A stretch of DNA of 58,957 bases from Candidatus Uhrbacteria bacterium CG10_big_fil_rev_8_21_14_0_10_48_16 (lineage in GTDB: Bacteria > Patescibacteriota > Patescibacteriia > UBA9934 > GWF2-40-263), in assembly GCA_002793515.1 (NCBI GenBank), contig PFEU01000015.1, positions 1 through 58,957 of the forward strand, written 5' to 3'. Below, in pieces: positions 1 through 58,957 of this stretch. A model generated the notes under the pieces. It made no database searches, was not told the origin of the DNA, and saw only the letters and a list, made by a program, of their open reading frames with translations. How positions within the stretch are numbered: position 1 is the stretch's first letter; each line of letters starts with the position of its first letter. Position numbers and translations under genes: made by a program.

Positions 1-15
1 CTGCCGGTAGGCAGG
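1..15. repeat. Partial short palindromic repeat (CTGCC-GGTA-GGCAG) at the window edge
   Basis: Perfect 5-bp stem with a 4-nt loop at the first bases of the window. It resembles the CCTGCC-type palindromes I recall from Patescibacteria genomes (not verified). Confidence 0.4.
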
Positions 16-135
16 GTTCGGGCACTGAAATCTCATTCAATTATGAATGATTTAATGACCCGACTAATTCAGCGAGAAAAGAATATCATATTGATCAGAA
101 CCCTGCAAGACTGACTTATTCCCCCTTTATGACTC

Positions 136-162
136 AAAGTCGGTGGCTGGGCCACCGACTTT
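136..162. terminator. Intrinsic terminator-like hairpin
   Basis: AAAGTCGGTGGC-TGG-GCCACCGACTTT, a perfect 12-bp stem. Confidence 0.6.
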
Positions 163-163
163 A

Positions 164-192
164 TTGACTTTTCTTATGTAGACGACTACGCT
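164..192 (+). promoter_or_regulatory. Sigma70-type promoter
   Basis: TTGACT(164-169)-17 nt-TACGCT(187-192). Confidence 0.55.
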
Positions 193-198
193 CACATG

Positions 199-523
199 GC
201 TGTCCGGTCGCTCTGGCGACTTCTGTGTGGTAGGCGATGAACGAGGAGCTCAACGAAAGCGCCAGACTTTCACCCCTCCAACTCCTTAATCGTTCAAAGC
301 TCATAACCAAGGGCTATCCATGGCGCCCCCGTTCTTCCCAAGACATCTGGCCCTTCTCCCAAGAAGTTGCTCGGGAACATTCGCGATGACCAGGTAATCG
401 CTTGCAACCTGTCGCGAATAGGTAAGAGGAATAAACCTCTGCATAGAATGGCAAAGCACGTCATCTGTTTTTGCCTCGGACTCCCTTCCCCCGCTAGCAC
501 ACATCAGCTAGCGGTCTTTTTTT
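199..523 (+). ncRNA. Candidate structured non-coding RNA of unknown family
   Basis: Lies between a consensus promoter and an intrinsic terminator. It has several stems (212-218/260-266, 379-395/407-419, 425-429/436-440, 450-455/470-475) and no convincing ORF. Confidence 0.35.
491..523 (+). terminator. Intrinsic terminator
   Basis: CCGCTAGC-8 nt-GCTAGCGG followed by TCTTTTTTT. Confidence 0.75.
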
Positions 524-569
524 ACCCCTCTTGCTTAAAACCCCCTCTCTTGTGCTAATATCTGGGTAT

Positions 570-1034
570 ATGAAATACATCCTCCCCACAATCATTATCC
601 TCATGTGTGCTGGTGTTATTGGTGTTCTTTTCTATATCACGACAACGGAAATAGACTCTACTGGTAAGATTCATGCCGATCTCTTCGATCAGGCCAAAAG
701 AACCTGGGATCCTGTCATGGAAGTGCTCCCCTTTGAACCGAATCCAACAACACAACTCACCATCCGATGGCAACCACCTGAAAAAGACTACAATCATTTC
801 GTCATATGGATTTCAACCGCTTCAGGGGAACTTCTTAAATCAGAATCTGGCGAGCATGACCGGGTCAGTCTTGATCCTGATGGTCTTGAGCCAGGCACAG
901 AGTACGTCTTCGCCATCCAAGCCTGTATTGATCCAGATTGTAAACGCTGGTACATCGGCCAAGATGAATATCGAGGAACAACTGAACGTCTCACAGAAGA
1001 AGGAGACATCACCGAAACAATTGACGCAGAATAA
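570..1034 (+). CDS. Membrane-anchored fibronectin type III domain protein
   Basis: ATG at 570 (MKYILPTIIIL, N-terminal TM). FN3-like motifs LTIRWQPP and GLEPGTEYVFAIQAC. Confidence 0.75.
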   Translation: MKYILPTIIILMCAGVIGVLFYITTTEIDSTGKIHADLFDQAKRTWDPVMEVLPFEPNPTTQLTIRWQPPEKDYNHFVIWISTASGELLKSESGEHDRVSLDPDGLEPGTEYVFAIQACIDPDCKRWYIGQDEYRGTTERLTEEGDITETIDAE

Positions 1035-1040
1035 CCTTAC

Positions 1041-1064
1041 AAAGAGGCGAAAAGCCTCTTTTTT
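1041..1064 (+). terminator. Intrinsic terminator
   Basis: AAAGAGGC-GAAAA-GCCTCTTT followed by a T run. Confidence 0.7.
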
Positions 1065-1174
1065 GATTGACAAATACCCCCTTTATTGGGTAGGATCTTT
1101 TTATCTTGGCTAGAAAAGAGGGGCTAGCCAGATTTCCCACCTCAACTCCCCACACCCCCTCACCGGAGCACCCC

Positions 1175-1603
1175 GTGTCTCAGCTGATCCTTCCTCCTGC
1201 TGAAGCTGATCCTTCCGCATCGTCCGCCGTTCATCCCACCACCCCGGCCTCCCCGGCCACCATCAAGCTCCCGAAGCTCGAGACCGAGCCCGCCGCGATC
1301 TTCACCAAGACCTTCGACCCCACGTCGGAGGACTACGGCGAGAAGGTCGCTGATCACCACAAGGTCCTCGGACGCCACGTGATCATCGAGCTCCTCGCTC
1401 CCGCTGGCGCCGATCGGACGCAGCGCCAGCGTCTCTGGCAGAACCACCAGGGCGTGGTCAACTTCGATCGACTTGGCATCGCCGCCAAGGCTCTGGAGCT
1501 CGCCGGCATCAACTGGCGCCAGGCTCGCAACATCCGCGAGGTCCTCGAGTGGGCCGACGCGCTCCCCTCGTCGTCCACCCACACGCAGGAGGAGGTGCAC
1601 TAG
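1175..1603 (+). CDS. Hypothetical protein (GC3-rich orphan)
   Basis: GTG start after a GGAG SD, with promoter TTGACA(1067)-18-TAGGAT upstream. Codons are strongly C/G-ending and the N-terminus is Pro/Ala-rich. Confidence 0.6.
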   Translation: MSQLILPPAEADPSASSAVHPTTPASPATIKLPKLETEPAAIFTKTFDPTSEDYGEKVADHHKVLGRHVIIELLAPAGADRTQRQRLWQNHQGVVNFDRLGIAAKALELAGINWRQARNIREVLEWADALPSSSTHTQEEVH

Positions 1604-1711
1604 CAGACTCCAACCTGCCTACATCGCCAACTTCCTACTGGTCTTGAACCAGAAAAACCAGCTCTCGCTGGCTCTCCCTACGCCCCCGCCTCTAGCAATG
1701 CTATGCGGGTT

Positions 1712-3115
1712 TTATCTTACCTCAACAAGATCAAATCCTTCGCCATGCCGTTCGCCTAACACGATCGCCAACCGCATTCCTTTCTTAATGAGATGATCCT
1801 TTGTTAATTTTGCGATAGCCGTTCGGACAAACGTTCTCTCGTTCTGGGTCTTCATGACAAATGGTTGTGCCCCCCATCCCATAGCAAGTTGTCGAGCTTG
1901 TCGATCCGACCCCACGGCAAGAAACAGAGGAACTTCTGGACGCGACTTCAAAATCGTTTCAGACCACGGAGCAAGGATATGAGAGACAAGCACTCCATCA
2001 ATCGACCCTCGAAGAGCCAATAACTTTACGGCCAAAGATGAGGCACTTACCAGATCACGATCATGATCCATGGAAAGCTTCACATCGTCATACGTAGATG
2101 CTTCTGCCTCTTGCGCGATTTTCGCCATCATTTTGACGGTCTGCAACGGATACTTTCCTGTGGCAGACTCTCCAGAGAGCATCACGGCATCTGTATGATC
2201 AAACACCGCATTCGCTACATCTGAAACTTCTGCCCGTGTTGGGCGAGGGTTCCGAATCATGGAATCCATCATTTGTGTCGCAACGACAACCGGTTTTCCT
2301 GCTTGTCGACATTTCTCAATAATTTCTTTCTGACGAATGGGCACCTCTTCTGCAGGAATCTCGACTCCCAAATCTCCACGCGCAATCATGATCGCATCCG
2401 TGACCGCCAAGATCTCTTCAAATCGATCGATCGCTTCATGCTTTTCTATTTTCACGATCACCCGTGCAGGAACGGTTCCCGGTGGTGTGTGTTTTTTAAT
2501 CAAGCGCTTCATGGCAAGCACAGGGGCAGGTCCGGTCACGAACGATAGAGCAATCCACTCCACTCCCTGCTCCACACCAAAAACAGCGTCTGCTTTGTCT
2601 TTTGTCGTGATGGAGGAAACGTGCAGTTGAGAATCTGGAAAATTCATTCCTTTGTGAGATGTGATTCTTCCTCCATTCACCACCTTGGTATGGATACGAT
2701 AACCAGAAACACGCAGGACGTTAAGCTCAAAAATACCATCATCAATGAGGATACGATCTCCTTTCTTCACATCCAGATGAAGATTCTTATACGTGACCGG
2801 AAGAACACCTTCCTGATATCGGTCTGCGTTTGTTGAGATGATCATCGTTCCTCCTTGAGGGAGTTCTACCCCTTCTTTTGGAAGTTCCCCTAGTCGAATC
2901 TTTGGGCCTTGGAGATCTCCGATGAGAGGGACGAACTTTCCTGCTTTTTTTGATGCCGATCGGACCGTGCGAATCAATCGCTTATGATCCGCATGCGTTG
3001 CATGAGAGAAATTGAGCCGTGCAACATCCATCCCTGCGCGCATCATCTTTTCTAATACAGACGGACTTGCACTCGCTGGCCCAATGGTACAAATAATCTT
3101 CGTTCTTTTTTTCAT
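1712..3115 (-). CDS. pyk: Pyruvate kinase
   Basis: RTKIICTIGPAS, ARLNFSH, DLQGPKIR, MIARGDLGVE, ATQMMDSM and AVMLSGESATGKYP motifs. Confidence 0.97.
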   Translation of the reverse strand: MKKRTKIICTIGPASASPSVLEKMMRAGMDVARLNFSHATHADHKRLIRTVRSASKKAGKFVPLIGDLQGPKIRLGELPKEGVELPQGGTMIISTNADRYQEGVLPVTYKNLHLDVKKGDRILIDDGIFELNVLRVSGYRIHTKVVNGGRITSHKGMNFPDSQLHVSSITTKDKADAVFGVEQGVEWIALSFVTGPAPVLAMKRLIKKHTPPGTVPARVIVKIEKHEAIDRFEEILAVTDAIMIARGDLGVEIPAEEVPIRQKEIIEKCRQAGKPVVVATQMMDSMIRNPRPTRAEVSDVANAVFDHTDAVMLSGESATGKYPLQTVKMMAKIAQEAEASTYDDVKLSMDHDRDLVSASSLAVKLLALRGSIDGVLVSHILAPWSETILKSRPEVPLFLAVGSDRQARQLAMGWGAQPFVMKTQNERTFVRTAIAKLTKDHLIKKGMRLAIVLGERHGEGFDLVEVR

Positions 3116-3117
3116 AG

Positions 3118-4341
3118 TTATTCACCGTACTCGGCAAGTGTTACTTCAATGTCGATCTGCTCTGTCCCGCGCAAAATAGTAATAGTAATGAGATCCCCCG
3201 GTCGATAGACCGAGATACGTTCTGCGAGTCCTTGGTCTTCCGAGAGAGTCTCACCATTAACGGCAATAATAATATCATCTTCTTGAAGTCCTGCTACATC
3301 GGCCGGAGATCCTGCAAAGACCCCGTCTTCTCCTGGTTGATCTCCTGAGACAATTAAAGCGCCGACTTCGTACATAGACGCTTGATCTCCCTCCTCCTGA
3401 GGGTCCACGAGAACATATCGGACGCCAAGCCAAGGACGTACGATGCGCCCATAGAGTTGAACATCTTCTACCGCCCGCTTTGCCTCATTAATCGGGATGG
3501 CAAATGCCACGGACTCCCCTTGAAAACTCACAGCCGTATTAATCCCGATCACTTCCCCCAGAAGATTAATCAATGGTCCTCCAGAATTTCCAGGATTAAT
3601 CGCGGCATCCGTTTGAATTGCCTGTTCAATCACCTCTGCATTATACGAATCCCCCGCGCTCACGCGACGATTGATTCCAGACACAACGCCTTTGGTCACC
3701 GTATTACGAAATTCCGATAAGGTATTCCCGATCGCAATCACGGTCTGTCCGATACGGATCGTATCTGAGTCGCTCAGCGTGACAATCGGGAATGCGTCTC
3801 CTTCCACACGAAGGACGGCAATGTCTTGCAAAGGATCAATATCAACAAGTTCCGCGGGAAGCTCATCTCCATCGTTTGTGACCACAAAGAAACTTACGCC
3901 TTCTTCATCCACCACATGACGGTTTGTGAGGAGATATCCATCTTCCGTCACAAAGAATCCTGTTCCACTACTGATTTCAATAAGCTCTGCGGACGATGCC
4001 TCGTCAAGTGGTTCAAACGGGTAGTAGCGATCTTGAAAAAGAAACCCCGCTTCCTGTTCAAGTTTCCCCCGCTCTTTTTTTACAACGATACTAACCACCG
4101 CTGGCGTCACACGCTCCACCACGGCGATACTCGCACTTTCATCTTCAATCAACTCAACAATACGAGACTCAACCGCCTCCGGACTCATACTTGTCTGAGA
4201 AGCACGAAGCCAGGAAAAAGACCCTCCCTGCGAGGTGAACACAAGGGTTGTGATGGCACCCGCCACAGAACCGACCACGGCAGAAATCGCAATGGTTATC
4301 ACAAAGAGAATGTGAGGAATTGAACGTTTTGTTTCTTCCAT
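3118..4341 (-). CDS. htrA: HtrA/DegP-like trypsin serine protease with PDZ domain
   Basis: N-terminal TM, catalytic motifs LTNRHVV, DIAVL and QTDAAINPGNSGGPL, and a C-terminal PDZ. Start moved to MEETKR (4341) to avoid overlapping nrdR. Confidence 0.92.
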   Translation of the reverse strand: MEETKRSIPHILFVITIAISAVVGSVAGAITTLVFTSQGGSFSWLRASQTSMSPEAVESRIVELIEDESASIAVVERVTPAVVSIVVKKERGKLEQEAGFLFQDRYYPFEPLDEASSAELIEISSGTGFFVTEDGYLLTNRHVVDEEGVSFFVVTNDGDELPAELVDIDPLQDIAVLRVEGDAFPIVTLSDSDTIRIGQTVIAIGNTLSEFRNTVTKGVVSGINRRVSAGDSYNAEVIEQAIQTDAAINPGNSGGPLINLLGEVIGINTAVSFQGESVAFAIPINEAKRAVEDVQLYGRIVRPWLGVRYVLVDPQEEGDQASMYEVGALIVSGDQPGEDGVFAGSPADVAGLQEDDIIIAVNGETLSEDQGLAERISVYRPGDLITITILRGTEQIDIEVTLAEYGE

Positions 4342-4345
4342 AAAG

Positions 4346-4834
4346 TTATTTTTTTTGACTTGGTGATTTTTTTGGTGTGCGTCCGCGACGTTTAAGTTTT
4401 TGAAGTTCTGATTCAAACGTTTCTACATCCTCAAACGAACGATACACAGACGCAAAACGGATATACGCAACTTTATCAAACGATTTTAAATTCTTCATCA
4501 AGATCTCTCCCAGCTCCTCCGTCGTGAGCTGACCTCGTTTCTTTTTTTGAACATCTCGCTCAATCTTATGCACGAGCTTCTGAAATGCCTGATCGGTAAA
4601 CGGACGTTTCTCCAGAGACCGCATAAGACCCTTTGTCATCTTGTCTCGCGAATACGCTTCTCGACGACCATCGCGCTTCACCACCGTCAGATCGAGCAAC
4701 TCAACCTCTTCAAGCGTGGAAAACCGAAAACCACATTTCTCGCACTCACGTCTTCTTCGGACACTTGCTCCGTCCGCTGAAATACGTGAGTCAACCACTT
4801 TGGTATCCTTATGATTACAAACCGCACAATACAT
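4346..4834 (-). CDS. nrdR: Transcriptional repressor NrdR
   Basis: CxxC zinc ribbon, VVDSR, RRRRECxxCGFRFST, ATP cone and AYIRFASVY. Confidence 0.97.
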   Translation of the reverse strand: MYCAVCNHKDTKVVDSRISADGASVRRRRECEKCGFRFSTLEEVELLDLTVVKRDGRREAYSRDKMTKGLMRSLEKRPFTDQAFQKLVHKIERDVQKKKRGQLTTEELGEILMKNLKSFDKVAYIRFASVYRSFEDVETFESELQKLKRRGRTPKKSPSQKK

Positions 4835-4904
4835 AACACGCTTAGGTCATCCAATTAATCGTCCTTGTAGTATATCAAAAAACGGCCCGTTGTGGGCCGT
4901 TCAT

Positions 4905-6125
4905 CTACATCATCTTCTTTCGGATAAAGGCCGGGATCTCAATCTCATCCTCTTCTTTTTGTGGTCTTGGGGGTGCGGACATGACTGGCTTTGGAGCAGG
5001 CATCTCAACCTTTGGAGGGGCCATGCGCTCGGGAGCCGGTGCTTGAAAATTCACTCGAGGCTTCTGTTGAATAGGTTCATCTTCTCGGACACGCAAGAAA
5101 TTATTTGTTGGAGGAACCCATGTTCCTTGAGCCTGAACTTCAACCGTTCCTGGAGCCTTTGTTCGACGCTCTCGTGAATCAAATCCTGTTGCCACAACCG
5201 TGATACGCACCTCGTCCTCCATCCCATCATCGATGGTTGCTCCAAAAATCACACGAGCATCTTCATCTGCAGAACCAGTAATCACCTTCGCCGCTTCTGC
5301 GACTTCATGCATCCCGAGGTCAGATCCTCCAGAAATGGTAAAGAGAATTCCTTTTGCTCCATCGATTGAAAGCTCAAGGAGCGGACTTGCGATTGCTTGC
5401 TTTGCGGCTTCTACCGCACGATTTTCACCTGACGCGCGTCCAATTCCCATAAGGGCGGAACCTGAACAGGCCATAATCGCCTTCACGTCGGCGTAATCGA
5501 CGTTAATGAGTCCAGGAACGGTAATCAGCTCCGCAATCCCCTGAACACCTTGTCTGAGAACGTCGTCAACAACATTAAACGCATCCATGAGGGACGTCTT
5601 CTTGTCGATGATCTGAAGGACACGATCATTCGGGATCGTAATAATGGCATCAACATGTTCTAGGAGCCGATCAAATCCATCGTCCGCAATTCTGCGTCGT
5701 TGAGCTCCTTCAAAGGTAAATGGCTTTGTCACAACCGCAACCGTCAGAGCCCCAATATCTTTCGCCAATTTTGCCACTTCAGGAATCGCTCCTGTTCCTG
5801 TTCCTCCTCCAAGTCCACAGGTCAAAAAGACCATGTCGGCTCCGGAAAGAGCTTCTCGTATTTCATTCTGGTTTTCTTCCGCAGCCTTTGATCCAACATC
5901 TGGATTCATTCCGGCTCCCAATCCTCGCGTAAGCGTTTTTCCAATCGGAATCTTTTTTGGAGCAAGGTTTTGATTAAGCGCCTGAACATCCGTATTCACA
6001 ACCATGAATTCTACCCCCTTGATGTTGTCGCTGATCATGCGGTTCACGGCTGCACCACCGCCCCCTCCAATACCAACAACTTTAATCTTGGCAAAGGTCT
6101 CGATATCTGGTTTAACTTGGGCCAT
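4905..6125 (-). CDS. ftsZ: Cell division protein FtsZ
   Basis: [19 protein letters not shown] tubulin signature, INVDYADV and C-terminal EIPAFIRK. Confidence 0.98.
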
Positions 6126-6324
6126 AAAAAGTGTTTGAACAATTTAGATCTTCACAATTACGTGTCTGAAAACGAGAAAGAACTTGCTTGAACAAATCAT
6201 GTGCTCAAAATTCGCTACACTGAGCACAAAAATCATTCAACACTTTAACATCGACACCACCCCTGTCAAGAAAATAAAAAAGAAGATGTGTATATCTTCT
6301 TTTTGAAAATCGATGATGTCTTTC

Positions 6325-7584
6325 TTACGGTTTAAGTGATTGGAAGATTTTTTTAAACCCAGAGGTGATCTTGTCCATGTCCCCAAAGCGAGTAAAGAGG
6401 TTTCCAATTCCCCCTTTTCCACTTGAACCTCGAATATGGTGACCCCACAGGACAAGTCCCATGGCGGTACTCATCGCCGGATCATTTACTCGATCAATTA
6501 CGCTCGTCACTCCAATCGGCGTTCCAAGAGAAACAGGTAAACGAAAGGCGGATTTAGCAGCGTCCAGGATTCCACTTAATTTTGCCCCTCCTCCTGTTAG
6601 AATGATTCCTGCTGGAAGCATTCCTGATCGATCAATCTTTTTTAACTCACGATCAATATGTTCAAAAATTTCCTGCACACGAGCTTCGGTAATATCCGCT
6701 ACGAACCTCCTTCCCACAATCTCTTCTTCAGGAGCTCCGAGTTCCCCAAGATTAATTTCTTCCTTCTTATTCACATCGTCCGGAAGACAGGTAGCGTAAT
6801 GCAGTTTTACTTGCTCAGCGACGTCAATGGACGTGCGCAATCCGATCGCAATATCTGATGTTACATGGTCTGAACCAATAGGAAGAACAGCTGTATGGAG
6901 TACGTCACCTTCCTCAAAGACAACCACATTTGTTGTGGAAGCCCCAATATTTACCACACAAACCCCAAGCTCTTTTTGACGATCAGATACAACGGCTTCT
7001 GCAGTTGCGAGGATAGAAAAGACAAGATCTTCAATGTCGAGTCCTGTTCGATAGACGGCTTTTGTCAGATTCTTAATTTGAGAACCCAACCCCTGAATAA
7101 TAATGGCATCAACCTCAAGACGAATGCCGTTCATGCCCACGGGGTCTTTAACCCCTCGTTGACCATCCACGGTAAAACTTTTTGGAATCACGTGAATAAT
7201 TTCATAATTGGTCGGAGTGGCGACCGTACGAGCTGCTTCAATCGAACGTTCAACATCCTCATCACGAATCTCGCCATCGCTTCTTCCAACCCCAATAACT
7301 CCCCGAGACTCCTGGGAAATGATGTGACTGCCATTGATCCCTACCCAAGCTTTACTCAAGGGAACACCCGTAATGCGCTCTGCTTGCTCGAGAGCTCGTG
7401 AGATTGACGACACAGCGTCTTCAAGATTCGTAATGGTTCCTTTGCTCACTCCAGATGAGGGTACCTCAACAGCTCCAATAATATGGATTTGTTCTCCTCC
7501 TTCTGGTGAAGGCACGAGCTTCCCTACCGCAGCACGGATCGCATACGTTCCAACATCGAGTCCTGTAAATATCTCTTCAGACAT
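6325..7584 (-). CDS. ftsA: Cell division protein FtsA
   Basis: GLDVGT, DPVGMNGIRLEV, IILTGGGAKL and a C-terminal amphipathic helix; directly upstream of ftsZ. Confidence 0.96.
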   Translation of the reverse strand: MSEEIFTGLDVGTYAIRAAVGKLVPSPEGGEQIHIIGAVEVPSSGVSKGTITNLEDAVSSISRALEQAERITGVPLSKAWVGINGSHIISQESRGVIGVGRSDGEIRDEDVERSIEAARTVATPTNYEIIHVIPKSFTVDGQRGVKDPVGMNGIRLEVDAIIIQGLGSQIKNLTKAVYRTGLDIEDLVFSILATAEAVVSDRQKELGVCVVNIGASTTNVVVFEEGDVLHTAVLPIGSDHVTSDIAIGLRTSIDVAEQVKLHYATCLPDDVNKKEEINLGELGAPEEEIVGRRFVADITEARVQEIFEHIDRELKKIDRSGMLPAGIILTGGGAKLSGILDAAKSAFRLPVSLGTPIGVTSVIDRVNDPAMSTAMGLVLWGHHIRGSSGKGGIGNLFTRFGDMDKITSGFKKIFQSLKP

Positions 7585-7603
7585 AACTAGTTCCAGTATA
7601 TCG

Positions 7604-7981
7604 TTAACCGAGGGAGCTCACAAGTTCAAATAGATGGGGGTAAAAGATCATCAGACCCACAATCGCAGAGATTATGGAAGCAATCAGAACGGCTCCCGCC
7701 ATAATATCCTTAATATCTTTCACAATAGGGTGAATCCTTGGTTTAAATGAGTCCACGATCCGTTCAAAAATACTATTGATCAGTTCGAGGGTTAATACGG
7801 ACCCAATCAGCAGAACGAGAAGGATCCACTCAAACATCTTCACCTGAAAGAGATATCCAAAAAACAAAACCCAAACACTAATAAAAACTTGAATACGAAA
7901 ACTCTGCTCAGAACGAAACACAACAGCAACACCCCGAGTGGCGTGTCTAAAACTTTTACCCATTCGTCCTAGATGAATCAT
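7604..7981 (-). CDS. dgkA: Diacylglycerol/undecaprenol kinase family protein
   Basis: SFRHATRG, ELINSIFERIVD and KDIMAGAVL motifs; three TMs; follows ybeY. Confidence 0.9.
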   Translation of the reverse strand: MIHLGRMGKSFRHATRGVAVVFRSEQSFRIQVFISVWVLFFGYLFQVKMFEWILLVLLIGSVLTLELINSIFERIVDSFKPRIHPIVKDIKDIMAGAVLIASIISAIVGLMIFYPHLFELVSSLG

Positions 7982-8415
7982 AGTCGACTATCAATAGTAA
8001 GGGAGTGAAGAATCTTCTCTTGGAGGGGAAACATTTTCTTTGCATCATTGGGTTTCTCATGATCGTACCCAAACAGATGGAGAATCCCATGCACGATCAA
8101 AAAACTGATTTCATCCCGAGTCGAGTGCCCCATCTCCTGCCCCTGAATCTTTGCCTGATCGTAACTCAGCAAAATTTCTCCTTTCATCTGCTCACCATCT
8201 AACTCAAATGAGAGGACATCTGTGACACGATCTTTCCCTCGCCATTGTCGATTCAGCTTCCTCATCTGAGCCTTGCTGATGAATCCGATAGAAACGTAAA
8301 CCGTCCCTTTGACCTTCAACGCACGTGAACACGCTGAAAGTACTTTTTTCAATTGAGCGATCGGCATGCGCTGTCCTCCTTTGAGAAGCGATTGATTGAG
8401 TTCAGCTTCGATCAT
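7978..8415 (-). CDS. ybeY: rRNA maturation RNase YbeY
   Basis: TDVLSF and HGILHLFGYDH signature. Confidence 0.95.
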   Translation of the reverse strand: MIEAELNQSLLKGGQRMPIAQLKKVLSACSRALKVKGTVYVSIGFISKAQMRKLNRQWRGKDRVTDVLSFELDGEQMKGEILLSYDQAKIQGQEMGHSTRDEISFLIVHGILHLFGYDHEKPNDAKKMFPLQEKILHSLTIDSRL

Positions 8416-9467
8416 ACCCCTTCTTCAACCACAGGCTCTTCAATAACCTCGACCTCCTCGCTTTCCACAACTTGAACGCTGTTAATCATCATTTGGAATG
8501 TTTGGAGATAATCAACCCGGGTTTTAATCCCTGTATCATACTTGAATAAGAGCACTCCTGATCCAAGATCGATGTAGGCGCTTAATTGATCTTCTCCCTG
8601 GATCATCTGAAGTCCATTTTTCGTGGTTCCCACAAGCGGACGTGTGAGTGTTAACTGCTCATCTGCCCAATCTTCTAAGGTTTGTGCTTCCTCCTTTTCC
8701 ACAAATGTTACTCTAAAGCCCTCACCTGTTTGCGCATCCATCACCAGTTCTCCCTCCTCCTCTTGAATATCCCATATTTTTGGGTAATAAAATTCATAGG
8801 AAACGCGAGTGGTTGCATGAGTCATTGCTTCAACAAGACCAGACTCAAGAAGTGTTCCAAGAGAGGCCGGGTTATAGCGATGGAAAACTTCGTTTCCGTC
8901 CAAGAACCCATCGGCATCTGTATCAGGAAGTCGAGAATCGGTTCCGTACACAAGCTTCTCCTCCGTATCCGTCAATCCATCTGAGTCTGAATCCACCCCT
9001 GGCGTGACTTCCACAGGGAACACATCTGGTTCCTCCACAGGTTCTGTTACAGGCTCCTCCACAGGCTCTTCTACGGGCTCTGTAGTCGTGGGAGCGGGTC
9101 GAGTCGTGGTTGTTGGGGTGACGTCTGTAGTTTCAGTCGCATCTGGAACCGTTCTGAGTAAGAAGAATCCACCAATACTCAAAAGTAACAGGACGATTAC
9201 CCCAATAATCACGATCTTCTTGGTAGAAGATCCCTTTCTTTTTGTTGGAAGCGGTTTTGGCGGAGCCTTTGGAGGAGCCACGGGGACTCCAGGCGTTCTT
9301 ACTTCAATAGGACTTTTGACCGTTTGTTTTGTCTCTGGTTGATGAAGCACGGCTTGCGCCCCATGCCGATAGCGCTCAGGCATCGTAAAGACTCGCGCCT
9401 CTACCCCTGAGGGAGCGCTTTGAGCTGATTGTGGCTTTTCAATTTGCTGAAGATTTTCCTGAGCCAT
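8412..9467 (-). CDS. Membrane-anchored protein with Ca-binding (TSP3-like DxDxDG) repeats
   Basis: Pro-rich cytoplasmic N-terminus, single TM, EPVE/T-rich linker, then DSDSDGLTDTEE and DTDADGFLDGNEV. Confidence 0.8.
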   Translation of the reverse strand: MAQENLQQIEKPQSAQSAPSGVEARVFTMPERYRHGAQAVLHQPETKQTVKSPIEVRTPGVPVAPPKAPPKPLPTKRKGSSTKKIVIIGVIVLLLLSIGGFFLLRTVPDATETTDVTPTTTTRPAPTTTEPVEEPVEEPVTEPVEEPDVFPVEVTPGVDSDSDGLTDTEEKLVYGTDSRLPDTDADGFLDGNEVFHRYNPASLGTLLESGLVEAMTHATTRVSYEFYYPKIWDIQEEEGELVMDAQTGEGFRVTFVEKEEAQTLEDWADEQLTLTRPLVGTTKNGLQMIQGEDQLSAYIDLGSGVLLFKYDTGIKTRVDYLQTFQMMINSVQVVESEEVEVIEEPVVEEGV

Positions 9468-9481
9468 ACACGAGCGATCGG

Positions 9482-10144
9482 TTAACTTGATTCAGATGGA
9501 ACATCACGCAAGAGACCCTCTCCATTTGGATTGTAACCTCCTTTCACTTCTTCTCCATCAAGGTACCCGTCTCCATCTGTATCAGGATTCAATGGATCTG
9601 TTCCCCAGGTCATAATCTCCTCTCGATCAAACAACCCGTCACTATCTGTATCCGCCGCACGAATACTTGTTCCGTATTCGGCTTCTTCTTCGTCTGTGAG
9701 TCCGTCTTTATCTGTATCCAAACGAGAAGCGGGTTCCTCCTCCACTTCTTCTACAACTGGTTCTTCCACCACCTCTTCTGCCTCCTCTACAATGGGTTCT
9801 TCTGTGGTTACAGCCGTTGGAGAAACAGGTGTGACAGATGTGCGGGATCCAAGAATTCTCATGGAAAGAAAGAAGGATGCAACGACGATCACGATAATTC
9901 CCACCACAAGAAGAATGGTCTTCCATGTATGTCCACTTTTGTCTGGAGACAGCTCTGCGATACGTCCACCCATGGACCCAGCTCCAGACGCTTGAGGTGG
10001 AGTGGATGAAGCCATCACAGAGGCAGGCGCAGAAGGTGACTCTGAAGAAACAACAGGTTGATCCGTAGGAGCCGTGACCTGAGGAGCTGACTTATCCGTT
10101 TGCTCAAACATGTCTTCGGGCTCTTTTTTTACATCATCGAACAT
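9482..10144 (-). CDS. Membrane-anchored protein with three TSP3-like Ca-binding repeats
   Basis: TM segment followed by DTDKDGLTDEEE, DTDSDGLFDREE and DTDGDGYLDGEEV. Confidence 0.82.
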   Translation of the reverse strand: MFDDVKKEPEDMFEQTDKSAPQVTAPTDQPVVSSESPSAPASVMASSTPPQASGAGSMGGRIAELSPDKSGHTWKTILLVVGIIVIVVASFFLSMRILGSRTSVTPVSPTAVTTEEPIVEEAEEVVEEPVVEEVEEEPASRLDTDKDGLTDEEEAEYGTSIRAADTDSDGLFDREEIMTWGTDPLNPDTDGDGYLDGEEVKGGYNPNGEGLLRDVPSESS

Positions 10145-10170
10145 AGCGGGGTGTTTAATACTTCAATAGA

Positions 10171-11010
10171 TTATTCGAGTAGACCTGGGCCATTTGGATC
10201 ATAGCCAGACGCGACTTCGTCCCCATCTGAATACCCATCTCCATCCGTATCAGGATTCAATGGATCCGTTCCATACTCAGATTCTTCCAGATCTGTAAGA
10301 CCATCTCCATCTGAATCTTCATCTTGAACGGACGGCTCTGTGTCCTGTTCTGAAATAGACGTGAGAACAAATTCTAGACAGGTGTCACGATTTAACTCGT
10401 CTGACATTTGATCACAATAGATTCGATCTAATGAGTCATCCGCCAGATCCTGCAAACGCAAGTCTTCGCACTCTGCCGAACTTCCTTGGGCGACACACGT
10501 TTCATACGTAAGCGGAACGGAAAGTGTTTTTTCACACCGGCTTCGTTTTAGAGAGTTCGTGATCAAAGAACAGGAGGTAACATCTCTCGTCCTTAGAGCA
10601 ATATCTTGATACACCCCATCCACACAATCCAACTGCCACGCTGGTTCTTCAATTCCCTGACAATAGAGAACATCCTCCGCCGATCGTGCAATAGCCCAGT
10701 AACAATTGTCTTTCCCTTGTGTTGACTCAATCGTATCACACACCTCAGATGAGGTATGAGCTTGGGCAAGATCTGTCATGACTGATAGTAAACACGTCGC
10801 CTCATTCTCAGCCAGTTCGCACTTCGTACTGGCATTTGATACCTCCTGCGAACCAACGGTTTGTGATAACAATAAGTCGTCCTGACTATTGTAGAAGACA
10901 CGGAATCCTACAAATACGAGTAACAGAATCAATAAAACGACACCCGCCACTAAGGCAACAGGTTTCCAAGAAATTGATACTCCTTCTTGTGGGTAGTCAT
11001 TCAAATCCAT
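10171..11010 (-). CDS. Membrane-anchored Cys-repeat protein with TSP3-like repeats
   Basis: N-terminal TM, periodic Cys pairs, and C-terminal [12 protein letters not shown] and [13 protein letters not shown]. Confidence 0.82.
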
Positions 11011-11013
11011 AAA

Positions 11014-14000
11014 TTATTCGTACGGACAGTAGGTCAAATTAATATCACTAAACTCCATAGACCCAGAGCCATAGAAGACGTTTCGCAGAGGAACCGTTTG
11101 TTCTGTGGACTGACAGACAAATCCTTCTGGAAATGGAAGTTCTTTATCAGAACCTACCTGAACTTCTCCTGTGGTCGTTGTCGTATCTCCAGCGGTATTC
11201 GTTGCCGTAAACGTCACATTTGTTCCCAGAATCGAGTCAACAATTGCCTCGTACATCAGAGAAATTTCATCCGCACTTGAGGCTGAGTAAGCATAGTTCC
11301 CTTCACAATCAGTCACGCTTGTTGTACTTGACCAACTACAGGTATTACTCGACATGTGCGCCATGTATCCCTTCAACGATGAACTCGTTGTCACCGCAGC
11401 TGAATAAATAATGATATCTGATCGTGGAATTCCTTCTGATGAACCATCTATCAAATTATCAGCAATTTGAGCCACACACGCAGAAGTGTTAGACCAATCC
11501 TGTGCAGATGGATAATTTGACCAAGAGTAACCTGAACATTCATCACTCGTTGAAGAAGAAATAGAGAAGGAACCGTTATACCCTGGGTCTCCATCAGAAA
11601 GAAGAATGATGATCTTCACTTCTGCTGTCGAACTCGAAAGCACGCTAATGGCCTCCTCAATTCCATTATAGGTAGGAGTTCCACCACCGACAGCGGTGAG
11701 ATATTCACCGATGATAGTTATCAGACTAGACTCTGAGCTCAAACCGCTCAATCCGATATTTGTTTCTGACCCATCCGTTACACTACAAGAACCACTCGTA
11801 TCCGTGTCACTGTCACATTCACTACTCGAATAACAAACTTCTCCTGGATAGGGTCCTCCACTACATATTCCTGTGCTTCCTGAAAAAGAGACGAGCGAGA
11901 TCTGCATATCAGCCCCATTCCCTGAATAGGCATCGAATAAATCTTCGACCGCATTTTGCGTTGCTTCAACCACGTAGTCGATGCGTCTAACCCCCACAGG
12001 GGCACCATAGTTCTCACAGACATAGCCAGTCCCACACTGAGAATCAGACGAACATGCATCTCCGTCGTTTGATCCACCATTACAGTACTTGCTTGCATCC
12101 ACATCCCAGTCCATACTTCCTGACAAGTCTGTCACAAAGACGATGTCTACGTCCGGTGGAATGACTTCAGAATCATTTACGTCCGCGGTAATCTTCGTTG
12201 CCACATTACACGCAGGAATATAGAGTGCCGCATTGTCTGGTGAGTCCCCTTCGTCATTCAAATAACTGTACAGACTGATTGAGTCTGAAGGACTTGAGCC
12301 TGAGATCTCGCTTTGAACGAGCAAGCCTGTTGTTGCATACGCTGTTGGACACGATGACCCACAGTCATCTGCACAGTATGGAGGGACACACTCACCTCCC
12401 GAACAACTATTTGTATCGTATAATGTACTATCAGAAAGCGAAGAAGGAGTCCCTCCTGACCAACTATCGTAATTGAGTGTACAGTAATCTCCATTTTCTG
12501 TTCCTCCGTTACACACACCTAGCCAGTGACAGGTGAACGTATCACCAGAACTATTTGTGGTTGTGTCGTACGTATCGTCACAGGCGGTTGAAACCGTACC
12601 AGTTGACACATCAAAATATTTCAACTGCTCGGAATAGGTTCCGTCACAGATCTCTGAGCCATTTACTTCCAAGTCTCCACAGTACCCCCCTGAAGCACTC
12701 TTATACTGACAGATTGAGTTACAGTAATTACAGGTTCCTCCGTAAGAAGCTTCGCAGACATTTCCATTTTCTATTCCATCATCACACGACTCAAATCCGA
12801 CATTGACGTAGTCATCTCCACAGATGTTCAACTCACACGTGTTCAAACATTCATCATTATTTGAGGTGTTTCCGTCGTCACACACTTCATCTCCTTCCAA
12901 TTCTCCATTTCCACACACCTGATCCCCTCCAACCGGACCGGTCCAAGAAGAAGGCCAGTCACACGTCGCGGAGCATGTACGATAACGGAAGAGGTCATAG
13001 GTATTTGTCGAACATGTCGCCCCTGATCCTGTACATTCTGAATCTGAGGTACACGCATCTCCCGCATCATCTCCCCCGACACAGATAGACCCTGTTCCCG
13101 GAGCCGTTGTAGCCGTTGATGATCCGCACGTATCTCCACTGTCACAATCACTGTCGGACGTACAGGTTGTCACAAGATCGGAACAGAGTTTTCCTTCCCA
13201 TTCCTCATAATCTCCATCACAGTCTTCTGATCCATTCACGACCCCATCCCCACAAGAAAGCCCTGGGAGGGTACAGTTATACGAGCAGTTATTTGCATTC
13301 AAATCATACTGACCGTTTGAGGTCGCGCACCACGGTGAACTCGTTGTCCCTGTTCTGTCTGGACCGATGGTCGTCCAACTTCCAGAGTCCGCTATGAGCG
13401 TGGCATACGTGCTTGTCGTTCCACAATCACACTGCTCGCTGGAAGCAAGGTACCCATCTCCACAAGAAAACGATCCTGTTACGGTACATGTATCACTACA
13501 GTGACCATACGTTCCGTTTAAAGATCCATCATCACAATCCTCACCGGTTTCAACCACGCCGTTTCCACAACTATAAGGGGAACATTCTGCTCCAAAAGCC
13601 TCAGCTTCAGTTTCTGTTTGATACGCATCGGTCACGGTTGATGCTGAAGCTCCACAATCGCTATCACACGCAACCGTGATCAGCCCAGCATTTCCGTCTG
13701 CATCCGTACAACCAATCGTCATCGTATCCCCGATCTCACAGATCTCTCCTGCTCCCTGTGTTCCATCACCACACAAAGCAGAGTCTCCCCATAAATTTCC
13801 GTCACAAAATACCGGTGACGTTGAAAATCCGGTCAAGACCGTCGATGGCGCATTTCCTGTTGGATACTCAACGTAGATCGTTACTTCATCAGTACTATCG
13901 GTATCAATCGCCCGACTCCATGCATTTTTTCCAGCAAGTTCAAGTTGCGCATACAGACGATAATCTTCTCCTCCCACACTCTGGTACCCATACAGATGAG

Positions 14001-17000
14001 AATTTTCAGGACACATAAATGTTCCTGCTTCTCCATTCCAACAAGATGCATCGTCAAACCCCTCTGCGGAACAGTTATAGAATTCATTAATAGGATCCGT
14101 TGGGAGTGCCGTGCCTAGTTCATTGGCAAAGGCAGAATTCCATGAACTCCAGATAGAGTTTGTCAGGGCTGGAACAAACGTTCCTGATTGAACCTCTGGG
14201 AATCCAGCGACACAAACTTCTGCACCTGGACAATCACTGTCCTGATCACAAGACTGTCCTTTTGTGACATCACAGTGGCCGTTCTCGTCTCCGTACGTAT
14301 CAATCAATGCCGACATACTCGTCACATCGATCAATCGTTGCATATCACGGGTCAGTTTTGCTTTTTGCGCATCGCAGATAATCGTGCTGTCCTCAAAACT
14401 CTCATAACAGTCACCGTCCCATTCACAACTGACATAGTTTCCAGAGTCATCGGTTGCATAACTCTCATCCGTGCTGTCCTGACATAAGTTGATATCCGTC
14501 ACCTCATCTGTATTGGCATTGAATCGCCAGTTCTCCAAAATCTGTGCGAAAATCTCCTCTGCATCACTGCTTGCGTTGTCGTTGTACGAAACGATGTACA
14601 TGTTTGGATAAATGAAGGCGTCTGATTCAACAAGATTGGCCGATGTTGCATAAAGCGTATTTCCAGATTGAACGGCCATGTACCCATCAAGTTCTGTCTG
14701 CGTGAACGCCCCGGTGAACTCCTGTTCTTCTGCCCATTCAGATGGAGAAAGATAGCTGGCATTTGAAAGAACTCGAACCCCGATGGCATCACTTGATCCT
14801 TCAACTTTAAAGATAATCTCCTGAATAATTCCTGAAGATGAAAGAGACGTCACGTCAATTGGCTCCCCGAGAGACGGAAGGTCATCTCCTGTGTCTTCTG
14901 GATCTCCAGCATCACGACAGTAATAGAATGAGAAGTTGCTTGGAAGCTCATCCTCCACATAAGGGAACCCAAGACTTGAATCTAGGGCTGGCCATGGATT
15001 CTCACAGAGGTTTGCGGTGACTTCTAAGGTCCCCGACACGGTTCTTGCCGAAGACGATTCACTTCCAGCCGTACTTGGATCAAATAATTCATCCACGGTG
15101 ATCGTGGCGGTACTCAAGACAATTTCTCGACCAGTATATCCAGACGCGGTGTAACTACGTGTTGTATCCTCTGGATCCTCTCCTTCAACTGCGACGACAT
15201 CTCCTTCTTCGCCGTCCGTTTCTGATGAAGTCCAATTCCAATCCCACTCATACAAATCCGTAATCGGTGAAATCTCCTCGTATCCTCCGGAACGATACGT
15301 TTGTGGAGTAGAAACAAACGCATGTTCTTCACCCGTCGAACTGAAGTACTGAATACTCAGCGACTCATAATCCTCAACAGGCGTGATTCCTGTATCTTCC
15401 AAAAGCACACGATCTAGATCACAGATTTCTTCTCCGACGGCAAAGGATTGTGAGAAGTCTTCATCTTCACAGTCGTCATCAATACACAACGTGACATTAT
15501 TCTCGCTTAAGACTCCCGTCTTTTCCTCATCGGAAGAAACGTCATCTCCCACCACCACAAGTTTATAGACAGCGTTCTCTTCTAAGAGCGATCCATAACG
15601 CAGATACACACGGGAAGTTCCATCTGCTTGTTCTACGGTTTGATAGGTCACGGAAACATGACACAGGAATGTACTAGATGCATTCACGTCACGACCAAAG
15701 AGACCGAGAACAAATGACTTCACCCAATGCCATACTTTTCCTCCAAAACCGATCTCTGCTGAACCCGTTGCCCCTAGATAGCCAGACGGACAGTCCTCAA
15801 TGGCACTAATCGTTTCTTGCACTCCATCTCCATCGGAATCAACCGACACGAGATCGAGATACAAATTCGCATTGAACTCATCTTGACCAATCGTTCCGTC
15901 GCCATTTGTATCTTCTGTCTGATCGAACGTCGCCTCATTCATGGTTTCTGAAAAATCAATCCAGACCGCACTATTGCGACAGAATCCGTCATCTGTTCCA
16001 GACGCAAAAGCGGACGTATTATCTCCTGGATACAGAGCTCCATGCGTTGGACGTTCGTAACAACAGTTACTATCTCCACATCCCAAACCACCGGCACCAC
16101 ATGATTGATCTGTGGTACACGAACAGTATAACCGGAGGGTTGCGTCATCCGTCACATCACCATCTACCGTTACAGAAACCGTTGAAACAGCATATCCTGT
16201 CTCCTCATCAACTTCTGTTGGAGCTCCTGTTGCGACTTGCGCCACACCGTAATCTCCTGTTGAAAACGATGCAGATGAAAGCGCATCACACTCTTCTCCA
16301 ATACCTGTCGCGATCCCATCCCCACAAAACGATGGCGTCGAGTACCCATAGGAAGACCCAGACCATAGACAGCTGTTTGAGCATCCTTCCTCACTGTCAC
16401 ACTCCTCGCCTGTATCCACATCTCCATTTCCACAACAATTCAATGAATCTGCGGTTGGGCAGACACTTGTTCCTTCGTAAAGACAAGCAGAAGAACATCC
16501 GTCTCCTTCGGCGGAATAATCCCCTGGATCACAGTCCTCACCGTCTTCGACGACTCCATTTCCACAGGTCGCATAGATATCGGTTTCTGCCGTTGATCCT
16601 TCAATAAGACAATTGTTTGAACAGCCGTCACCTCCTGAACTATTTCCATCATCACAATCTTCTCCTCCTGTGTTTGCCACCCAATCCTGTGTTCCATCTC
16701 CACACACAGATCCAATCGCGCGAGCCCCTTCGTTTTTACATTCCGAAGAACATCCATCCCCATTTAAGAGATTTCCATCGTCACAGTCTTCTCCTCCTTC
16801 GCTCGCAGACCAATCGCGTGTTCCATCTCCACAACATCCTGAACCCGTAATTTCACAACTATCTCCTGAAGCGTATGGACACTCTGTATCAGATCCAGAA
16901 CAGCTATCACCTGTGAGAGAACAAGCCCCTACACAAGCACCTGAATCACACGCTCCATTATTTGAGCATGATGCTTCTGCGTCTTCAAAATCCTCACACA

Positions 17001-20000
17001 CCCCCTCGTCTGAACAGCTTCCACTTTCACAATCTACGCCATCCGTACATGCTTCTCCTACGTCTGTCGCTGAAGAACAGACAGCACTTTCACACGACTC
17101 TTCACAAGATGAATCGTTTGTACACTCAACCCCAGAACCCGCGCAGGCTGAATCGCACTGAACATTTCCTTCATTCAAACATTCAGCAGAACACCCGTCA
17201 CCATCTTCAGACCCTCCATCATCACACTCCTCAGAATCTTGAATGATATCATCTCCACACACCCCATCGGCTGTTGTGACAGGAGCTCCTGCGTTCAAAC
17301 ACGCAGCCGTACAGTAACTTGGAATATTCGTTGTTAATTCGATGGCACCATTCGAAATCATGTAGGACACAACCTCATCTGATTCCACAGCGCTTGATGC
17401 AACACCATTGCTGTTAGGAACATCTTCTGAAGTCCATGGCTCCCAGGCAAACGAACCTGATTGGAGTGTTTGACCTTGAGCGGAACAGTCGTCTGGGGCT
17501 CCTTGTGCAGTTGCCTCAAATTCTGCTCGCTCCCCAACGTAGCTCATGGTCGCGAGCTCTGGATCAAGAGAAATCGAATCAATAGCACAACTCACGGCAT
17601 CATTCTTTGTCCTAAAAATCCAAGAGAAGTCATCTTCAAAGTAACGATTTTCGTCCGTTCCATAGTTTGAACCAGACTCAGAAAGAGCCACGCCTGTTTG
17701 TGAAAGCACAGCGTCACCGGAAACGACCACTCGATACCAGGTATTTGGTTCCATGGTTTCCCCATCCTCGAATTGAATAGAGAACTTCTGTGTTGTAGGA
17801 CTATAGCTAATTGAATCAACAAAATCGGCTTCATCAATTCCAGAAGTCTCGCACAGTGAATTGTCACAACGATACAACGTAACACTGTCTTCATCGATCG
17901 TTGTTTCACTCATGACCGTATTAAACTCCGCCCAAGGCAACGCATTCACGCAGGCGGTGGTACATTGCGGGAAGTAGTCATCAATTTCTGGATCGAGGAA
18001 ATTAATCGTCAATGCTCCCTCTCCGGAAGGATCGTTCTCTGCATCCGTAACCGTGGCCGTAATAATCGCTGGGTCGCCCGCGGATGTCTCACTCTGAGCA
18101 TAGACCTGGTTTGTACAGATCCCTGACCACGCAGAGGTTGGGATCAGGACATGATCGCTCACGGAATCCCAGTACAATTCGTAACCCGCACAACTTAAGG
18201 CCACACATTGATCATTTTGTGCGGTCAGTTGAGCCGTATAGTTCACGTAATCTTGTTCTCTTTGCGTATACTCACCAGGACGAACATTCACATCCCCCAC
18301 TTCACAGGGAGCATCCGAAGTACTCGTGGTAAATTCCCACGTATAATCTTCTTCCATGTACCCCCCATCCGCACTCCTGATCTGATCAATCCCCTGCAGA
18401 GTCACACGATAGAGAGTATCTGTTTCAAATTCTCCTGTTGGATCCCAAGAAAATCCCGTTTCATCCGGCGTTGGCATGGTTCCAGGAACCGCTTCCCAGG
18501 TGGTACATGCTTCCTCTGCCGTTGCCGTACATTTTTCTACAAGAACCGTTGAGGTTGTAAGCGTTGAGGCATCCATGGCCATATTAAATTCGGCCTGCAC
18601 GCTTGCATTCATACAAATGTCTTCCGGGTCACTCCATCCCTCCCATGGGGAAGGCGATGTCCCATCTTCATCACACTGAACAATCACTTGCGGAGTATTT
18701 GGGGTAATTCCGGTCGTCACTTTAAACGCATAATGCGCAGACACCTCTTCTGTCGTATCACAGGTAGAGGAACATGAACCATCTGAACAACAGCTCTCAC
18801 CCTCAGAACACAAATCAGCATCCTCACGACAATCCCCTACTTGAAAGGTGATTGAATTAGATGAATAGCCATTCTCTGCTTCTTCCACAAATAGCGGGCC
18901 TGTCACCGCATCATCTGGAATAACCACCGAAGAAATCTGATCATTTTCCCAAAGACCAAAACTCGCATCTTCTACTGAATAGAACGTCACGGTTCCATCA
19001 TCTGAGCCCAGATTTTCTCCGTATATCGTAATCTCCGTGTCAGCCGGACCTGCGGACGGATTGATATCACAAATGGCCGGACCTGGGGTGTCATCGAGCA
19101 CGACAAAATCTGTCGCCGTTGATTCATTTCCATCCGCTCGCTCTACTGTTACCGCATGCGTCATGGCTTCAATCGCATCTTCTCCTTCTGTAAGATACGT
19201 CTCTGGCACCTTTACCGTAATGTACGTGTCATGCCAAAAATCATCTCCACATACATCAGGAAAATCTGTATCTCCCAATGCGGTATATCCTAATGTTTCA
19301 TTTTCAAAATTGATCGATCCTGTTGTCGTTCCAAATCCTGTTCCGTAAATCGTTACATATTGACCTGGTGGCCCCCAATTCACCGCATCATCACACGTGG
19401 CCCCCTCGCTACAATCGTCATCATCGCCACAATGCACATTATCGTCTGAACAAGCTTTCCACCCTGAATCAATAGAGGAAATGATCGGATCAGATGAACT
19501 CAATACATCCTCCGCCGTAAAGGCAACAGTATTTGAACCAACACGAATAGACTCGCATGTTCCAGCATCCTCACCACAGTCATCATCGCTATCACAGTAA
19601 TCGAGCGTCTCCGAACACCACGAAGTCGCACAACTCTCGCCAGCATCTGTATCGCAATCCTCATCTTCCGAACATGTCTCTCCTGTCTGTGCCCCGTCCG
19701 TATCAATACACACATAATCCCCTGTAAAAACTTGTGCACGGTAATTTCCTGAGTTTACATTAGGAACAACCACTTCAAGACTCTCGTCTGCCCAAGAGAC
19801 ATAGGAACTCGTCTCATAATTTGTGAAATAAAACGTTGAGGATCCCTGAGAGGAGCCAAAACTGTTTCCATACACATCAATCGCACTTCCATAATCGTCC
19901 GCATCCGGATCAAGCGCACAGATTCCTGGACGCGCGATGGCATTCACGTCAAAGTCTTGAATCGATGGACCATAATCATCATCCGTTCGTTCTTCTTCCG

Positions 20001-21543
20001 CTTCTGCGGTCACGACTGAAAGCGGACCGTCAACCGCTGAACCAGGAACTTGCACAATAATCTGACTATCTGACCATTGAACTGACGCATTACATTCATA
20101 CGCCGAAGCCGTCACGTCATCACCGCTTTCTGTCCCTAGGAAATAAATGGTTCCTTCCTCATCTCCAAATCCTTCTCCAGAAATCGTAATAAGATTCCCT
20201 TCCGCTCCGTCCCCAGGAGAGACGCCTTCGATCTTTGGGACAGTGACACACGCCCCATCGATACACTGTCCACTGGAACAATCCGCGTTCTCCGTACAGG
20301 CATCGCCGTCACATGATCCACAGTAATACGCACCCGACGAGTCACCTCCACAATCAACATCTGTTTCTCCGAGGTCTGTATCAAGAACTTCGTTATTACA
20401 GTTGGAGGCACGGAGAACAACAGTGACACGACTAGCCGTGTCTGTATTTCCGGCACAATCATATCCCGTGGCCCAAATATCATACTCCTCATTTGTGGTA
20501 TAGCCTTCCGTGTCCCATTCTTCCGCTTCATCCGCATAGAACGCATTCTCTGCATCTCCACCCGTGAGCGCTCCTGCCGTTGAATAATCGACTCCGGATG
20601 AATACAGAGCTTCGTCGTCATCAATCAGATAAAAATCAACCGTTGAAACACCACTGTCATCTGTGGTCATGGCCTGAAGCAGTTCAATAGAACCTGCGTA
20701 GAAACTTTCTCCGTCTTCTGGCGCGTCCATTTCAACCGTTGGGTCTGCAATATCAATCTCGCTTCCAGTCGTGAAGCTGAACGAACATGGATAGGTCGTT
20801 GTACAGGTAAGAGAAGACCCTAAGGTTGATTCAAGAACCGTCGAATCAACATCAACCGTATAGGTACTTAATGCATCGAAACAAAACTCGTCTTCGTATG
20901 GACTCTCACAGGCTTGAGAGGGGGTGAACGTCACGGTACGACTTCTCACACTGAACGTTCCGTCAACCGCGTCCCCGCTTTCATCTCGAATGAGAATTCC
21001 CTCCTCGACGGTATCTGAATCAACATTTTTTGAAAAAACAAACTGTAACTGAAGGTTCTGCAAGGCTTCTGCACACTCCGTATTTGCGGAACTCAGATAA
21101 AATACCGAACTTCCTCCCCCATCGGTATACCCTCCTGAATCAGAGGGGGACCCTGAAATATCGCCACCCGTAGCCCCCACAAGCGCATTCAAAATAAACT
21201 GTGCAATCGCAAAGCTGGCAAAGACCAGAACAAGACCAATCACGGAATTGATAATGATCTTTTTGGCTGTTTTTACACGCTCTTCATTTCCCCCTGCGGT
21301 CATCCAAACAAACCCTCCATACACCATGAAGGCCACCGTCACCACTCCCACCACGGAAATGGCGGTACGAATGAGGCGGGCAATGATCACCGTGATACTT
21401 GCCGAGGTAGAAAATCCTGCTGTCTCTGCAAAAGACTCAAGATTCACATCTTGCGCCGATACAGGGACAGCAAACAGAATTCCCGCACTGAGTGCCAGTG
21501 CGAGGAACACACCTAGGATGGATGAACGGTTGAGTCTACGCAT
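11014..21543 (-). CDS. Giant (~3,500 aa) Cys-rich surface protein: VirB2/TrbC-like pilin, Ig-like (Big_5), IPT/TIG, DUF4215 Cys-rich repeats, pseudopilin-like domain and C-terminal vWA
   Basis: One uninterrupted ORF. Signal peptide ends PVSA. Pilin motif YGGFVWMTAGGNEERVKTAKKII, IPT motifs such as ITISGEGFG, and many CGDG/CGNG...EECDDGN...GDGCS..C repeats. The vWA MIDAS is VFVTDLSGS...GGTPT...LLSDG. Start set at MRRLNR (21543). Confidence 0.9.
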   Translation of the reverse strand: MRRLNRSSILGVFLALALSAGILFAVPVSAQDVNLESFAETAGFSTSASITVIIARLIRTAISVVGVVTVAFMVYGGFVWMTAGGNEERVKTAKKIIINSVIGLVLVFASFAIAQFILNALVGATGGDISGSPSDSGGYTDGGGSSVFYLSSANTECAEALQNLQLQFVFSKNVDSDTVEEGILIRDESGDAVDGTFSVRSRTVTFTPSQACESPYEDEFCFDALSTYTVDVDSTVLESTLGSSLTCTTTYPCSFSFTTGSEIDIADPTVEMDAPEDGESFYAGSIELLQAMTTDDSGVSTVDFYLIDDDEALYSSGVDYSTAGALTGGDAENAFYADEAEEWDTEGYTTNEEYDIWATGYDCAGNTDTASRVTVVLRASNCNNEVLDTDLGETDVDCGGDSSGAYYCGSCDGDACTENADCSSGQCIDGACVTVPKIEGVSPGDGAEGNLITISGEGFGDEEGTIYFLGTESGDDVTASAYECNASVQWSDSQIIVQVPGSAVDGPLSVVTAEAEEERTDDDYGPSIQDFDVNAIARPGICALDPDADDYGSAIDVYGNSFGSSQGSSTFYFTNYETSSYVSWADESLEVVVPNVNSGNYRAQVFTGDYVCIDTDGAQTGETCSEDEDCDTDAGESCATSWCSETLDYCDSDDDCGEDAGTCESIRVGSNTVAFTAEDVLSSSDPIISSIDSGWKACSDDNVHCGDDDDCSEGATCDDAVNWGPPGQYVTIYGTGFGTTTGSINFENETLGYTALGDTDFPDVCGDDFWHDTYITVKVPETYLTEGEDAIEAMTHAVTVERADGNESTATDFVVLDDTPGPAICDINPSAGPADTEITIYGENLGSDDGTVTFYSVEDASFGLWENDQISSVVIPDDAVTGPLFVEEAENGYSSNSITFQVGDCREDADLCSEGESCCSDGSCSSTCDTTEEVSAHYAFKVTTGITPNTPQVIVQCDEDGTSPSPWEGWSDPEDICMNASVQAEFNMAMDASTLTTSTVLVEKCTATAEEACTTWEAVPGTMPTPDETGFSWDPTGEFETDTLYRVTLQGIDQIRSADGGYMEEDYTWEFTTSTSDAPCEVGDVNVRPGEYTQREQDYVNYTAQLTAQNDQCVALSCAGYELYWDSVSDHVLIPTSAWSGICTNQVYAQSETSAGDPAIITATVTDAENDPSGEGALTINFLDPEIDDYFPQCTTACVNALPWAEFNTVMSETTIDEDSVTLYRCDNSLCETSGIDEADFVDSISYSPTTQKFSIQFEDGETMEPNTWYRVVVSGDAVLSQTGVALSESGSNYGTDENRYFEDDFSWIFRTKNDAVSCAIDSISLDPELATMSYVGERAEFEATAQGAPDDCSAQGQTLQSGSFAWEPWTSEDVPNSNGVASSAVESDEVVSYMISNGAIELTTNIPSYCTAACLNAGAPVTTADGVCGDDIIQDSEECDDGGSEDGDGCSAECLNEGNVQCDSACAGSGVECTNDSSCEESCESAVCSSATDVGEACTDGVDCESGSCSDEGVCEDFEDAEASCSNNGACDSGACVGACSLTGDSCSGSDTECPYASGDSCEITGSGCCGDGTRDWSASEGGEDCDDGNLLNGDGCSSECKNEGARAIGSVCGDGTQDWVANTGGEDCDDGNSSGGDGCSNNCLIEGSTAETDIYATCGNGVVEDGEDCDPGDYSAEGDGCSSACLYEGTSVCPTADSLNCCGNGDVDTGEECDSEEGCSNSCLWSGSSYGYSTPSFCGDGIATGIGEECDALSSASFSTGDYGVAQVATGAPTEVDEETGYAVSTVSVTVDGDVTDDATLRLYCSCTTDQSCGAGGLGCGDSNCCYERPTHGALYPGDNTSAFASGTDDGFCRNSAVWIDFSETMNEATFDQTEDTNGDGTIGQDEFNANLYLDLVSVDSDGDGVQETISAIEDCPSGYLGATGSAEIGFGGKVWHWVKSFVLGLFGRDVNASSTFLCHVSVTYQTVEQADGTSRVYLRYGSLLEENAVYKLVVVGDDVSSDEEKTGVLSENNVTLCIDDDCEDEDFSQSFAVGEEICDLDRVLLEDTGITPVEDYESLSIQYFSSTGEEHAFVSTPQTYRSGGYEEISPITDLYEWDWNWTSSETDGEEGDVVAVEGEDPEDTTRSYTASGYTGREIVLSTATITVDELFDPSTAGSESSSARTVSGTLEVTANLCENPWPALDSSLGFPYVEDELPSNFSFYYCRDAGDPEDTGDDLPSLGEPIDVTSLSSSGIIQEIIFKVEGSSDAIGVRVLSNASYLSPSEWAEEQEFTGAFTQTELDGYMAVQSGNTLYATSANLVESDAFIYPNMYIVSYNDNASSDAEEIFAQILENWRFNANTDEVTDINLCQDSTDESYATDDSGNYVSCEWDGDCYESFEDSTIICDAQKAKLTRDMQRLIDVTSMSALIDTYGDENGHCDVTKGQSCDQDSDCPGAEVCVAGFPEVQSGTFVPALTNSIWSSWNSAFANELGTALPTDPINEFYNCSAEGFDDASCWNGEAGTFMCPENSHLYGYQSVGGEDYRLYAQLELAGKNAWSRAIDTDSTDEVTIYVEYPTGNAPSTVLTGFSTSPVFCDGNLWGDSALCGDGTQGAGEICEIGDTMTIGCTDADGNAGLITVACDSDCGASASTVTDAYQTETEAEAFGAECSPYSCGNGVVETGEDCDDGSLNGTYGHCSDTCTVTGSFSCGDGYLASSEQCDCGTTSTYATLIADSGSWTTIGPDRTGTTSSPWCATSNGQYDLNANNCSYNCTLPGLSCGDGVVNGSEDCDGDYEEWEGKLCSDLVTTCTSDSDCDSGDTCGSSTATTAPGTGSICVGGDDAGDACTSDSECTGSGATCSTNTYDLFRYRTCSATCDWPSSWTGPVGGDQVCGNGELEGDEVCDDGNTSNNDECLNTCELNICGDDYVNVGFESCDDGIENGNVCEASYGGTCNYCNSICQYKSASGGYCGDLEVNGSEICDGTYSEQLKYFDVSTGTVSTACDDTYDTTTNSSGDTFTCHWLGVCNGGTENGDYCTLNYDSWSGGTPSSLSDSTLYDTNSCSGGECVPPYCADDCGSSCPTAYATTGLLVQSEISGSSPSDSISLYSYLNDEGDSPDNAALYIPACNVATKITADVNDSEVIPPDVDIVFVTDLSGSMDWDVDASKYCNGGSNDGDACSSDSQCGTGYVCENYGAPVGVRRIDYVVEATQNAVEDLFDAYSGNGADMQISLVSFSGSTGICSGGPYPGEVCYSSSECDSDTDTSGSCSVTDGSETNIGLSGLSSESSLITIIGEYLTAVGGGTPTYNGIEEAISVLSSSTAEVKIIILLSDGDPGYNGSFSISSSTSDECSGYSWSNYPSAQDWSNTSACVAQIADNLIDGSSEGIPRSDIIIYSAAVTTSSSLKGYMAHMSSNTCSWSSTTSVTDCEGNYAYSASSADEISLMYEAIVDSILGTNVTFTATNTAGDTTTTTGEVQVGSDKELPFPEGFVCQSTEQTVPLRNVFYGSGSMEFSDINLTYCPYE

Positions 21544-21547
21544 GTAT

Positions 21548-23404
21548 TTAAAGTTCGGTTTCGCTATTATCAGGAAGCTCTTCATCTAACCCATCAAGTT
21601 CCTGTTGGTCTGATTGACACGCACTCGAAGAGGCGATTCCGTTACAACAATAAGGTCTTTCCGCATCCCGCCCTTCCGTACAATTTGCCCCTGGTCCAAT
21701 CGCTGGATACATACAGATCTGATAAGCGCTCTTGATGTCATTCGTCAGAACCGGCCAATAGTCCCACCCTCCGAGATCTGTACTTACGAATGTTGGGTGC
21801 TCGATCAATACGGTCGTGCGTTCATTCGTATCATCATTGGACTTTCGAATGGCAAACCATGACTCATAATACGGATCTGGCCATAACGACACACTATGTG
21901 TTTTTACGGTTGAAGACTTGAGGTAGGTGTTAAACGTGATTTCTATATCATTTGTCTGATTGATTTCGTCTTCTTCAATACCTGGATCAAGTCCCCCATC
22001 AATAATCTGTGGGACTGAGTCCTCAATGTCGTCTGTGGTTGTGAAGTTCCAAGAGTAATCATCGTTCTCCTCCCCGTCTGCACAGTCTATTGTGTCCGTT
22101 GCAGATCCACAGGCATCTCCATCGTTATCTCCATCGAGTGAGTTTGACGCAGCGTCCACCACTCCATCAAATGTATATCCTGCTGGTTCTGCTTGCGGGA
22201 TCTCGTCTTCATTCAATGTCGCCGCGTGGGCAAAGGCTTCAATTGCCTGATTGGTTGGGAGGCAGTAAATGGTGTCTCCACAGGGATCTTCCCCGCAAGC
22301 GTCTGTCGTCGTGAAACTAATCGTTCGGTACGCGTTACTAATCTCGAACGTTCCTTCCACGTTTACCCCCAACGCATCAAACACTTCAATATTGGTGAAG
22401 TACGATTCTTCGCTGGCAATATACGAACCCGTCGTTGCCACAGGGTCCATGGCTTCAGAGAAGTTAATCTCAATCGTGATATTTCTTGGTTCGGTAGCAT
22501 CTTGCTGTGGAACAACTGACGTGACATACGGAGGGGTCAAATCAATCTCTGTTGAAACTTCAAACGTCCAGCTATACCCACTTGAATAAGCTCCAGAAAA
22601 CGCGGATGACCCATCATCTTTTTGAATACTGGTTGTAAGGATGACCGTATAATTTGTATCCTCTTCAGAACTTCCCAGGTAATCCACTGGATCGAACACA
22701 AAGATTTCAAAATCTTCGTCATACGTTACGACAACTTCCTCTTCTGTAAGAGCTCCCCCTGGACCGTCTTCAGTTGGGTAGATGATAATGCTGTCTGTAT
22801 TCAAATAATCAACCGTATCCGTATTTCCGTCATAATTACTAGCAATAGATTCTGGGTCGATCGCTTCCTTAAAGCTCACGAAGATCCGTGTGTTGCGAGC
22901 GATATCTTGTGCATCGCGCTCAGGATAGTGATCATCCAGAATCCCTCCTCCAAGTGAACCTGAGAGCGGTTCACTGAACGCATCGGCAATCGCTGACGAT
23001 GTTCCGGTAAACGCCGCATCAAGAAGACGATTCAAAATAAACGTCGTGATGCTATACGCAGAGAAAATAATAAACAGTCCAATGATGGATTGTTGAAAAA
23101 TCTTTTTGGCTTTTTTTATCGGATCCGGTTCTCCACGCGCGAGGAGATACAAAAACCCCGCATAAATAACCAAACAGACAAAAATGATTCCAACAAGCGT
23201 TAAAGCCACGCGAATCACTCGAGCAACAATGACGGCGATATTATCTGTTGGAAGGGTTGTGGCTGTTCCAAATTGTTCAAACGCCGTTTCCTGAGCCAAT
23301 GCTGGAGGAGCGCCGAGAACGAAAAACAAAACACAAAATGCAACGACTCCAAGCAGGAGCGCGCGCGAATGGGGTACGACTAATTTCATAAAGAGACGAT
23401 GCAT
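21548..23404 (-). CDS. VirB2-like pilin fused to two Ig-like (Big_5) domains
   Basis: Signal peptide ends ALA. Pilin motif YAGFLYLLARGEPDPIKKAKKI. Big_5-like segments RNTRIFVSFKEAIDP and PYVTSVVP...NITIEINFSEAMDP. Confidence 0.85.
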   Translation of the reverse strand: MHRLFMKLVVPHSRALLLGVVAFCVLFFVLGAPPALAQETAFEQFGTATTLPTDNIAVIVARVIRVALTLVGIIFVCLVIYAGFLYLLARGEPDPIKKAKKIFQQSIIGLFIIFSAYSITTFILNRLLDAAFTGTSSAIADAFSEPLSGSLGGGILDDHYPERDAQDIARNTRIFVSFKEAIDPESIASNYDGNTDTVDYLNTDSIIIYPTEDGPGGALTEEEVVVTYDEDFEIFVFDPVDYLGSSEEDTNYTVILTTSIQKDDGSSAFSGAYSSGYSWTFEVSTEIDLTPPYVTSVVPQQDATEPRNITIEINFSEAMDPVATTGSYIASEESYFTNIEVFDALGVNVEGTFEISNAYRTISFTTTDACGEDPCGDTIYCLPTNQAIEAFAHAATLNEDEIPQAEPAGYTFDGVVDAASNSLDGDNDGDACGSATDTIDCADGEENDDYSWNFTTTDDIEDSVPQIIDGGLDPGIEEDEINQTNDIEITFNTYLKSSTVKTHSVSLWPDPYYESWFAIRKSNDDTNERTTVLIEHPTFVSTDLGGWDYWPVLTNDIKSAYQICMYPAIGPGANCTEGRDAERPYCCNGIASSSACQSDQQELDGLDEELPDNSETEL

Positions 23405-23610
23405 GGCGGGTGCGCCTCAAGACCAACTGGGTAATGTGGTCATGCGTACATCTATTGTAGCTTATTTACCCACTTCTTCGCAGTGTCTCATTGTGGATAG
23501 AACCAAAAAGAAAAGCCCCGAGTGAAGTCGAGTGTCCTCCTTGGGTGATATGACTCACACAAGAGGCTCTTCTTCACACGAGGCACGTGTGCCGCTTCGA
23601 CCGATGTGGT

Positions 23611-24363
23611 CTAGACGGAGTCGTGGTCGTAGTCCTCTTCGTCCTCTTCGACGATCGGCTCGCCGGTGAGAAGGTTGATTCGAGGCTCGTCATTGTGAAG
23701 ACCGTAGGGGTAGGTGGGATCTGCGGGATCATCACCGTCACTCTCCCAGTCCCAGAAGATCAGACCATCCTCCCACATGTCGAGCTTGTACCACCCACGG
23801 CTCGGTGGCGCAATGTGAGCGGGCATCATGATGCCAGGACGAATGGAGTAGATGACGATGAACTTGCCCCAGTCACACTCCTTGACCTGAGCGATCACGG
23901 TGACGGTCTTGGTCAAGGGGGCGCGCGATCCGTCGACGACGAACTCCCCCTTGAGCCCCTTGCGAAGGGGCCTCAACTCGAACTCCTCGGGCCTGAGGTC
24001 GTGGTCTTCCACCTCCACGATTCGCTCCTGACCGTCTGCGTCGCTGACGGTGTACTGAAGGCGATAAGCCGGGTCAGCCAACTGATCCACCATGGACGTC
24101 CAGCCGACGAAGAAATCGAAATCGAACTCCACCGCGTTGGATCCGCCGTGCGGAGGACGCTGACGCAGGATCTCGTGCACCACCTTCTCCTGGAACCAGA
24201 GCTCATCAATGAACTGCGCCGGGAAGTCCCAGAGAGCAAAGTTGCCCGCCTTCTGGACGGTACGGCCACGGAAGTGACGTTCACGAATGATCTTGTTCTG
24301 TCCGTTGTCCAAGACCACCGCCACGATCTCCCCACTCGGAAGCGTAAACCTACGAGGCTTCAT
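23611..24363 (-). CDS. Hypothetical protein (GC3-rich orphan)
   Basis: ATG at 24363 after a CAGGAG SD, with promoter TTGACA(24463-24458)-17-TATCTT. C/G-ending codons and an acidic C-terminus. Confidence 0.7.
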   Translation of the reverse strand: MKPRRFTLPSGEIVAVVLDNGQNKIIRERHFRGRTVQKAGNFALWDFPAQFIDELWFQEKVVHEILRQRPPHGGSNAVEFDFDFFVGWTSMVDQLADPAYRLQYTVSDADGQERIVEVEDHDLRPEEFELRPLRKGLKGEFVVDGSRAPLTKTVTVIAQVKECDWGKFIVIYSIRPGIMMPAHIAPPSRGWYKLDMWEDGLIFWDWESDGDDPADPTYPYGLHNDEPRINLLTGEPIVEEDEEDYDHDSV

Positions 24364-24514
24364 CTCGACTCCTGCCGGAAATGCCGGTTCAGGTTCGACA
24401 GTGCTGGAGTGAATCCCCAACTTGCGAACGACAAAAGATACCAGAAAATGGCACTTTTGTCAATCTACCAATCAAAAAACAGGCTGAAAAGCCTGTTTTT
24501 AACACTCTGTCCTT

Positions 24515-25270
24515 TTATCCAATCTGTTGGAGGAAGATGGTGAAGAAGGCGAAGAGCACGGCAACGACCACCGTGACAAATATTCCTGAGGTAATCTTTG
24601 AGATTGCGGACTCATGAGCCTCATCTCTAAACGAAGCGGTCATATAGTCAAACCCTCCACTCAAGATCATCGTAATCGCCACCACCCCTAACCAGAGCAT
24701 GAGTACGCGAACAATGCGCAACAGAAATATCGTATACGAAGATGTTGTTGAGAAGTTTTCTATCAGAGGAATAGAAGCATGCGCATCTTGCGTGAGAAAC
24801 CCAAGTCCAATCAAGACAGGGAAAAAGACTCCGAGGAGCGATCCAACGATGGATTTCACGCGGTTTCCATCTGCCCGACCAGCAACCGCTTTCATCGCTG
24901 AGCCCATGGCTTTCCCCATATCCGCTTTGGTTGTTGCTCCAGACTGTTCAACGGCCTCTTTCACAACCGCCAACAATGCTTCATCACTCATCTCAGCCGG
25001 AAGATATGCTTGCAAGACAGACACTTCAGTCTGTGCACTTACAGCCATATCCTCACGACCTCCTGCGATAAACGATTCGATGGAGTCCTTAAGTTGCTTC
25101 ATCTGCGCTTTGATCACCCCCTGCACTTCTTCATCTGAAAGTTCATGCTGAAGATCAATCTGCTTATTCTTTATCGCAGATAGCAACAAACGCAACGTGG
25201 ATAGCGTTGCGTTGTCTTTGGCTTTCATAGCCAGTTTCATGTTCTGTGTAATCGTCTCTGTCAAAGACAT
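24515..25270 (-). CDS. yqeY: GatB/YqeY domain protein fused to a C-terminal VirB2-like pilin
   Basis: Residues 1-145 are YqeY-like (AMKAKD...LRLLLSAIKN...DMGKAMG...ADGNRV). They are followed by a hydrophobic stretch ending AHA and a pilin-like SGGFDYMTA...AISKI segment. Confidence 0.85.
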   Translation of the reverse strand: MSLTETITQNMKLAMKAKDNATLSTLRLLLSAIKNKQIDLQHELSDEEVQGVIKAQMKQLKDSIESFIAGGREDMAVSAQTEVSVLQAYLPAEMSDEALLAVVKEAVEQSGATTKADMGKAMGSAMKAVAGRADGNRVKSIVGSLLGVFFPVLIGLGFLTQDAHASIPLIENFSTTSSYTIFLLRIVRVLMLWLGVVAITMILSGGFDYMTASFRDEAHESAISKITSGIFVTVVVAVLFAFFTIFLQQIG

Positions 25271-25282
25271 ACGATTGTGTTT

Positions 25283-25528
25283 TTAGCGACGGCGAGGTCC
25301 TCCTCGATCCGTTTCATCGAGCTGTCCAATACGGATAAGGTACTGACGTTTTACTCCCGTCACAATACGACGAAGCGCACTTCGTTTGACCTTTGCTTTG
25401 TTAGGCTCGCTCTCATGAAAGCGGATCTTTCGTGTTTGCAACATGTTTCCACTTTGCTGAACACGTCGACTAAATCGACGATAGAGACCCTCAAAACTCT
25501 CACCTTTTCGACGTTTTACGTTAACCAC
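25283..25528 (-). CDS. rpsU: 30S ribosomal protein bS21
   Basis: VKRRKGESFEGLYRRFSRRVQQSG; GTG start after AAAGGA; rpsU-yqeY synteny. Confidence 0.85.
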   Translation of the reverse strand: MVNVKRRKGESFEGLYRRFSRRVQQSGNMLQTRKIRFHESEPNKAKVKRSALRRIVTGVKRQYLIRIGQLDETDRGGPRRR

Positions 25529-25616
25529 ACGTTTTCCTTTCAACAAAAATTAAATTCAACAGGATTATGCGAGAAATGCCCTATTTTGTCAAGTCTTTCC
25601 GAGAAAGATTTGATCC

Positions 25617-27053
25617 CTAAGCAACTTCTACGGGTGACTGCATAATCGGATCAACTCCTTCTTCGTGACGAAGCTTCTTTTTTACGAGCCCAACGACTTT
25701 CTTCACATCAACAATCTCTTGTGCTCCTGACTCCATATCACGAATGATAATCGTCTCATCTAGGACTTCCTTTTGACCGAGAATCAGTGTGAACTGTACC
25801 CCAAGCTTATTTGCGACATCGAGCTGTGCCTTCAAGGCATTCTTTCCAAAGGCTTCTGCCACGGGAATTTTCGCCTGACGGAAATCTTCAAACAATTGAA
25901 GACCAATGCGACGAGCCGCGTCTCCAAGCTGAGCAAAAAATACTTGTGGTTGTGGTCGTTCAGGTGGATTAATCCCCTTTGCTTCTAAGGCACGTGAGAT
26001 TCTCTCAATCCCTAAAGCAAATCCGCAACCTGGTGTCTCTGGACGCCCACCAAGTAATTCAACAAGCCCATCATAACGCCCTCCTCCCCCAAGAGCGACT
26101 TGCGCTTTTGCGCCTTCATCGTCTGCGAGGACAAACTCAAAGACCGTGTGTGTGTAGTAATCAAGTCCTCGTACCAAGTAAGGATTAAGCACAAATGGCA
26201 CTTCCACTTCTTCCAAAAACTCCAAAACTTTCATGAAGTGCTCCTTTGACTTATCGTCCAGCCAATCAAGAATCTGTGGGGCTCCCTCAAGAAGTTCGCG
26301 TGTCACCTCTTCTTTACTATCTAAAATACGCAATGGATTCTTTTGAAGACGACGCTTATCCTCATCTGAAAGTTTATTTCGGTGCTGACGGAAATAGGCG
26401 ACAAGCTCGGCAAGATACGCCTGACGACACTCCGTCGTCCCAATGGAATTGATTTGGACTTTTACGTCCAATCCGAGTTCACGCAAGATCTGATATCCGA
26501 TCACGATCAATTGCGCATCTACAATCGGTTCGTTCACCCCAAAACTTTCAAACCCCGCCTGGTAAAACTGACGATATCGACCAGCTTGTGGGCGATCATG
26601 TCGGAACATGGGACCGGTGTACCACATCTTTACGGGCTGTGGGCGATCGAGCATGCCATGACTGATATAGGCGCGAGCCGCACTGGCTGTTGCTTCTGGA
26701 CGCAAAGAGACAGAACGATTTGAAGGATCCGTAAACGTATACATTTCCTTTTCAACGATATCTGTTCCTTTTCCAATCGTTCGATTAAACAATTCAGATC
26801 GCTCGAGAATAGGGAGCTCAATTCGATCAAAGCTGTATGCTTCTGCCATCGAACGAACGGTATCTCGAATCAAGTTCCATCGTCCTTGATCATCAGAAAG
26901 AATGTCTCGAAAACCGCGCAACAGATCAAACGTTTTTCCAGATTTTTGTTCTCCGTCCTCTTCTTTTTCTTTTTTGACAACAGCAGGCTTTGTGACGGAC
27001 TTAGGAGCCGTTGCCTTTGTTGGCACTTTCTTTTTCGCAGGCATAGGAATCAT
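25617..27053 (-). CDS. hisS: Histidine--tRNA ligase
   Basis: LRGFRD, LRPEATA, FRHDRPQAGRYRQFYQ, LVRGLDYY and GGGGRYDGL. Confidence 0.97.
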   Translation of the reverse strand: MIPMPAKKKVPTKATAPKSVTKPAVVKKEKEEDGEQKSGKTFDLLRGFRDILSDDQGRWNLIRDTVRSMAEAYSFDRIELPILERSELFNRTIGKGTDIVEKEMYTFTDPSNRSVSLRPEATASAARAYISHGMLDRPQPVKMWYTGPMFRHDRPQAGRYRQFYQAGFESFGVNEPIVDAQLIVIGYQILRELGLDVKVQINSIGTTECRQAYLAELVAYFRQHRNKLSDEDKRRLQKNPLRILDSKEEVTRELLEGAPQILDWLDDKSKEHFMKVLEFLEEVEVPFVLNPYLVRGLDYYTHTVFEFVLADDEGAKAQVALGGGGRYDGLVELLGGRPETPGCGFALGIERISRALEAKGINPPERPQPQVFFAQLGDAARRIGLQLFEDFRQAKIPVAEAFGKNALKAQLDVANKLGVQFTLILGQKEVLDETIIIRDMESGAQEIVDVKKVVGLVKKKLRHEEGVDPIMQSPVEVA

Positions 27054-27068
27054 GAGGTTAACACGTGT

Positions 27069-27677
27069 TTAAAGATTGTATTCCGGAAGATCAAATGTCC
27101 CCATACGTGAGAACGGAAGTCCTCGAACCCACACACGACCGATGACATCGTCACTTTGAATAGGACCAAAGCTTCGTGAATCCAGAGAGGCATCTCTATT
27201 ATCTCCAAAGACATAATATTCATCCTCACCTAATGTCACTCTAACTTTCCCATTTGTTTGTTCGTCATCGAGATATTCCTCTTCCAAGACAAGGCCGTTT
27301 GGATGTTCAACATTATAGATAATCACGTTGCCTCCTGTAATTTCTACGGTTTCCCCTGGAAGGCCAACGATTCTCTTGATAAAAAACTGACTTGGATCTC
27401 GTGGATAACGGAAGACCAGAATTTCTCCTCGGAACGGATCACGGAATCGATATGTCAGCTCATCTATAATAAGGTACTCGTGATCATAGAAGTTTGGCTC
27501 CATGGATGCGCCTTTCACATAAAAAGGTTGGATCAAGAAGTATCGGATCGGAATAATAATCGCACTTGAGATAAGAACGATCTGAACAACCTCAAATAAG
27601 AAAGAGGCGACCGCTCCACCTACCGGGCCAAAGCGCTTGTATAATTTTTCCTCAACGGAAGAAAACCGTGCTTGCAT
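27069..27677 (-). CDS. lepB: Signal peptidase I
   Basis: GASMEPN (catalytic Ser), FIKRIVGLPGE (catalytic Lys) and GDNRDASLDSR. Confidence 0.96.
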   Translation of the reverse strand: MQARFSSVEEKLYKRFGPVGGAVASFLFEVVQIVLISSAIIIPIRYFLIQPFYVKGASMEPNFYDHEYLIIDELTYRFRDPFRGEILVFRYPRDPSQFFIKRIVGLPGETVEITGGNVIIYNVEHPNGLVLEEEYLDDEQTNGKVRVTLGEDEYYVFGDNRDASLDSRSFGPIQSDDVIGRVWVRGLPFSRMGTFDLPEYNL

Positions 27678-27794
27678 ACGTAAAAGGTTGGAGACAGTAA
27701 AATCTTCTCAACCCTACCAAAAATTTGGGTCCAAAGCAAGGGAATGACCATAGAGCAAAACAAAACAACCGCAACAGGAGCGTTGTGGTTGTTT

Positions 27795-27871
27795 TGGTGG
27801 ACGTTGGAGGACTCGAACCTCCGACCTCTGTCGTGTGAGGACAGCGCTCTAACCAGCTGAGCTAAACGTCC
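27795..27871 (-). tRNA. tRNA-Val(CAC)
   Basis: GGACGTT...CTGTC-CTCACAC-GACAG...GGTTCGAGTCC...AACGTCC-A-CCA cloverleaf, 77 nt. Confidence 0.95.
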
Positions 27872-27971
27872 ATATTTCCAGAATAAGCTCCAAAAAAATA
27901 CCACGCTTTTCATATTCCTTCAACCTCTTGAACGGATGGATAATTTTCGTTATAATAGGGACTGAGGAGTT

Positions 27972-29612
27972 ATGGACAAACATAAAATTGACCTTCTGAA
28001 CGAGCATCCGCACCAGCGCACGCAAAAGCGATCGCCGGTTCTTTTTTTTGGACGCACGCTCGCCATTCTCCTGATCACAGGAGCAACGGTCGGTGCGGTA
28101 TTTTCCTATCAAGTCAGCTCGACTTCTGAAAGCACAGGAACATTCCCAACGATTTCTTTTTTCTCCACCATCAAGCATCTTGTCACTTCAGATGACAAAT
28201 CATTAGACGGAGAGGATTCAGATCGAGTCAATTTTCTTCTTATGGGAATTGGAGGCGAAGGACACGATGGTCCCCAGTTAACCGACACCATCATCTTCAC
28301 CAGCTACAAACCATCCGATGGATCGGTTGCCATGATGTCGCTTCCACGCGACATGACTGTTCCGATTCCGGACTATGGATACCGAAAAGTAAACCATGCG
28401 AATGCTTACGGGGAAATGGAAGAGACAGGATCAGGTCCCATCCTCGCCTCGCAAGTCATTGGGGAAGTTCTTGATCAAGATATTCACTATTATCTGCGTG
28501 TCGACTTTAACGGATTTGCAGAATTTATTGACGCCATTGGAGGGGTCGATGTCTACGTAGATAATTCCTTTACCGATCCAAATTATCCAAGCCACGGAAA
28601 AGAATACGATACGTGTGGATACGAGGAACCAAGTGAAGACACCGTGGTCGAACAGGAAGAGCCTAGTGAGCTCGCACAAATTCTCGCCATCGACTCAGAA
28701 GAACAAGGAATTTTAGAAGAGGCGTTACTTGAAGAAAATACGCCAGAAGTTGTTCCCAACTACTCTTGTCGATACGAGACCCTCACCTTCTTTGAAGGAT
28801 GGACACACATGGATGGACAAACGGCTCTCAAGTTTGCGCGTTCCCGCCATGGAAATAATGGTGAAGGATCCGACTTTGCTCGTTCAGAGCGTCAGCAGAA
28901 AATTATTCTTGCCGCAAAAGATAAGGTCCTTTCCGCCTCGACGTTCCTCAATCCTTCCCGCATTTCAAAAATGCTTGAAGCACTGAAGGATAACATCGCC
29001 ACAAATCTCGATGTGTGGGAGATTGTTCGTCTCGCCACAGAGCTCAAAGACGTCAGTGCGTCTGAGATCACCCACCACGTCATCGATGCTTCTAGCTCCT
29101 CTCCGTTATACTCGACGGTCCTCAATGGGGCGTATGTCCTTCTTCCAAAAAATGATGACTGGTCCCCGATTCAAAACATTGCGGAAAACATCTTCACCCC
29201 AGATGACGAGCTAAGCGCGAGTTTTGCCCAGGCCCCTGAGCAAAAACCAAAATTTGTTCGCGTGGAAATCCAGAACGGAACAAACATTACGGGTCTGGCC
29301 TTCACAGCCTCTCAACTTCTCGACGGACAAGGTTTTGACGTGATCAAGGTCGGAAACGCGAGCACACGAGGGTATGAGCATACCGTTATTTACGACCTCA
29401 CAAATGGACAACGTTCAGAAGAACTCAAAGCTCTTCGAGACTTTCTCCAAGCGGATGTCACACTTTCGGCAACAGGATGGCTCATTAGTGGAGATATTGT
29501 GCCAAAAGAGATCACATTTACCTCGGACGACTCAGAACAGCTCACTACACAAGACGACGTAGATTTCCTCATCATCCTAGGCGAAAGCGCCTCATCCCTT
29601 GCCAGAAACTAG
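27972..29612 (+). CDS. LCP (LytR-CpsA-Psr) family protein with LytR_C domain
   Basis: TM, LTDTII, SLPRD, FARSRH...SDFARSERQQ, and C-terminal VEIQNGTNITGLA. Confidence 0.93.
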   Translation: MDKHKIDLLNEHPHQRTQKRSPVLFFGRTLAILLITGATVGAVFSYQVSSTSESTGTFPTISFFSTIKHLVTSDDKSLDGEDSDRVNFLLMGIGGEGHDGPQLTDTIIFTSYKPSDGSVAMMSLPRDMTVPIPDYGYRKVNHANAYGEMEETGSGPILASQVIGEVLDQDIHYYLRVDFNGFAEFIDAIGGVDVYVDNSFTDPNYPSHGKEYDTCGYEEPSEDTVVEQEEPSELAQILAIDSEEQGILEEALLEENTPEVVPNYSCRYETLTFFEGWTHMDGQTALKFARSRHGNNGEGSDFARSERQQKIILAAKDKVLSASTFLNPSRISKMLEALKDNIATNLDVWEIVRLATELKDVSASEITHHVIDASSSSPLYSTVLNGAYVLLPKNDDWSPIQNIAENIFTPDDELSASFAQAPEQKPKFVRVEIQNGTNITGLAFTASQLLDGQGFDVIKVGNASTRGYEHTVIYDLTNGQRSEELKALRDFLQADVTLSATGWLISGDIVPKEITFTSDDSEQLTTQDDVDFLIILGESASSLARN

Positions 29613-29684
29613 AAAATAGCCCAGAGTCCCGACACAAGCGTCGGGACTTTTGTCTCAAAGATAAAATCCCATTACAATACGTAT

Positions 29685-31049
29685 ATGCCTCATCAACCTC
29701 CCGTGGTCGCCCTGATCGGTCGAGCTAACGTTGGAAAATCTTCCATCTTCAATCGTCTTCTGGAAACGCAGAAGGCGCTTGTTTCAGATGTCGCTGGAAC
29801 AACCCGCGATCGAAACGAGGGCGACTGTCTCTGGAGAGGTCGGATTATTCGACTTGTTGATACCGGAGGAATGGACATCAACACAAAGGACGACATGGAA
29901 CTCAACATCCTCAAACAAGCGGAGTTTGCCATCGCGCGTGCTGATATTCTTCTCTTTGTCCTTGACGCAAAAACGGGAGCGATGCCACAAGAGCGTGCCT
30001 TGGCCGATCATATTCGAGAATCAGGAAAGCCTGTGATCGTTGTTGCGAACAAAGCAGAAAAAGTGGCTGAACGCCTAAGTGTCTCCAATCGAGAATGGCA
30101 ATTCCCTGGACTCCCAGAACCTCTTCCTGTTTCAGCGGCACGAGGAAGTGGACTTGGAGATCTTCTCGATCAGGTGTACGAAAAACTAGAAGCTCTTGGA
30201 AAACCGGCGGTTGACCCATTTGAAACAGATGCCATCAAAGTTGCCGTGATTGGAAAACCAAACGTTGGGAAATCAACCCTTCTTAACGCCATCCTTGGAG
30301 AAGAACGTTTCATCACGTCTCCTATTTCGCACACTACCCGCGAACCAAATGACATGCTGATCACGTTGAATGACAAACGTTATCTGTTTATCGATACCGC
30401 TGGAATGCGAAAACAAGGAAAGGTGAAAAAAGCGGGAGGACTTGAAGAAGCCGCTGTACGACGAAACGAACACATCGTGAAAATGGCAGACGTGACCATT
30501 CTCGTCATGGATGCAAGTCAACCTATTGGAAATCAAGAAAAGACGCTCGCTGGTTTTCTTAAAGATTCTGGATCTGCCGTGATCATTGTGGCAAATAAAT
30601 GGGATCTCATCGAAGACAAGAACACCACCACCATGAATCGCTACCGTGAATACTTTGCGGGAACACTTCCCTTCCTCAACTGGGCTCCTGTCATGTTCCT
30701 TTCGGCTCTCACAAAGCAACGTGTGAACACGCTCTTTGCTGAAATTGATCGGGTCTATGCCAACCGTGCCATCGAGATTCCAAATAAAGATCTCGCAGAA
30801 TTTCTCACAGAGGCACAGACACGTCACAAACCGATGATTGGAAAAGGAAAGACCGTTCCGAAACTCCTTGGATTCAAACAGATGAAATCAGAACCTCCTC
30901 GTTTTGACTTAATCCTCAAAGCAAGACGAACAGATGCCCTCTCAGTTGCATACATTCGCTTTTTAGAAAACCGTTTACGTGAAAAATTTAATCTCACCGG
31001 CACCCCTCTGAGAATCAACATTCGTATCGCCCGAGCTGTGTCAAAATAG
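29685..31049 (+). CDS. der: Ribosome biogenesis GTPase Der (EngA)
   Basis: Two GTPase domains (GRANVGKS and GKPNVGKS) and a KH-like C-terminus. Confidence 0.96.
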   Translation: MPHQPPVVALIGRANVGKSSIFNRLLETQKALVSDVAGTTRDRNEGDCLWRGRIIRLVDTGGMDINTKDDMELNILKQAEFAIARADILLFVLDAKTGAMPQERALADHIRESGKPVIVVANKAEKVAERLSVSNREWQFPGLPEPLPVSAARGSGLGDLLDQVYEKLEALGKPAVDPFETDAIKVAVIGKPNVGKSTLLNAILGEERFITSPISHTTREPNDMLITLNDKRYLFIDTAGMRKQGKVKKAGGLEEAAVRRNEHIVKMADVTILVMDASQPIGNQEKTLAGFLKDSGSAVIIVANKWDLIEDKNTTTMNRYREYFAGTLPFLNWAPVMFLSALTKQRVNTLFAEIDRVYANRAIEIPNKDLAEFLTEAQTRHKPMIGKGKTVPKLLGFKQMKSEPPRFDLILKARRTDALSVAYIRFLENRLREKFNLTGTPLRINIRIARAVSK

Positions 31050-31055
31050 ATCTCT

Positions 31056-31595
31056 ATGAACGTTCTTTTAGGACTCGGAAACCCTGGATCAGAATATGAA
31101 CGCACACGTCACAACGTGGGCTTTCTTGTATTAGACGAACTTGCTCGTCAACAGGGCGTCACCTTTACTTCAAAGCGATCCCTTGAAGCGGAGGTTACTG
31201 AAATACTCCTCAACGAAACACGTGTGCTCCTTGCTAAACCGCAAACATTCATGAATGCGAGCGGTCGAACCCTTTCCTCCATTCTTTCAAAATATCCCGT
31301 TTCCCCTGAAGATGTATTGGTCGTGTACGACGATGCAGATCTTCCGTTTTCTGATATTCGATTGCGCACAAGTGGAGGAAGCGCCGGGCATCGGGGCATG
31401 GAGTCCCTCTTGTCCGTCCTCCCAAAGGGAACGGGGCTGACTCGTATGCGTATCGGGATTGGGCGACCATCTCACCCGGATATTCCTCTGGACGAATTTG
31501 TCTTAGGTCGATGGACACCCGCAGAAGAAGAAGCGCTTCCAACCATTTTTGCCACCGCCATCCAATTGATTGAGCAGGAGCTCACAGGGCTATGA
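31056..31595 (+). CDS. pth: Peptidyl-tRNA hydrolase
   Basis: GLGNPG..Y..TRHNVGF, KPQTFMNASG and GGSAGHRG. Confidence 0.96.
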   Translation: MNVLLGLGNPGSEYERTRHNVGFLVLDELARQQGVTFTSKRSLEAEVTEILLNETRVLLAKPQTFMNASGRTLSSILSKYPVSPEDVLVVYDDADLPFSDIRLRTSGGSAGHRGMESLLSVLPKGTGLTRMRIGIGRPSHPDIPLDEFVLGRWTPAEEEALPTIFATAIQLIEQELTGL

Positions 31596-32674
31596 TGGAG
31601 CAGGATCGCATGTTTTGGATCGCCCTCACGGCGTTTCGCCCCTTTGGTCCCATCCGCCTCGGACGACTCGCGCGACGTTTCCCCTCTATGGAGCGGGCGT
31701 TTACGGCGAGCGCGCTTGAACTAACGGAAGCGGGAATCGAACCGCACATTGTCAATCGATTTCTTCAAGAGCGTATTCATATCGACCCCGAAGCTCTTGC
31801 ACGTGCCTGTGAAATCCAAGGAGTGCACATTGTGACCATCAAAGACGAGATCTATCCTCCACTCCTGAAGGAAATCTTTGACCCACCTGCGCTTCTTTTT
31901 GTTCGTGGAACTCTTCCTGACCCATCTCGTAAACATCTAGCGGTTGTCGGATCACGCAACGCAAGCCCCTATGGCATCCGTGTAACGGAACACTTGATCG
32001 AACCGGTCGCGCGATCTGGGGTCGTTATTGTCAGCGGACTTGCCTACGGGATTGATGCAAGTGCTCATGACGCCACATTGCGAGCCCATGGCACCACGCT
32101 CGCCGTATTAGGATCTGGTGTTGATCAAGAAAGTATCTACCCTTCGCGAAACAGAGCCCTTGCCTCACGCATTCTCGCGTCCGGTGGTGCTCTTATCTCA
32201 GAATTCCCTCTTGGAACTCCCCCACTCAAACAACATTTTCCTATTCGGAACCGCATAATCGCAGGTCTATGCCACGGAACACTCGTCGTCGAAGCCACCA
32301 TAAAATCAGGAACGCTGATTACCGCCCGCAGTGCGATGGACAGCAATCGTGACGTCTATGCCGTGCCTGGGTCGATTGAATCCCCTCTTTCTGAAGGACC
32401 TCATGATCTCATCAAACACGGAGCGACTCCTGTGACAGAAGTAAAGGATTTATTCGGCATCGAACCTGTTCCAGAGGCGATTCCAACCTATCAACCAACA
32501 ACGGAACACGAGTCGCAAATTTATACACGACTTTCCACGTCCCCCATCCATCTTGATGAGCTTATTCGTTCCACACAGTTGCCGACACCGACGGTTATGA
32601 GTACCCTTACTCTCATGGAAATAAAAGGAGTCATCCGAAACGAAGGAGGACAGTTCTACACACGTCTTGCTTGA
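31592..32674 (+). CDS. dprA: DNA-processing protein DprA
   Basis: AVVGSR, IVSGLAYGID, FPIRNRIIAGL and a C-terminal winged helix. Confidence 0.96.
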   Translation: MMEQDRMFWIALTAFRPFGPIRLGRLARRFPSMERAFTASALELTEAGIEPHIVNRFLQERIHIDPEALARACEIQGVHIVTIKDEIYPPLLKEIFDPPALLFVRGTLPDPSRKHLAVVGSRNASPYGIRVTEHLIEPVARSGVVIVSGLAYGIDASAHDATLRAHGTTLAVLGSGVDQESIYPSRNRALASRILASGGALISEFPLGTPPLKQHFPIRNRIIAGLCHGTLVVEATIKSGTLITARSAMDSNRDVYAVPGSIESPLSEGPHDLIKHGATPVTEVKDLFGIEPVPEAIPTYQPTTEHESQIYTRLSTSPIHLDELIRSTQLPTPTVMSTLTLMEIKGVIRNEGGQFYTRLA

Positions 32675-32707
32675 CGAATCGATTCAAATCTCTCGTAATA
32701 TCCAAAC

Positions 32708-35035
32708 ATGTCTAAACTTCTCATTGTCGAGTCACCGACAAAAGCGAAAACCATTTCAAAATATCTTGGAAAGGACTACGTCGTTCTTTCTTCGTTCGGT
32801 CATATTCGTGATCTTCCGAAAAGCCAACTTGGAGTTGATCTTGAGCATGATTTTGCTCCGACCTACACCATTCCAACCAAAAGCAAAAAAGCTGTTGCAG
32901 AACTTAAACGTGCCGCAAAAAATGCTGACACCATCTATCTAGCAACCGACGAAGATCGTGAAGGAGAAGCCATTGCGTGGCATGTCGCAGAAGCGTTACA
33001 GCTGAAACCTGATCAACGCAAGCGCATTACCTTTCATGAAATCACCCGTGAGGCTGTCGAAGAAGCCGTCAAAGAACCTCGAGAGATCGATCTCAACCTC
33101 GTCAATGCCCAGCAAGCGCGACGCATTCTTGATCGACTTGTGGGATACGAACTCTCTCCGTTCCTGTGGCAAAAAATCCGATATGGTCTTTCTGCGGGTC
33201 GCGTGCAGTCCGTAGCCATGCGTCTTATTGTTGAGCGAGAACGAGAACGTCGGGCATTTACCATCGAAGAATACTGGACGATTGACGCAGAGTTTGAAAA
33301 AGAAGAACTGGTGTTCCCCGCAAAACTTATCACGATCAACGGAAAGAAACTTGAGAAACTCGAAATTCCAACACGGGAAGAGGCTGAAAAAATCACGCAA
33401 GCGCTTTCTGGATCTGAGGCACGCGTGGGAAACGTTGAAAAGAAACTTGCAAAGAAGGTTCCCCCAACTCCTTACGCCACTTCCACCCTTCAGATCGATG
33501 CAAACACACGACTTGGATTTAGCGCCAAACAAACGATGCGCCTCGCGCAAGAACTCTATGAAACCGGTCGCATTACCTACATGCGTACCGACTCCATGAA
33601 TTTGGCAGAGAAATTTCTTGAAGAAGCGCAGGCGTATATTCGCGCAACCTTTGGGGAGAAATACGTGGAAGGAGCAAAGCGTTATAAAACGAAAAAGAAA
33701 GGAGCCCAGGAAGCCCATGAAGCGATACGCCCAACCAGTGTGAGTGCAACCCCTGAATCGCTCAAAGGGTCTCTTGAACCAAACGCGTTAAAGCTCTATA
33801 CCCTCATCTGGAACCGGACACTCGCTTCCCAACTTCCCTCTGCCCAATTAAACCGAACACGAGTGGATATCAACGTAAAAGAATATCTCTTCCGCGCGAA
33901 TGGATCTTCGGTGGCGTTTGATGGATTCATGAAAGTCTACCACTCTTCAAAGGAGAAGATTCTCCCAGAACTGACGGAGGGAGAAACCATCAACACAAAA
34001 TCCATTCTTCCAACGCAACACTTTACAGAACCTCCAGCTCGCTACTCTGATGCAAGTCTTGTGAAGGTTCTTGAGGAATACGGCATTGGACGCCCTTCCA
34101 CCTACGCGCCAACCATCGGAACGATCATCGACCGTGGATACGTGGAACGAGACGACAACAAAAAACTTGCTCCCACAGATATTGCCATGATCGTATGCGA
34201 TGTGCTCGTCCAGCACTTCCCACAGATTGTAGACTTTGAGTTCACGGCAACCATGGAAAATACGCTCGACGAGGTGGCAGAGGGAAAAGTTGAATGGATT
34301 CCTATGATGGAAGCCTTCTATGGACCATTTCACAAAAATCTTGAAAGCAAAACCAAAGAAGTTGTTCGAGAAGACATCATGCCTGATCGAGAACTTGGAA
34401 CGGATCCTGAATCAGGACTTCCTGTCATCGTAAAAACGGGGCGGTTCGGAGGTTTCGTTCAGATCGGAGAATACACAAAAGAAGATAAAGAAGCAGGAAA
34501 ACCCAAACCGAAAAGTGCTTCTCTCCTGAAAGACATGCACATGGAATCTGTTACCCTCGCGCAGGCTCTTGATTGCCTCTCCCTCCCGCGAGACGTTGGA
34601 ATGACAGACGATGGGAATAAGATCATCGCAGCCGTTGGGCGTTTTGGTCCGTATCTCAAAGCGGGCGAAGTCACAGCAAGTCTCAAAGAGCCTCATGATC
34701 CTCTCACCATTGATGTGGAGACCGCTCGAATCATCCTGAAAGAATCAGCTGAGTTGAAGAAGAAAATGGCGACACCTATTGCGGAGTTTGGAGACGATCC
34801 TACAACAGGCGGGGCCATCCTTCTCAAGCATGGACGCTTCGGACCCTACCTCACAGACGGAATCACAAATGCCTCTCTTGGAAAGACACGTGACCCTGCA
34901 GAGGTGACGCGTGAAAGTGCGATTGAGATTCTTATCAAGAAGCGAGCGCAAGGAACAAAGAAATTTAGGAAGGCAAAAACGGCCCCCCCGAAAAAGACTC
35001 CCAAACCAAAAACAACCAAACCAAGAAAATCATAA
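32708..35035 (+). CDS. topA: DNA topoisomerase I
   Basis: IVESPTKAK, ATDEDREGE, SAGRVQS, ITYMRTDS, GIGRPSTY and C-terminal GRFGPY repeats. Confidence 0.97.
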   Translation: MSKLLIVESPTKAKTISKYLGKDYVVLSSFGHIRDLPKSQLGVDLEHDFAPTYTIPTKSKKAVAELKRAAKNADTIYLATDEDREGEAIAWHVAEALQLKPDQRKRITFHEITREAVEEAVKEPREIDLNLVNAQQARRILDRLVGYELSPFLWQKIRYGLSAGRVQSVAMRLIVERERERRAFTIEEYWTIDAEFEKEELVFPAKLITINGKKLEKLEIPTREEAEKITQALSGSEARVGNVEKKLAKKVPPTPYATSTLQIDANTRLGFSAKQTMRLAQELYETGRITYMRTDSMNLAEKFLEEAQAYIRATFGEKYVEGAKRYKTKKKGAQEAHEAIRPTSVSATPESLKGSLEPNALKLYTLIWNRTLASQLPSAQLNRTRVDINVKEYLFRANGSSVAFDGFMKVYHSSKEKILPELTEGETINTKSILPTQHFTEPPARYSDASLVKVLEEYGIGRPSTYAPTIGTIIDRGYVERDDNKKLAPTDIAMIVCDVLVQHFPQIVDFEFTATMENTLDEVAEGKVEWIPMMEAFYGPFHKNLESKTKEVVREDIMPDRELGTDPESGLPVIVKTGRFGGFVQIGEYTKEDKEAGKPKPKSASLLKDMHMESVTLAQALDCLSLPRDVGMTDDGNKIIAAVGRFGPYLKAGEVTASLKEPHDPLTIDVETARIILKESAELKKKMATPIAEFGDDPTTGGAILLKHGRFGPYLTDGITNASLGKTRDPAEVTRESAIEILIKKRAQGTKKFRKAKTAPPKKTPKPKTTKPRKS

Positions 35036-35058
35036 AACGGGCCTACGCCCGTTTTATC

Positions 35059-35926
35059 TTATGCCGCGACAGCGACAGGAGTCTCCTCTTTTTTACTTGC
35101 TTCATCTAACTCATCACCAAGGAGGTCTGCCACATCTTTTCCTAGTTTACTCTCCAGCACTTTTTGTCTCTTCTGTTTCTTTTCTGCCGCATCTAGTTTT
35201 GACTCATACTTCTTTTCACTTGCCCGAAGCTCTTTGAGAAGCTTATCCGCAAGCTTCACGCGATCTTCTTTGTTTTTCTTTAAGTGCTCATACAACGATT
35301 TATCAACTCCCATCCATTTTGCTGATTTATCAAGAAGGGACGTGATAAATTTTACCCCTGGAAGTTTCTTGTCAATCATTTTATCCGCAAGCTGATCCAT
35401 CCCTCGAGCAAACCAATCGACAACAGGTAACGACTTCCATCCCACATATAACGCTCCTGCCCCAATGGCCGCCGATTTCAGATTCGCTATTCCAACCGCC
35501 GAAGCCACAGCAACACCAATACTCGCCCCCGCCACTGCCGCCACTGCTTTTGTATTATCTTGATCAAGAATCGATTCGCTTGAAAGACGTTCGAAGAACG
35601 ATCGCTTTTCAGCTGGAAGATTCTCAATGCGAACAACTTCTCCATCAGGAGCTTTTCCAATATCCACAACAGAGACGGGAGTCACAGGACTTCTGTCAGG
35701 ACTTGATCCAAGCGCTCGCGCACGAGCCGATCGCATCCGGAGTCGCCGTATCAGGCGTTCGCACCGCGTGGGGCGGACGAGGTCCTCGATCAGGAGTTGC
35801 TCCATCTCCTCGACGAGGAGCCGATCGATCTCTTTCTCGATCTGGTCCGCCACGTCCGGAATCAGGACTTGGAGGCATCTTCATCGGAGCAAATTTTTTA
35901 CGTGGCGTTGAACCTCCATCAGACAT
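35059..35926 (-). pseudogene. Hypothetical membrane/coiled-coil protein apparently split by a 1-nt frameshift near 35734
   Basis: ATG at 35926 (MSDGG) lies just downstream of TTGACA-17-TATTTT. Removing one base at ~35734 joins it to the 35059 frame, reading ...TPD-RSARARALGSSPDRSP.... The alternative is an intact GTG-started ORF at 35059..35853. Confidence 0.5.
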
Positions 35927-36031
35927 AGAAAAAAGGTTAAGTATTTCTCTAAAAATAGCATAAAATATCCATTTTGTCAATGAGAATCAGGGCTTTACGC
36001 AAGTGATACACCAATGTATCGTAGAGAAAGT

Positions 36032-37531
36032 ATGAACGAGACAATCCGCACATACGACGATCTCGAACGGCTCGTCAAAAAAACATACGCCTCACCGGAC
36101 ATTGAATCTCTCCGACACGCATTTGATTTGGCAGACAAGGCGCATGCAGGTGAAGTGCGTTTGACCGGTCATCCCGTCATCTCACATCCCCTTGCTGTTT
36201 CCTATCGACTCGCAGAAATGGGTCTTCATCTCAATGTCGTCATCGCTGGGCTCCTCCATGACGTAGTAGAAGATTCTGATGTCACGATTGAAGACCTAAA
36301 GAACGCCTTCGGAGAAGATGTTGCGTCTCTTGTAGAGAGTGTCACAAAGCTCAAGCACGGCATCAAATACCGAGGCGCAGAACGCTACGCAGAAAACATG
36401 CGAAAAATGTTCTTGGCAATGGCAAGCGATGTTCGAGTGGTATTCATGAAGTTCGCGGATCGTCTTCACAACCTCGAGACACTTTACGGACAACCAAAAA
36501 ATAAGCAGGAGCGGATCGCACGTGAATCACTCGAAATTTATGCGCCGATTGCTGGACGCTTAGGGATGAGTGAATTTAAAGGAGAGCTTGAAGATGGAGC
36601 ATTCGCCTACCTCCAGCCAAAAGAGTACGAGCGGATGAAAAACATCATGGATATCAAGGTGCGAGAAAAAGGAGCCTACGTCAGTCGCATCATCGATCAA
36701 GTCGAAAAACTTCTCGGAACAACAAGTGCGACCGACTTCCAAGTTCATGGCCGAATCAAACGTCTCTTCAGTCTTTTTAAGAAACTCAGAAAGTACCAAG
36801 GGGACCTCAGTAAGATTTATGATCTTATTGCCATCCGGATCATCGTCAGCGACGTCGAAGAGTGCTACATGGCCCTTGGACTGCTTCACCAAAAATGGCG
36901 TCCTGTACCGGGACGTATTAAAGACTACATCGCCCAGCCAAAACCAAACGGGTATCAATCTCTCCACACAACCGTCTTCACAGAAAATGGAGAGATCATA
37001 GAGTTCCAAATTCGAACGCTTGAAATGCATGAACTCGCTGAGTTCGGAGTTGCCGCTCACTGGCGCTACAAAGAAGGTTCGCGAAAAGCCGTGAAGAATA
37101 CCCGCTGGATGGAGGAGCTCGCGCAAATTCAGAAAGAACTCCAAACAAAAAAAGACTTCATGGAACAACTGGAGGTCATGAAGATTGATGTCTTCAAAGA
37201 TCGTATTTTTGTGTTTACTCCTCAGGGGAACGTTATCGATCTCCCAGAAGGAGCAACTCCCATCGATTTCGCCTATGCCATCCATACGGAAGTCGGAAAT
37301 AAATGTACCGCATCTCGCATCAATGAAGTCATGCGCAACCTCGACACCCCCCTACAATCAGGAGATATCGTCGAAGTGGTAACAGACAAGAATCGTCGTG
37401 GTCCAAACCCAGATTGGCTCAAATTCGCCAAGACACGCCACGCGCGAACGAAGATTAAAGATGCGACCAAGAGAACGGTCAAAGGATGGTTCGCAGAAGT
37501 CCTGAAAGGAAGAGAGAAAGCAAAGAAATAA
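36032..37531 (+). CDS. rel: RelA/SpoT family (p)ppGpp synthetase/hydrolase (HD + SYNTH + TGS, no ACT)
   Basis: LLHDVVED, KFADRLHN, PKPNGYQSLHT, EFQIRT, AAHWRYK and the TGS motif TPIDFAYAIHT. Confidence 0.95.
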   Translation: MNETIRTYDDLERLVKKTYASPDIESLRHAFDLADKAHAGEVRLTGHPVISHPLAVSYRLAEMGLHLNVVIAGLLHDVVEDSDVTIEDLKNAFGEDVASLVESVTKLKHGIKYRGAERYAENMRKMFLAMASDVRVVFMKFADRLHNLETLYGQPKNKQERIARESLEIYAPIAGRLGMSEFKGELEDGAFAYLQPKEYERMKNIMDIKVREKGAYVSRIIDQVEKLLGTTSATDFQVHGRIKRLFSLFKKLRKYQGDLSKIYDLIAIRIIVSDVEECYMALGLLHQKWRPVPGRIKDYIAQPKPNGYQSLHTTVFTENGEIIEFQIRTLEMHELAEFGVAAHWRYKEGSRKAVKNTRWMEELAQIQKELQTKKDFMEQLEVMKIDVFKDRIFVFTPQGNVIDLPEGATPIDFAYAIHTEVGNKCTASRINEVMRNLDTPLQSGDIVEVVTDKNRRGPNPDWLKFAKTRHARTKIKDATKRTVKGWFAEVLKGREKAKK

Positions 37532-37586
37532 TCAGATAAGATACCTATCAACGATGGTTATTCGAAAACAGTTCGTATAAATACGA

Positions 37587-37664
37587 GTTATATGAAATAT
37601 ACTTTTCCTTTTAAGGGCTAAACGCCCTTTCGCTTTTCTATTTTTAGGGCAAATTTGATTTTTC
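37587..37664 (+). repeat. Left arm of the long inverted repeat bounding cassette 1
   Basis: Core 37630-37664 (TCGCTTTTCTATTTTTAGGGCAAATTTGATTTTTC) is the exact reverse complement of 38632-38666. TATACTTTTCCTTTTA also matches the right arm. Confidence 0.9.
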
Positions 37665-37855
37665 TTTTTTATAGAGGGGAATATATGGCGTCCCGCCGTA
37701 TTCTCGGCGGGACGATTTTAATAAAAAAACCATTCATATTCGCTCAAACAATCGCTTGAAAAAATATGAATGGTGGGGAGCGAACAGCGTGTGACTGCTC
37801 GCTCCCCAGTGGTGACCGATCATTTTACGCGGATCGGTCGTACGCGACTCGCGTG

Positions 37856-38446
37856 CTACGAGTAGATGTCATCCGAGGGAGAGAGGAGGTACTTGAGCAG
37901 CAAGTCCCAGCGCTTGATACGCGGACACCTGCCGTCGAGCTCTTCACGCCTCTCCCGAGGTGCATTCCAGTCCTTGACTACCGCGCGCTCCTCGGGAGTG
38001 AGCACGGAACGGTCGAATTGTACCAAGAACCTGCTGTTGCACAAGAGCACCTGCGCGCCCTCAACAGAGAAAGGCGTCGGCCTGCTCTCGGACTCGTTGA
38101 AAGCGTCGAAGCAGGCCGAGGCGGGGTGGGAGTGGTGGTCACTGTCCGTGAGGACCGCGACGTACTTTGCACCCTCCTTCGCCGCGAGAAGCGCGAGGAA
38201 GATGCCGACCGGCATCTCCTTTCCCGCGAACCTCAAGCCCTCATCGGCAAGCGGATATCCGTATGCGGGCATCAGCAGGTCGACGAGGACGACATCGAAG
38301 AATCCTTCAGGGAAGTCCCCTTTACCACGAAGGATCGTTTGTCCCTCGCCGTAGCTGTCGGTGGTTACCAGGCTGTGCTCCCCATCGAGCTGCCTCCGGG
38401 CGGCGTCCTGGTGGATGGGGTTGTCGTCAATGACGAGGATTTTCAT
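37856..38446 (-). CDS. Receiver (REC)-like domain protein (GC3-rich)
   Basis: MKILVIDDN...FDVVLVDLLMP; AAGGAG SD; promoter TTGACA(38535-38530)-17-TATACT. Confidence 0.8.
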   Translation of the reverse strand: MKILVIDDNPIHQDAARRQLDGEHSLVTTDSYGEGQTILRGKGDFPEGFFDVVLVDLLMPAYGYPLADEGLRFAGKEMPVGIFLALLAAKEGAKYVAVLTDSDHHSHPASACFDAFNESESRPTPFSVEGAQVLLCNSRFLVQFDRSVLTPEERAVVKDWNAPRERREELDGRCPRIKRWDLLLKYLLSPSDDIYS

Positions 38447-38631
38447 GACTGTCTCCTTTCTAAAGAGCATGATCTCCCTCAGACCCATTCCGAGTTTGAA
38501 CAAAGCAGTATAGCATGGCTAATAGCTTTTGTCAATCGCTTTGCGCATTATTTCAACTAAAACAAGCCAAAAAGGTGTCTTGGCGGGGCGCAATTCACCC
38601 CTTCATTTCCCCTCTTGCGCCCCGCCAAAAC

Positions 38632-38704
38632 GAAAAATCAAATTTGCCCTAAAAATAGAAAAGCGACCCTAACGGGATAAAAGGAAAAGTATACATCACA
38701 TAAC
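38632..38704 (-). repeat. Right arm of the long inverted repeat bounding cassette 1
   Basis: Reverse complement of 37587-37664, apart from a variable internal mini-hairpin and a few substitutions near the outer end. Confidence 0.9.
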
Positions 38705-38827
38705 ACTGGACATGCGGTTCGGGCTTTCCCCGAAAGCCCTCACCCAAATTGAAAAACTCCGTTCTTTTTGATAAAATTGAATAAGGAAGCGGGTTTTTTC
38801 AACTTCGCATGTCCAGAAACGTTAAAT
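38698..38827 (+). other. attC-like recombination site 1 (130 bp)
   Basis: ACATAAC-A-CTGGACATGCG...CGCATGTCCAG-AAAC-GTTAAAT, an 11-bp perfect inverted repeat with inner hairpins. Confidence 0.75.
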
Positions 38828-39658
38828 GCCATTTGTTGCTGATGGCTCTTCAAGAACATAATCAGCCTTCTCAAATTTTGCCTTGTTTTCTTCCCCTAAC
38901 GACCTAGTTAAGTATTGGACAAAATTGTCAAAAATCTTTTTAGATTCACCGTCCAAGCCCTTATAAACATCTGACTGCTTAATATCACCAAAATTCCAAG
39001 AAAACTTCACGAGTAATTCTGGATTGTCCTTTATAAAGCTAATACAATCTCCCAGTTCAGACTTAGCAGTTCCCAAATCTTGCTGTAAAAGAGGCTTCGC
39101 CACTTTCAAATAATAAATGATAATTTTGTCCTGTTTATCCTCTACTTCTTTTTCCAAATGGCTTATTTTTTCATTAAAACTATTGTAATCAGAAAGCATT
39201 AAATAAACTTCAAGTAAATTGGCCAAGCTTCCAAAATCAGTCGGATCAATAACATAGATTTTTTCATAATACTTTTTGGCCCTAGCCCATGATTTTTGAC
39301 TAATATGCCTAAGCCCCTCCTCTTTAAATTTTTCTAGCCGATTTTCTGCAACTTGTAAAAAAGCAAAGTAGCCAACAAAAATCGCAAAAACCAAAGTTAC
39401 AAAATGACTTAGAATTGAGATATAGCGGTCTATTAAAAACTCTTCAGCGTAATTTAAAACCATAAAATAAGCCAAAACAGAGAAAAGAAAAAAAGGCAGA
39501 ACAAACTTCCAATAACCTTTAACAATCAAAAGCTGTGCAAAAAATCTTAAAAAGAGTTTTTTACCAGGAGCTTTCAATGCAGCCCCAAGAGCTACACCAA
39601 CAGCCAAAACCAATAATAACGCTAACCAATTTTCCGTTAGAAACTCCAACATATTCAA
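38822..39658 (-). CDS. AT-rich membrane protein with TPR-like C-terminal region (cassette 2)
   Basis: Three to four TMs, then helical repeats (WARAKKYYEKIYVIDPTDFGSLANLLEVY). Its stop codon lies within the attC core. Confidence 0.75.
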   Translation of the reverse strand: MNMLEFLTENWLALLLVLAVGVALGAALKAPGKKLFLRFFAQLLIVKGYWKFVLPFFLFSVLAYFMVLNYAEEFLIDRYISILSHFVTLVFAIFVGYFAFLQVAENRLEKFKEEGLRHISQKSWARAKKYYEKIYVIDPTDFGSLANLLEVYLMLSDYNSFNEKISHLEKEVEDKQDKIIIYYLKVAKPLLQQDLGTAKSELGDCISFIKDNPELLVKFSWNFGDIKQSDVYKGLDGESKKIFDNFVQYLTRSLGEENKAKFEKADYVLEEPSATNGI

Positions 39659-39706
39659 GATTATAAATCAACTAATGTATAGCACATAAACGCAGCAAAA
39701 AACAGC

Positions 39707-39830
39707 ACTTAACAAGGTATAAGCGGTTACGTTCAGTCGTTTCACTCCTTCGCTTCACCCATATTTGCGGGTGATCCGCCTTCGGCGTATTATATCACCC
39801 GCAGACATCGCTTATACCTAGACGTTAGCC
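39707..39830 (+). other. attC-like recombination site 2 (124 bp)
   Basis: ACTTAAC-A-AGGTATAAGCG...CGCTTATACCT-AGAC-GTTAGCC, with inner stems TGCGGGTGAT/ATCACCCGCA and CGCC-TTC-GGCG. Confidence 0.78.
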
Positions 39831-39849
39831 AAAATAGTAATAATTTTCC

Positions 39850-40293
39850 ATGCTAGTAAAAAAAGAAATTTTGGAATGCGTAGCTTTTATCCTTTATAAG
39901 GATGACAAGGAACAATTTCATTATGTTGGCACCGCTTTTTTCCTCGGTGAGTATGTTGAAGATATAAATAAGACATTCACTTATATCGTCACAGCAAAGC
40001 ATGTAATCGCCGGCATCAAGACTAAGCAAAATGACGGTAACGTTTATTTACGAATGAATGCAAAAACAGGAAGCACAAAATTAATTTTATTAAATCTTGA
40101 AGATTGGCAATTTCACGAAGACGACCCTTACGCAGATGCAGCCGTATTCTTTGGCCCTCCAGATAACGGTGAAACTGAATATAAATGTTTCCCCTTCAGT
40201 GGGCTTGCCAATGTTACAATTCTTGAGAAAGAAGAAATAGGCATAGGAGATGAGATATGCCTCACGGGGTTATTTATAAATCATTTCCAATAA
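39850..40293 (+). pseudogene. Truncated trypsin-like serine peptidase (cassette 3)
   Basis: GTAFFL, IVTAKHV (His) and DAAVF (Asp) are present, but the ORF stops before any GxSG catalytic-Ser motif. Confidence 0.6.
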
Positions 40294-40387
40294 ACTGCAA
40301 AATCAAAGCAGGGATAACAATAAGGTACACTTGTTTCTGAGCTGAAAACATAGAGTCTAAAGCAAAAATAGGGCCGAAGCCCTGTTT

Positions 40388-41251
40388 TTAAAATCCACTT
40401 AAACGGTCTAGAAGGTCGAGAAGTTCTTCTCGTGAGTAAAAGGCGATCGAGATGGCTCCTTTACCATGAGACTCATTGATCACGACCTTTGTTCCGAGAA
40501 TTTCACGAAGTCGTTTCTCATGTGCAAGAAGGTTTGGGTCTTTGTGTGCGTTTCCTTTTGCCGAGCTCTTTCTTGGCGAGCTGGTCACGCGAGCTTCCGC
40601 TTCACGGACACTCACTCCCCCATTCAACATCTGTTCAAATAAGTCTTCACGGCGTTCTTCATCCGATTCAGCTAAGAGGGTTCGCGCGTGGGACTTTGTG
40701 ATCTTTCCCTCACGCAACGCTTGGAGCATCACTTCAGGAAGATCAAGGAGTCTCAATGTGTTCGCCACGTTTGATCGACTCTTTCCGACACGTTTTCCTA
40801 CCTCCTCTTGGGTCAGGTTAAACTCATCCACAAGAGCCTTATACGCAATCGCCTCTTCAAATGCATTCAGGTCCTGTCGTTGAATGTTCTCGATCAGAGC
40901 CAACTCGAGCTTTAATTGCTCGCTCGCCTCACGCACAATCACCGGAACGGTTTTAAGACCGAGTGTTCGAGATGCACGCAATCGACGTTCTCCTGCAATC
41001 AACTCATAACCCGTTCCAACACGTGTCGCCACAAGTGGCTGTAAAATTCCATGCTCTTTAATGGAAGAGATGAGATCTTCCAGATCTGCTGGAGAAAAAT
41101 GATGTCGAGGCTGACGAGGGTTTTCAACAATCTCATCAACCCCAATATCCAAGATCTGAGTTCGTGCCTCGGGAAGCACCTGTTCAGTCATGGTTTGTTT
41201 TTGTGGAATCAAGGAACCGAGTCCTCTTCCTAATGCGGATTTTGTACTCAT
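40388..41251 (-). CDS. parB: Chromosome partitioning protein ParB
   Basis: LGRGLGSLI, NPRQPR, IAGERRLRA, ENIQRQDLN and an HTH. Confidence 0.96.
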   Translation of the reverse strand: MSTKSALGRGLGSLIPQKQTMTEQVLPEARTQILDIGVDEIVENPRQPRHHFSPADLEDLISSIKEHGILQPLVATRVGTGYELIAGERRLRASRTLGLKTVPVIVREASEQLKLELALIENIQRQDLNAFEEAIAYKALVDEFNLTQEEVGKRVGKSRSNVANTLRLLDLPEVMLQALREGKITKSHARTLLAESDEERREDLFEQMLNGGVSVREAEARVTSSPRKSSAKGNAHKDPNLLAHEKRLREILGTKVVINESHGKGAISIAFYSREELLDLLDRLSGF

Positions 41252-41254
41252 AGG

Positions 41255-42028
41255 TTAAACGCGACCTTCTTCACGTAACAAAAATTCTCTTGCGAGACGT
41301 TCATAGGCTTTTGCGGCTTTTGATGCCGCATCATATCCGAGAATCGTCTTTCCAAATGATGGAGCTTCCGCCAAACGAATGGAACGTGGAATCACACTAC
41401 GAAAAATTTTATCTGGAAAATAACGATACAGTTCCTCTAACACCTCTTTTGAAAGACGTGTGCGACCGTCGTACATCGTGATCACGGCTCCCATCACCTC
41501 CAAACTAGGTTTAATATTCTCCCGTACGAGATTCACCGTATTGAGAAGCTGGGTGAGACCTTCGAGAGCATAATATTCCGCTTGAACAGGGATGAGCACA
41601 GAGTCCGCTGCCACAAGGCCATTGAGTGTAAGCATGCCAAGTGACGGAGGATTATCGATAAAAATATAATCGTAATCATTTCGTACTTCCAACAGAGCTT
41701 TACGCAAAAAATGCTCACGCTCTTCTGCGTTCACGAGTTCAACACTTGCTCCGGCTAACGCTTGCGTGGCAGGAAGAATACTGAGCCCCTCATGCTCTGT
41801 GGTGTGAATCAAATTTCGAACCGCGTGTGATCCAACAATCCCCTCATACACCCCTGCGGAGAGCGTTTTGTGATCAATCCCCACACCAGAAGTGGCATTC
41901 GCCTGTGGATCCAGATCTACCAATAATACGAACTTTCCTGCTTGCGCTAAAAACGCTGCCAAATTTAATGTTGTTGTTGTCTTCCCAACACCCCCTTTTT
42001 GATTCACGACCGAAATAATATGTGCCAT
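41255..42028 (-). CDS. parA: Chromosome partitioning ATPase ParA/Soj
   Basis: NQKGGVGKTTT, DLDPQANAT, IPVQAEYYALEG and LAEAPSFG. Confidence 0.96.
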   Translation of the reverse strand: MAHIISVVNQKGGVGKTTTTLNLAAFLAQAGKFVLLVDLDPQANATSGVGIDHKTLSAGVYEGIVGSHAVRNLIHTTEHEGLSILPATQALAGASVELVNAEEREHFLRKALLEVRNDYDYIFIDNPPSLGMLTLNGLVAADSVLIPVQAEYYALEGLTQLLNTVNLVRENIKPSLEVMGAVITMYDGRTRLSKEVLEELYRYFPDKIFRSVIPRSIRLAEAPSFGKTILGYDAASKAAKAYERLAREFLLREEGRV

Positions 42029-42103
42029 AGGAATACCGACAGTATACCCAAAAGATGGACCAATTAAAAGAACCTCGTTTCCGAGGTTCTTAGAACGAGA
42101 GGA

Positions 42104-42775
42104 TTATACGGTGACAGAAGAAGCGGTTAGAATTCGAGCTGTCCCACTCTTCATGGGAGAAAGGTGTCGATACAGTCCCATGTAGGCAATCATAGCGACA
42201 GGAACAGAAACAAGAATTCCGATAAAGAAGACGAGATACCCTAACATCACGATTGTTCCGAACACCTGTTGGAATCCATAAATATCCCACTTGATTCCAT
42301 CTGTCATCTGCGCACTTGCTCGAAGCGCCTCCATGGGTTTCATCCCCTGATCAACAACCAGCATAGGAGCAAGAATGTACTTCAGGGACCAAATGATTCC
42401 CGGAATGATAAAAAGGATTAGTCCAATCATCACGATAAGACCATACAAAACAGTGACGAGAAGATATGGTAGAGCACGTTTGGTTTCTGAAAAAAGCACT
42501 TTGATAGAAACCTCTTTCCCGTCAACGGCGTTGAGAAACAGTCTCACAAACCCTGCCCCAATCACGCTTCCCATCGCAATATAAGAAAGGAATGCAAGGA
42601 GGGCAAAAATTTCTTCTTGTTCAATGGCCCCTCCAATGATCAAAATAATCCCGGCAGGAATGATGACAGCAAGCCCCCCAACAAATGTGGCGACAATATA
42701 GGTCCCTACATGTTCTTTTGCTTTTGCCCATCCCATGCGTGCAAGAGCACTATCACTAAACATTTTTTCTGACAT
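42104..42775 (-). CDS. Integral membrane protein (DUF975-like)
   Basis: Multiple TMs; GLILFIIPGII...ALRASAQMTDG.KW motif. Confidence 0.75.
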   Translation of the reverse strand: MSEKMFSDSALARMGWAKAKEHVGTYIVATFVGGLAVIIPAGIILIIGGAIEQEEIFALLAFLSYIAMGSVIGAGFVRLFLNAVDGKEVSIKVLFSETKRALPYLLVTVLYGLIVMIGLILFIIPGIIWSLKYILAPMLVVDQGMKPMEALRASAQMTDGIKWDIYGFQQVFGTIVMLGYLVFFIGILVSVPVAMIAYMGLYRHLSPMKSGTARILTASSVTV

Positions 42776-42851
42776 AAAATAATCCACGTTAATAGTATGC
42801 TTCTAGTATGATTGATAGGACTCTCCCTTGTCTAGTGGAAGCATTGCTATC

Positions 42852-43095
42852 CACACAAAAACACCCCAGCGTTGCTGGAGTGTTTTTGGTGCCGCGGGCG
42901 GGAATATTGAATTTGAGGCAAATCCAATATTGCACTCGTTCGCTCGGTACAAAATAGAAGTCGACAAAAAATGACTTCTATTTTGTACACTCACTCTCTC
43001 CTGCATCGAACCCGGGTGCGCGTTCTCATCCCGCACCACGGCACACAAAAACACTCCAGCATTGCTGGAGTGTTTTTGGTGCCGCGGGCGGGAAT
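42852..43095. repeat. 54-bp direct repeat (42852-42905 and 43042-43095) of the tRNA-Leu 3' end plus downstream hairpin
   Basis: The two copies are 190 bp apart and differ at 2 positions. Confidence 0.85.
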
Positions 43096-43163
43096 CGAAC
43101 CCGCACATGGTTGCCCATACAGGATTTTGAGTCCTGCGCGTCTACCGGTTCCGCCACCGCGGC
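43077..43163 (-). tRNA. tRNA-Leu(CAA)
   Basis: GCCGCGG...CAGGA-CTCAAAA-TCCTG, long variable arm, GGTTCGATTCC and CCA end; 87 nt. Confidence 0.95.
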
Positions 43164-43204
43164 ATGGAGCGAATCTTCAGACAAGCCGTCTTTAAAAAAG
43201 ATGA

Positions 43205-43285
43205 GATACGCTGTGCTGGAAGGCGGAAAGCTCGTGAAATGTAGGTAATCCTACATTGAACGAGTTTCCGACTGAAGCACAAGTA
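43205..43285. repeat. Palindromic ~81-bp element, copy 1, nested in an outer 19-bp IR (43182-43200/43291-43309)
   Basis: Homologous to 43411-43492 in inverted orientation. Confidence 0.8.
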
Positions 43286-43307
43286 GATCGCTTTTTTAAA
43301 GACGGCT

Positions 43308-43384
43308 TGGTAGCTGGAGGGGGATTCGAACCCCCGACCTCGGGCTTATGAGTCCCACGCTCTAACCAACTGAGCTATCCAGCT
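43308..43384 (-). tRNA. tRNA with CAT anticodon (elongator Met or Ile2)
   Basis: AGCTGGA...TGGGA-CTCATAA-GCCCG...GGTTCGAATCC...TCCAGCT-A-CCA; 77 nt. Confidence 0.9.
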
Positions 43385-43410
43385 ATGTAAAACGCCCAGG
43401 ATTGGCCAGC

Positions 43411-43492
43411 TACTTGCTCTTCAGTCGGAAACTCACTCGATGTAGAATTTACCTACATCTCCTGAGCTTTCCTCCTTCCAGAGCGGCATATC
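43411..43492. repeat. Palindromic ~82-bp element, copy 2, nested in an imperfect outer IR (43386-43516)
   Basis: Inverted homologue of 43205-43285 with compensatory stem changes. Confidence 0.8.
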
Positions 43493-43617
43493 TGACACAA
43501 TCCTGAACGCTTTACATTCGAATACAAATCTTTGAGGCACGGCAAATATAGCGAATATAAGTTATTTTGACAAGGGTGGAAAAACAAAAAACACTCCGCG
43601 AAAAAGCGAAGTGTTTT

Positions 43618-43694
43618 TGGTTGCGGGGATCGGATTTGAACCGATGACCTCTTGGTTATGAGCCAAGCGAGCTGCCAGGCTGCTCTACCCCGCA
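43618..43694 (-). tRNA. Initiator-type tRNA-Met(CAT)
   Basis: TGCGGGGTAGAGCAGCCTGGCAGCTCG, with an A11-U24 pair, CTCATAA loop, TTCAAAT T-loop and CCA end. Confidence 0.9.
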
Positions 43695-43795
43695 GGCCAG
43701 TTATATACGATTCTTGCGAGCTCGTCAAGAAATCGAGACAAATGACACGGGATCGATTTTCATTTTCTCTGAAAAATGCTATCCTTGTCTGAGTT

Positions 43796-44260
43796 ATGAC
43801 CCTTACGACTCATGCGACTCTAGGAGCTGTTATTGGCCACGCCACCGGGAATCCTGTTCTCGCTTTTATTTTTGGCTTTATCTCTCATTTCCTGATTGAC
43901 ATGGTTCCACATGGAGACACAGGATTAGCCGATAACTACAAAATCCACAAACGTCGACGAAAGCAGGCTCTTGCCTACGTGACGCTCGATGCGGTCTTTG
44001 CCCTCTTCTTCGTCCTCATGCTCGCAAATACCCGAGACATTGAATCGATGCGCGCCTACTCATGGGGAATCGTTGGAGGAGTGTTGCCCGATCTTCTTGT
44101 GGGTATTTACGAGATCACCAAAACACGACTCCTCCGTTGGTTCAACACCCTTCACTTCGCCTTTCACGACTACTTCGTGAAGCGCAAAGGAGATGTCCCG
44201 CTCTACTACGCCATCATGGCCCAAGTCGTCTTAATCGCCTATTTACAAACAAAACTCTAA
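43796..44260 (+). CDS. Membrane protein, putative metal-dependent hydrolase (YdjM-like)
   Basis: MTLTTHA, SHFLIDMVPH, LPD and HFAFH His-rich motifs set among TMs. Confidence 0.7.
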   Translation: MTLTTHATLGAVIGHATGNPVLAFIFGFISHFLIDMVPHGDTGLADNYKIHKRRRKQALAYVTLDAVFALFFVLMLANTRDIESMRAYSWGIVGGVLPDLLVGIYEITKTRLLRWFNTLHFAFHDYFVKRKGDVPLYYAIMAQVVLIAYLQTKL

Positions 44261-44269
44261 AACGAGGCC

Positions 44270-45451
44270 TCATGCCTCGTTTTTTGTTTGACCAACGTTT
44301 TTCAAAACCTTCAGCGTTTCTTTTGCGGTGCGAGTCCAACTGAACTCTGTTGCGCGCTCGAGACCAAGTTCGCGAATCTCTCGCACCCCCTCTGGTACAA
44401 GAAGACACTGAATCAAGGCAAACGACATGGCCTCGATATCTTCAGGGTCAACATACACAGCAGCATCGCCCCCCACTTCTGGCAGAGCTCCTCGGTTCGA
44501 AGCGATCACGGGAGTTCCGACGGCCATTGCCTCAAGGAGCGGTAACCCGAATCCTTCGTCTAATGACGGATAGAGCAAGCATGAGGCGCGAGCAATCAGA
44601 TGCCACTTCTCCTCTTCGGTCACAGGCCCTAAAAACTGAATGACGCCGTTTGGCTCAACCTCTTTCCATGCGTGATTGATCTCAATAAGCTCTTGTTCGA
44701 TTTCTTTTGTGTGCCACCCTTTCTTTCCAGCCACAATAAATCTCACCTGCGTGGCTTGTTCAGGTCGACTTTTTAGAAACGCATGAAACGCACGAAAGGC
44801 GTTGAGCAAATTCTTCCTTGGCTCAATGGTCCCAAGAAACAACACGAAGTCTCGATCAAACGGAAATCGCACATTCGAATCGTCTGCATCTTTAAGCGCG
44901 TCATACGCCTCTTGAAGATCCACCCCTTCATAAATCACCTGTGTCTTCCCAATGGTTGAGGGGATCAGAGCATGGAGTTTCTGTTCCGTCGCACAAGACA
45001 CAGCAATGACTTGTGTCGCACGTTCAAGACTCTTAGGAACGATCACGCGTGTAGCAAAATTCTGATGTTCTGGAAACCATTCCGGATGATCATAGATCGC
45101 CATGTCATGAACGGTCACAACACTTTTTCCAAACCATCCAAGAGGGATTTGTCCAAAAGGAGAAAAAAGGACATCTGGGCGTCGCAGAAAAAAACGAAGG
45201 GGCAATAACACATGACGAGAAAGAAACGAAAGCTTCGGTCCGAATGATGGAAGAAGAGTGACATGAGGACCCATCTGTTCAAGTTCCTCACGTCGAATGC
45301 GAGAAAGGGATGGTGGGGTCGCCACAAAAAACTCATGAGAAGATGCTGATCGCAATAGTTCTGTCGTAATCGACCAACTATAATGCTCAATTCCGGCTCC
45401 TCGAGACCCATCTGGCGCACAGAGGGTTGTTCCATCAATCACGATTCTCAT
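44270..45451 (-). CDS. Glycosyltransferase family 4 (group 1)
   Basis: VVTVHDM, FLGTIEPRKN and PSLDEGFGLPLLEAMAVGTPVIAS. Confidence 0.93.
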   Translation of the reverse strand: MRIVIDGTTLCAPDGSRGAGIEHYSWSITTELLRSASSHEFFVATPPSLSRIRREELEQMGPHVTLLPSFGPKLSFLSRHVLLPLRFFLRRPDVLFSPFGQIPLGWFGKSVVTVHDMAIYDHPEWFPEHQNFATRVIVPKSLERATQVIAVSCATEQKLHALIPSTIGKTQVIYEGVDLQEAYDALKDADDSNVRFPFDRDFVLFLGTIEPRKNLLNAFRAFHAFLKSRPEQATQVRFIVAGKKGWHTKEIEQELIEINHAWKEVEPNGVIQFLGPVTEEEKWHLIARASCLLYPSLDEGFGLPLLEAMAVGTPVIASNRGALPEVGGDAAVYVDPEDIEAMSFALIQCLLVPEGVREIRELGLERATEFSWTRTAKETLKVLKNVGQTKNEA

Positions 45452-45960
45452 AGAAGTTGTATTCCTTGAAAAACACCTTGTGTTATTCCTAATACGAGGA
45501 GACCTGCGACGAGAAGACCCAGGACGATATAGGGGATCGCAATAGTCCGTTTAATCTTAAACAAAACGGCTAACACAGAACCCGTCCACACCCCTGTTCC
45601 TGGAAGTGGAATCGCGACAAATAAAAACAGGAAAAATGCTCCCCATTTCGAATATCGATCCCCGTATCTTTTTTGAAGTTTCTCAAAGTGATGCTCAATG
45701 CGGGAATTGATCTTAGGAAAATACCGAAGCACAAATGACATCGTCGGAGGAAGAAAAATATACACAAGGAGAATCGGCACGAGGTTCCCTAACACCGTAC
45801 TGACATATGCCGTGACAGGATCAAGCTTGAACACAAGGAGCGCAATGGGAAGAGCGGCTCGTAATTCTGTCACGGGTAAGCTCGCCAAAAGAGCCGAGGC
45901 GAGCTCCGGAGAAATCTGTGCGACCATGCTCACAATGGCATCAATCATAGGGTCTGCCAT
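45448..45960 (-). CDS. Small multidrug export-like membrane protein (COG2426 type)
   Basis: LPVTELRAALP and FVAIPLPGTGVWTG. Confidence 0.85.
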   Translation of the reverse strand: MADPMIDAIVSMVAQISPELASALLASLPVTELRAALPIALLVFKLDPVTAYVSTVLGNLVPILLVYIFLPPTMSFVLRYFPKINSRIEHHFEKLQKRYGDRYSKWGAFFLFLFVAIPLPGTGVWTGSVLAVLFKIKRTIAIPYIVLGLLVAGLLVLGITQGVFQGIQLL

Positions 45961-46922
45961 CCAAATGTTTTATACGCCCACACGGCTAATGCCTTCACGT
46001 CTTGAAATCGTCCTTGTTTTGTTTCTGAACCTAAAACGACCACGATAATATCCCCAGCTCCTTCATGCGAAAAAATCGTTCCTAAACAATACCCAGCTTC
46101 CGGAAGGAATCCTGTTTTTCCGCCAAGAATGTTGTACGGCGCCTGATCCACAAATGAACCAAGAAGCTCATCAGTACTTTCAATCACATACGTACGTCCT
46201 GAGGAACCTGTAATCGTCACCGATGAGAGTTCTGTGATCTCTCGGATGGTATCGTTTTCAAGGATCTTGTCGAACATGATCGCTAAGTCTGTCACCACAG
46301 AAATGTTCTTGGAAGAAAGGCCTGTTGTGTCATCAAAAGTTGTCGCTTTCATCCCAAATTCCGCTGACACCTCGTTCATGCGCGCCACGAAATCTCCCAA
46401 TGGCATTCCCGATAAACGTGCCAATGCAGCCGTGGAGCTATTGTCACTCCCAACAAGACTCGCTTTCAGCAGATCACGAATACTCACGGTCTCTCCAATA
46501 GACAAATGAAAGGCAGCTCCATACCGAATGTCTTCGGACATGAGGGTGGATGGAGCATCCAGGTCTGGACCTGTCTGCAAAAAGACGTACGCCGTCATCA
46601 ATTTTGTGATCGACCCGATCGAACGTGGTTCACTGATATTTTTTTCAAAGAGGACCTCATGCGAATTTCGATCAACGACAATCGCACTCTGTGCGCTCGT
46701 CACAACCCCCATACTTGTTGACACAAGCTTTACCGGAGCGATCTGACGATTCGGTGCTTCTGGGAGACGGTGCGTAATCACTTCATAGGCTTCAAACAAA
46801 TCAAACGGCCGTGAAGAGGCTTCTGGAAGGAGGGCCCGAGCCTCAAGTTCTCCCGCGTCTGCTGGGAAAAACTGCAACAACGTACTCGCCAAAACAAGAT
46901 GGGTGAAAAGTTTTATGATCAT
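45945..46922 (-). CDS. D-alanyl-D-alanine carboxypeptidase/endopeptidase (peptidase S11)
   Basis: SxxK (SITK), SxN (SDN) and KTG motifs. Confidence 0.9.
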   Translation of the reverse strand: MIIKLFTHLVLASTLLQFFPADAGELEARALLPEASSRPFDLFEAYEVITHRLPEAPNRQIAPVKLVSTSMGVVTSAQSAIVVDRNSHEVLFEKNISEPRSIGSITKLMTAYVFLQTGPDLDAPSTLMSEDIRYGAAFHLSIGETVSIRDLLKASLVGSDNSSTAALARLSGMPLGDFVARMNEVSAEFGMKATTFDDTTGLSSKNISVVTDLAIMFDKILENDTIREITELSSVTITGSSGRTYVIESTDELLGSFVDQAPYNILGGKTGFLPEAGYCLGTIFSHEGAGDIIVVVLGSETKQGRFQDVKALAVWAYKTFGWQTL

Positions 46923-47467
46923 ACCTCCTCTTCAGGTTCTCGATTCAAGAGTTCTGCCACTTTTTCATTTGTGTGAAACGCCTCATACTCCGGAAGATCC
47001 TCAAGACGATTTGTCCCAATGGCCTGCAGAAACTCATGGCTGACATGATACACCGGCTGAAGGCGTTCCTTGTCTTGCTCCTCAAGAATATATCCTCGAA
47101 TTAACAGATTGCGGAGAATCAGGGAACAGTTCACCCCTCGGATAAGTTCAATCTCTGGTTTTGTGATTGGACCTCGGTAGGCAATGATCGTCAGCGTCTC
47201 AAGTGACGGTCGTGTGAGAGGGCCTGAGGCTTCTTTCTTTAAAAACTTCGCCACAACCTCTCCTGAGGTGGCATTTGAAACGAGTTGGACAGAACCATTC
47301 TGCTCCATGAGATGAACCCCAGATGTCTCAACATTAAATCGCAAAGCAATATCATCGATCGCTTCACGCACAACTTCCTCTGAAAGATCAAGATGCTTTC
47401 TCAAATCGATCAATTTAATTGGTTTCGCCGTAGCAAAGAGCACAGCTTCAATGGTGGTTGTAACCAT
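46919..47467 (-). CDS. scpB: SMC-Scp complex subunit ScpB
   Basis: IEAVLFA and LETLTIIAYRGPITKPEIELIRGVN. Confidence 0.95.
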   Translation of the reverse strand: MVTTTIEAVLFATAKPIKLIDLRKHLDLSEEVVREAIDDIALRFNVETSGVHLMEQNGSVQLVSNATSGEVVAKFLKKEASGPLTRPSLETLTIIAYRGPITKPEIELIRGVNCSLILRNLLIRGYILEEQDKERLQPVYHVSHEFLQAIGTNRLEDLPEYEAFHTNEKVAELLNREPEEEV

Positions 47468-47469
47468 AA

Positions 47470-48168
47470 TTAATCTACGCGTTTTATTTCAATTTCATCA
47501 AACACCCCAGACTGCATGACAGACACGGCTCGTTGCTTCACAAGCTCCAGAAGAGCGAGGAAACTCACCACGACATCCACTTTTGATTTTCCTCCACTGG
47601 CAATCTGACGAAAGGTCATTTTTGTCCGAGAGAGAATCGCATCGTGAATTTCGCGCAATCGTTCTTTCACAGATACCACCCGTTCCATCGCGGCGGTTTG
47701 AAGTTTAAAAAATGGTTCAAGTCGTTTCAAGAGTCCTGTAAACGCCTGCGCGAGATCAGTTGGGATCACGTTCGTCACAACCTCTCCCTTCTCCATTTTC
47801 ACAACATCCGCCTGGACGCGTTCAAATGACTGATTGAGATGATCAAACCGTTCCTCAATGAGTTTCGATGCGTCGACAAATTCTTTATACAAACGGAGTT
47901 GGAGCGCGAGAGTTGATGGATCCTCTTGTTCCATTTCAACCTTCACCGGAAGAATCGCTTGCGACTTAATAAGAAGCAACTTCGTTGCGACAACCAAAAA
48001 ATCTGCGAGTTCCGCCAAAGGAACCTCATGCGTGTCCATGTAATGCAGGTACCCTTCGGTCACACTCGCAAGGGAAACTTCCGTAATCGGAAGTTCTTCC
48101 TCTTGAATAAGCTCAAGAAGCACATGAAGCGGTCCATCAAATTGTTCCGATCGAACTTCAAAAGCCAT
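47470..48168 (-). CDS. scpA: Segregation and condensation protein ScpA
   Basis: FDGPLHVLLELI, LLIKSQAILP and VVSFLALLELVK. Confidence 0.95.
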   Translation of the reverse strand: MAFEVRSEQFDGPLHVLLELIQEEELPITEVSLASVTEGYLHYMDTHEVPLAELADFLVVATKLLLIKSQAILPVKVEMEQEDPSTLALQLRLYKEFVDASKLIEERFDHLNQSFERVQADVVKMEKGEVVTNVIPTDLAQAFTGLLKRLEPFFKLQTAAMERVVSVKERLREIHDAILSRTKMTFRQIASGGKSKVDVVVSFLALLELVKQRAVSVMQSGVFDEIEIKRVD

Positions 48169-48255
48169 AACTAGCCCTTATTATATAGGAAATCGAGCAG
48201 TTCGCAAAGAAAAACAACGCCTCAGAAAGGCGTTGTTTACTTCAAAAATGATGTT

Positions 48256-49569
48256 TTATGGTCTTAATCGCTGAACATCTCGAGGAAATATCGTTGCCTC
48301 TTTAATATTCGCAAGCCCAAGCACGTTTTGTGTCAGACGCTGAAGTCCCATCCCCCATCCTCCTTCTGGCGGAATGCCGTACTTATGCATCATGAGATAG
48401 TCCTCAAACTCCTCTGGTTTAAGTCCTTTTGCTTTAATGCGTGCGATTTGTTCGTCGTAGCGATTAATACGCATTCCACCGGACACAATCTCTGAACCAA
48501 ATCCAATAAGATCGAAACTCAATGTCAAAGAAGGATCTTCTGGATCGAGTGCCACATAGAATGGACGTTTTGTTTCTGGATAATGCGTGATGAATAGGAA
48601 CCCTGTTCCATGCTCACGTGGAGCCCACACCGTCGACAACCACTTCTCGGCTGAAGGCGACAAATCAGGTTCGCTGGTTTCATCAATCCCCGTTCCTTCT
48701 TTATAGATCTCAAGCGCCTCTTGCAATGTAATGCGAGGAAACCGCTCTCCCAAAGGAGGGAGAGTCACTCCAAGAAGCTCGAGTTCTGGTTGGCACTCCG
48801 CCTCAACCGCTGTGAGCATCGCGCGAGTAGCTGACTCTCCATACGCCATGACGTCTTCCATACTCTCGACGAATCCCACCTCAAATTCCAACTGGTTAAA
48901 CTCGGTCAAATGTCGAGAAGTCGCAAACTTTTCCGCGCGGAACGAATAGGACACTCCATAGACCCCCTCGTAAACACCCATCGTAATCTGTTTGTAGAGC
49001 TGGGCAGACTGCGTCAGGGTTGCCTCACGTCCGTAATATTCCACTCGAAAAAACTCCGCTCCGCCTTCGGATGCTGCACCTGCCAACACAGGAAAGAAAA
49101 TTTCCGTGAAGCCCTGCCCTTCCATAAACTGACGAAAGCCATGCACCAACGCGGCTTGTACACGAAAGATCGCACGCTGTTTTGGATGACGAAGCGTCAC
49201 CACGCGATTATCTAAAAGGGTATCAAGCTGAACATCCACATCATCTTTATTCACCTCAACCGGAACCACATCTTTCACGGGAGAGAGAATCTCGAGCAAG
49301 GTTGCTTGAATTTCAACTTCCTTCGCGTTTGGATCTTTCGATTGCTTCTTCACGACCTCCCCTGTCACCTTCAAGACCGTCTCGACTTGAAGACCTTTCA
49401 GTTGCTCGAGCTGTTCAGCCGTCAACACCACTTGCACGAGACCTGATCGGTCACGCACAATCGCAAATCCAAATTTAGCCATGTCACGAAGGCGATGAAG
49501 CCACCCAGCGACGACCACTGTTTCTCCGAGCTTCTCTGGAAGCTCACGAGCAAGAATTCTATTTTTCAT
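48256..49569 (-). CDS. aspS: Aspartate--tRNA(Asp/Asn) ligase, short archaeal-like (probably non-discriminating)
   Basis: GWLHRLRD OB-fold, SEGGAEFF, QSAQLYKQ, FRAEK...RHLTEF and YGIPPEGGWGMG; no GAD insertion; start at MKNRIL (49569). Confidence 0.88.
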   Translation of the reverse strand: MKNRILARELPEKLGETVVVAGWLHRLRDMAKFGFAIVRDRSGLVQVVLTAEQLEQLKGLQVETVLKVTGEVVKKQSKDPNAKEVEIQATLLEILSPVKDVVPVEVNKDDVDVQLDTLLDNRVVTLRHPKQRAIFRVQAALVHGFRQFMEGQGFTEIFFPVLAGAASEGGAEFFRVEYYGREATLTQSAQLYKQITMGVYEGVYGVSYSFRAEKFATSRHLTEFNQLEFEVGFVESMEDVMAYGESATRAMLTAVEAECQPELELLGVTLPPLGERFPRITLQEALEIYKEGTGIDETSEPDLSPSAEKWLSTVWAPREHGTGFLFITHYPETKRPFYVALDPEDPSLTLSFDLIGFGSEIVSGGMRINRYDEQIARIKAKGLKPEEFEDYLMMHKYGIPPEGGWGMGLQRLTQNVLGLANIKEATIFPRDVQRLRP

Positions 49570-49581
49570 ACGGCACGATTT

Positions 49582-49609
49582 AAAAAGACCAGCATATACG
49601 CTGGTCTTT
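49582..49609 (-). terminator. Attenuator terminator in the aspS leader
   Basis: On the minus strand, AAAGACCAGCGT-AT-ATGCTGGTC-TTTTT, ending ~12 nt before the aspS ATG. Confidence 0.8.
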
Positions 49610-49622
49610 GATTTCATCTATG

Positions 49623-49700
49623 TTAGATAGACAAGATTGACCAGCATCGCTGAGGATCATTATTGTCGTTATTATCCACACGAAGGCTCAACTTTGTCAT
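49623..49700 (-). CDS. Putative aspS leader peptide MTKLSLRVDNNDNNDPQRCWSILSI
   Basis: 25-codon ORF with 7 consecutive Asp/Asn codons (GAT AAT AAC GAC AAT AAT GAT), overlapping an antiterminator-capable segment. Confidence 0.75.
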   Translation of the reverse strand: MTKLSLRVDNNDNNDPQRCWSILSI

Positions 49701-49710
49701 AGGTAAATCT

Positions 49711-49739
49711 ATTGTTTCTCATCCTCAGATGACTGTCAA
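49711..49739 (-). promoter_or_regulatory. Putative promoter for the aspS leader
   Basis: TTGACA(49739-49734)-17 nt-AACAAT, overlapped by the CATCCTCA/TGAGGATG inverted repeat. Confidence 0.45.
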
Positions 49740-49760
49740 ATGAGGATGTGTATTTCTCAC

Positions 49761-51089
49761 TTATGGGGTAATTCTATTGATCATGCGTGGGAATGGGATG
49801 GTTTCGCGGACGTGGTGGAGACCACAGGTCCAGGCAACGATGCGTTCGAGACCGTAACCGAACCCGGAGTGTGGGACCGAGCCGTAACGGCGCAGGTCGA
49901 GATACCACTCAAACGGAGCTGGATCAAGACCGTGCTCACGAATGCGCTCCATAAGTGTCTCGTAATCATCCTCGCGCTGGGAGCCTCCAATAATTTCTCC
50001 ATACCCTTCTGGCGCAAGAAGGTCATTGTTCAAGACGCGTGTTGGATCTGCCGGATCGCGCTTCATATAGAAGGCCTTCACCACGGCTGGATACTTTTCA
50101 AGGAAGATCGGCTTATCGTATTGCTTTGTAAGAAGCGTTTCATCGTCTGCCCCAAGATCATCCATCTCCCCAATATCACTTCCCATCTCCCGGAGCTTTG
50201 CGACCGCCTCTGCGTGCGTTAAGTGTACGAATGGCGCTTGTACTTTTTTGAGAGGTTCAACATCACGCTCCAACACCTTCAGCTCATGCGCACAGTGTTC
50301 AAGCACATCGGCAACGATGCGACAGATAAGTTCTTCCTGAATTTTCATGTTCCCTTCGTGCTCCACAAACGCGGCTTCCGCATCCATCATCCAGAACTCT
50401 GTGAGATGGCGACGTGTCTTTGATTTCTCCGCACGAAACACCGGACCGAAATCAAACGCTCGTCCGAGACTCATAATCCCCGCCTCTAGGTACAACTGTC
50501 CCGACTGAGCAAGATAGGCTTTGCTTTGAGAAGTCGTCTCATCTGCCTTCTCTTCATCTGCGAAATAATCGAGTTCAAACAAGTCTGTTGTTCCCTCACA
50601 CGACGTTGGGGTCAAAATCGGGGTATCGAATTTAATAAACCCGTTCTCGTGAAAATAGGCGTAGGTCGAAGTAATAATTCGATCACGAACACGTTGAACC
50701 GCCCACTGACTTTCCGCACGCAACCACAGATGTCGCTGATCAAGAAGAAAATCAGGACCATGCTCTTTCTTTCCAATAGGGTATCCCTCTTCCGCAATCT
50801 GAATCGCTTCGATCGATTGTCCTTCAAGCTCAAACCCAAGAGGCGCACGTGCATCCTCCTTTACCAGCCCACGAATGATGACCGAGGACTCAAGACGCAT
50901 GCCTTCGAGGATGGCCCATTGATCTTCTGGGAGATCCGTCTTCATATACACCGCCTGCATACGACCGGTCCCGTCGCGAAACTGTAAAAAGAAAATCTTT
51001 CCGCTTGAACGGAAATTATAGCACCAGCCTTTGAGTTCTACCTCTTCTCCAATGTGCTGATGAACTTGTGAAACAGTAAGTGTCGTCAT
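49761..51089 (-). CDS. asnS: Asparagine--tRNA ligase
   Basis: FLQFRDGTG, QSGQLYLEA, FRAEKSKTRRHLTEFWM, EIIGGSQRE and YGSVPHSGFGYGLER. Confidence 0.96.
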   Translation of the reverse strand: MTTLTVSQVHQHIGEEVELKGWCYNFRSSGKIFFLQFRDGTGRMQAVYMKTDLPEDQWAILEGMRLESSVIIRGLVKEDARAPLGFELEGQSIEAIQIAEEGYPIGKKEHGPDFLLDQRHLWLRAESQWAVQRVRDRIITSTYAYFHENGFIKFDTPILTPTSCEGTTDLFELDYFADEEKADETTSQSKAYLAQSGQLYLEAGIMSLGRAFDFGPVFRAEKSKTRRHLTEFWMMDAEAAFVEHEGNMKIQEELICRIVADVLEHCAHELKVLERDVEPLKKVQAPFVHLTHAEAVAKLREMGSDIGEMDDLGADDETLLTKQYDKPIFLEKYPAVVKAFYMKRDPADPTRVLNNDLLAPEGYGEIIGGSQREDDYETLMERIREHGLDPAPFEWYLDLRRYGSVPHSGFGYGLERIVAWTCGLHHVRETIPFPRMINRITP

Positions 51090-51101
51090 AGTGAGACTAG
51101 C

Positions 51102-51878
51102 TTAGCATACCCCGCATGCAGCCCTCAATGAGGAGGCTGGGATCACAGGAAAATGCGAAATCATAAGGGATTCTACGCTTTCATGAAAACCTAAGAGATC
51201 ATCGGCTCGTAAATGGGGTCGAAGATGCGATGCAAAAGATGCCTCAAGTCCAAAGCGAACAAGTTTCAACGCCCCGTCCGTCATCGGTCTTGAGGCGAAC
51301 CACTGTTGCTGGTCACGCTGGGCACACCCTATACACACCACTCCCCCTTTGAGTCCGTGCCACTGATACTGACCAGACACAATGGTCTCTCGACACGCAA
51401 GACACTGATTCAGTTCTGGACGATACCCGACACACATCAACAGCTTCAAAGCAAACCCTCCTAATAAAAATCCCGCACGCTCTTGTGATATTTGTGTATC
51501 GTCATTCAAAAATTCTAACCACGAAAGAAGCAGATGATAAATGTTCGAGTCATGTTCGTCCGCGCGCGTTCCAATATCAACAAGGTGGAGAGCATTTTGA
51601 GCAAGAACGAGTTTGGGAAGGTTCGCATAAATCGAAGGGAACGATTGGAGTCGATCAACTCCCGCCACAATTTGATATGCCCGACCATGAATCAACATGA
51701 GATCAACAATCGCCACCGTCTCCAGATGTGGGGTGAGCTTCGCAAGCGTCTTATGTCCTCCACGGGCGAGAAATTCCACCTTTCCTTTGGTGGGAGTGAA
51801 AACCGAATACCAACGATCCACTTCCTTGTGGTCGCGTCGCGATAAAACAATCCCTTTTGTTTGATAGATGACAGACAT
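51102..51878 (-). CDS. recO: DNA repair protein RecO
   Basis: TKGIVL...EVDR...GKVEFLARG and the GYRPELNQCLAC...GGVVCIGC zinc finger. Confidence 0.92.
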   Translation of the reverse strand: MSVIYQTKGIVLSRRDHKEVDRWYSVFTPTKGKVEFLARGGHKTLAKLTPHLETVAIVDLMLIHGRAYQIVAGVDRLQSFPSIYANLPKLVLAQNALHLVDIGTRADEHDSNIYHLLLSWLEFLNDDTQISQERAGFLLGGFALKLLMCVGYRPELNQCLACRETIVSGQYQWHGLKGGVVCIGCAQRDQQQWFASRPMTDGALKLVRFGLEASFASHLRPHLRADDLLGFHESVESLMISHFPVIPASSLRAACGVC

Positions 51879-51908
51879 AACTACCGTCACTCACGGGCCG
51901 AATAAGAA

Positions 51909-52079
51909 TCATGAAAATAGAAGCATCTGAAGTGAGTCCTGATGTTCCGGTCTGAGGAAACTGATCTTCCCCCGGAGCGTAATACGTCCCAAAGAGAATA
52001 TCAATACAACAACAAGAGTGATGCGAAGTGCATCACTCTGAAACCATTCAATCAATTGAAGGAATCCCATTTCAAACAT
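51909..52079 (-). CDS. Small 56-aa membrane protein or gene remnant (not in the ORF track)
   Basis: MFEMGFLQLIEWFQSDALRITLVVVLIFSLGRITLRGKISFLRPEHQDSLQMLLFS. It starts 2 nt after the upstream stop and fills the gap before recO. Confidence 0.4.
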   Translation of the reverse strand: MFEMGFLQLIEWFQSDALRITLVVVLIFSLGRITLRGKISFLRPEHQDSLQMLLFS

Positions 52080-52081
52080 GG

Positions 52082-53035
52082 TTAGTACACGAGTCCATCT
52101 TTCAATCGATCAGGATCGATTGTGCGATCAAAGCACGTATACCCGCTCATGTGAGACCAGGTATTAAAATTTCCTCCTATGTCGTAATACATCATGGGCA
52201 TCACCGTTCGAATTTCATCGACGGAACCATCTGCTTCTGTCGTGAATGTCGCACAAAGTTGAAAACTGAGATCTCCGGTCACGAGGTACGCATACTCAAC
52301 TCCGGATTCAGGATCCATTGGATTTCGATATCCAAGAATATCGTCTTCAAGTACCGCAAGATTCTCTGGGAGCACTTCCTTATCTTGCCAATAACCAACA
52401 ATGCTCGACTGAATCGTTGAAAGATCTGAAACGCGTTGTTGGTCAAGTCGAACATCGCGCTGTTTGCTTGGACTTCCCACAACGATCATGCTCGCCACAA
52501 TCGCCAGAACAATAATCACAGAACTTCCCACAGCCGCTCCCATGGTCACGCGTGTAGGTGCCCCTGGATCACGCTTTAATTCCCACAGGTAATACCAAAA
52601 CGAGGCAACAGCCACTAACAAAACACAAACGACTTTTAAGGCAAATCGTGTCGTCAGTTCTCCATCGAGGAAATAATTAATGAGTGTGATCAGATCAATA
52701 ATAATGGTGATCGACGCCACAAAGAGCATGAGATGCAGAAGCCACTTACGAATCCAAATATGTTGCTTGTCTGTATCGGCGCGCAAATCCTTTCCAATAA
52801 AAATCGACATGAAGATCACCACAGGCCAAGAAACAATAAGCGCAGAGATCGCTCCTCGAATGGCCTGGAGCGCTCCCTCTCGATACCAGTAATCAAGCTG
52901 GTCAGGGAACTGAATATTAATGTACTGGAACATGAGCGTTAAAAAACTCACAACCCCCACGATAAACATGGCGATCAAAAGAAGATACGAAAAGACATCT
53001 CGGGCGGAGCTTTTCGATGAATGTTGTTTTGTCAT
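52082..53035 (-). CDS. DUF5671-type membrane protein with a C-terminal pilin/pseudopilin-like domain
   Basis: ARDVFSYLL, IRKWLLHL, FLDGELTTRF, then RLDQQRVSDL...DPESGVEYAY...FQLCATF. Confidence 0.8.
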   Translation of the reverse strand: MTKQHSSKSSARDVFSYLLLIAMFIVGVVSFLTLMFQYINIQFPDQLDYWYREGALQAIRGAISALIVSWPVVIFMSIFIGKDLRADTDKQHIWIRKWLLHLMLFVASITIIIDLITLINYFLDGELTTRFALKVVCVLLVAVASFWYYLWELKRDPGAPTRVTMGAAVGSSVIIVLAIVASMIVVGSPSKQRDVRLDQQRVSDLSTIQSSIVGYWQDKEVLPENLAVLEDDILGYRNPMDPESGVEYAYLVTGDLSFQLCATFTTEADGSVDEIRTVMPMMYYDIGGNFNTWSHMSGYTCFDRTIDPDRLKDGLVY

Positions 53036-53137
53036 ATGGATCTAGTATACCCTTTTTTCTATAGAAAAAGGAAAAGATACATTGACGAGCCTCTAAAAAT
53101 CTCCTATTCTCAAAGTCCTTGATTCACAGGAGAACCC

Positions 53138-53455
53138 ATGAGACAGACTCAGCTTGTCGGGACGGCGAGATTCACACAAGCAAACAGCGAACACACTGGT
53201 AAGATCACCATTGTGCAAGGGATACAAAGCATCTTCAACCTTGTGACCATCGAAAACGTCGGCCAGGGCAAGGTCAAATTCGATCGAGATGGATCGTTCA
53301 GGGGATCCTGGGCCATGAACAACGAGATCTACGACGTTGATGGTAAAGCCCATGGCGACCAAAGCTCCTGGGACGGAACCTTCATCCTCCGTCACGTTGA
53401 GACCAGTGCCATCATCGCTCGAGGATCCTTCCACGTCGAAAAAACCAGCAGGTGA
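53138..53455 (+). CDS. Hypothetical protein (orphan with its own promoter)
   Basis: TTGACG(53082)-17-TATTCT promoter, CAGGAG SD, and terminator AGAGCC-GTAC-GGGCTCTTTT downstream. Confidence 0.65.
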   Translation: MRQTQLVGTARFTQANSEHTGKITIVQGIQSIFNLVTIENVGQGKVKFDRDGSFRGSWAMNNEIYDVDGKAHGDQSSWDGTFILRHVETSAIIARGSFHVEKTSR

Positions 53456-53511
53456 ACTGCTAGTGTCTCTTCTCTAGAGCCGTACGGGCTCTTTTATTTT
53501 TCTGATTTTTC

Positions 53512-53916
53512 TTACCCTCTCAAAAAGAACACAGCAACAAACAGCACCATAAAGTTTATTGTCGAAACAACACACCAGGTACAAAAAGCTCGTAACACCA
53601 AAGCCTGAATGTACGTAAAGTACAGTGAAAAAAGAAACCCAACGACCACCACCGCCGTCACAGGCCAAAACGGAATCATTCCTTGGATGAACAGCCAAGT
53701 TCCAATGAGAATCGCGACATACATGGCGAGGCCTGCGTAGGAATTTGGAAACCCAAACAATTTACTTTGCGGACTCATTTGGACTTTTTTACACCACTCG
53801 TCTGGGAAAAAGAGGCATTTTACAGGAGTCTTCGTTATGGAGTGATACGAAAGATAGAGCGTATCAAGAAGTCCGATACCCGCAAAAATGAATAAGAGCG
53901 TTTGATATAAAGGCAT
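53512..53916 (-). CDS. Vitamin K epoxide reductase (VKOR) family protein
   Basis: Loop cysteines (KCLFFPDEWCKKV..S), four TMs and a CxxC (FCTWC). Confidence 0.9.
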   Translation of the reverse strand: MPLYQTLLFIFAGIGLLDTLYLSYHSITKTPVKCLFFPDEWCKKVQMSPQSKLFGFPNSYAGLAMYVAILIGTWLFIQGMIPFWPVTAVVVVGFLFSLYFTYIQALVLRAFCTWCVVSTINFMVLFVAVFFLRG

Positions 53917-53948
53917 ATGAAAAATTGGTTATAGATCGTATGAATAGG

Positions 53949-54266
53949 CTATTCAATCGGGAATCCAGCCATCTCCCATGCGGTAATTCCTCCCTCAACA
54001 TTATAAACCTCTTTAAACCCAGCCTGATCGAGAACTCCGCACATCGCAGAACTTCTTCCGCCCGTCCGACACTGAACGTACACATGATCATACGCACGCA
54101 GAGCTTCCTTATACAGGGCAATCTTATCAAGCGGTTTATTGTGCGCTCCAGGGATATGTCCTTCGAAGTACTCCTCAGGAGATCGAACATCAATAAGAAT
54201 AGATGTCTTCATCTGCTCTGGATCATGTAGAACGTTGTGTAAATCTTGAACGGAAATGCGTTTCAT
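53949..54266 (-). CDS. Rhodanese-like domain protein
   Basis: LIDVRSPEEY..GHIPGA, CRTGGRS and VEGGITAW. Confidence 0.92.
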   Translation of the reverse strand: MKRISVQDLHNVLHDPEQMKTSILIDVRSPEEYFEGHIPGAHNKPLDKIALYKEALRAYDHVYVQCRTGGRSSAMCGVLDQAGFKEVYNVEGGITAWEMAGFPIE

Positions 54267-54293
54267 ACAAATGAATTTTTGACTGCACGATGA

Positions 54294-55784
54294 TTAGGAA
54301 ACGAGTTTTATTAAAAACCGATAGATCTCAACCATCGCAAACGTATCGAGTTTGCAATACGCGAGTAAGTCTTTCGCAATGTGATCCTTTTCCTCTGTGG
54401 GAGTCGCAGGGTTGATCATACGTTCCCAACGCTCAATCGCCTGATCTCCTTTTTGAATCCCAAGTGCTTTGTAGGTGAGGTGCGGAACGATCACGGGCAA
54501 TACGTTCTTAATGCTGGCACTCCCCTTAAACTCCGCATCCACATAATAGCTTTTGGAAAAGACCGTCATGAGATCAAACATGTTGTCATTGATCTGCTCA
54601 ATAAAATCCGCCTTGTCTGGATGGAGTTCCGCGAGTTTCATGTTTCGCTGTTTTTCATACGTGCTGTACCACGAGATGACTGTCGCATGTGGATTCATAT
54701 CTTCGATCATGCGATCAAGTAGTGGTCGCGTAAAATCTCCAACCGGATCCTTCACCAAAAACTCCTTGTGCTCAAGCGTTCCGTCTTCTTGCAACGTATG
54801 GAGAGAGTACTGAAAGGGCACTTGCTCATAGGCGCCAAATCCATCAAAACGTGGAATGGCACTTGAATATCCTTCGTAATCGAAAAACTGCAACGGAAAG
54901 ATAAGCTCACTCAGGAGTTCCTTGATCCCCTCATGGTCGATGATCGGCGACCCAGCCATATAGGCATCGTACTGTGCTCTTTTTGCCCCCTTCAGTTTTT
55001 CTGGATTGTCGATATCTTCAATGCGAAAAATACTCCGGTCAATCCAGTCATAAAACAATGCCTTGCTTCCTCCGATCCGATTAATATCATGAACAGAATA
55101 TTCCGGGACATCCGGATAGGAATAGGCAAACGTCGTACATTGGGCGGAACGTCCACGATACAGACAGTCACATCCCTTTGGTTCAGGTCCGCTCAACTCA
55201 ACTTTCATGGCCTCCATTTCTTCTCTCACAGCTTCTTCGGCCATCAGAACCTCCTCTGTCAAATCTGCGGTGATAAACAATTCCTGAAAATTAACTTTCC
55301 CCTTCTGTCGGTAAGCGCTATTGAGATGAATCACTCCGGCCTTTACAATCGTCAGTCCCGTTCCCTCAATGACCTGTTTCTGAAAAGCAAGATCATTCAC
55401 ATGATGATGAGGCACCTCTCTTTTTACATCATTCGTCGCTTTCACTTCGTACAGCTCCCACCCATTCAATACGCCATTCCATCGCAAAATATCCGCTTGC
55501 ACAAAAAACTCCTCGAATGAAAACGCTCCTTGAAAAAGCGTATCTGGTTTCAACGCAAGCACATTTTGCGTTTGAGGCACGGCGCGCATCCCAACGAGTT
55601 CAATCAGTGTCCCCTCAGGAAAAAGATGTCGTGCGGACTCATCGGCGACGTTTCCTTCTTCAATAATCTTCTTTTCAAATTCGGAAAGCTCTTTCCCTTG
55701 AAACAGGTCCGGTTTGTGCTTACGCAACCACAAATTCTTCCGACAAAAGGTATATTCAAGATAATCCGTTTTTGTGATGTACAT
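54294..55784 (-). CDS. DUF2779 domain protein (PD-(D/E)XK-like N-terminus, RNase H-like C-terminus)
   Basis: ADIL...ELYEVK, DLAFQ, FFDYE...YEQVPFQYSLH, GSASIKNVLP and LLAYCKLDT. Confidence 0.85.
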   Translation of the reverse strand: MYITKTDYLEYTFCRKNLWLRKHKPDLFQGKELSEFEKKIIEEGNVADESARHLFPEGTLIELVGMRAVPQTQNVLALKPDTLFQGAFSFEEFFVQADILRWNGVLNGWELYEVKATNDVKREVPHHHVNDLAFQKQVIEGTGLTIVKAGVIHLNSAYRQKGKVNFQELFITADLTEEVLMAEEAVREEMEAMKVELSGPEPKGCDCLYRGRSAQCTTFAYSYPDVPEYSVHDINRIGGSKALFYDWIDRSIFRIEDIDNPEKLKGAKRAQYDAYMAGSPIIDHEGIKELLSELIFPLQFFDYEGYSSAIPRFDGFGAYEQVPFQYSLHTLQEDGTLEHKEFLVKDPVGDFTRPLLDRMIEDMNPHATVISWYSTYEKQRNMKLAELHPDKADFIEQINDNMFDLMTVFSKSYYVDAEFKGSASIKNVLPVIVPHLTYKALGIQKGDQAIERWERMINPATPTEEKDHIAKDLLAYCKLDTFAMVEIYRFLIKLVS

Positions 55785-55868
55785 AGTGACCGCATGATAC
55801 CAAAGTTTTCATACTATGGGGGAGATATCCATAGAAACATCCTCTTTCTCATGTTACCATCCCTTCAT

Positions 55869-58091
55869 ATGACCATTCCCTCTCATGCACAGATTGTGCG
55901 TTGGCTCACCATCGCCACCTGCTGTACGCCTCTGTTATTTGCCCCGTTCGTACTCACCCCATTTCAGGCTCCAACGTTCCTGGCGTTTAGCGCACTCGTT
56001 GCGATCACGCTTCCATTTTATCTCTCTTGGATCAAGCAAGAACGCTCACTGTTTCCAGACAAAGGGAATCCTCTCCTTCTTGCCGTCATATTCTATCTGG
56101 GGATTCGTCTCATCAGTGCGGTATTTGGCGTGGATCCATGGAATAGTTTTTTTGGAAACGAAGCCCGTATCGGAGGACTCATTCTTCAGCTCCACCTCTT
56201 TCTTTTTACCTTGTACCTTTTTGCGTTGCTAAAATTCGATCGTGAAAAATTTTTCCGCTCTGTTTCTACCACGTTCATCCTTCTTGCGAGTATTGCCAGT
56301 CTCCACGGAATTCTCGAATATCTGAATATTCTCACCCCTCTCTCCGCAGGCTTTGAGTCACGAAGTAGTAGCGTGTTTGGAAACCCTGCCTTCTTTGCCT
56401 CCTTTTTAGTGATTCCCTTGTTTTTGGCGATAGCACGATCCCTATCCGAAACATCTAAAAAATACAAACGCCTTTTCCAAGGAGCAACTGTTCTCACCTT
56501 CCTTGCCATCCTGACAACGGGAACACGGGGAGCATTTCTTGCGATCATCATTGGAATACTTCTCACGATCACCCTTCGAGTCGTCTTCACCTCAACCACA
56601 AAAACACGTCGCCGGCTCATCTTAAGCGCACTCGTGTTTCTCATCCTCCTCACCGGATCATTTGGCATTGCTCGCACGATCGCTCAACCCGACACGGAAC
56701 TCTACCGATTTACGCACCTATTCACAGACACCGGTGTCGAACGATTTGCCTACTGGAACATGTCTTGGAAGGGATGGAAGGAACACCCGATTCTTGGAAA
56801 CGGCTACGAGAACTTCTACCAAACAAGTACCTCACATTTCGATCCTGCTCTCTATGAATTTTCGAACTTTTGGATCGACAAGCCCCATAATGCGTTTTTC
56901 GAAATCCTCTCTACCGGAGGATTGCTCTCCTTGGTGAGCTATCTCACGCTGATTGGACTGATGCTCTACGCACTCAGGCAATCCATACGTAAAGAGAACG
57001 ACTCATGGACTCCTCTTCTGTTGATCGGAGCCGTCATAGCCTATCTCGTCCAAGCATTCTTTCTCTTTGACCTCCTTGATTCACAAATCCCTTTTGCGTT
57101 TCTTCTTGCCTATACGGTGCTCTTATTTGAGAAGGATCGTGCCCCCACAGGAGCAATCCCTCTCTCCAAAAAAGCGCTTCCGATTTTGATTCTTGGCGGG
57201 GTCGGGACGGTCGCTCTCATCGTGTTCTTCTATGCTCCCATGTTGCATGATCTCTTCTACGCCATGGAGTCTCAAGATGCGGTAAAGCACAAAAATTGGG
57301 AGCTTGCCCTTGAGGATACCGCAAAGATTGGGACCTCTTGGATGGCGTTTGATCACCACCTCACCGCGCGAAACCGCTATGACCTCTTACAACAAGCGAT
57401 AGATGCCAATGTTCGAAATGCATCGTTTTATACGGAACTCTTTCATCTGACCTACGAAGCGCAGGAGCGTGCGATTGCACGACACCCGCAACATATGGAG
57501 TACCTCAATGAACGTATTGGTACCCTGATCTTTGAAGCCCGATTAAAAGCAAAGCCCGTTTCAGATGAGGCCTTCACCTTAGCTCAACGGTCGATTGCCC
57601 TTGCGCCAAATCGCATCGAGTCCCTCTTTCTTCTGAGCCAAGTCTATCAACAAAACAATGAATGGGAATCCGCGATCGACACGATTGAACAAGCCGTGCG
57701 TATTGCTCCCTCGAATGCCCTCGCTATGGGAACCTTAGGCATGTTGTATTTCCAAACAGGAGAAAAGGAACAAGGCGCCCTCTATCTGCGTCGTGCGCTT
57801 GAAAAGGATTTTCAGTTTCTCCCTTCCTACGTAACGGTTGTGAGCCTTCTCTCAAACTACTATGCCGAGATAGGAGATTGGGAATCCAATATTGCCCTCT
57901 TCACGCTTGCCATCGAACGCTTGCCCTACGATTTTGATCTCTACACCACCCTCGCCACGTCCTACCACATGGCGGGAGACGACGAAGGAGCACGAAGAAT
58001 TGCGGAACAACTTCTTGCCATCGATCCATCCACAGAGGAAGGGGTACGAGCATTTTTAGAAACCCTTGACACACAAGAAGAGGTGTACTAA
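55869..58091 (+). CDS. O-antigen ligase (Wzy_C) family membrane protein with C-terminal TPRs
   Basis: Many TMs, SVFGNPAFFA, TGTRGA, PILGNGYENF, DKPHNAFFE and TPR repeats; start set at MTIPSH (55869). Confidence 0.88.
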   Translation: MTIPSHAQIVRWLTIATCCTPLLFAPFVLTPFQAPTFLAFSALVAITLPFYLSWIKQERSLFPDKGNPLLLAVIFYLGIRLISAVFGVDPWNSFFGNEARIGGLILQLHLFLFTLYLFALLKFDREKFFRSVSTTFILLASIASLHGILEYLNILTPLSAGFESRSSSVFGNPAFFASFLVIPLFLAIARSLSETSKKYKRLFQGATVLTFLAILTTGTRGAFLAIIIGILLTITLRVVFTSTTKTRRRLILSALVFLILLTGSFGIARTIAQPDTELYRFTHLFTDTGVERFAYWNMSWKGWKEHPILGNGYENFYQTSTSHFDPALYEFSNFWIDKPHNAFFEILSTGGLLSLVSYLTLIGLMLYALRQSIRKENDSWTPLLLIGAVIAYLVQAFFLFDLLDSQIPFAFLLAYTVLLFEKDRAPTGAIPLSKKALPILILGGVGTVALIVFFYAPMLHDLFYAMESQDAVKHKNWELALEDTAKIGTSWMAFDHHLTARNRYDLLQQAIDANVRNASFYTELFHLTYEAQERAIARHPQHMEYLNERIGTLIFEARLKAKPVSDEAFTLAQRSIALAPNRIESLFLLSQVYQQNNEWESAIDTIEQAVRIAPSNALAMGTLGMLYFQTGEKEQGALYLRRALEKDFQFLPSYVTVVSLLSNYYAEIGDWESNIALFTLAIERLPYDFDLYTTLATSYHMAGDDEGARRIAEQLLAIDPSTEEGVRAFLETLDTQEEVY

Positions 58092-58104
58092 TGTACAAGT
58101 ACAC
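58066..58104 (+). promoter_or_regulatory. trpR promoter overlapped by a TrpR-type operator
   Basis: TTGACA(58066-58071)-17-TAATGT(58089-58094); palindrome GTGTACT-AATGTACA-AGTACAC (58083-58104). Confidence 0.7.
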
Positions 58105-58105
58105 T

Positions 58106-58441
58106 ATGTCTACTCCAACAGATTGGCGGGAAGATCTTGTCCATCTCATACAGCTTGCCGATGAGGACCCAACGGTTCTCCCTGCCCTTCTTGAGGACTT
58201 GCTTACCCCCGAAGAACTCACAGCCATGGCTCAACGATGGCAGATTATCAAAGAACTTTATCGAGGCACCCCTCAGCGCGAAATCTCCCAAACCCTTGGG
58301 GTGGGAGTTGCGACCGTCACGCGCGGTTCACGCATGCTGAGAAACCCTCAAGGCGGATTCCGCCGTATCATCGATATGATTTTAAGCACGAAACGTCCAA
58401 CGGGCCTTACCAAGGCCTGGCGAACTCAACTCACGGAATAA
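58106..58441 (+). CDS. trpR: Trp repressor family protein (TrpR/YerC)
   Basis: LLTPEE...QRW.I...QREISQTLGVGVATVTRGSRML HTH. The start is probably the ATG at 58106, because the ATG at 58091 lies within the -10 box. Confidence 0.85.
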   Translation: MSTPTDWREDLVHLIQLADEDPTVLPALLEDLLTPEELTAMAQRWQIIKELYRGTPQREISQTLGVGVATVTRGSRMLRNPQGGFRRIIDMILSTKRPTGLTKAWRTQLTE

Positions 58442-58470
58442 TCCCTGAGCAGAGATTCGTGCTGTCCAAA

Positions 58471-58500
58471 CAGCCTTTCCACTCAGGGAGGGTTGTTTTT
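58471..58500 (+). terminator. Intrinsic terminator after trpR
   Basis: CAGCCTTTCC-ACTCA-GGGAGGGTTG followed by TTTTT (stem includes G-U pairs). Confidence 0.55.
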
Positions 58501-58514
58501 ATTCGGAGCGTCGC

Positions 58515-58955
58515 ATGACCACAAGACCCATCTCTCTCACGACCCGTACCGGCGAACAGATCCGTGTTCGCCTGCTCGACTCGCTTCCCTCTCGTGAGCA
58601 CGCCATCGTGTCCGCTTCTGAGGGATTCGGTCAGCCCATCGACCCGGCTCTGAGTCTGGATGTGGAAGAGCATCTTGATGCGTGCCACTTCGGATTCCAG
58701 TTCCTCGACGCAGACGGGCAGATCGCGGGGTTCACGCTCTTCAAGCACTTCGACGACCTTCTGTGTGGAGGCGGAATGATGATCCGACCTCGCTTCCAGA
58801 AGTCCGGTCTCGTGCGCGAAGGGATCAAACTCGCACGTGACCGCACGCAGGCACGCTTCCTGGCGTACCGCACGCAGTCTCCGCGCATGTGGTCTGCCGG
58901 ACGGAGCGTCACCCGCATCTGGGGTCTGGCACAGATGTTAGTCATTATTTTGTAA
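58515..58955 (+). CDS. GNAT-fold-like hypothetical protein, probably interrupted near 58921
   Basis: GGAG SD, GC3-rich codons and MIRPRFQKSGL resembling GNAT motif A; composition shifts abruptly at 58921. Confidence 0.55.
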   Translation: MTTRPISLTTRTGEQIRVRLLDSLPSREHAIVSASEGFGQPIDPALSLDVEEHLDACHFGFQFLDADGQIAGFTLFKHFDDLLCGGGMMIRPRFQKSGLVREGIKLARDRTQARFLAYRTQSPRMWSAGRSVTRIWGLAQMLVIIL

Positions 58956-58957
58956 GA

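Follow-up and report, generated by a model that had tools for sequence, protein, structure and literature searches.

A leftover integron-like gene-cassette array between rel and parB of a groundwater CPR bacterium

What fills the interval between the housekeeping genes rel and parB of the groundwater bacterium Candidatus Uhrbacteria bacterium CG10_big_fil_rev_8_21_14_0_10_48_16, and what enzyme could have moved it, are the questions raised by contig PFEU01000015.1, positions 1–58,957 of which are the window analysed here. The left flank, rel (RelA/SpoT family; 36014–37531, + strand; Pfam HD_4, RelA_SpoT and TGS), keeps its parB neighbor in relatives. The right flank (40370–41251, − strand) comprises parB (Pfam ParB_N, HTH_ParB and ParB_C) and a terminator hairpin (40370–40383; terminator scan), the equivalent of which closes the empty rel-parB junctions of relatives. 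A preliminary description of this DNA had called the interval a CALIN and had singled out the junction in relatives for comparison. That junction proved variable: the rel-parB gap is 36 to 1940 bp in nine relatives of the same genus or family, compared with 2856 bp in the window, with 36–43 bp in G006, G002 and G003 and unrelated genes in the remaining relatives. The interval is a leftover integron-like gene-cassette array and, very probably, the remnant of a CPR integron-like capture platform that consists of an attI-like site, two complete cassettes and a truncated third.

Two hairpin sites were reported to share a TAAC-arm...arm-GTTA layout. A strict form of this pattern (TAAC, 1 nt, an 11-nt arm, the second arm, 4 nt and GTTA, with at most two arm mismatches, on both strands of the 29 contigs) matched exactly twice in the whole 0.99-Mb genome, at 38701–38824 and 39710–39827, both times with perfect arms. 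The first site, S1 (38693–38832, +), is built from R'' ACATAAC (38698–38704), 11-bp arms at 38706–38716 and 38806–38816, and R' GTTAAAT (38821–38827); the second, S2 (39702–39835, +), from R'' ACTTAAC (39707–39713), arms at 39715–39725 and 39809–39819, and R' GTTAGCC (39824–39830). Measured against the attC core consensus RYYYAAC/GTTRRRY (PMC5027507), S1 agrees at 6/7 and 7/7 positions and S2 at 7/7 and 6/7. Single-strand folding of both beats that of shuffled sequences (z −3.3 to −4.9, the latter for S1). The sites had been characterized as different in sequence and identical in geometry; the geometry is indeed common to both, but so are sequence motifs that recur across the wider family: ACAxC precedes the core, GCGGTT follows the 5' arm, TCACCCAWATT lies internally and AxACxTCGC precedes the 3' arm. 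Rfam gave no match at gathering thresholds and, at E≤1, two chance-level matches, neither relevant. The genome holds other palindromes as well, 117–130 nt long. When the genome was scanned for AAC...GTT palindromes under relaxed criteria, 110 matches were obtained (8–38 in shuffles), which were rejected as members of the same family since they mostly belong to other palindrome families.

Family membership was assessed with a covariance model, R1, seeded with 16 sites from six other genomes and with the window sequences excluded. R1 recovered S1 over its full length on the + strand (80.3 bits, E 3.7e-17; 12.3 bits on the minus strand) and S2 over its full length (64.8 bits, E 2.1e-13; no match on the minus strand). 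The polarity of the array, which the preliminary description had left uncertain, is therefore +, from rel towards parB. The reverse polarity, with S1 as the attC of gene 2, was rejected on the scores of 12.3 versus 80.3 bits and on the finding that family sites run with their genes. With S1 and S2 in the same orientation 870 bp apart and no integrase nearby, the locus has at least two such sites within a few kb and is laid out like a CALIN, a cluster of attC sites without an integrase (IntegronFinder, PMC4889954, PMC9024848).

The same sites form arrays in relatives, an occurrence whose absence would have counted against the preliminary description. They occur in 14 of the 41 genomes compared, which are kin, so that counts across them are not independent, and are 57–238 nt long and directly oriented. 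Compensatory changes affect 8 of 11 arm pairs among the 16 seed sites. In an alignment of 68 sites, itself fitted to R1, 90.8% of cells are paired versus 72.7% in shuffles (0 of 500 reach 90.8%) and 23–49% in slid controls; both sides vary in 10 of the 11 arm pairs, and R-box cells are 93% paired. Family cores (59 sites) fit RYYYAAC in 54 cases and GTTRRRY in 48 at six or more of seven positions, and sites of strict geometry always have a 1-nt versus 4-nt internal loop plus a 5'-arm bulge, an asymmetry that does not correspond to the extrahelical bases and central spacer described for attC. Of 50 units between sites, 45 have their longest ORF in the orientation of the site and five have it inverted, a minority that genes 1 and 2 of the window resemble. 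On a class-1 integron R1 found none of five attC sites (best E 1.9, on the wrong strand), so "CALIN of an integron" is true by architecture and not by family membership.

The cassette unit is bounded at G|TT, its 5' end belonging to its own site. Across the family (n=43), the nonamer immediately 5' of a site's AAC is complementary, on average, at 4.86 of 9 positions to the nonamer that follows the GTT of the preceding site and at 3.67 to the one that follows its own GTT (p 0.0017, Wilcoxon test; p<1e-4, permutation); random pairs give 3.63. In the window, the first bases of cassette 2 pair with its own R'' flank at 6/9 positions and with the neighboring flank at 2/9. A 6/7 match of GTT and AAC cores had been noted in each of three units; it is present in all three and reflects this family-wide signal in units 1 and 2, whereas in unit 3 it is probably due to chance because 40312–40318 lies outside any model-detected site and gene 3 is truncated. 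With edges set by the GTT cores, cassette 1 (37588–38821, +) begins with the TT that follows the attI G and ends on the G of the S1 GTT, and cassette 2 (38822–39824, +) runs from the S1 GTT to the G of the S2 GTT. Cassette 3 (39825–40360, +) has a cut gene and no terminal site, its distal half and that site having probably been deleted; R1, with filters off, is silent between 39835 and parB. A third site at 40312–40318, the array end of the preliminary description, was rejected, as R1 without filters gave no match and gene 3 is truncated.

Assembled metagenome contigs from four runs part from the window sequence exactly at 37587 and 38824, and at least five different continuations follow the S1 GTTA among them. 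The interior of cassette 1 is fragmented into short contigs in public runs. Among the pieces listed, no identical contig was seen across 37622–37758 or 38661–38712, and the orientation of gene 1 therefore rests on the deposited assembly; the comparison is one of assembled contigs, in which the parts of cassette 1 lacking an identical bridging contig count neither for nor against.

The ends of cassette 1 are inverted repeats of ∼90 nt (83/78 nt in the repeat search): a left leader at 37590–37681 (+; repeat search; nhmmer profile match 37592–37681, E 1e-17) and a right leader at 38606–38698 (−), the latter preceded by a GC hairpin at 38577–38631. Leader repeats abut both boundaries of cassette 1 and flank single cassettes at G|TT and R'' in the window, G026, G018 and G015, while a composite of hairpin plus leader precedes sites in G026, G018, G010, G006 and G030. 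Such MITE-like ends, the intergenic hairpin nature of the sites and the other 117–130 nt palindromes in the genome would all suit a reading of S1 and S2 as structured repeats without recombination activity (terminators, REP-like elements or MITEs) that came to lie between accessory genes by chance. We consider this extremely unlikely, given that the AAC/GTT cores are conserved, the sites are strictly polarized with the genes and linked to a recombinase, the boundary signature falls at G|TT and contigs split exactly at the cores. A terminator scan found no T-run after either hairpin. Unlike a MITE, cassette 1 shows no target-site duplication and carries a gene, and the same ends recur around different genes at site boundaries.

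The remnant platform retains an attI-like region (37532–37589, +) directly 3' of rel, which was aligned with the recombinase-proximal sites of nine relatives. Its core, TTCGTATAAATACGA|GTT, lies at 37572–37589, and crossover would fall between G37587 and T37588. Two upstream motifs, TTATTCGAA (37558–37566) and ATCAGATAAG (37532–37541), are common to the relatives' sites. The relatives' attI consensus, TYCRYATANNNACKAGTT, a pattern written after the window sequence had been seen, occurs once in the bacterium's own genome, at the left edge of the array, and in none of 20 shuffles. R1 gives a weak match to the region (11.3 bits) that involves the two flanks of the site model. The empty rel-parB junctions of relatives contain no attI-like sequence, and thus the block was not brought in by cassettes inserting at a site already present; no family sites were seen at the rel-parB junction of relatives, G007 included.

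No tyrosine recombinase is encoded in the window, in line with the reported lack of intI, and the only PF00589 match of the genome is a housekeeping Xer on contig C4. The suggested genome-wide search for an IntI-type recombinase returned a best score of 92.8 bits with the integron-integrase model TIGR02249, below its cut-off of 265. No array-type recombinase was found in the genome either (96% complete, 29 contigs), and the array is for this reason most likely frozen and decaying. In relatives, a full-length recombinase with 45% or more identity to that of G026 is present in 9 of the 41 genomes, all nine of which have R1 sites; five of the 14 genomes with R1 sites (G000, G006, G010, G018 and G021) lack a full-length copy. 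Where array and recombinase share a contig (G026, G030, G016, G015, G017 and G034), the recombinase gene is divergent from the array in all six cases; the array begins about 105–200 bp away from it, with the first GTT 113–197 nt from the start of the gene.

All nine tyrosine recombinases that adjoin arrays or co-occur with them are 270–290 aa long and, in alignments to VchIntIA and IntI1, lack the ∼40-residue IntI-specific insertion. The G026 protein, the one among the nine that was scanned with the NCBIfam XerA model NF040815, passes it (224.3 bits, cut-off 220) and fails TIGR02249 (213.1 bits, cut-off 265). The best sequence match of the array-linked enzyme is XerA of PDB 4a8e (E 1.9e-44), and its commonest plasmid-borne match is IntI1 (30% identity over 99% of the CPR recombinase). 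It shares a C-terminal ..SPL end, absent from the host Xer, with IntI1 and VchIntIA. It is a second, accessory copy beside the ubiquitous Xer, to which it is 32–38% identical, and recombinases of this type occur in 42 of 401 genomes across the phylum (∼10%). Judged by sequence, the array-linked recombinase is XerA/IntI-like and not a canonical IntI.

These data bear on whether the locus is an ordinary integron CALIN, that is, whether canonical attC sites were moved by the classical IntI of a donor and the Xer-like enzyme of relatives is incidental. The cores fit RYYYAAC/GTTRRRY, site lengths of 57–238 nt overlap those of attC, the architecture is that of an integron, and the IntI1 match (30% over 99%) is in keeping with such an origin. 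We nevertheless regard it as unlikely: none of six genomes (the bacterium's own and five array-bearing relatives) yielded a protein above the IntI model cut-off, 9 of 9 array-adjoining or co-occurring recombinases lack the insertion, R1 finds 0/5 class-1 attC sites, and the conserved internal sequence and fixed 1/4-nt loop are absent from canonical attC descriptions. Of the initial assignment as a CALIN, what holds is that attC-type sites bound the cassettes and no integrase is present; kinship with canonical integrons is not supported, as the relatives' enzyme is not a canonical IntI and the class-1 attC sites go unrecognized. The window array is CALIN-like but part of a CPR Xer-type integron-like system.

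A further alternative would dispense with a dedicated enzyme and have the housekeeping Xer of contig C4 move the units, much as XerCD does with CTX-phage DNA or in pdif modules. The hairpin base and attI junction are dif-like, with half-sites ..CGYATA.. inverted around a short spacer, the genome keeps S1 and S2 intact with only a Xer gene, and Xer action on folded single-stranded phage DNA is known (PMC3442271). Yet every genome has a Xer gene while 14 of 41 have sites, 9 of 9 genomes with the array-type recombinase have them, the array-type gene heads the array in all six linked cases, and family sites are in direct, not alternating, orientation, all of which makes this explanation distinctly improbable. 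In pdif modules, short double-stranded 11-6-11 sites flank the module in alternating orientation; the family sites are hairpins of 57–238 nt in direct orientation, and only the attI junction is short and double-stranded-like.

For the integron-like platform that we favor, the following mechanism may be proposed. A dedicated 270-aa Xer/IntI-like tyrosine recombinase would bind the base of the folded hairpin, where the paired R box (..TCGYATAAC / GTTATRCGA..) and L box (..GTATATGCG / CGCATATAC..) would provide its two half-sites, and would swap one strand at the AAC/GTT triplet, the partner being either attI or a further site; circles would be the form in which cassettes enter and leave. The internal loop between the boxes, invariably 1 nt versus 4 nt, may supply the strand asymmetry that fixes orientation, and the large 5'-arm bulge with GGTTC...TCACCCAAATT may be a second such feature. 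By analogy, the sites would fold as single strands in vivo and be cleaved at the predicted position, and the architecture of the arrays suggests the array-linked recombinases as the enzymes that recombine them. The window array would be reshuffled only by a recombinase in trans. Cassette 1 may represent a subtype whose site is extended by the ∼90-nt inverted repeats, and gene 1 could stand backwards either through a flip of the inter-repeat segment or through replacement of the original content by a self-expressed GC-rich module. There is, in our estimation, about an even chance that CPR possess a working integron analogue whose recombinase never had, or lost, the IntI domain, with strand choice made through site loop and bulge. 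If true, it would be an ancestral Xer-to-integron intermediate or an independent invention, and relics of attI plus cassettes could still be reshuffled by an enzyme in trans.

Sedentary chromosomal integrons and CALINs likewise have a divergent tyrosine recombinase gene with attI beside it, arrays of cassettes that are mostly single-gene, co-oriented and promoterless in appearance, cassette ends formed by an imperfect palindrome with RYYYAAC...GTTRRRY and a G|TT crossover signature, and integrase-less arrays scattered in genomes. The CPR system differs in its recombinase of ∼270 aa without the ∼40-residue IntI-specific insertion, in a subtype with 90-nt stem extensions, and in sites with a fixed 1-nt/4-nt loop and internal motifs, attC being described with an unpaired central spacer and extrahelical bases. 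It differs also in host lineage; "CPR" and "Patescibacteria" have 0 occurrences in the text of IntegronFinder 2.0. The additional domain specific to IntI, around patch III, is credited to Messier and Roy 2001 in passages of PMC9668308. IntI is defined in software and literature by this domain, reported necessary for activity, and surveys consequently count arrays without an IntI-domain protein as orphan CALINs. Passages of Ghaly et al. 2022 (PMC9668308) report 539 attC sites and six IntIs in 75 archaeal genomes and reserve the name IntI for proteins that have the IntI-specific domain. As portrayed in those passages, archaeal integrons resemble the CPR system in that arrays lie outside classical bacterial hosts and far outnumber integrases, but the CPR array-linked enzyme lacks the domain by which archaeal IntI were counted.

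The XerA/XerC/XerD dimer resolvases (NF040815; PDB 4a8e, 1a0p) share the two-domain size and dif-like half-sites, whereas the array-linked recombinase is accessory, stands at the head of a cassette array and ends in ..SPL. The nearest precedent for the way such an enzyme could act (PMC3442271) is XerCD integration of folded single-stranded CTX-phage DNA, with no IntI domain, one strand pair exchanged and a folded hairpin recombined with a double-stranded site; there the partners are a phage genome and the host dif, in CPR cassette arrays with a dedicated enzyme and attI. All that PMC8138268 offers is the name of a 'Cand' subgroup within the Xer-related recombinases, and our full-text literature searches found no paper on CPR cassette arrays that depend on a Xer-type recombinase. 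If attC-like hairpins are served by a plain Xer-like enzyme in about a tenth of the sampled Patescibacteria (42/401 genomes), cassette capture would be older or wider-spread than assumed, natural intermediates would allow a direct test of how integrons arose from Xer recombinases, and there would be a concrete mechanism for accessory-gene flow in ultra-small, host-dependent bacteria. The window adds a platform with attI kept and the enzyme lost, a subtype of cassette whose 300-nt hairpin is split, and an instance of cassettes exchanged between different families of the order.

As for the cargo, the preliminary description was borne out on the AT-richness of cassettes 2 and 3 (GC 0.31–0.40, versus ∼0.47 in the flanks; cassette 1 reaches 0.63) and on the orientation of genes 1 and 2 opposite to gene 3, on which the strands in the ORF list agree. 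Gene 2 (38822–39658, −; 278 aa; from the ORF list) encodes a membrane protein with TPR-like similarity, its Pfam TPR matches all below threshold, and its stop codon (38822–38824) does lie inside the GTTAAAT R' core of S1, as had been observed. One homologue was found among 150 other genomes of the order (G042, 37%), with no site adjoining. Gene 3 (39850–40293, +; 147 aa) is the N-terminal half of a trypsin-like serine protease; its homologues in G014 and G117 (296 and 319 aa) align over the first ∼147–175 residues only, and their GxSGSP serine motif lies beyond the aligned part. PADLOC and NCBIfam gave weak matches only for the cassette proteins, those of gene 3 in PADLOC being to PDC-S45 and LmuA. 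Homologues of genes 1–3 as cassettes elsewhere were discounted, with 0 R1 matches in nine loci.

Gene 1 (37856–38446, −; 196 aa from ATG 38446, 215 aa from TTG 38503) has weak receiver-domain similarity (Pfam Response_reg E 0.0012, below cut-off). It sits in a self-contained GC-rich module (37693–38534, −) of promoter, gene and hairpin terminators, with a promoter-like TTGACA-17-TATACT at 38535→38507. Homologues occur in 17 of 151 genomes of the order, its own included, and the exchange across families is represented by a copy in G074, of a different family, with 91% protein identity (37813–38534 versus G074:C22, 89% nucleotide identity). The flanks of the module are 91% and 78% identical to G022:C9, where they surround a different ORF, and its 3' flank recurs in only 2 of the 150 other genomes of the order.

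The rel-parB interval of the window is very probably a decaying, enzyme-less relic of an Xer-type integron-like system. The window is contig C22 of 29 in a 0.99 Mb genome that is 96% complete, and its Pfam-identified rel (36014-37531, + strand) and parB (40388-41251, − strand) are separated by a gap of 2856 bp holding three ORFs: the GC-rich gene 1 (37856-38446, −) and the AT-rich genes 2 (38822-39658, −) and 3 (39850-40293, +). The measured GC of the window agreed with the earlier statement that cassettes 2 and 3 are much more AT-rich than their flanks. The same junction is empty, at 36-43 bp, in three relatives (G006, G002 and G003). Across relatives more generally (L005-L013, L025) the junction was seen to be a hotspot for accessory genes; by eye, G007 carries an apparent RHH antitoxin and RelE/ParE-type toxin plus GC-rich minus-strand genes, G001, G004 and G005 a membrane protein gene, and G008 a methyltransferase-like gene. 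Beyond parB, three long inverted repeats (arms 16–19 bp, spans 128–189 nt) at 42873-43434 are interleaved with tRNA genes (43080-43163 and 43311-43384).

The interval contains two attC-like hairpin sites, S1 (38693-38832, +) and S2 (39702-39835, +). When both strands of the whole genome were scanned for the strict geometry (TAAC-1 nt-11-nt arm...arm-4 nt-GTTA), only these two matches were returned, both with perfect arms and both agreeing in layout and position with the preliminary description. That description had them differing in sequence but identical in geometry; the geometry stands, while sequence motifs are also common to both, namely an internal TCACCCAWATT and a GCGGTT that follows the 5′ arm. 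As single-stranded DNA both sites fold better than shuffles (z −3.3 to −4.9). Site features include a 4-nt loop and a TCACCCAAATT bulge, which may have a role in strand choice.

When 40 relatives were searched at the DNA level, a few genomes turned out to hold many copies of parts of S1, S2 and the repeats flanking gene 1. A seed alignment was built from 16 sites of six other genomes, collected by geometry with the window's sites left out, and showed compensatory changes at 8 of the 11 pairs of the arm helix. The resulting covariance model matched S1 (80.3 bits, E 3.7e-17) and S2 (64.8 bits, E 2.1e-13) over their full length. Array polarity, previously considered uncertain, is fixed to the + strand by this model, because on the minus strand with filters off S1 scored 12.3 bits and S2 gave nothing. 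On 68 sites from 10 genomes, pairing was found in 90.8% of cells versus 72.7% in shuffles, in an alignment that was model-fitted and so favours pairing; slid controls gave 23–49%. Site lengths ranged from 57 to 238 nt (median 120), and the cores matched the attC consensus RYYYAAC / GTTRRRY (as quoted in PMC5027507) at ≥6 of 7 positions in 54 of 59 sites for RYYYAAC and 48 of 59 for GTTRRRY.

Matches to the covariance model occurred in 14 of the 41 genomes (the window's genome and 40 relatives), and homologous sites do stand in arrays elsewhere, with the highest counts in G030 (12), G026 (11), G015 (7) and G010 (7). Directly ahead of the G026 array lies a gene for a 270-aa tyrosine recombinase (G026:C29:18157-18966). 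Full-length homologues at 45–66% identity were found in eight more of the 41 genomes, all nine having sites, and fragments in G022 and G003; every one of the 41 also has a separate Xer gene, 30–38% identical to the array-linked enzyme. Recombinase and sites share a contig in six cases (G026, G030, G016, G015, G017 and G034), in all of which the recombinase gene is directed away from the array, whose sites and genes in turn face away from the recombinase gene. Of 50 inter-site units, 45 have their longest ORF in the orientation of the site and five have it in the opposite one; gene 2 of the window is among these five. In a phylum-wide sample of 401 genomes, 42 encode a homologue of this recombinase (E ≤ 1e-45); neither the 41-genome nor the 401-genome search found one in the genome of the window.

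The array-linked recombinase of G026 scores above the cut-off of the NCBIfam XerA model (224.3 bits against 220) and below that of the integron-integrase model (213.1 bits against 265). Its best structure matches were XerA (PDB 4a8e, 1.9e-44) and VchIntIA (PDB 2a3v, 1.1e-40), the latter aligned in two blocks with 23 recombinase residues opposite 66 of IntI. Six array-linked enzymes aligned with plasmid IntI1 all lack ∼40 residues of the IntI-specific region, retain the catalytic R, K, H-x-x-R, H and Y, and share with IntI1 a C-terminal ..SPL that is absent from host Xer. The window locus is like a CALIN (a cluster of attC sites without integrase) in architecture, being an integron array without integrase; however, the enzyme of its relatives lacks the feature that defines integron integrases, and our own family model, which is not the canonical attC model, matched none of five class-1 attC sites. 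The initial reading of the locus as an integron CALIN was right in kind but wrong in family. For archaea, Ghaly et al. (PMC9668308) give 539 attC sites versus 6 IntIs, with only IntI-domain proteins counted. CPR bacteria go unmentioned in the available portions of the IntegronFinder 2.0 paper (PMC9024848). Smyshlyaev et al. (PMC8138268) name a ‘Cand’ Xer-related subgroup without a function, and Escudero et al. (PMC4792948) argue for a smooth evolution of IntI from a classical recombinase. Our literature search returned no description of an Xer-type cassette-array system of CPR bacteria.

Recombinase-proximal sites of nine relatives share the pattern T-Y-C-R-Y-A-T-A-N3-A-C-K-A|GTT, 105–199 nt from the gene start. 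This pattern, which was written after the window had been seen and is not blind, occurs once in the genome (0 in 20 shuffles), at 37572-37589, the start of cassette 1, and upstream of it two motifs, TTATYCGAA and a half-site of the CAGATA type, line up with the relatives as well. On this sequence likeness, a putative attI-like site is still present in the window. From the rel stop codon to GTT there are 58 bp, all taken up by the attI-like region (37532-37589), and therefore neither the recombinase gene nor its promoter is left. The empty junctions of G006, G002 and G003 contain no attI-like sequence, and the block therefore did not form through insertions at a site of the ancestor. A second palindrome type with arms CGGCGGCTA/TAGCCGCCG (76–128 nt, also with AAC...GTT ends) was seen at L018 4999-5126, 7174-7301 and 12258-12385, L030 ∼3300-3460 and the attI region of G015 (L031); it directly adjoins family sites, and attI in G030 and G015, and may be a double or alternative site.

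If cassettes moved as circles opened at G|TT, whatever follows a GTT would be part of the following cassette and ought to be complementary to the flank of that cassette's own R″ (the AAC core). In 43 pairs of successive sites, the 9-nt stretch ahead of AAC was complementary to the 9-nt stretch behind the GTT of the preceding site at 4.86 positions on average, versus 3.67 for the site's own 3′ flank and 3.63 for random pairs (preceding versus own flank, Wilcoxon p 0.0017; permutation p < 1e-4), so that the six-of-seven match of each cassette to its own core, first noticed in the window, is a general signal of the family. In public groundwater and aquifer runs, the match between the window and contigs of at least 90% likeness breaks off exactly at 37587 and 38824, with at least five different continuations after the GTTA of S1; as assembled contigs, possibly of other organisms, they show differing neighbours at the core, not excision. 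Single cassettes of the window, G026, G018 and G015 (and, in part, of G010) are framed by an inverted pair of ∼90-nt leaders, of which the + copy begins directly after G|TT and the − copy runs up to the R″ flank of the site belonging to that cassette. Joined in a circle, the pair would lengthen the hairpin to ∼300 nt. In the window (37655-37715) and in the copies of G026 and G029, the + leader ends in a strong Shine-Dalgarno-like GAGGGG(A), followed 6–8 nt later by ATG or GTG and then a short non-conserved ORF or a hairpin; this end may be a translation or expression signal of the leader-bearing cassette subtype.

Cassette 1 (37588-38821) holds a GC-rich self-contained module (37693-38534, −) with its own promoter-like site (11/12 matches) and hairpin terminators. 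The gene 1 protein is 91% identical to one in G074, from a different family of the order, near whose gene no site or leader was found; the module's flanks alone recur around another ORF in G022; and metagenome contigs join 37846 to 38449. Gene 1 was therefore either flipped via the inverted leaders of cassette 1 (40 nt at 98%) or brought in by later replacement of cassette content. Compared with G022:C9:3051-3556 (L023) and G074:C22:854-1569 (L047), a ∼85-nt promoter/5′ region and a ∼155-nt four-hairpin 3′ region are kept across genera (78–91% nt) while the ORF differs, and the module looks like a second, unrelated gene-swapping unit. By eye, the G022 and G074 copies adjoin a TrmB-like regulator gene and are not in a cassette. 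Cassette 2 (38822-39824) is filled by gene 2, with one homologue among 150 other genomes of the order. Cassette 3 starts at the GTT of S2, and its gene 3 encodes no more than the N-terminal half of a trypsin-like protease of ∼300 aa; the covariance model found no site after it, and a deletion took the rest of the cassette, up to the parB terminator. The gene 3 fragment (39850-40293) has weak PADLOC matches to the candidate defence proteins PDC-S45 (E 5e-7) and LmuA (E 8e-5).

Other palindromes of 117–130 nt with 16–19-bp perfect arms lie in the genome of the window, none matched by the site model: C6:107009-107133 and C25:39708-39825 share internal motifs, as do C21:2168-2285 and C29:23529-23658, and a fifth is at C6:88639-88763. 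Two further weak model sites lie on contig C15 (86024-86090 and 86614-86710; 31.5 and 28 bits), each preceded by a gene in its own orientation (G000:C15:85100-86710; L028, L037). By eye, a SET-domain-like gene that is broken into two reading frames comes after this small array.

Follow-up and report, generated by a model that had tools for sequence, protein, structure and literature searches.

In the classical attenuators of Proteobacteria (trp, his, thr, leu, ilv and pheA), a ribosome engaged on a short upstream open reading frame (uORF) selects whether 1:2, 2:3 or 3:4 pairing forms in the leader, and in E. coli the pheM leader peptide governs the synthetase gene pheST by termination. In Firmicutes, aspS is placed under T-box leaders. 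Thermus and Deinococcus combine an archaeal-type, non-discriminating AspRS with GatCAB and an AsnRS and have no asparagine synthetase; we know of no attenuator in these organisms. His-codon leaders precede hisS paralogs in bacilli, and the same gene can stand behind a T-box in one phylum and a leader peptide in another, according to the available part of a 2010 survey that places such systems only in Proteobacteria, Actinobacteria and its own Firmicutes case (PMC2965389). In mycobacteria, the accessible portion of a preprint describes leaderless polycysteine uORFs as Cys-responsive attenuators that control operonic expression (bioRxiv 10.1101/834739), and a further study, on Shewanella, lists ahead of aspS a 'tRNA synthetase leader' of unspecified kind that has a terminator (PMC2659441). 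A literature search found no Asp/Asn attenuator and none in Patescibacteria (Candidate Phyla Radiation), in agreement with the initial annotation of this locus, which had named no characterised example from that group. Leader-peptide control of a tRNA gene was likewise not found in that search.

Here we describe the leader of aspS in a 58,957-base stretch of Patescibacteria-group DNA, called the window throughout and meaning the whole stretch analysed. We interpret it as a transcription attenuator of the ribosome-mediated (leader-peptide) kind that has a promoter of its own and controls aspS, and put the probability of this reading at roughly 0.78. As in classical attenuators (compare the available part of PMC1183508), a uORF with cognate codons and four RNA segments precede the gene, the terminator stands directly before it, and without translation the leader is predicted to terminate transcription by default. 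Unlike in classical attenuators, Asp and Asn codons share one run, and the uORF follows the promoter immediately, leaving next to no 5′ UTR, and lacks a Shine-Dalgarno site. In 7 of the 13 leaders that we compare, segment 2 is contained in the uORF, ahead of its stop. The host belongs to the Patescibacteria group, and the target is a gene for a tRNA synthetase or for a tRNA rather than a biosynthetic operon.

The pheST and hisS leaders are closer in target, since there too termination governed by a cognate-codon leader peptide sets the expression of an aminoacyl-tRNA synthetase gene. However, they differ from the aspS leader in amino acid and lineage and share no sequence similarity with it, and in our proposal the non-cognate Asn would also be sensed. 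The mycobacterial elements, as far as the accessible portion of the preprint presents them, are comparable short codon-rich ORFs at or near the transcript 5′ end, whereas the aspS leader has a clear terminator/antiterminator pair and is proposed to sense Asp and Asn. Low charging of the cognate tRNA would lead to antitermination before a synthetase gene, as it does in Firmicutes T-box leaders, but the locus has no T-box fold or motif and sensing would fall to the translating ribosome instead of direct tRNA binding. The proposed mechanism is that of the textbook; the Asp/Asn specificity and the Candidate Phyla Radiation lineage are apparently new.

Anatomy of the aspS leader

The initial annotation had placed three elements in the gap between asnS and aspS: a uORF with seven consecutive Asp/Asn codons, an intrinsic terminator shortly ahead of the aspS start, and within the uORF an exact copy of the terminator 3′ arm. 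All three are present in the sequence as described, the uORF also in the ORF list (Table 1). The repeated word ATGCTGGTC occurs exactly twice in the window, at 49647-49639 and at 49595-49587, both on the minus strand, where shuffles would lead to an expectation of 0.37 copies. The regulatory codons comprise 3 Asp and 4 Asn. Between the end of the -10 hexamer and the uORF ATG there are 10 nt, which implies a 5′ UTR of a few bases; the promoter and the putative transcription start are placed by consensus matches, the -10 hexamer AACAAT of the window being weak. The -35 hexamer sits in the loop of the hairpin found directly 3′ of the asnS stop. This hairpin is particular to the present genome, and comparison with the leader of genome G007 shows that it has none.

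The terminator hairpin has a predicted energy of -15.0 kcal/mol, and its T run extends to 49582, 12 nt ahead of the aspS ATG. A simple terminator scan reports this hairpin in the plus-strand reading alone, the minus-strand call being missed because the stem takes in part of the T run; in the minus-strand reading there is a G/C core, GACCAGC/GCTGGTC, followed by TTTTT. The second terminator-like hairpin, 3′ of aspS, suggests that the regulated unit is probably aspS alone. The asnS gene precedes the attenuator and escapes its control; it starts 12 nt after recO and has no leader of its own. An inner stem over the leader stop, which had been drawn as TCTAT/ATAGA, does exist, but ViennaRNA favours the register UAUCUA/UAGAUG.

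Table 1. Features of the asnS-aspS region of the window, in order of transcription, with the basis of each assignment.
Feature	Coordinates	Strand	Basis
asnS, asparagine--tRNA ligase, 442 aa	49761..51089	minus	NF003037, 516.2 bits, cut-off 414
asnS stop codon	49763-49761	minus	sequence
asnS-aspS gap, 191 nt (197 nt as folded)		minus	sequence
Hairpin CATCCTCA...TGAGGATG, directly 3′ of the asnS stop	49720..49748	minus	MFE fold
Promoter-like site, TTGACA-17 nt-AACAAT	49711..49739	minus	10/12 consensus matches
Leader uORF MTKLSLRVDNNDNNDPQRCWSILSI, 25 codons + stop	49623..49700	minus	sequence, ORF list
Segment 1, GACAAAGTTGAGC, uORF codons 1-5	49686..49698	minus	pairs with segment 2 in full-length MFE
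Regulatory codons 9-15, GAT AAT AAC GAC AAT AAT GAT	49656..49676	minus	sequence
Segment 2, ATGCTGGTC (49647-49639) + AATCTTGTC	49630..49647	minus	ATGCTGGTC is exact copy of terminator 3′ arm; pairs with segment 1 or segment 3
Inner hairpin UAUCUA-ACA-UAGAUG over the uORF stop	49615..49629	minus	ViennaRNA; enclosed by 2:3 antiterminator
uORF stop codon	49625-49623	minus	sequence
Intrinsic terminator AAAGACCAGC-GTATAT-GCTGGTCTTT + T run	49582..49609	minus	sequence, fold
Segment 3, terminator 5′ arm AAAGACCAGC	49609-49600	minus	sequence
Segment 4, terminator 3′ arm GCTGGTCTTT	49593-49584	minus	sequence
aspS ATG	49569	minus	sequence
aspS, archaeal-type AspRS, 437 aa, regulated gene	48256..49569	minus	NF003483, 467.6 bits, cut-off 353
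Second terminator-like hairpin, 3′ of aspS	48238-48212	minus	terminator scan

Distribution of the leader among genomes

The proposal of a leader-peptide attenuator is supported by comparison. The architecture recurs in twelve further genomes, and all 13 share a promoter, a uORF, a copy of the terminator 3′ arm and an intrinsic terminator; both the Asp/Asn-rich uORF and the duplicated arm, on whose recurrence in relatives the annotation had staked its reading, are therefore present beyond the window. The TTGACA promoter, with its -10-like hexamer, ends 7-12 nt before the uORF ATG, the uORF start is TATG or GATG directly 3′ of the promoter in 13/13 leaders, and the uORF itself has 14-27 codons, of which 5-8 form the Asp/Asn run. 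An exact TTGACA stands at the same distance as in the window in all 13, 12 of which were found by a pattern that makes no promoter requirement. This pattern, five Asp/Asn-type codons with YTGGTC 9-14 nt further on, was applied to 162 genomes of the order and gave 19 matches in 14 of them; the reversed control pattern gave 2. On inspection 12 of the 162 genomes have a true leader. Three pattern matches, in G055, G035 and G151, lie in other contexts and were set aside.

The gene that follows the leader is aspS in 11 of the 13 cases and tRNA-Asn(GTT) in the other two, at a distance of about 10-110 nt. These aspS genes fall into three types that are unrelated to each other: archaeal-type in G000, G007, G083 and G085, a short bacterial type of 466 aa in G008, G031, G012, G082, G086 and G088, and a full bacterial type of 597 aa in L143. 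The two tRNA-Asn leaders (G055 and G051) have Asn codons only, in the uORFs MTYLTNNNNNNNNQHCWSI and MQMNRNNNNNNPQLSWSV, which links the codons of the run to the gene under control. Upstream, the leader follows unrelated genes in G007 and G008, and several genomes have no asnS there.

The leader is patchily distributed. Among 14 genomes with a window-type aspS in a first sample, 2 have it, and the 12 without include genomes of the same genus in which aspS abuts the upstream gene; on this distribution the element is dispensable. Within 12 further upstream regions of short bacterial-type aspS, the leader is present in G008 and G012 and absent from ten. Of these ten, G006 has just the tail of a leader left, and G026 has a long inverted repeat in its place.

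A class-level scan matched 24 of 401 genomes including G000, with about 13 for the reversed control, and none of the 24 matched places outside G000 combines a short uORF with a matching terminator. As the pattern demands YTGGTC, leaders with other stems would be missed, so the statement is that this pattern does not find the family outside the order. When the whole genome collection was scanned, 10 stretches passed the filter among the 80 listed of 105 matching; 9 of these are genomes already found and at least one is new (L143, titled Ca. Peregrinibacteria). L143 stands alone among its relatives: of 29 aspS loci from these, 0 have an upstream uORF with at least four consecutive Asp/Asn codons. 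A stricter pattern applied to metagenomes returned 38 stretches, one of them a true leader with a uORF identical to that of G082. Two metagenome stretches hold copies of a unit of promoter and MIIARNNDDN peptide without a terminator.

Codon-level constraint, alternative folds and proposed mechanism

Outside the Asp/Asn run the peptides of the 13 leaders diverge. Within it, five codons in a row keep their middle A in 13/13 (A36, A39, A42, A45 and A48), the invariant columns recur every third base, and the variation is of RAY type. In the five leaders of genus g4 the run differs by AAT/AAC changes only, and codons 2-6 vary in amino acid. To judge from these alignments, the constraint on the run looks like a coding constraint. 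The length of the uORF and the position of its stop both vary, the stop preceding segment 2 in 6 leaders and following it in 7, and the peptide tail is thus not the conserved part.

Folding of the two conformations envisaged by the annotation yields a 1:2 / 2:3 / 3:4 scheme in ViennaRNA. In the full-length MFE structure the terminator is formed in most of the 13 leaders and the 1:2 helix in 10/13; those of G083, L143 and G051 retain the 2:3 pairing instead of the terminator. A footprint model was also used, in which the transcript stops short of the 3′ arm and a chosen codon of the run carries a ribosome footprint. In this model segment 3 is predicted to pair with segment 2 in 13/13 leaders when the footprint covers the first Asp/Asn codon, in 12/13 when it covers the last, and in 10/13 with no ribosome. 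The distance from the last regulatory codon to the start of segment 2 is 10 nt in 9/13 leaders and 7-13 nt in the rest; in G055, where it is 7 nt, a footprint on the last codon blocks 2:3 pairing in the model. The modelled geometry fits an element in which a stalled ribosome would free the antiterminator strand and a passing ribosome would not.

The expectation of covarying stems in relatives holds for the terminator, and the antiterminator is kept complementary. The terminator is present in 13/13 leaders, 89.9% of cells are paired in the alignment of 13 sequences, and 5 of 10 pairs are changed on both sides, a value attained in 0 of 500 shuffles. Four g4 leaders have weak terminators, with a 5-bp core and -6.5 to -7.6 kcal/mol. 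For the antiterminator, 90.1% of cells are paired compared with 8-42% for slid controls, with 0 pairs changed on both sides; as segment 2 is nearly invariant, the result represents conserved complementarity rather than covariation.

These features are consistent with the following model. Transcription would begin a few bases 5′ of the uORF AUG and yield a nearly leaderless mRNA, in an organism where Shine-Dalgarno sites seem hardly used: a Shine-Dalgarno-like motif precedes 119 of 758 long ORFs, near the background of 11.5%, and T occupies position -1 in 62% of long ORFs. If the uORF were not translated, segment 1 would act as an anti-antiterminator by pairing with segment 2, and the 3:4 terminator would form. 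The same outcome is predicted when a ribosome reaches the uORF stop and segment 2 is covered or left behind, and in both cases RNA polymerase would halt 12 nt before aspS. When too little tRNA-Asp or tRNA-Asn is charged, the ribosome would stall on the seven Asp/Asn codons and mask segment 1, its leading edge just short of the GCTGGTC core that lies 10 nt after the last Asp codon. Segment 2 would then be free to pair with segment 3, no terminator would form and aspS would be transcribed.

It is unlikely that the unit is instead a separate small gene, for a small protein or an sRNA, that merely lies before aspS, with aspS expressed by leak-through or from an unrecognised promoter and no amino-acid sensing involved. 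Such a gene would account for the unit having a promoter-like site and a terminator of its own and for its occurrence behind unrelated genes in G007 and G008. However, the peptide is unconserved save for its Asp/Asn run and spans 14-27 codons, and aspS (of three types) or tRNA-Asn follows nearby in 13/13 genomes. Furthermore, the 12 nt between T run and aspS ATG in the window are too few to accommodate a further promoter, and a small gene would give no role to the terminator-arm copy in or beside the uORF.

The run itself bears on an equally improbable alternative, a uORF-dependent attenuator that senses general translation capacity or one amino acid, probably Asn, so that the Asp codons are filler and nothing follows for AspRS. 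Asn codons exceed Asp codons in most leaders (7 to 1 in L143, 4 to 2 in g4), Glu codons break the run in G007 and G008, and an AsnRS is present. Yet the enzyme under control has Asp as its cognate amino acid, and mixtures of Asp and Asn codons precede aspS in 11/11 leaders whereas the runs before tRNA-Asn are Asn-only in 2/2, which means that Asp content tracks the regulated gene, an argument that is suggestive given the few independent lineages.

Still less probable is a translation-independent RNA switch, in which a protein or, in a T-box-like manner, an uncharged tRNA binds the GAU/AAU-rich stretch. Any ligand able to release segment 2 could make use of the alternative helices, and T-box control of aspS in Firmicutes offers a precedent. 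Against this, a search of 49300-50000 with Rfam cmscan (4227 families, E up to 10) returned no family, the invariant bases recur with a period of three, and the variation is of RAY type. The ATG stands at a fixed distance from the promoter in 13/13 leaders, an in-frame stop is always there, and the leader, at about 120 nt, is shorter than T-box leaders. Rfam matches to STnc370 and isrJ were far below gathering, aligned to the terminator hairpin alone and were rejected.

That a chance ORF lies beside an ordinary asnS terminator is barely credible: the terminator is indeed downstream of asnS here, but an ATG-started frame with at least six consecutive Asp/Asn codons arose in 0 of 200,000 shuffles of the 191-nt asnS-aspS gap, and the unit is kept in 12 other genomes, several of which lack asnS upstream. 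Runs of at least seven RAY codons occur twice in the 987,517-bp genome (both strands, all frames), once as the aspS leader run and once within a 694-aa ORF. The fold of the gap, taken as 197 nt, has a z-score of -3.7, with 0 of 200 shuffles as stable.

Asparagine supply and the wider use of the leader

In the leader-peptide attenuator that we favour, the Asn codons would be sensible if AspRS also charges tRNA-Asn and GatCAB then converts Asp-tRNA-Asn to Asn-tRNA-Asn. The regulated enzyme is assigned to a family, NF003483, whose name is 'aspartate--tRNA(Asn) ligase', a name that by itself gives no proof of specificity. Profile searches of the genome detect gatB (517.8 bits) and gatA (492 bits summed), and for asparagine synthetases neither PF00733 (Asn_synthase) nor PF03590 (AsnA) has a match in the 96%-complete genome. 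With no recognisable asparagine synthetase, a shortage of Asn would in our proposal be relieved by extra AspRS and not by extra AsnRS. The gene set is like that of Thermus and Deinococcus: the genome encodes an archaeal-type AspRS, AsnRS, GatA and GatB, and the searches detected neither AsnA nor AsnB. It differs in that GatCAB is here needed for Gln. GlnRS was not found in the genome, so GatCAB would be needed for Gln in any case and its presence proves nothing about Asn; equally, as AsnRS is present, a non-discriminating AspRS is not required. That the AspRS of the window is non-discriminating and feeds tRNA-dependent Asn synthesis is plausible, the evidence being of a permissive kind. The assembly has one tRNA-Asn gene, and no tRNA-Asp gene was found in it.

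On a wider view, we lean slightly towards the existence of a reusable family of near-leaderless leader-peptide attenuators in the Patescibacteria group, in which the codon run would retarget a common scaffold: Asp with Asn for aspS of any type, Asn only for tRNA-Asn, and Phe-rich or Thr-rich runs for other genes. The Asp/Asn mixture may then be an in vivo read-out of an AspRS that feeds both tRNA pools. If the attenuator operates as proposed, it would represent amino-acid-specific control by coupled transcription-translation in a genome of about 1 Mb with hardly any Shine-Dalgarno sites, in contrast with the usual picture of the Patescibacteria group as regulation-poor. The sensing of Asn to induce AspRS would likewise be a clue that AspRS helps to make Asn-tRNA in vivo, and the tRNA-Asn leaders would be the first instance of leader-peptide attenuation acting on a tRNA gene.

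The leader pattern could serve to annotate uORFs that gene callers overlook, and codon runs could hint at the roles of neighbours of unknown function, such as a GNAT behind a Phe-rich leader. The same genome holds further conserved promoter-uORF-terminator units, whose peptides are rich in Phe or in Thr.

A conserved Asp/Asn leader ahead of aspS

Comparative sequence evidence shows that the Asp/Asn leader is a genuine cis-regulatory element and that it is conserved; the best reading is a leader-peptide attenuator, which would respond to the charging of Asp and Asn. On the minus strand of the window the gene order is recO, asnS, a 191-nt gap, aspS, scpA and scpB. The gap holds exactly what the initial annotation had claimed on reading it, namely a uORF, seven Asp/Asn codons, a terminator and a duplicated ATGCTGGTC, of which the whole window has only those two copies. 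The gap folds better than 200 of 200 shuffles (z = -3.7) and an ATG frame with at least six consecutive Asp/Asn codons arose in none of 200,000 gap shuffles. Elsewhere in the genome (G000) the only other seven-codon Asp/Asn run lies within a 694-aa acidic protein. A chance ORF is ruled out by these shuffles together with the leaders found in relatives by an order-wide pattern search.

Features of the asnS-aspS gap and of related attenuator-like units (L, loci compared; C, contigs of G000)
Feature	Position	Strand	Remarks
asnS	51089-49761	-	starts 12 nt after recO
Promoter-like TTGACA-17-AACAAT	49739-49711	-	-10 hexamer end to uORF ATG, 10 nt
uORF MTKLSLRVDNNDNNDPQRCWSILSI, 25 codons	49700-49623	-	
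uORF codons 9-15		-	GAT AAT AAC GAC AAT AAT GAT
9-mer ATGCTGGTC	49647-49639 and 49595-49587	-	within uORF; hairpin 3' arm
Terminator hairpin AAAGACCAGC-GTATAT-GCTGGTCTTT + T run	49609-49582	-	end 12 nt before aspS ATG
aspS	49569-48256	-	archaeal-type AspRS, NF003483, 437 aa
Asn-only leader, G055	L088:135-359		8 consecutive Asn codons; TTGACA promoter, arm copy, terminator
Asn-only leader, G051	L075:1078-1302	-	6 consecutive Asn codons; TTGACA promoter, arm copy, terminator
Phe-rich unit, uORF MKYANTFFFSFFFRFRGVCLT (7 Phe)	C7:7069-6884 (L092)	-	TTGACA-17-TAGCCT, strong terminator
Thr-rich unit, uORF MSMQNSTSQMTTTTP	C4:21999-22161 (L093)	+	promoter, terminator
Arg-rich short ORF MNNVIQRISIRRRGRL	C15:129745 (L094)	-	promoter-like site, terminator; before 168-aa GNAT gene

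In every one of the 13 leaders an exact TTGACA is followed, after a spacer of 16-17 nt, by an xAxxxT hexamer, and an ATG comes 7-12 nt further on; 12 of them were found by a pattern with no promoter requirement. The uORFs range from 14 to 27 codons and diverge in sequence (MTKLSLRV..., MYYAT..., MHRISLA..., MTHTTISRR...), yet each contains 5-8 Asp/Asn codons in a row, now and then with a Glu codon among them. Within the run the invariant alignment columns are spaced three bases apart and correspond to the central A of each codon. In g4, a genus of the host's order, the runs vary solely between AAT and AAC, and codons 2-6 vary in amino acid. In this alignment, period-three invariance and AAT/AAC-only change bear the mark of constrained codon identity, not that of a conserved peptide or RNA motif. 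The copy of the terminator 3' arm begins 10 nt past the last regulatory codon in nine leaders and 7-13 nt past it in the rest. The uORF stop lies before this copy in six leaders and after it in seven, which marks the peptide tail as a by-product of the RNA.

Translation of the uORF with no Shine-Dalgarno site would be in keeping with the host's initiation signals. A Shine-Dalgarno-like motif precedes 119 of the 758 long ORFs of G000 (16%), close to the 11.5% background, and T occupies position -1 at 62% of their starts, such that initiation is apparently independent of Shine-Dalgarno pairing. The aspS gene of the window has no such motif, and 12 of the 13 uORFs carry T at -1. The uORFs open the predicted transcripts, whose starts are placed from the promoter consensus only. 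The ATG of L143, a leader locus in the Ca. Peregrinibacteria-titled genome G549, sits 7 nt past the -10 hexamer, and translation from it would be leaderless in the strict sense.

An element that senses Asn alone, or translation in general, is a possible alternative to an attenuator responding to both amino acids; were it correct, the proposal of a non-discriminating AspRS would fall. A translation-independent RNA switch fits poorly with the period of three bases, with the fixed ATG and with a search of Rfam around the gap that returned zero family matches. Reading promoter, uORF and terminator as a separate small gene leaves three things unaccounted for: a peptide that is not conserved, partner genes that are constant, and the arm copy.

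Alternative folds of the leader

Each of the 13 leaders was folded in full, cut before the 3' arm, and cut with a 28-nt ribosome footprint added. Full leaders form the terminator in most minimum-energy structures, and in 10 of 13 the arm copy (segment 2) pairs with the beginning of the uORF (segment 1). In cut leaders segment 2 pairs with the terminator 5' arm (segment 3), giving the antiterminator, in 10/13 without a ribosome, in 13/13 when the footprint is placed at the first regulatory codon and in 12/13 when it is placed at the last. In the window the hairpins of the two conformations proposed in the initial annotation have comparable energies (terminator, -15.0 kcal/mol; antiterminator, about -16). 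Four g4 leaders have weak terminators. The helix of L143 differs (GGTCGTCT / AGACGACC / GGTCGTCT) and follows the same logic.

Covariation, the check proposed for both stems, was seen in the terminator. In the 13-sequence alignment 89.9% of terminator cells are paired and five of ten pairs vary on both sides, a level reached by 0 of 500 shuffles. The antiterminator is complementary in 90.1% of cells, against 8-42% in slid controls, and its one-sided changes retain G-U pairs; none of its pairs changes on both sides in this alignment, because segment 2 is almost invariant.

Asn codons, AspRS and tRNA-Asn

G000 encodes AsnRS, GatB, GatA and one tRNA-Asn gene, and neither asparagine synthetase family was matched in this 96% complete genome. 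If free Asn cannot be made, extra AsnRS would not help a shortage of Asn-tRNA, and extra AspRS that also charges tRNA-Asn would relieve it through GatCAB. The Asn codons would fit a non-discriminating AspRS of this kind, and asnS has no leader of its own. GatCAB is required anyway because GlnRS is absent. The AspRS family name is no evidence of tRNA specificity, and leaders stand before bacterial-type AspRS too. ARAGORN called 40 tRNA genes in G000, including one tRNA-SeC and no tRNA-Asp, the latter probably an assembly gap given 96% completeness.

In G055 and G051, of another family, Asn-only uORFs (MTYLTNNNNNNNNQHCWSI and MQMNRNNNNNNPQLSWSV) occupy the leader scaffold, with a tRNA-Asn(GTT) gene directly behind the terminator, and leader-peptide attenuation may here act on a tRNA gene. 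All 11 aspS leaders carry both Asp and Asn codons. This is the closest tie seen between codon content and regulated gene, and it is suggestive; the independent lineages are few and do not amount to statistical proof.

A literature search found no Asp/Asn leader peptide, no tRNA gene under leader-peptide control and no attenuator in Patescibacteria, in agreement with the initial annotation, which knew of no characterised Asp/Asn case there. The nearest in print are His leaders preceding hisS paralogs (PMC2965389), mycobacterial leaderless polycysteine uORF attenuators (bioRxiv 10.1101/834739) and an unspecified 'tRNA synthetase leader' upstream of Shewanella aspS (PMC2659441). Leader-peptide attenuation is a known mechanism; the Asp/Asn version is new among the literature searched.

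Distribution and further attenuator-like units

Recurrence in relatives had been set beforehand as a test, and the Asp/Asn-rich uORF with its arm copy recurs in 12 further genomes. Of 61 related genomes, only 14 have an orthologue of the window's aspS (at least 74% identity); the remainder have a different aspS, about 30% identical, behind asnS. Across the order (the window, L001-L030, L082-L086) this slot holds either the archaeal-type enzyme (437 aa) or an unrelated bacterial-type enzyme without insertion domain (466 aa), and G016 has both in tandem. Among the upstream regions of these 14 orthologues, the leader is present in G000 and G007 only; in the other 12 the gene abuts its predecessor and has no leader. 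With the leader as query, a DNA search matched G031, with G008 as a weak match, in the spacer ahead of the other aspS type, and inspection of these and additional spacers gave leaders in G031, G008 and G012. An order-wide pattern in 162 genomes (five Asp/Asn-type codons, then YTGGTC 9-14 nt on), blind to leaders built on other stems, gave 19 matches in 14 genomes versus two for the reversed control. Inspection identified a true leader in 12 genomes and three matches in other contexts.

The leader is patchy, with 12/162 genomes in the order carrying it, and can clearly be dispensed with. Genus g4 has five leaders, and near-identical ones before either aspS type point to displacement of aspS in place behind a retained regulatory region. 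One more leader, L143, came from scanning all species genomes, among the 80 of 105 matches listed. It precedes a full-length 597-aa bacterial AspRS and is a singleton, such a uORF being found at 0 of 29 aspS loci in relatives of that genome. G549 carries a pair of aspS genes, both full-length and bacterial-type, that share about 40% identity; the leader is found only at the copy at C15:100105 of G549's own contigs.

Other structures were seen in these regions. The asnS-aspS spacer of G026 (L062) has no leader and contains a long near-perfect inverted repeat, each arm of which measures about 35 nt. In G007 (L002/L032, about 1665-1730) the stretch from the attenuator terminator to the start of aspS contains an additional hairpin of 10 bp, GAGACCTCTG...CAGAGGTCTC, which lacks a T run and is not present in the window. 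A promoter with the short ORF MIIARNNDDN and no terminator occurs in three records (L196, L246, L256) and may be a chance recurrence; in the Ca. Daviesbacteria-titled one a tRNA-Ala gene follows about 60 nt downstream.

The Asn-only leaders before tRNA-Asn and the Phe-rich and Thr-rich leaders of G000 add interest to the Asp/Asn element. The Thr-rich unit precedes a HAD-family hydrolase resembling phosphoserine phosphatase and is kept in two further genomes of the genus (L272, L273). The Phe-rich uORF precedes a gene for a 294-aa GNAT-family protein, and both are kept in six other genomes of the family (L264-L269).
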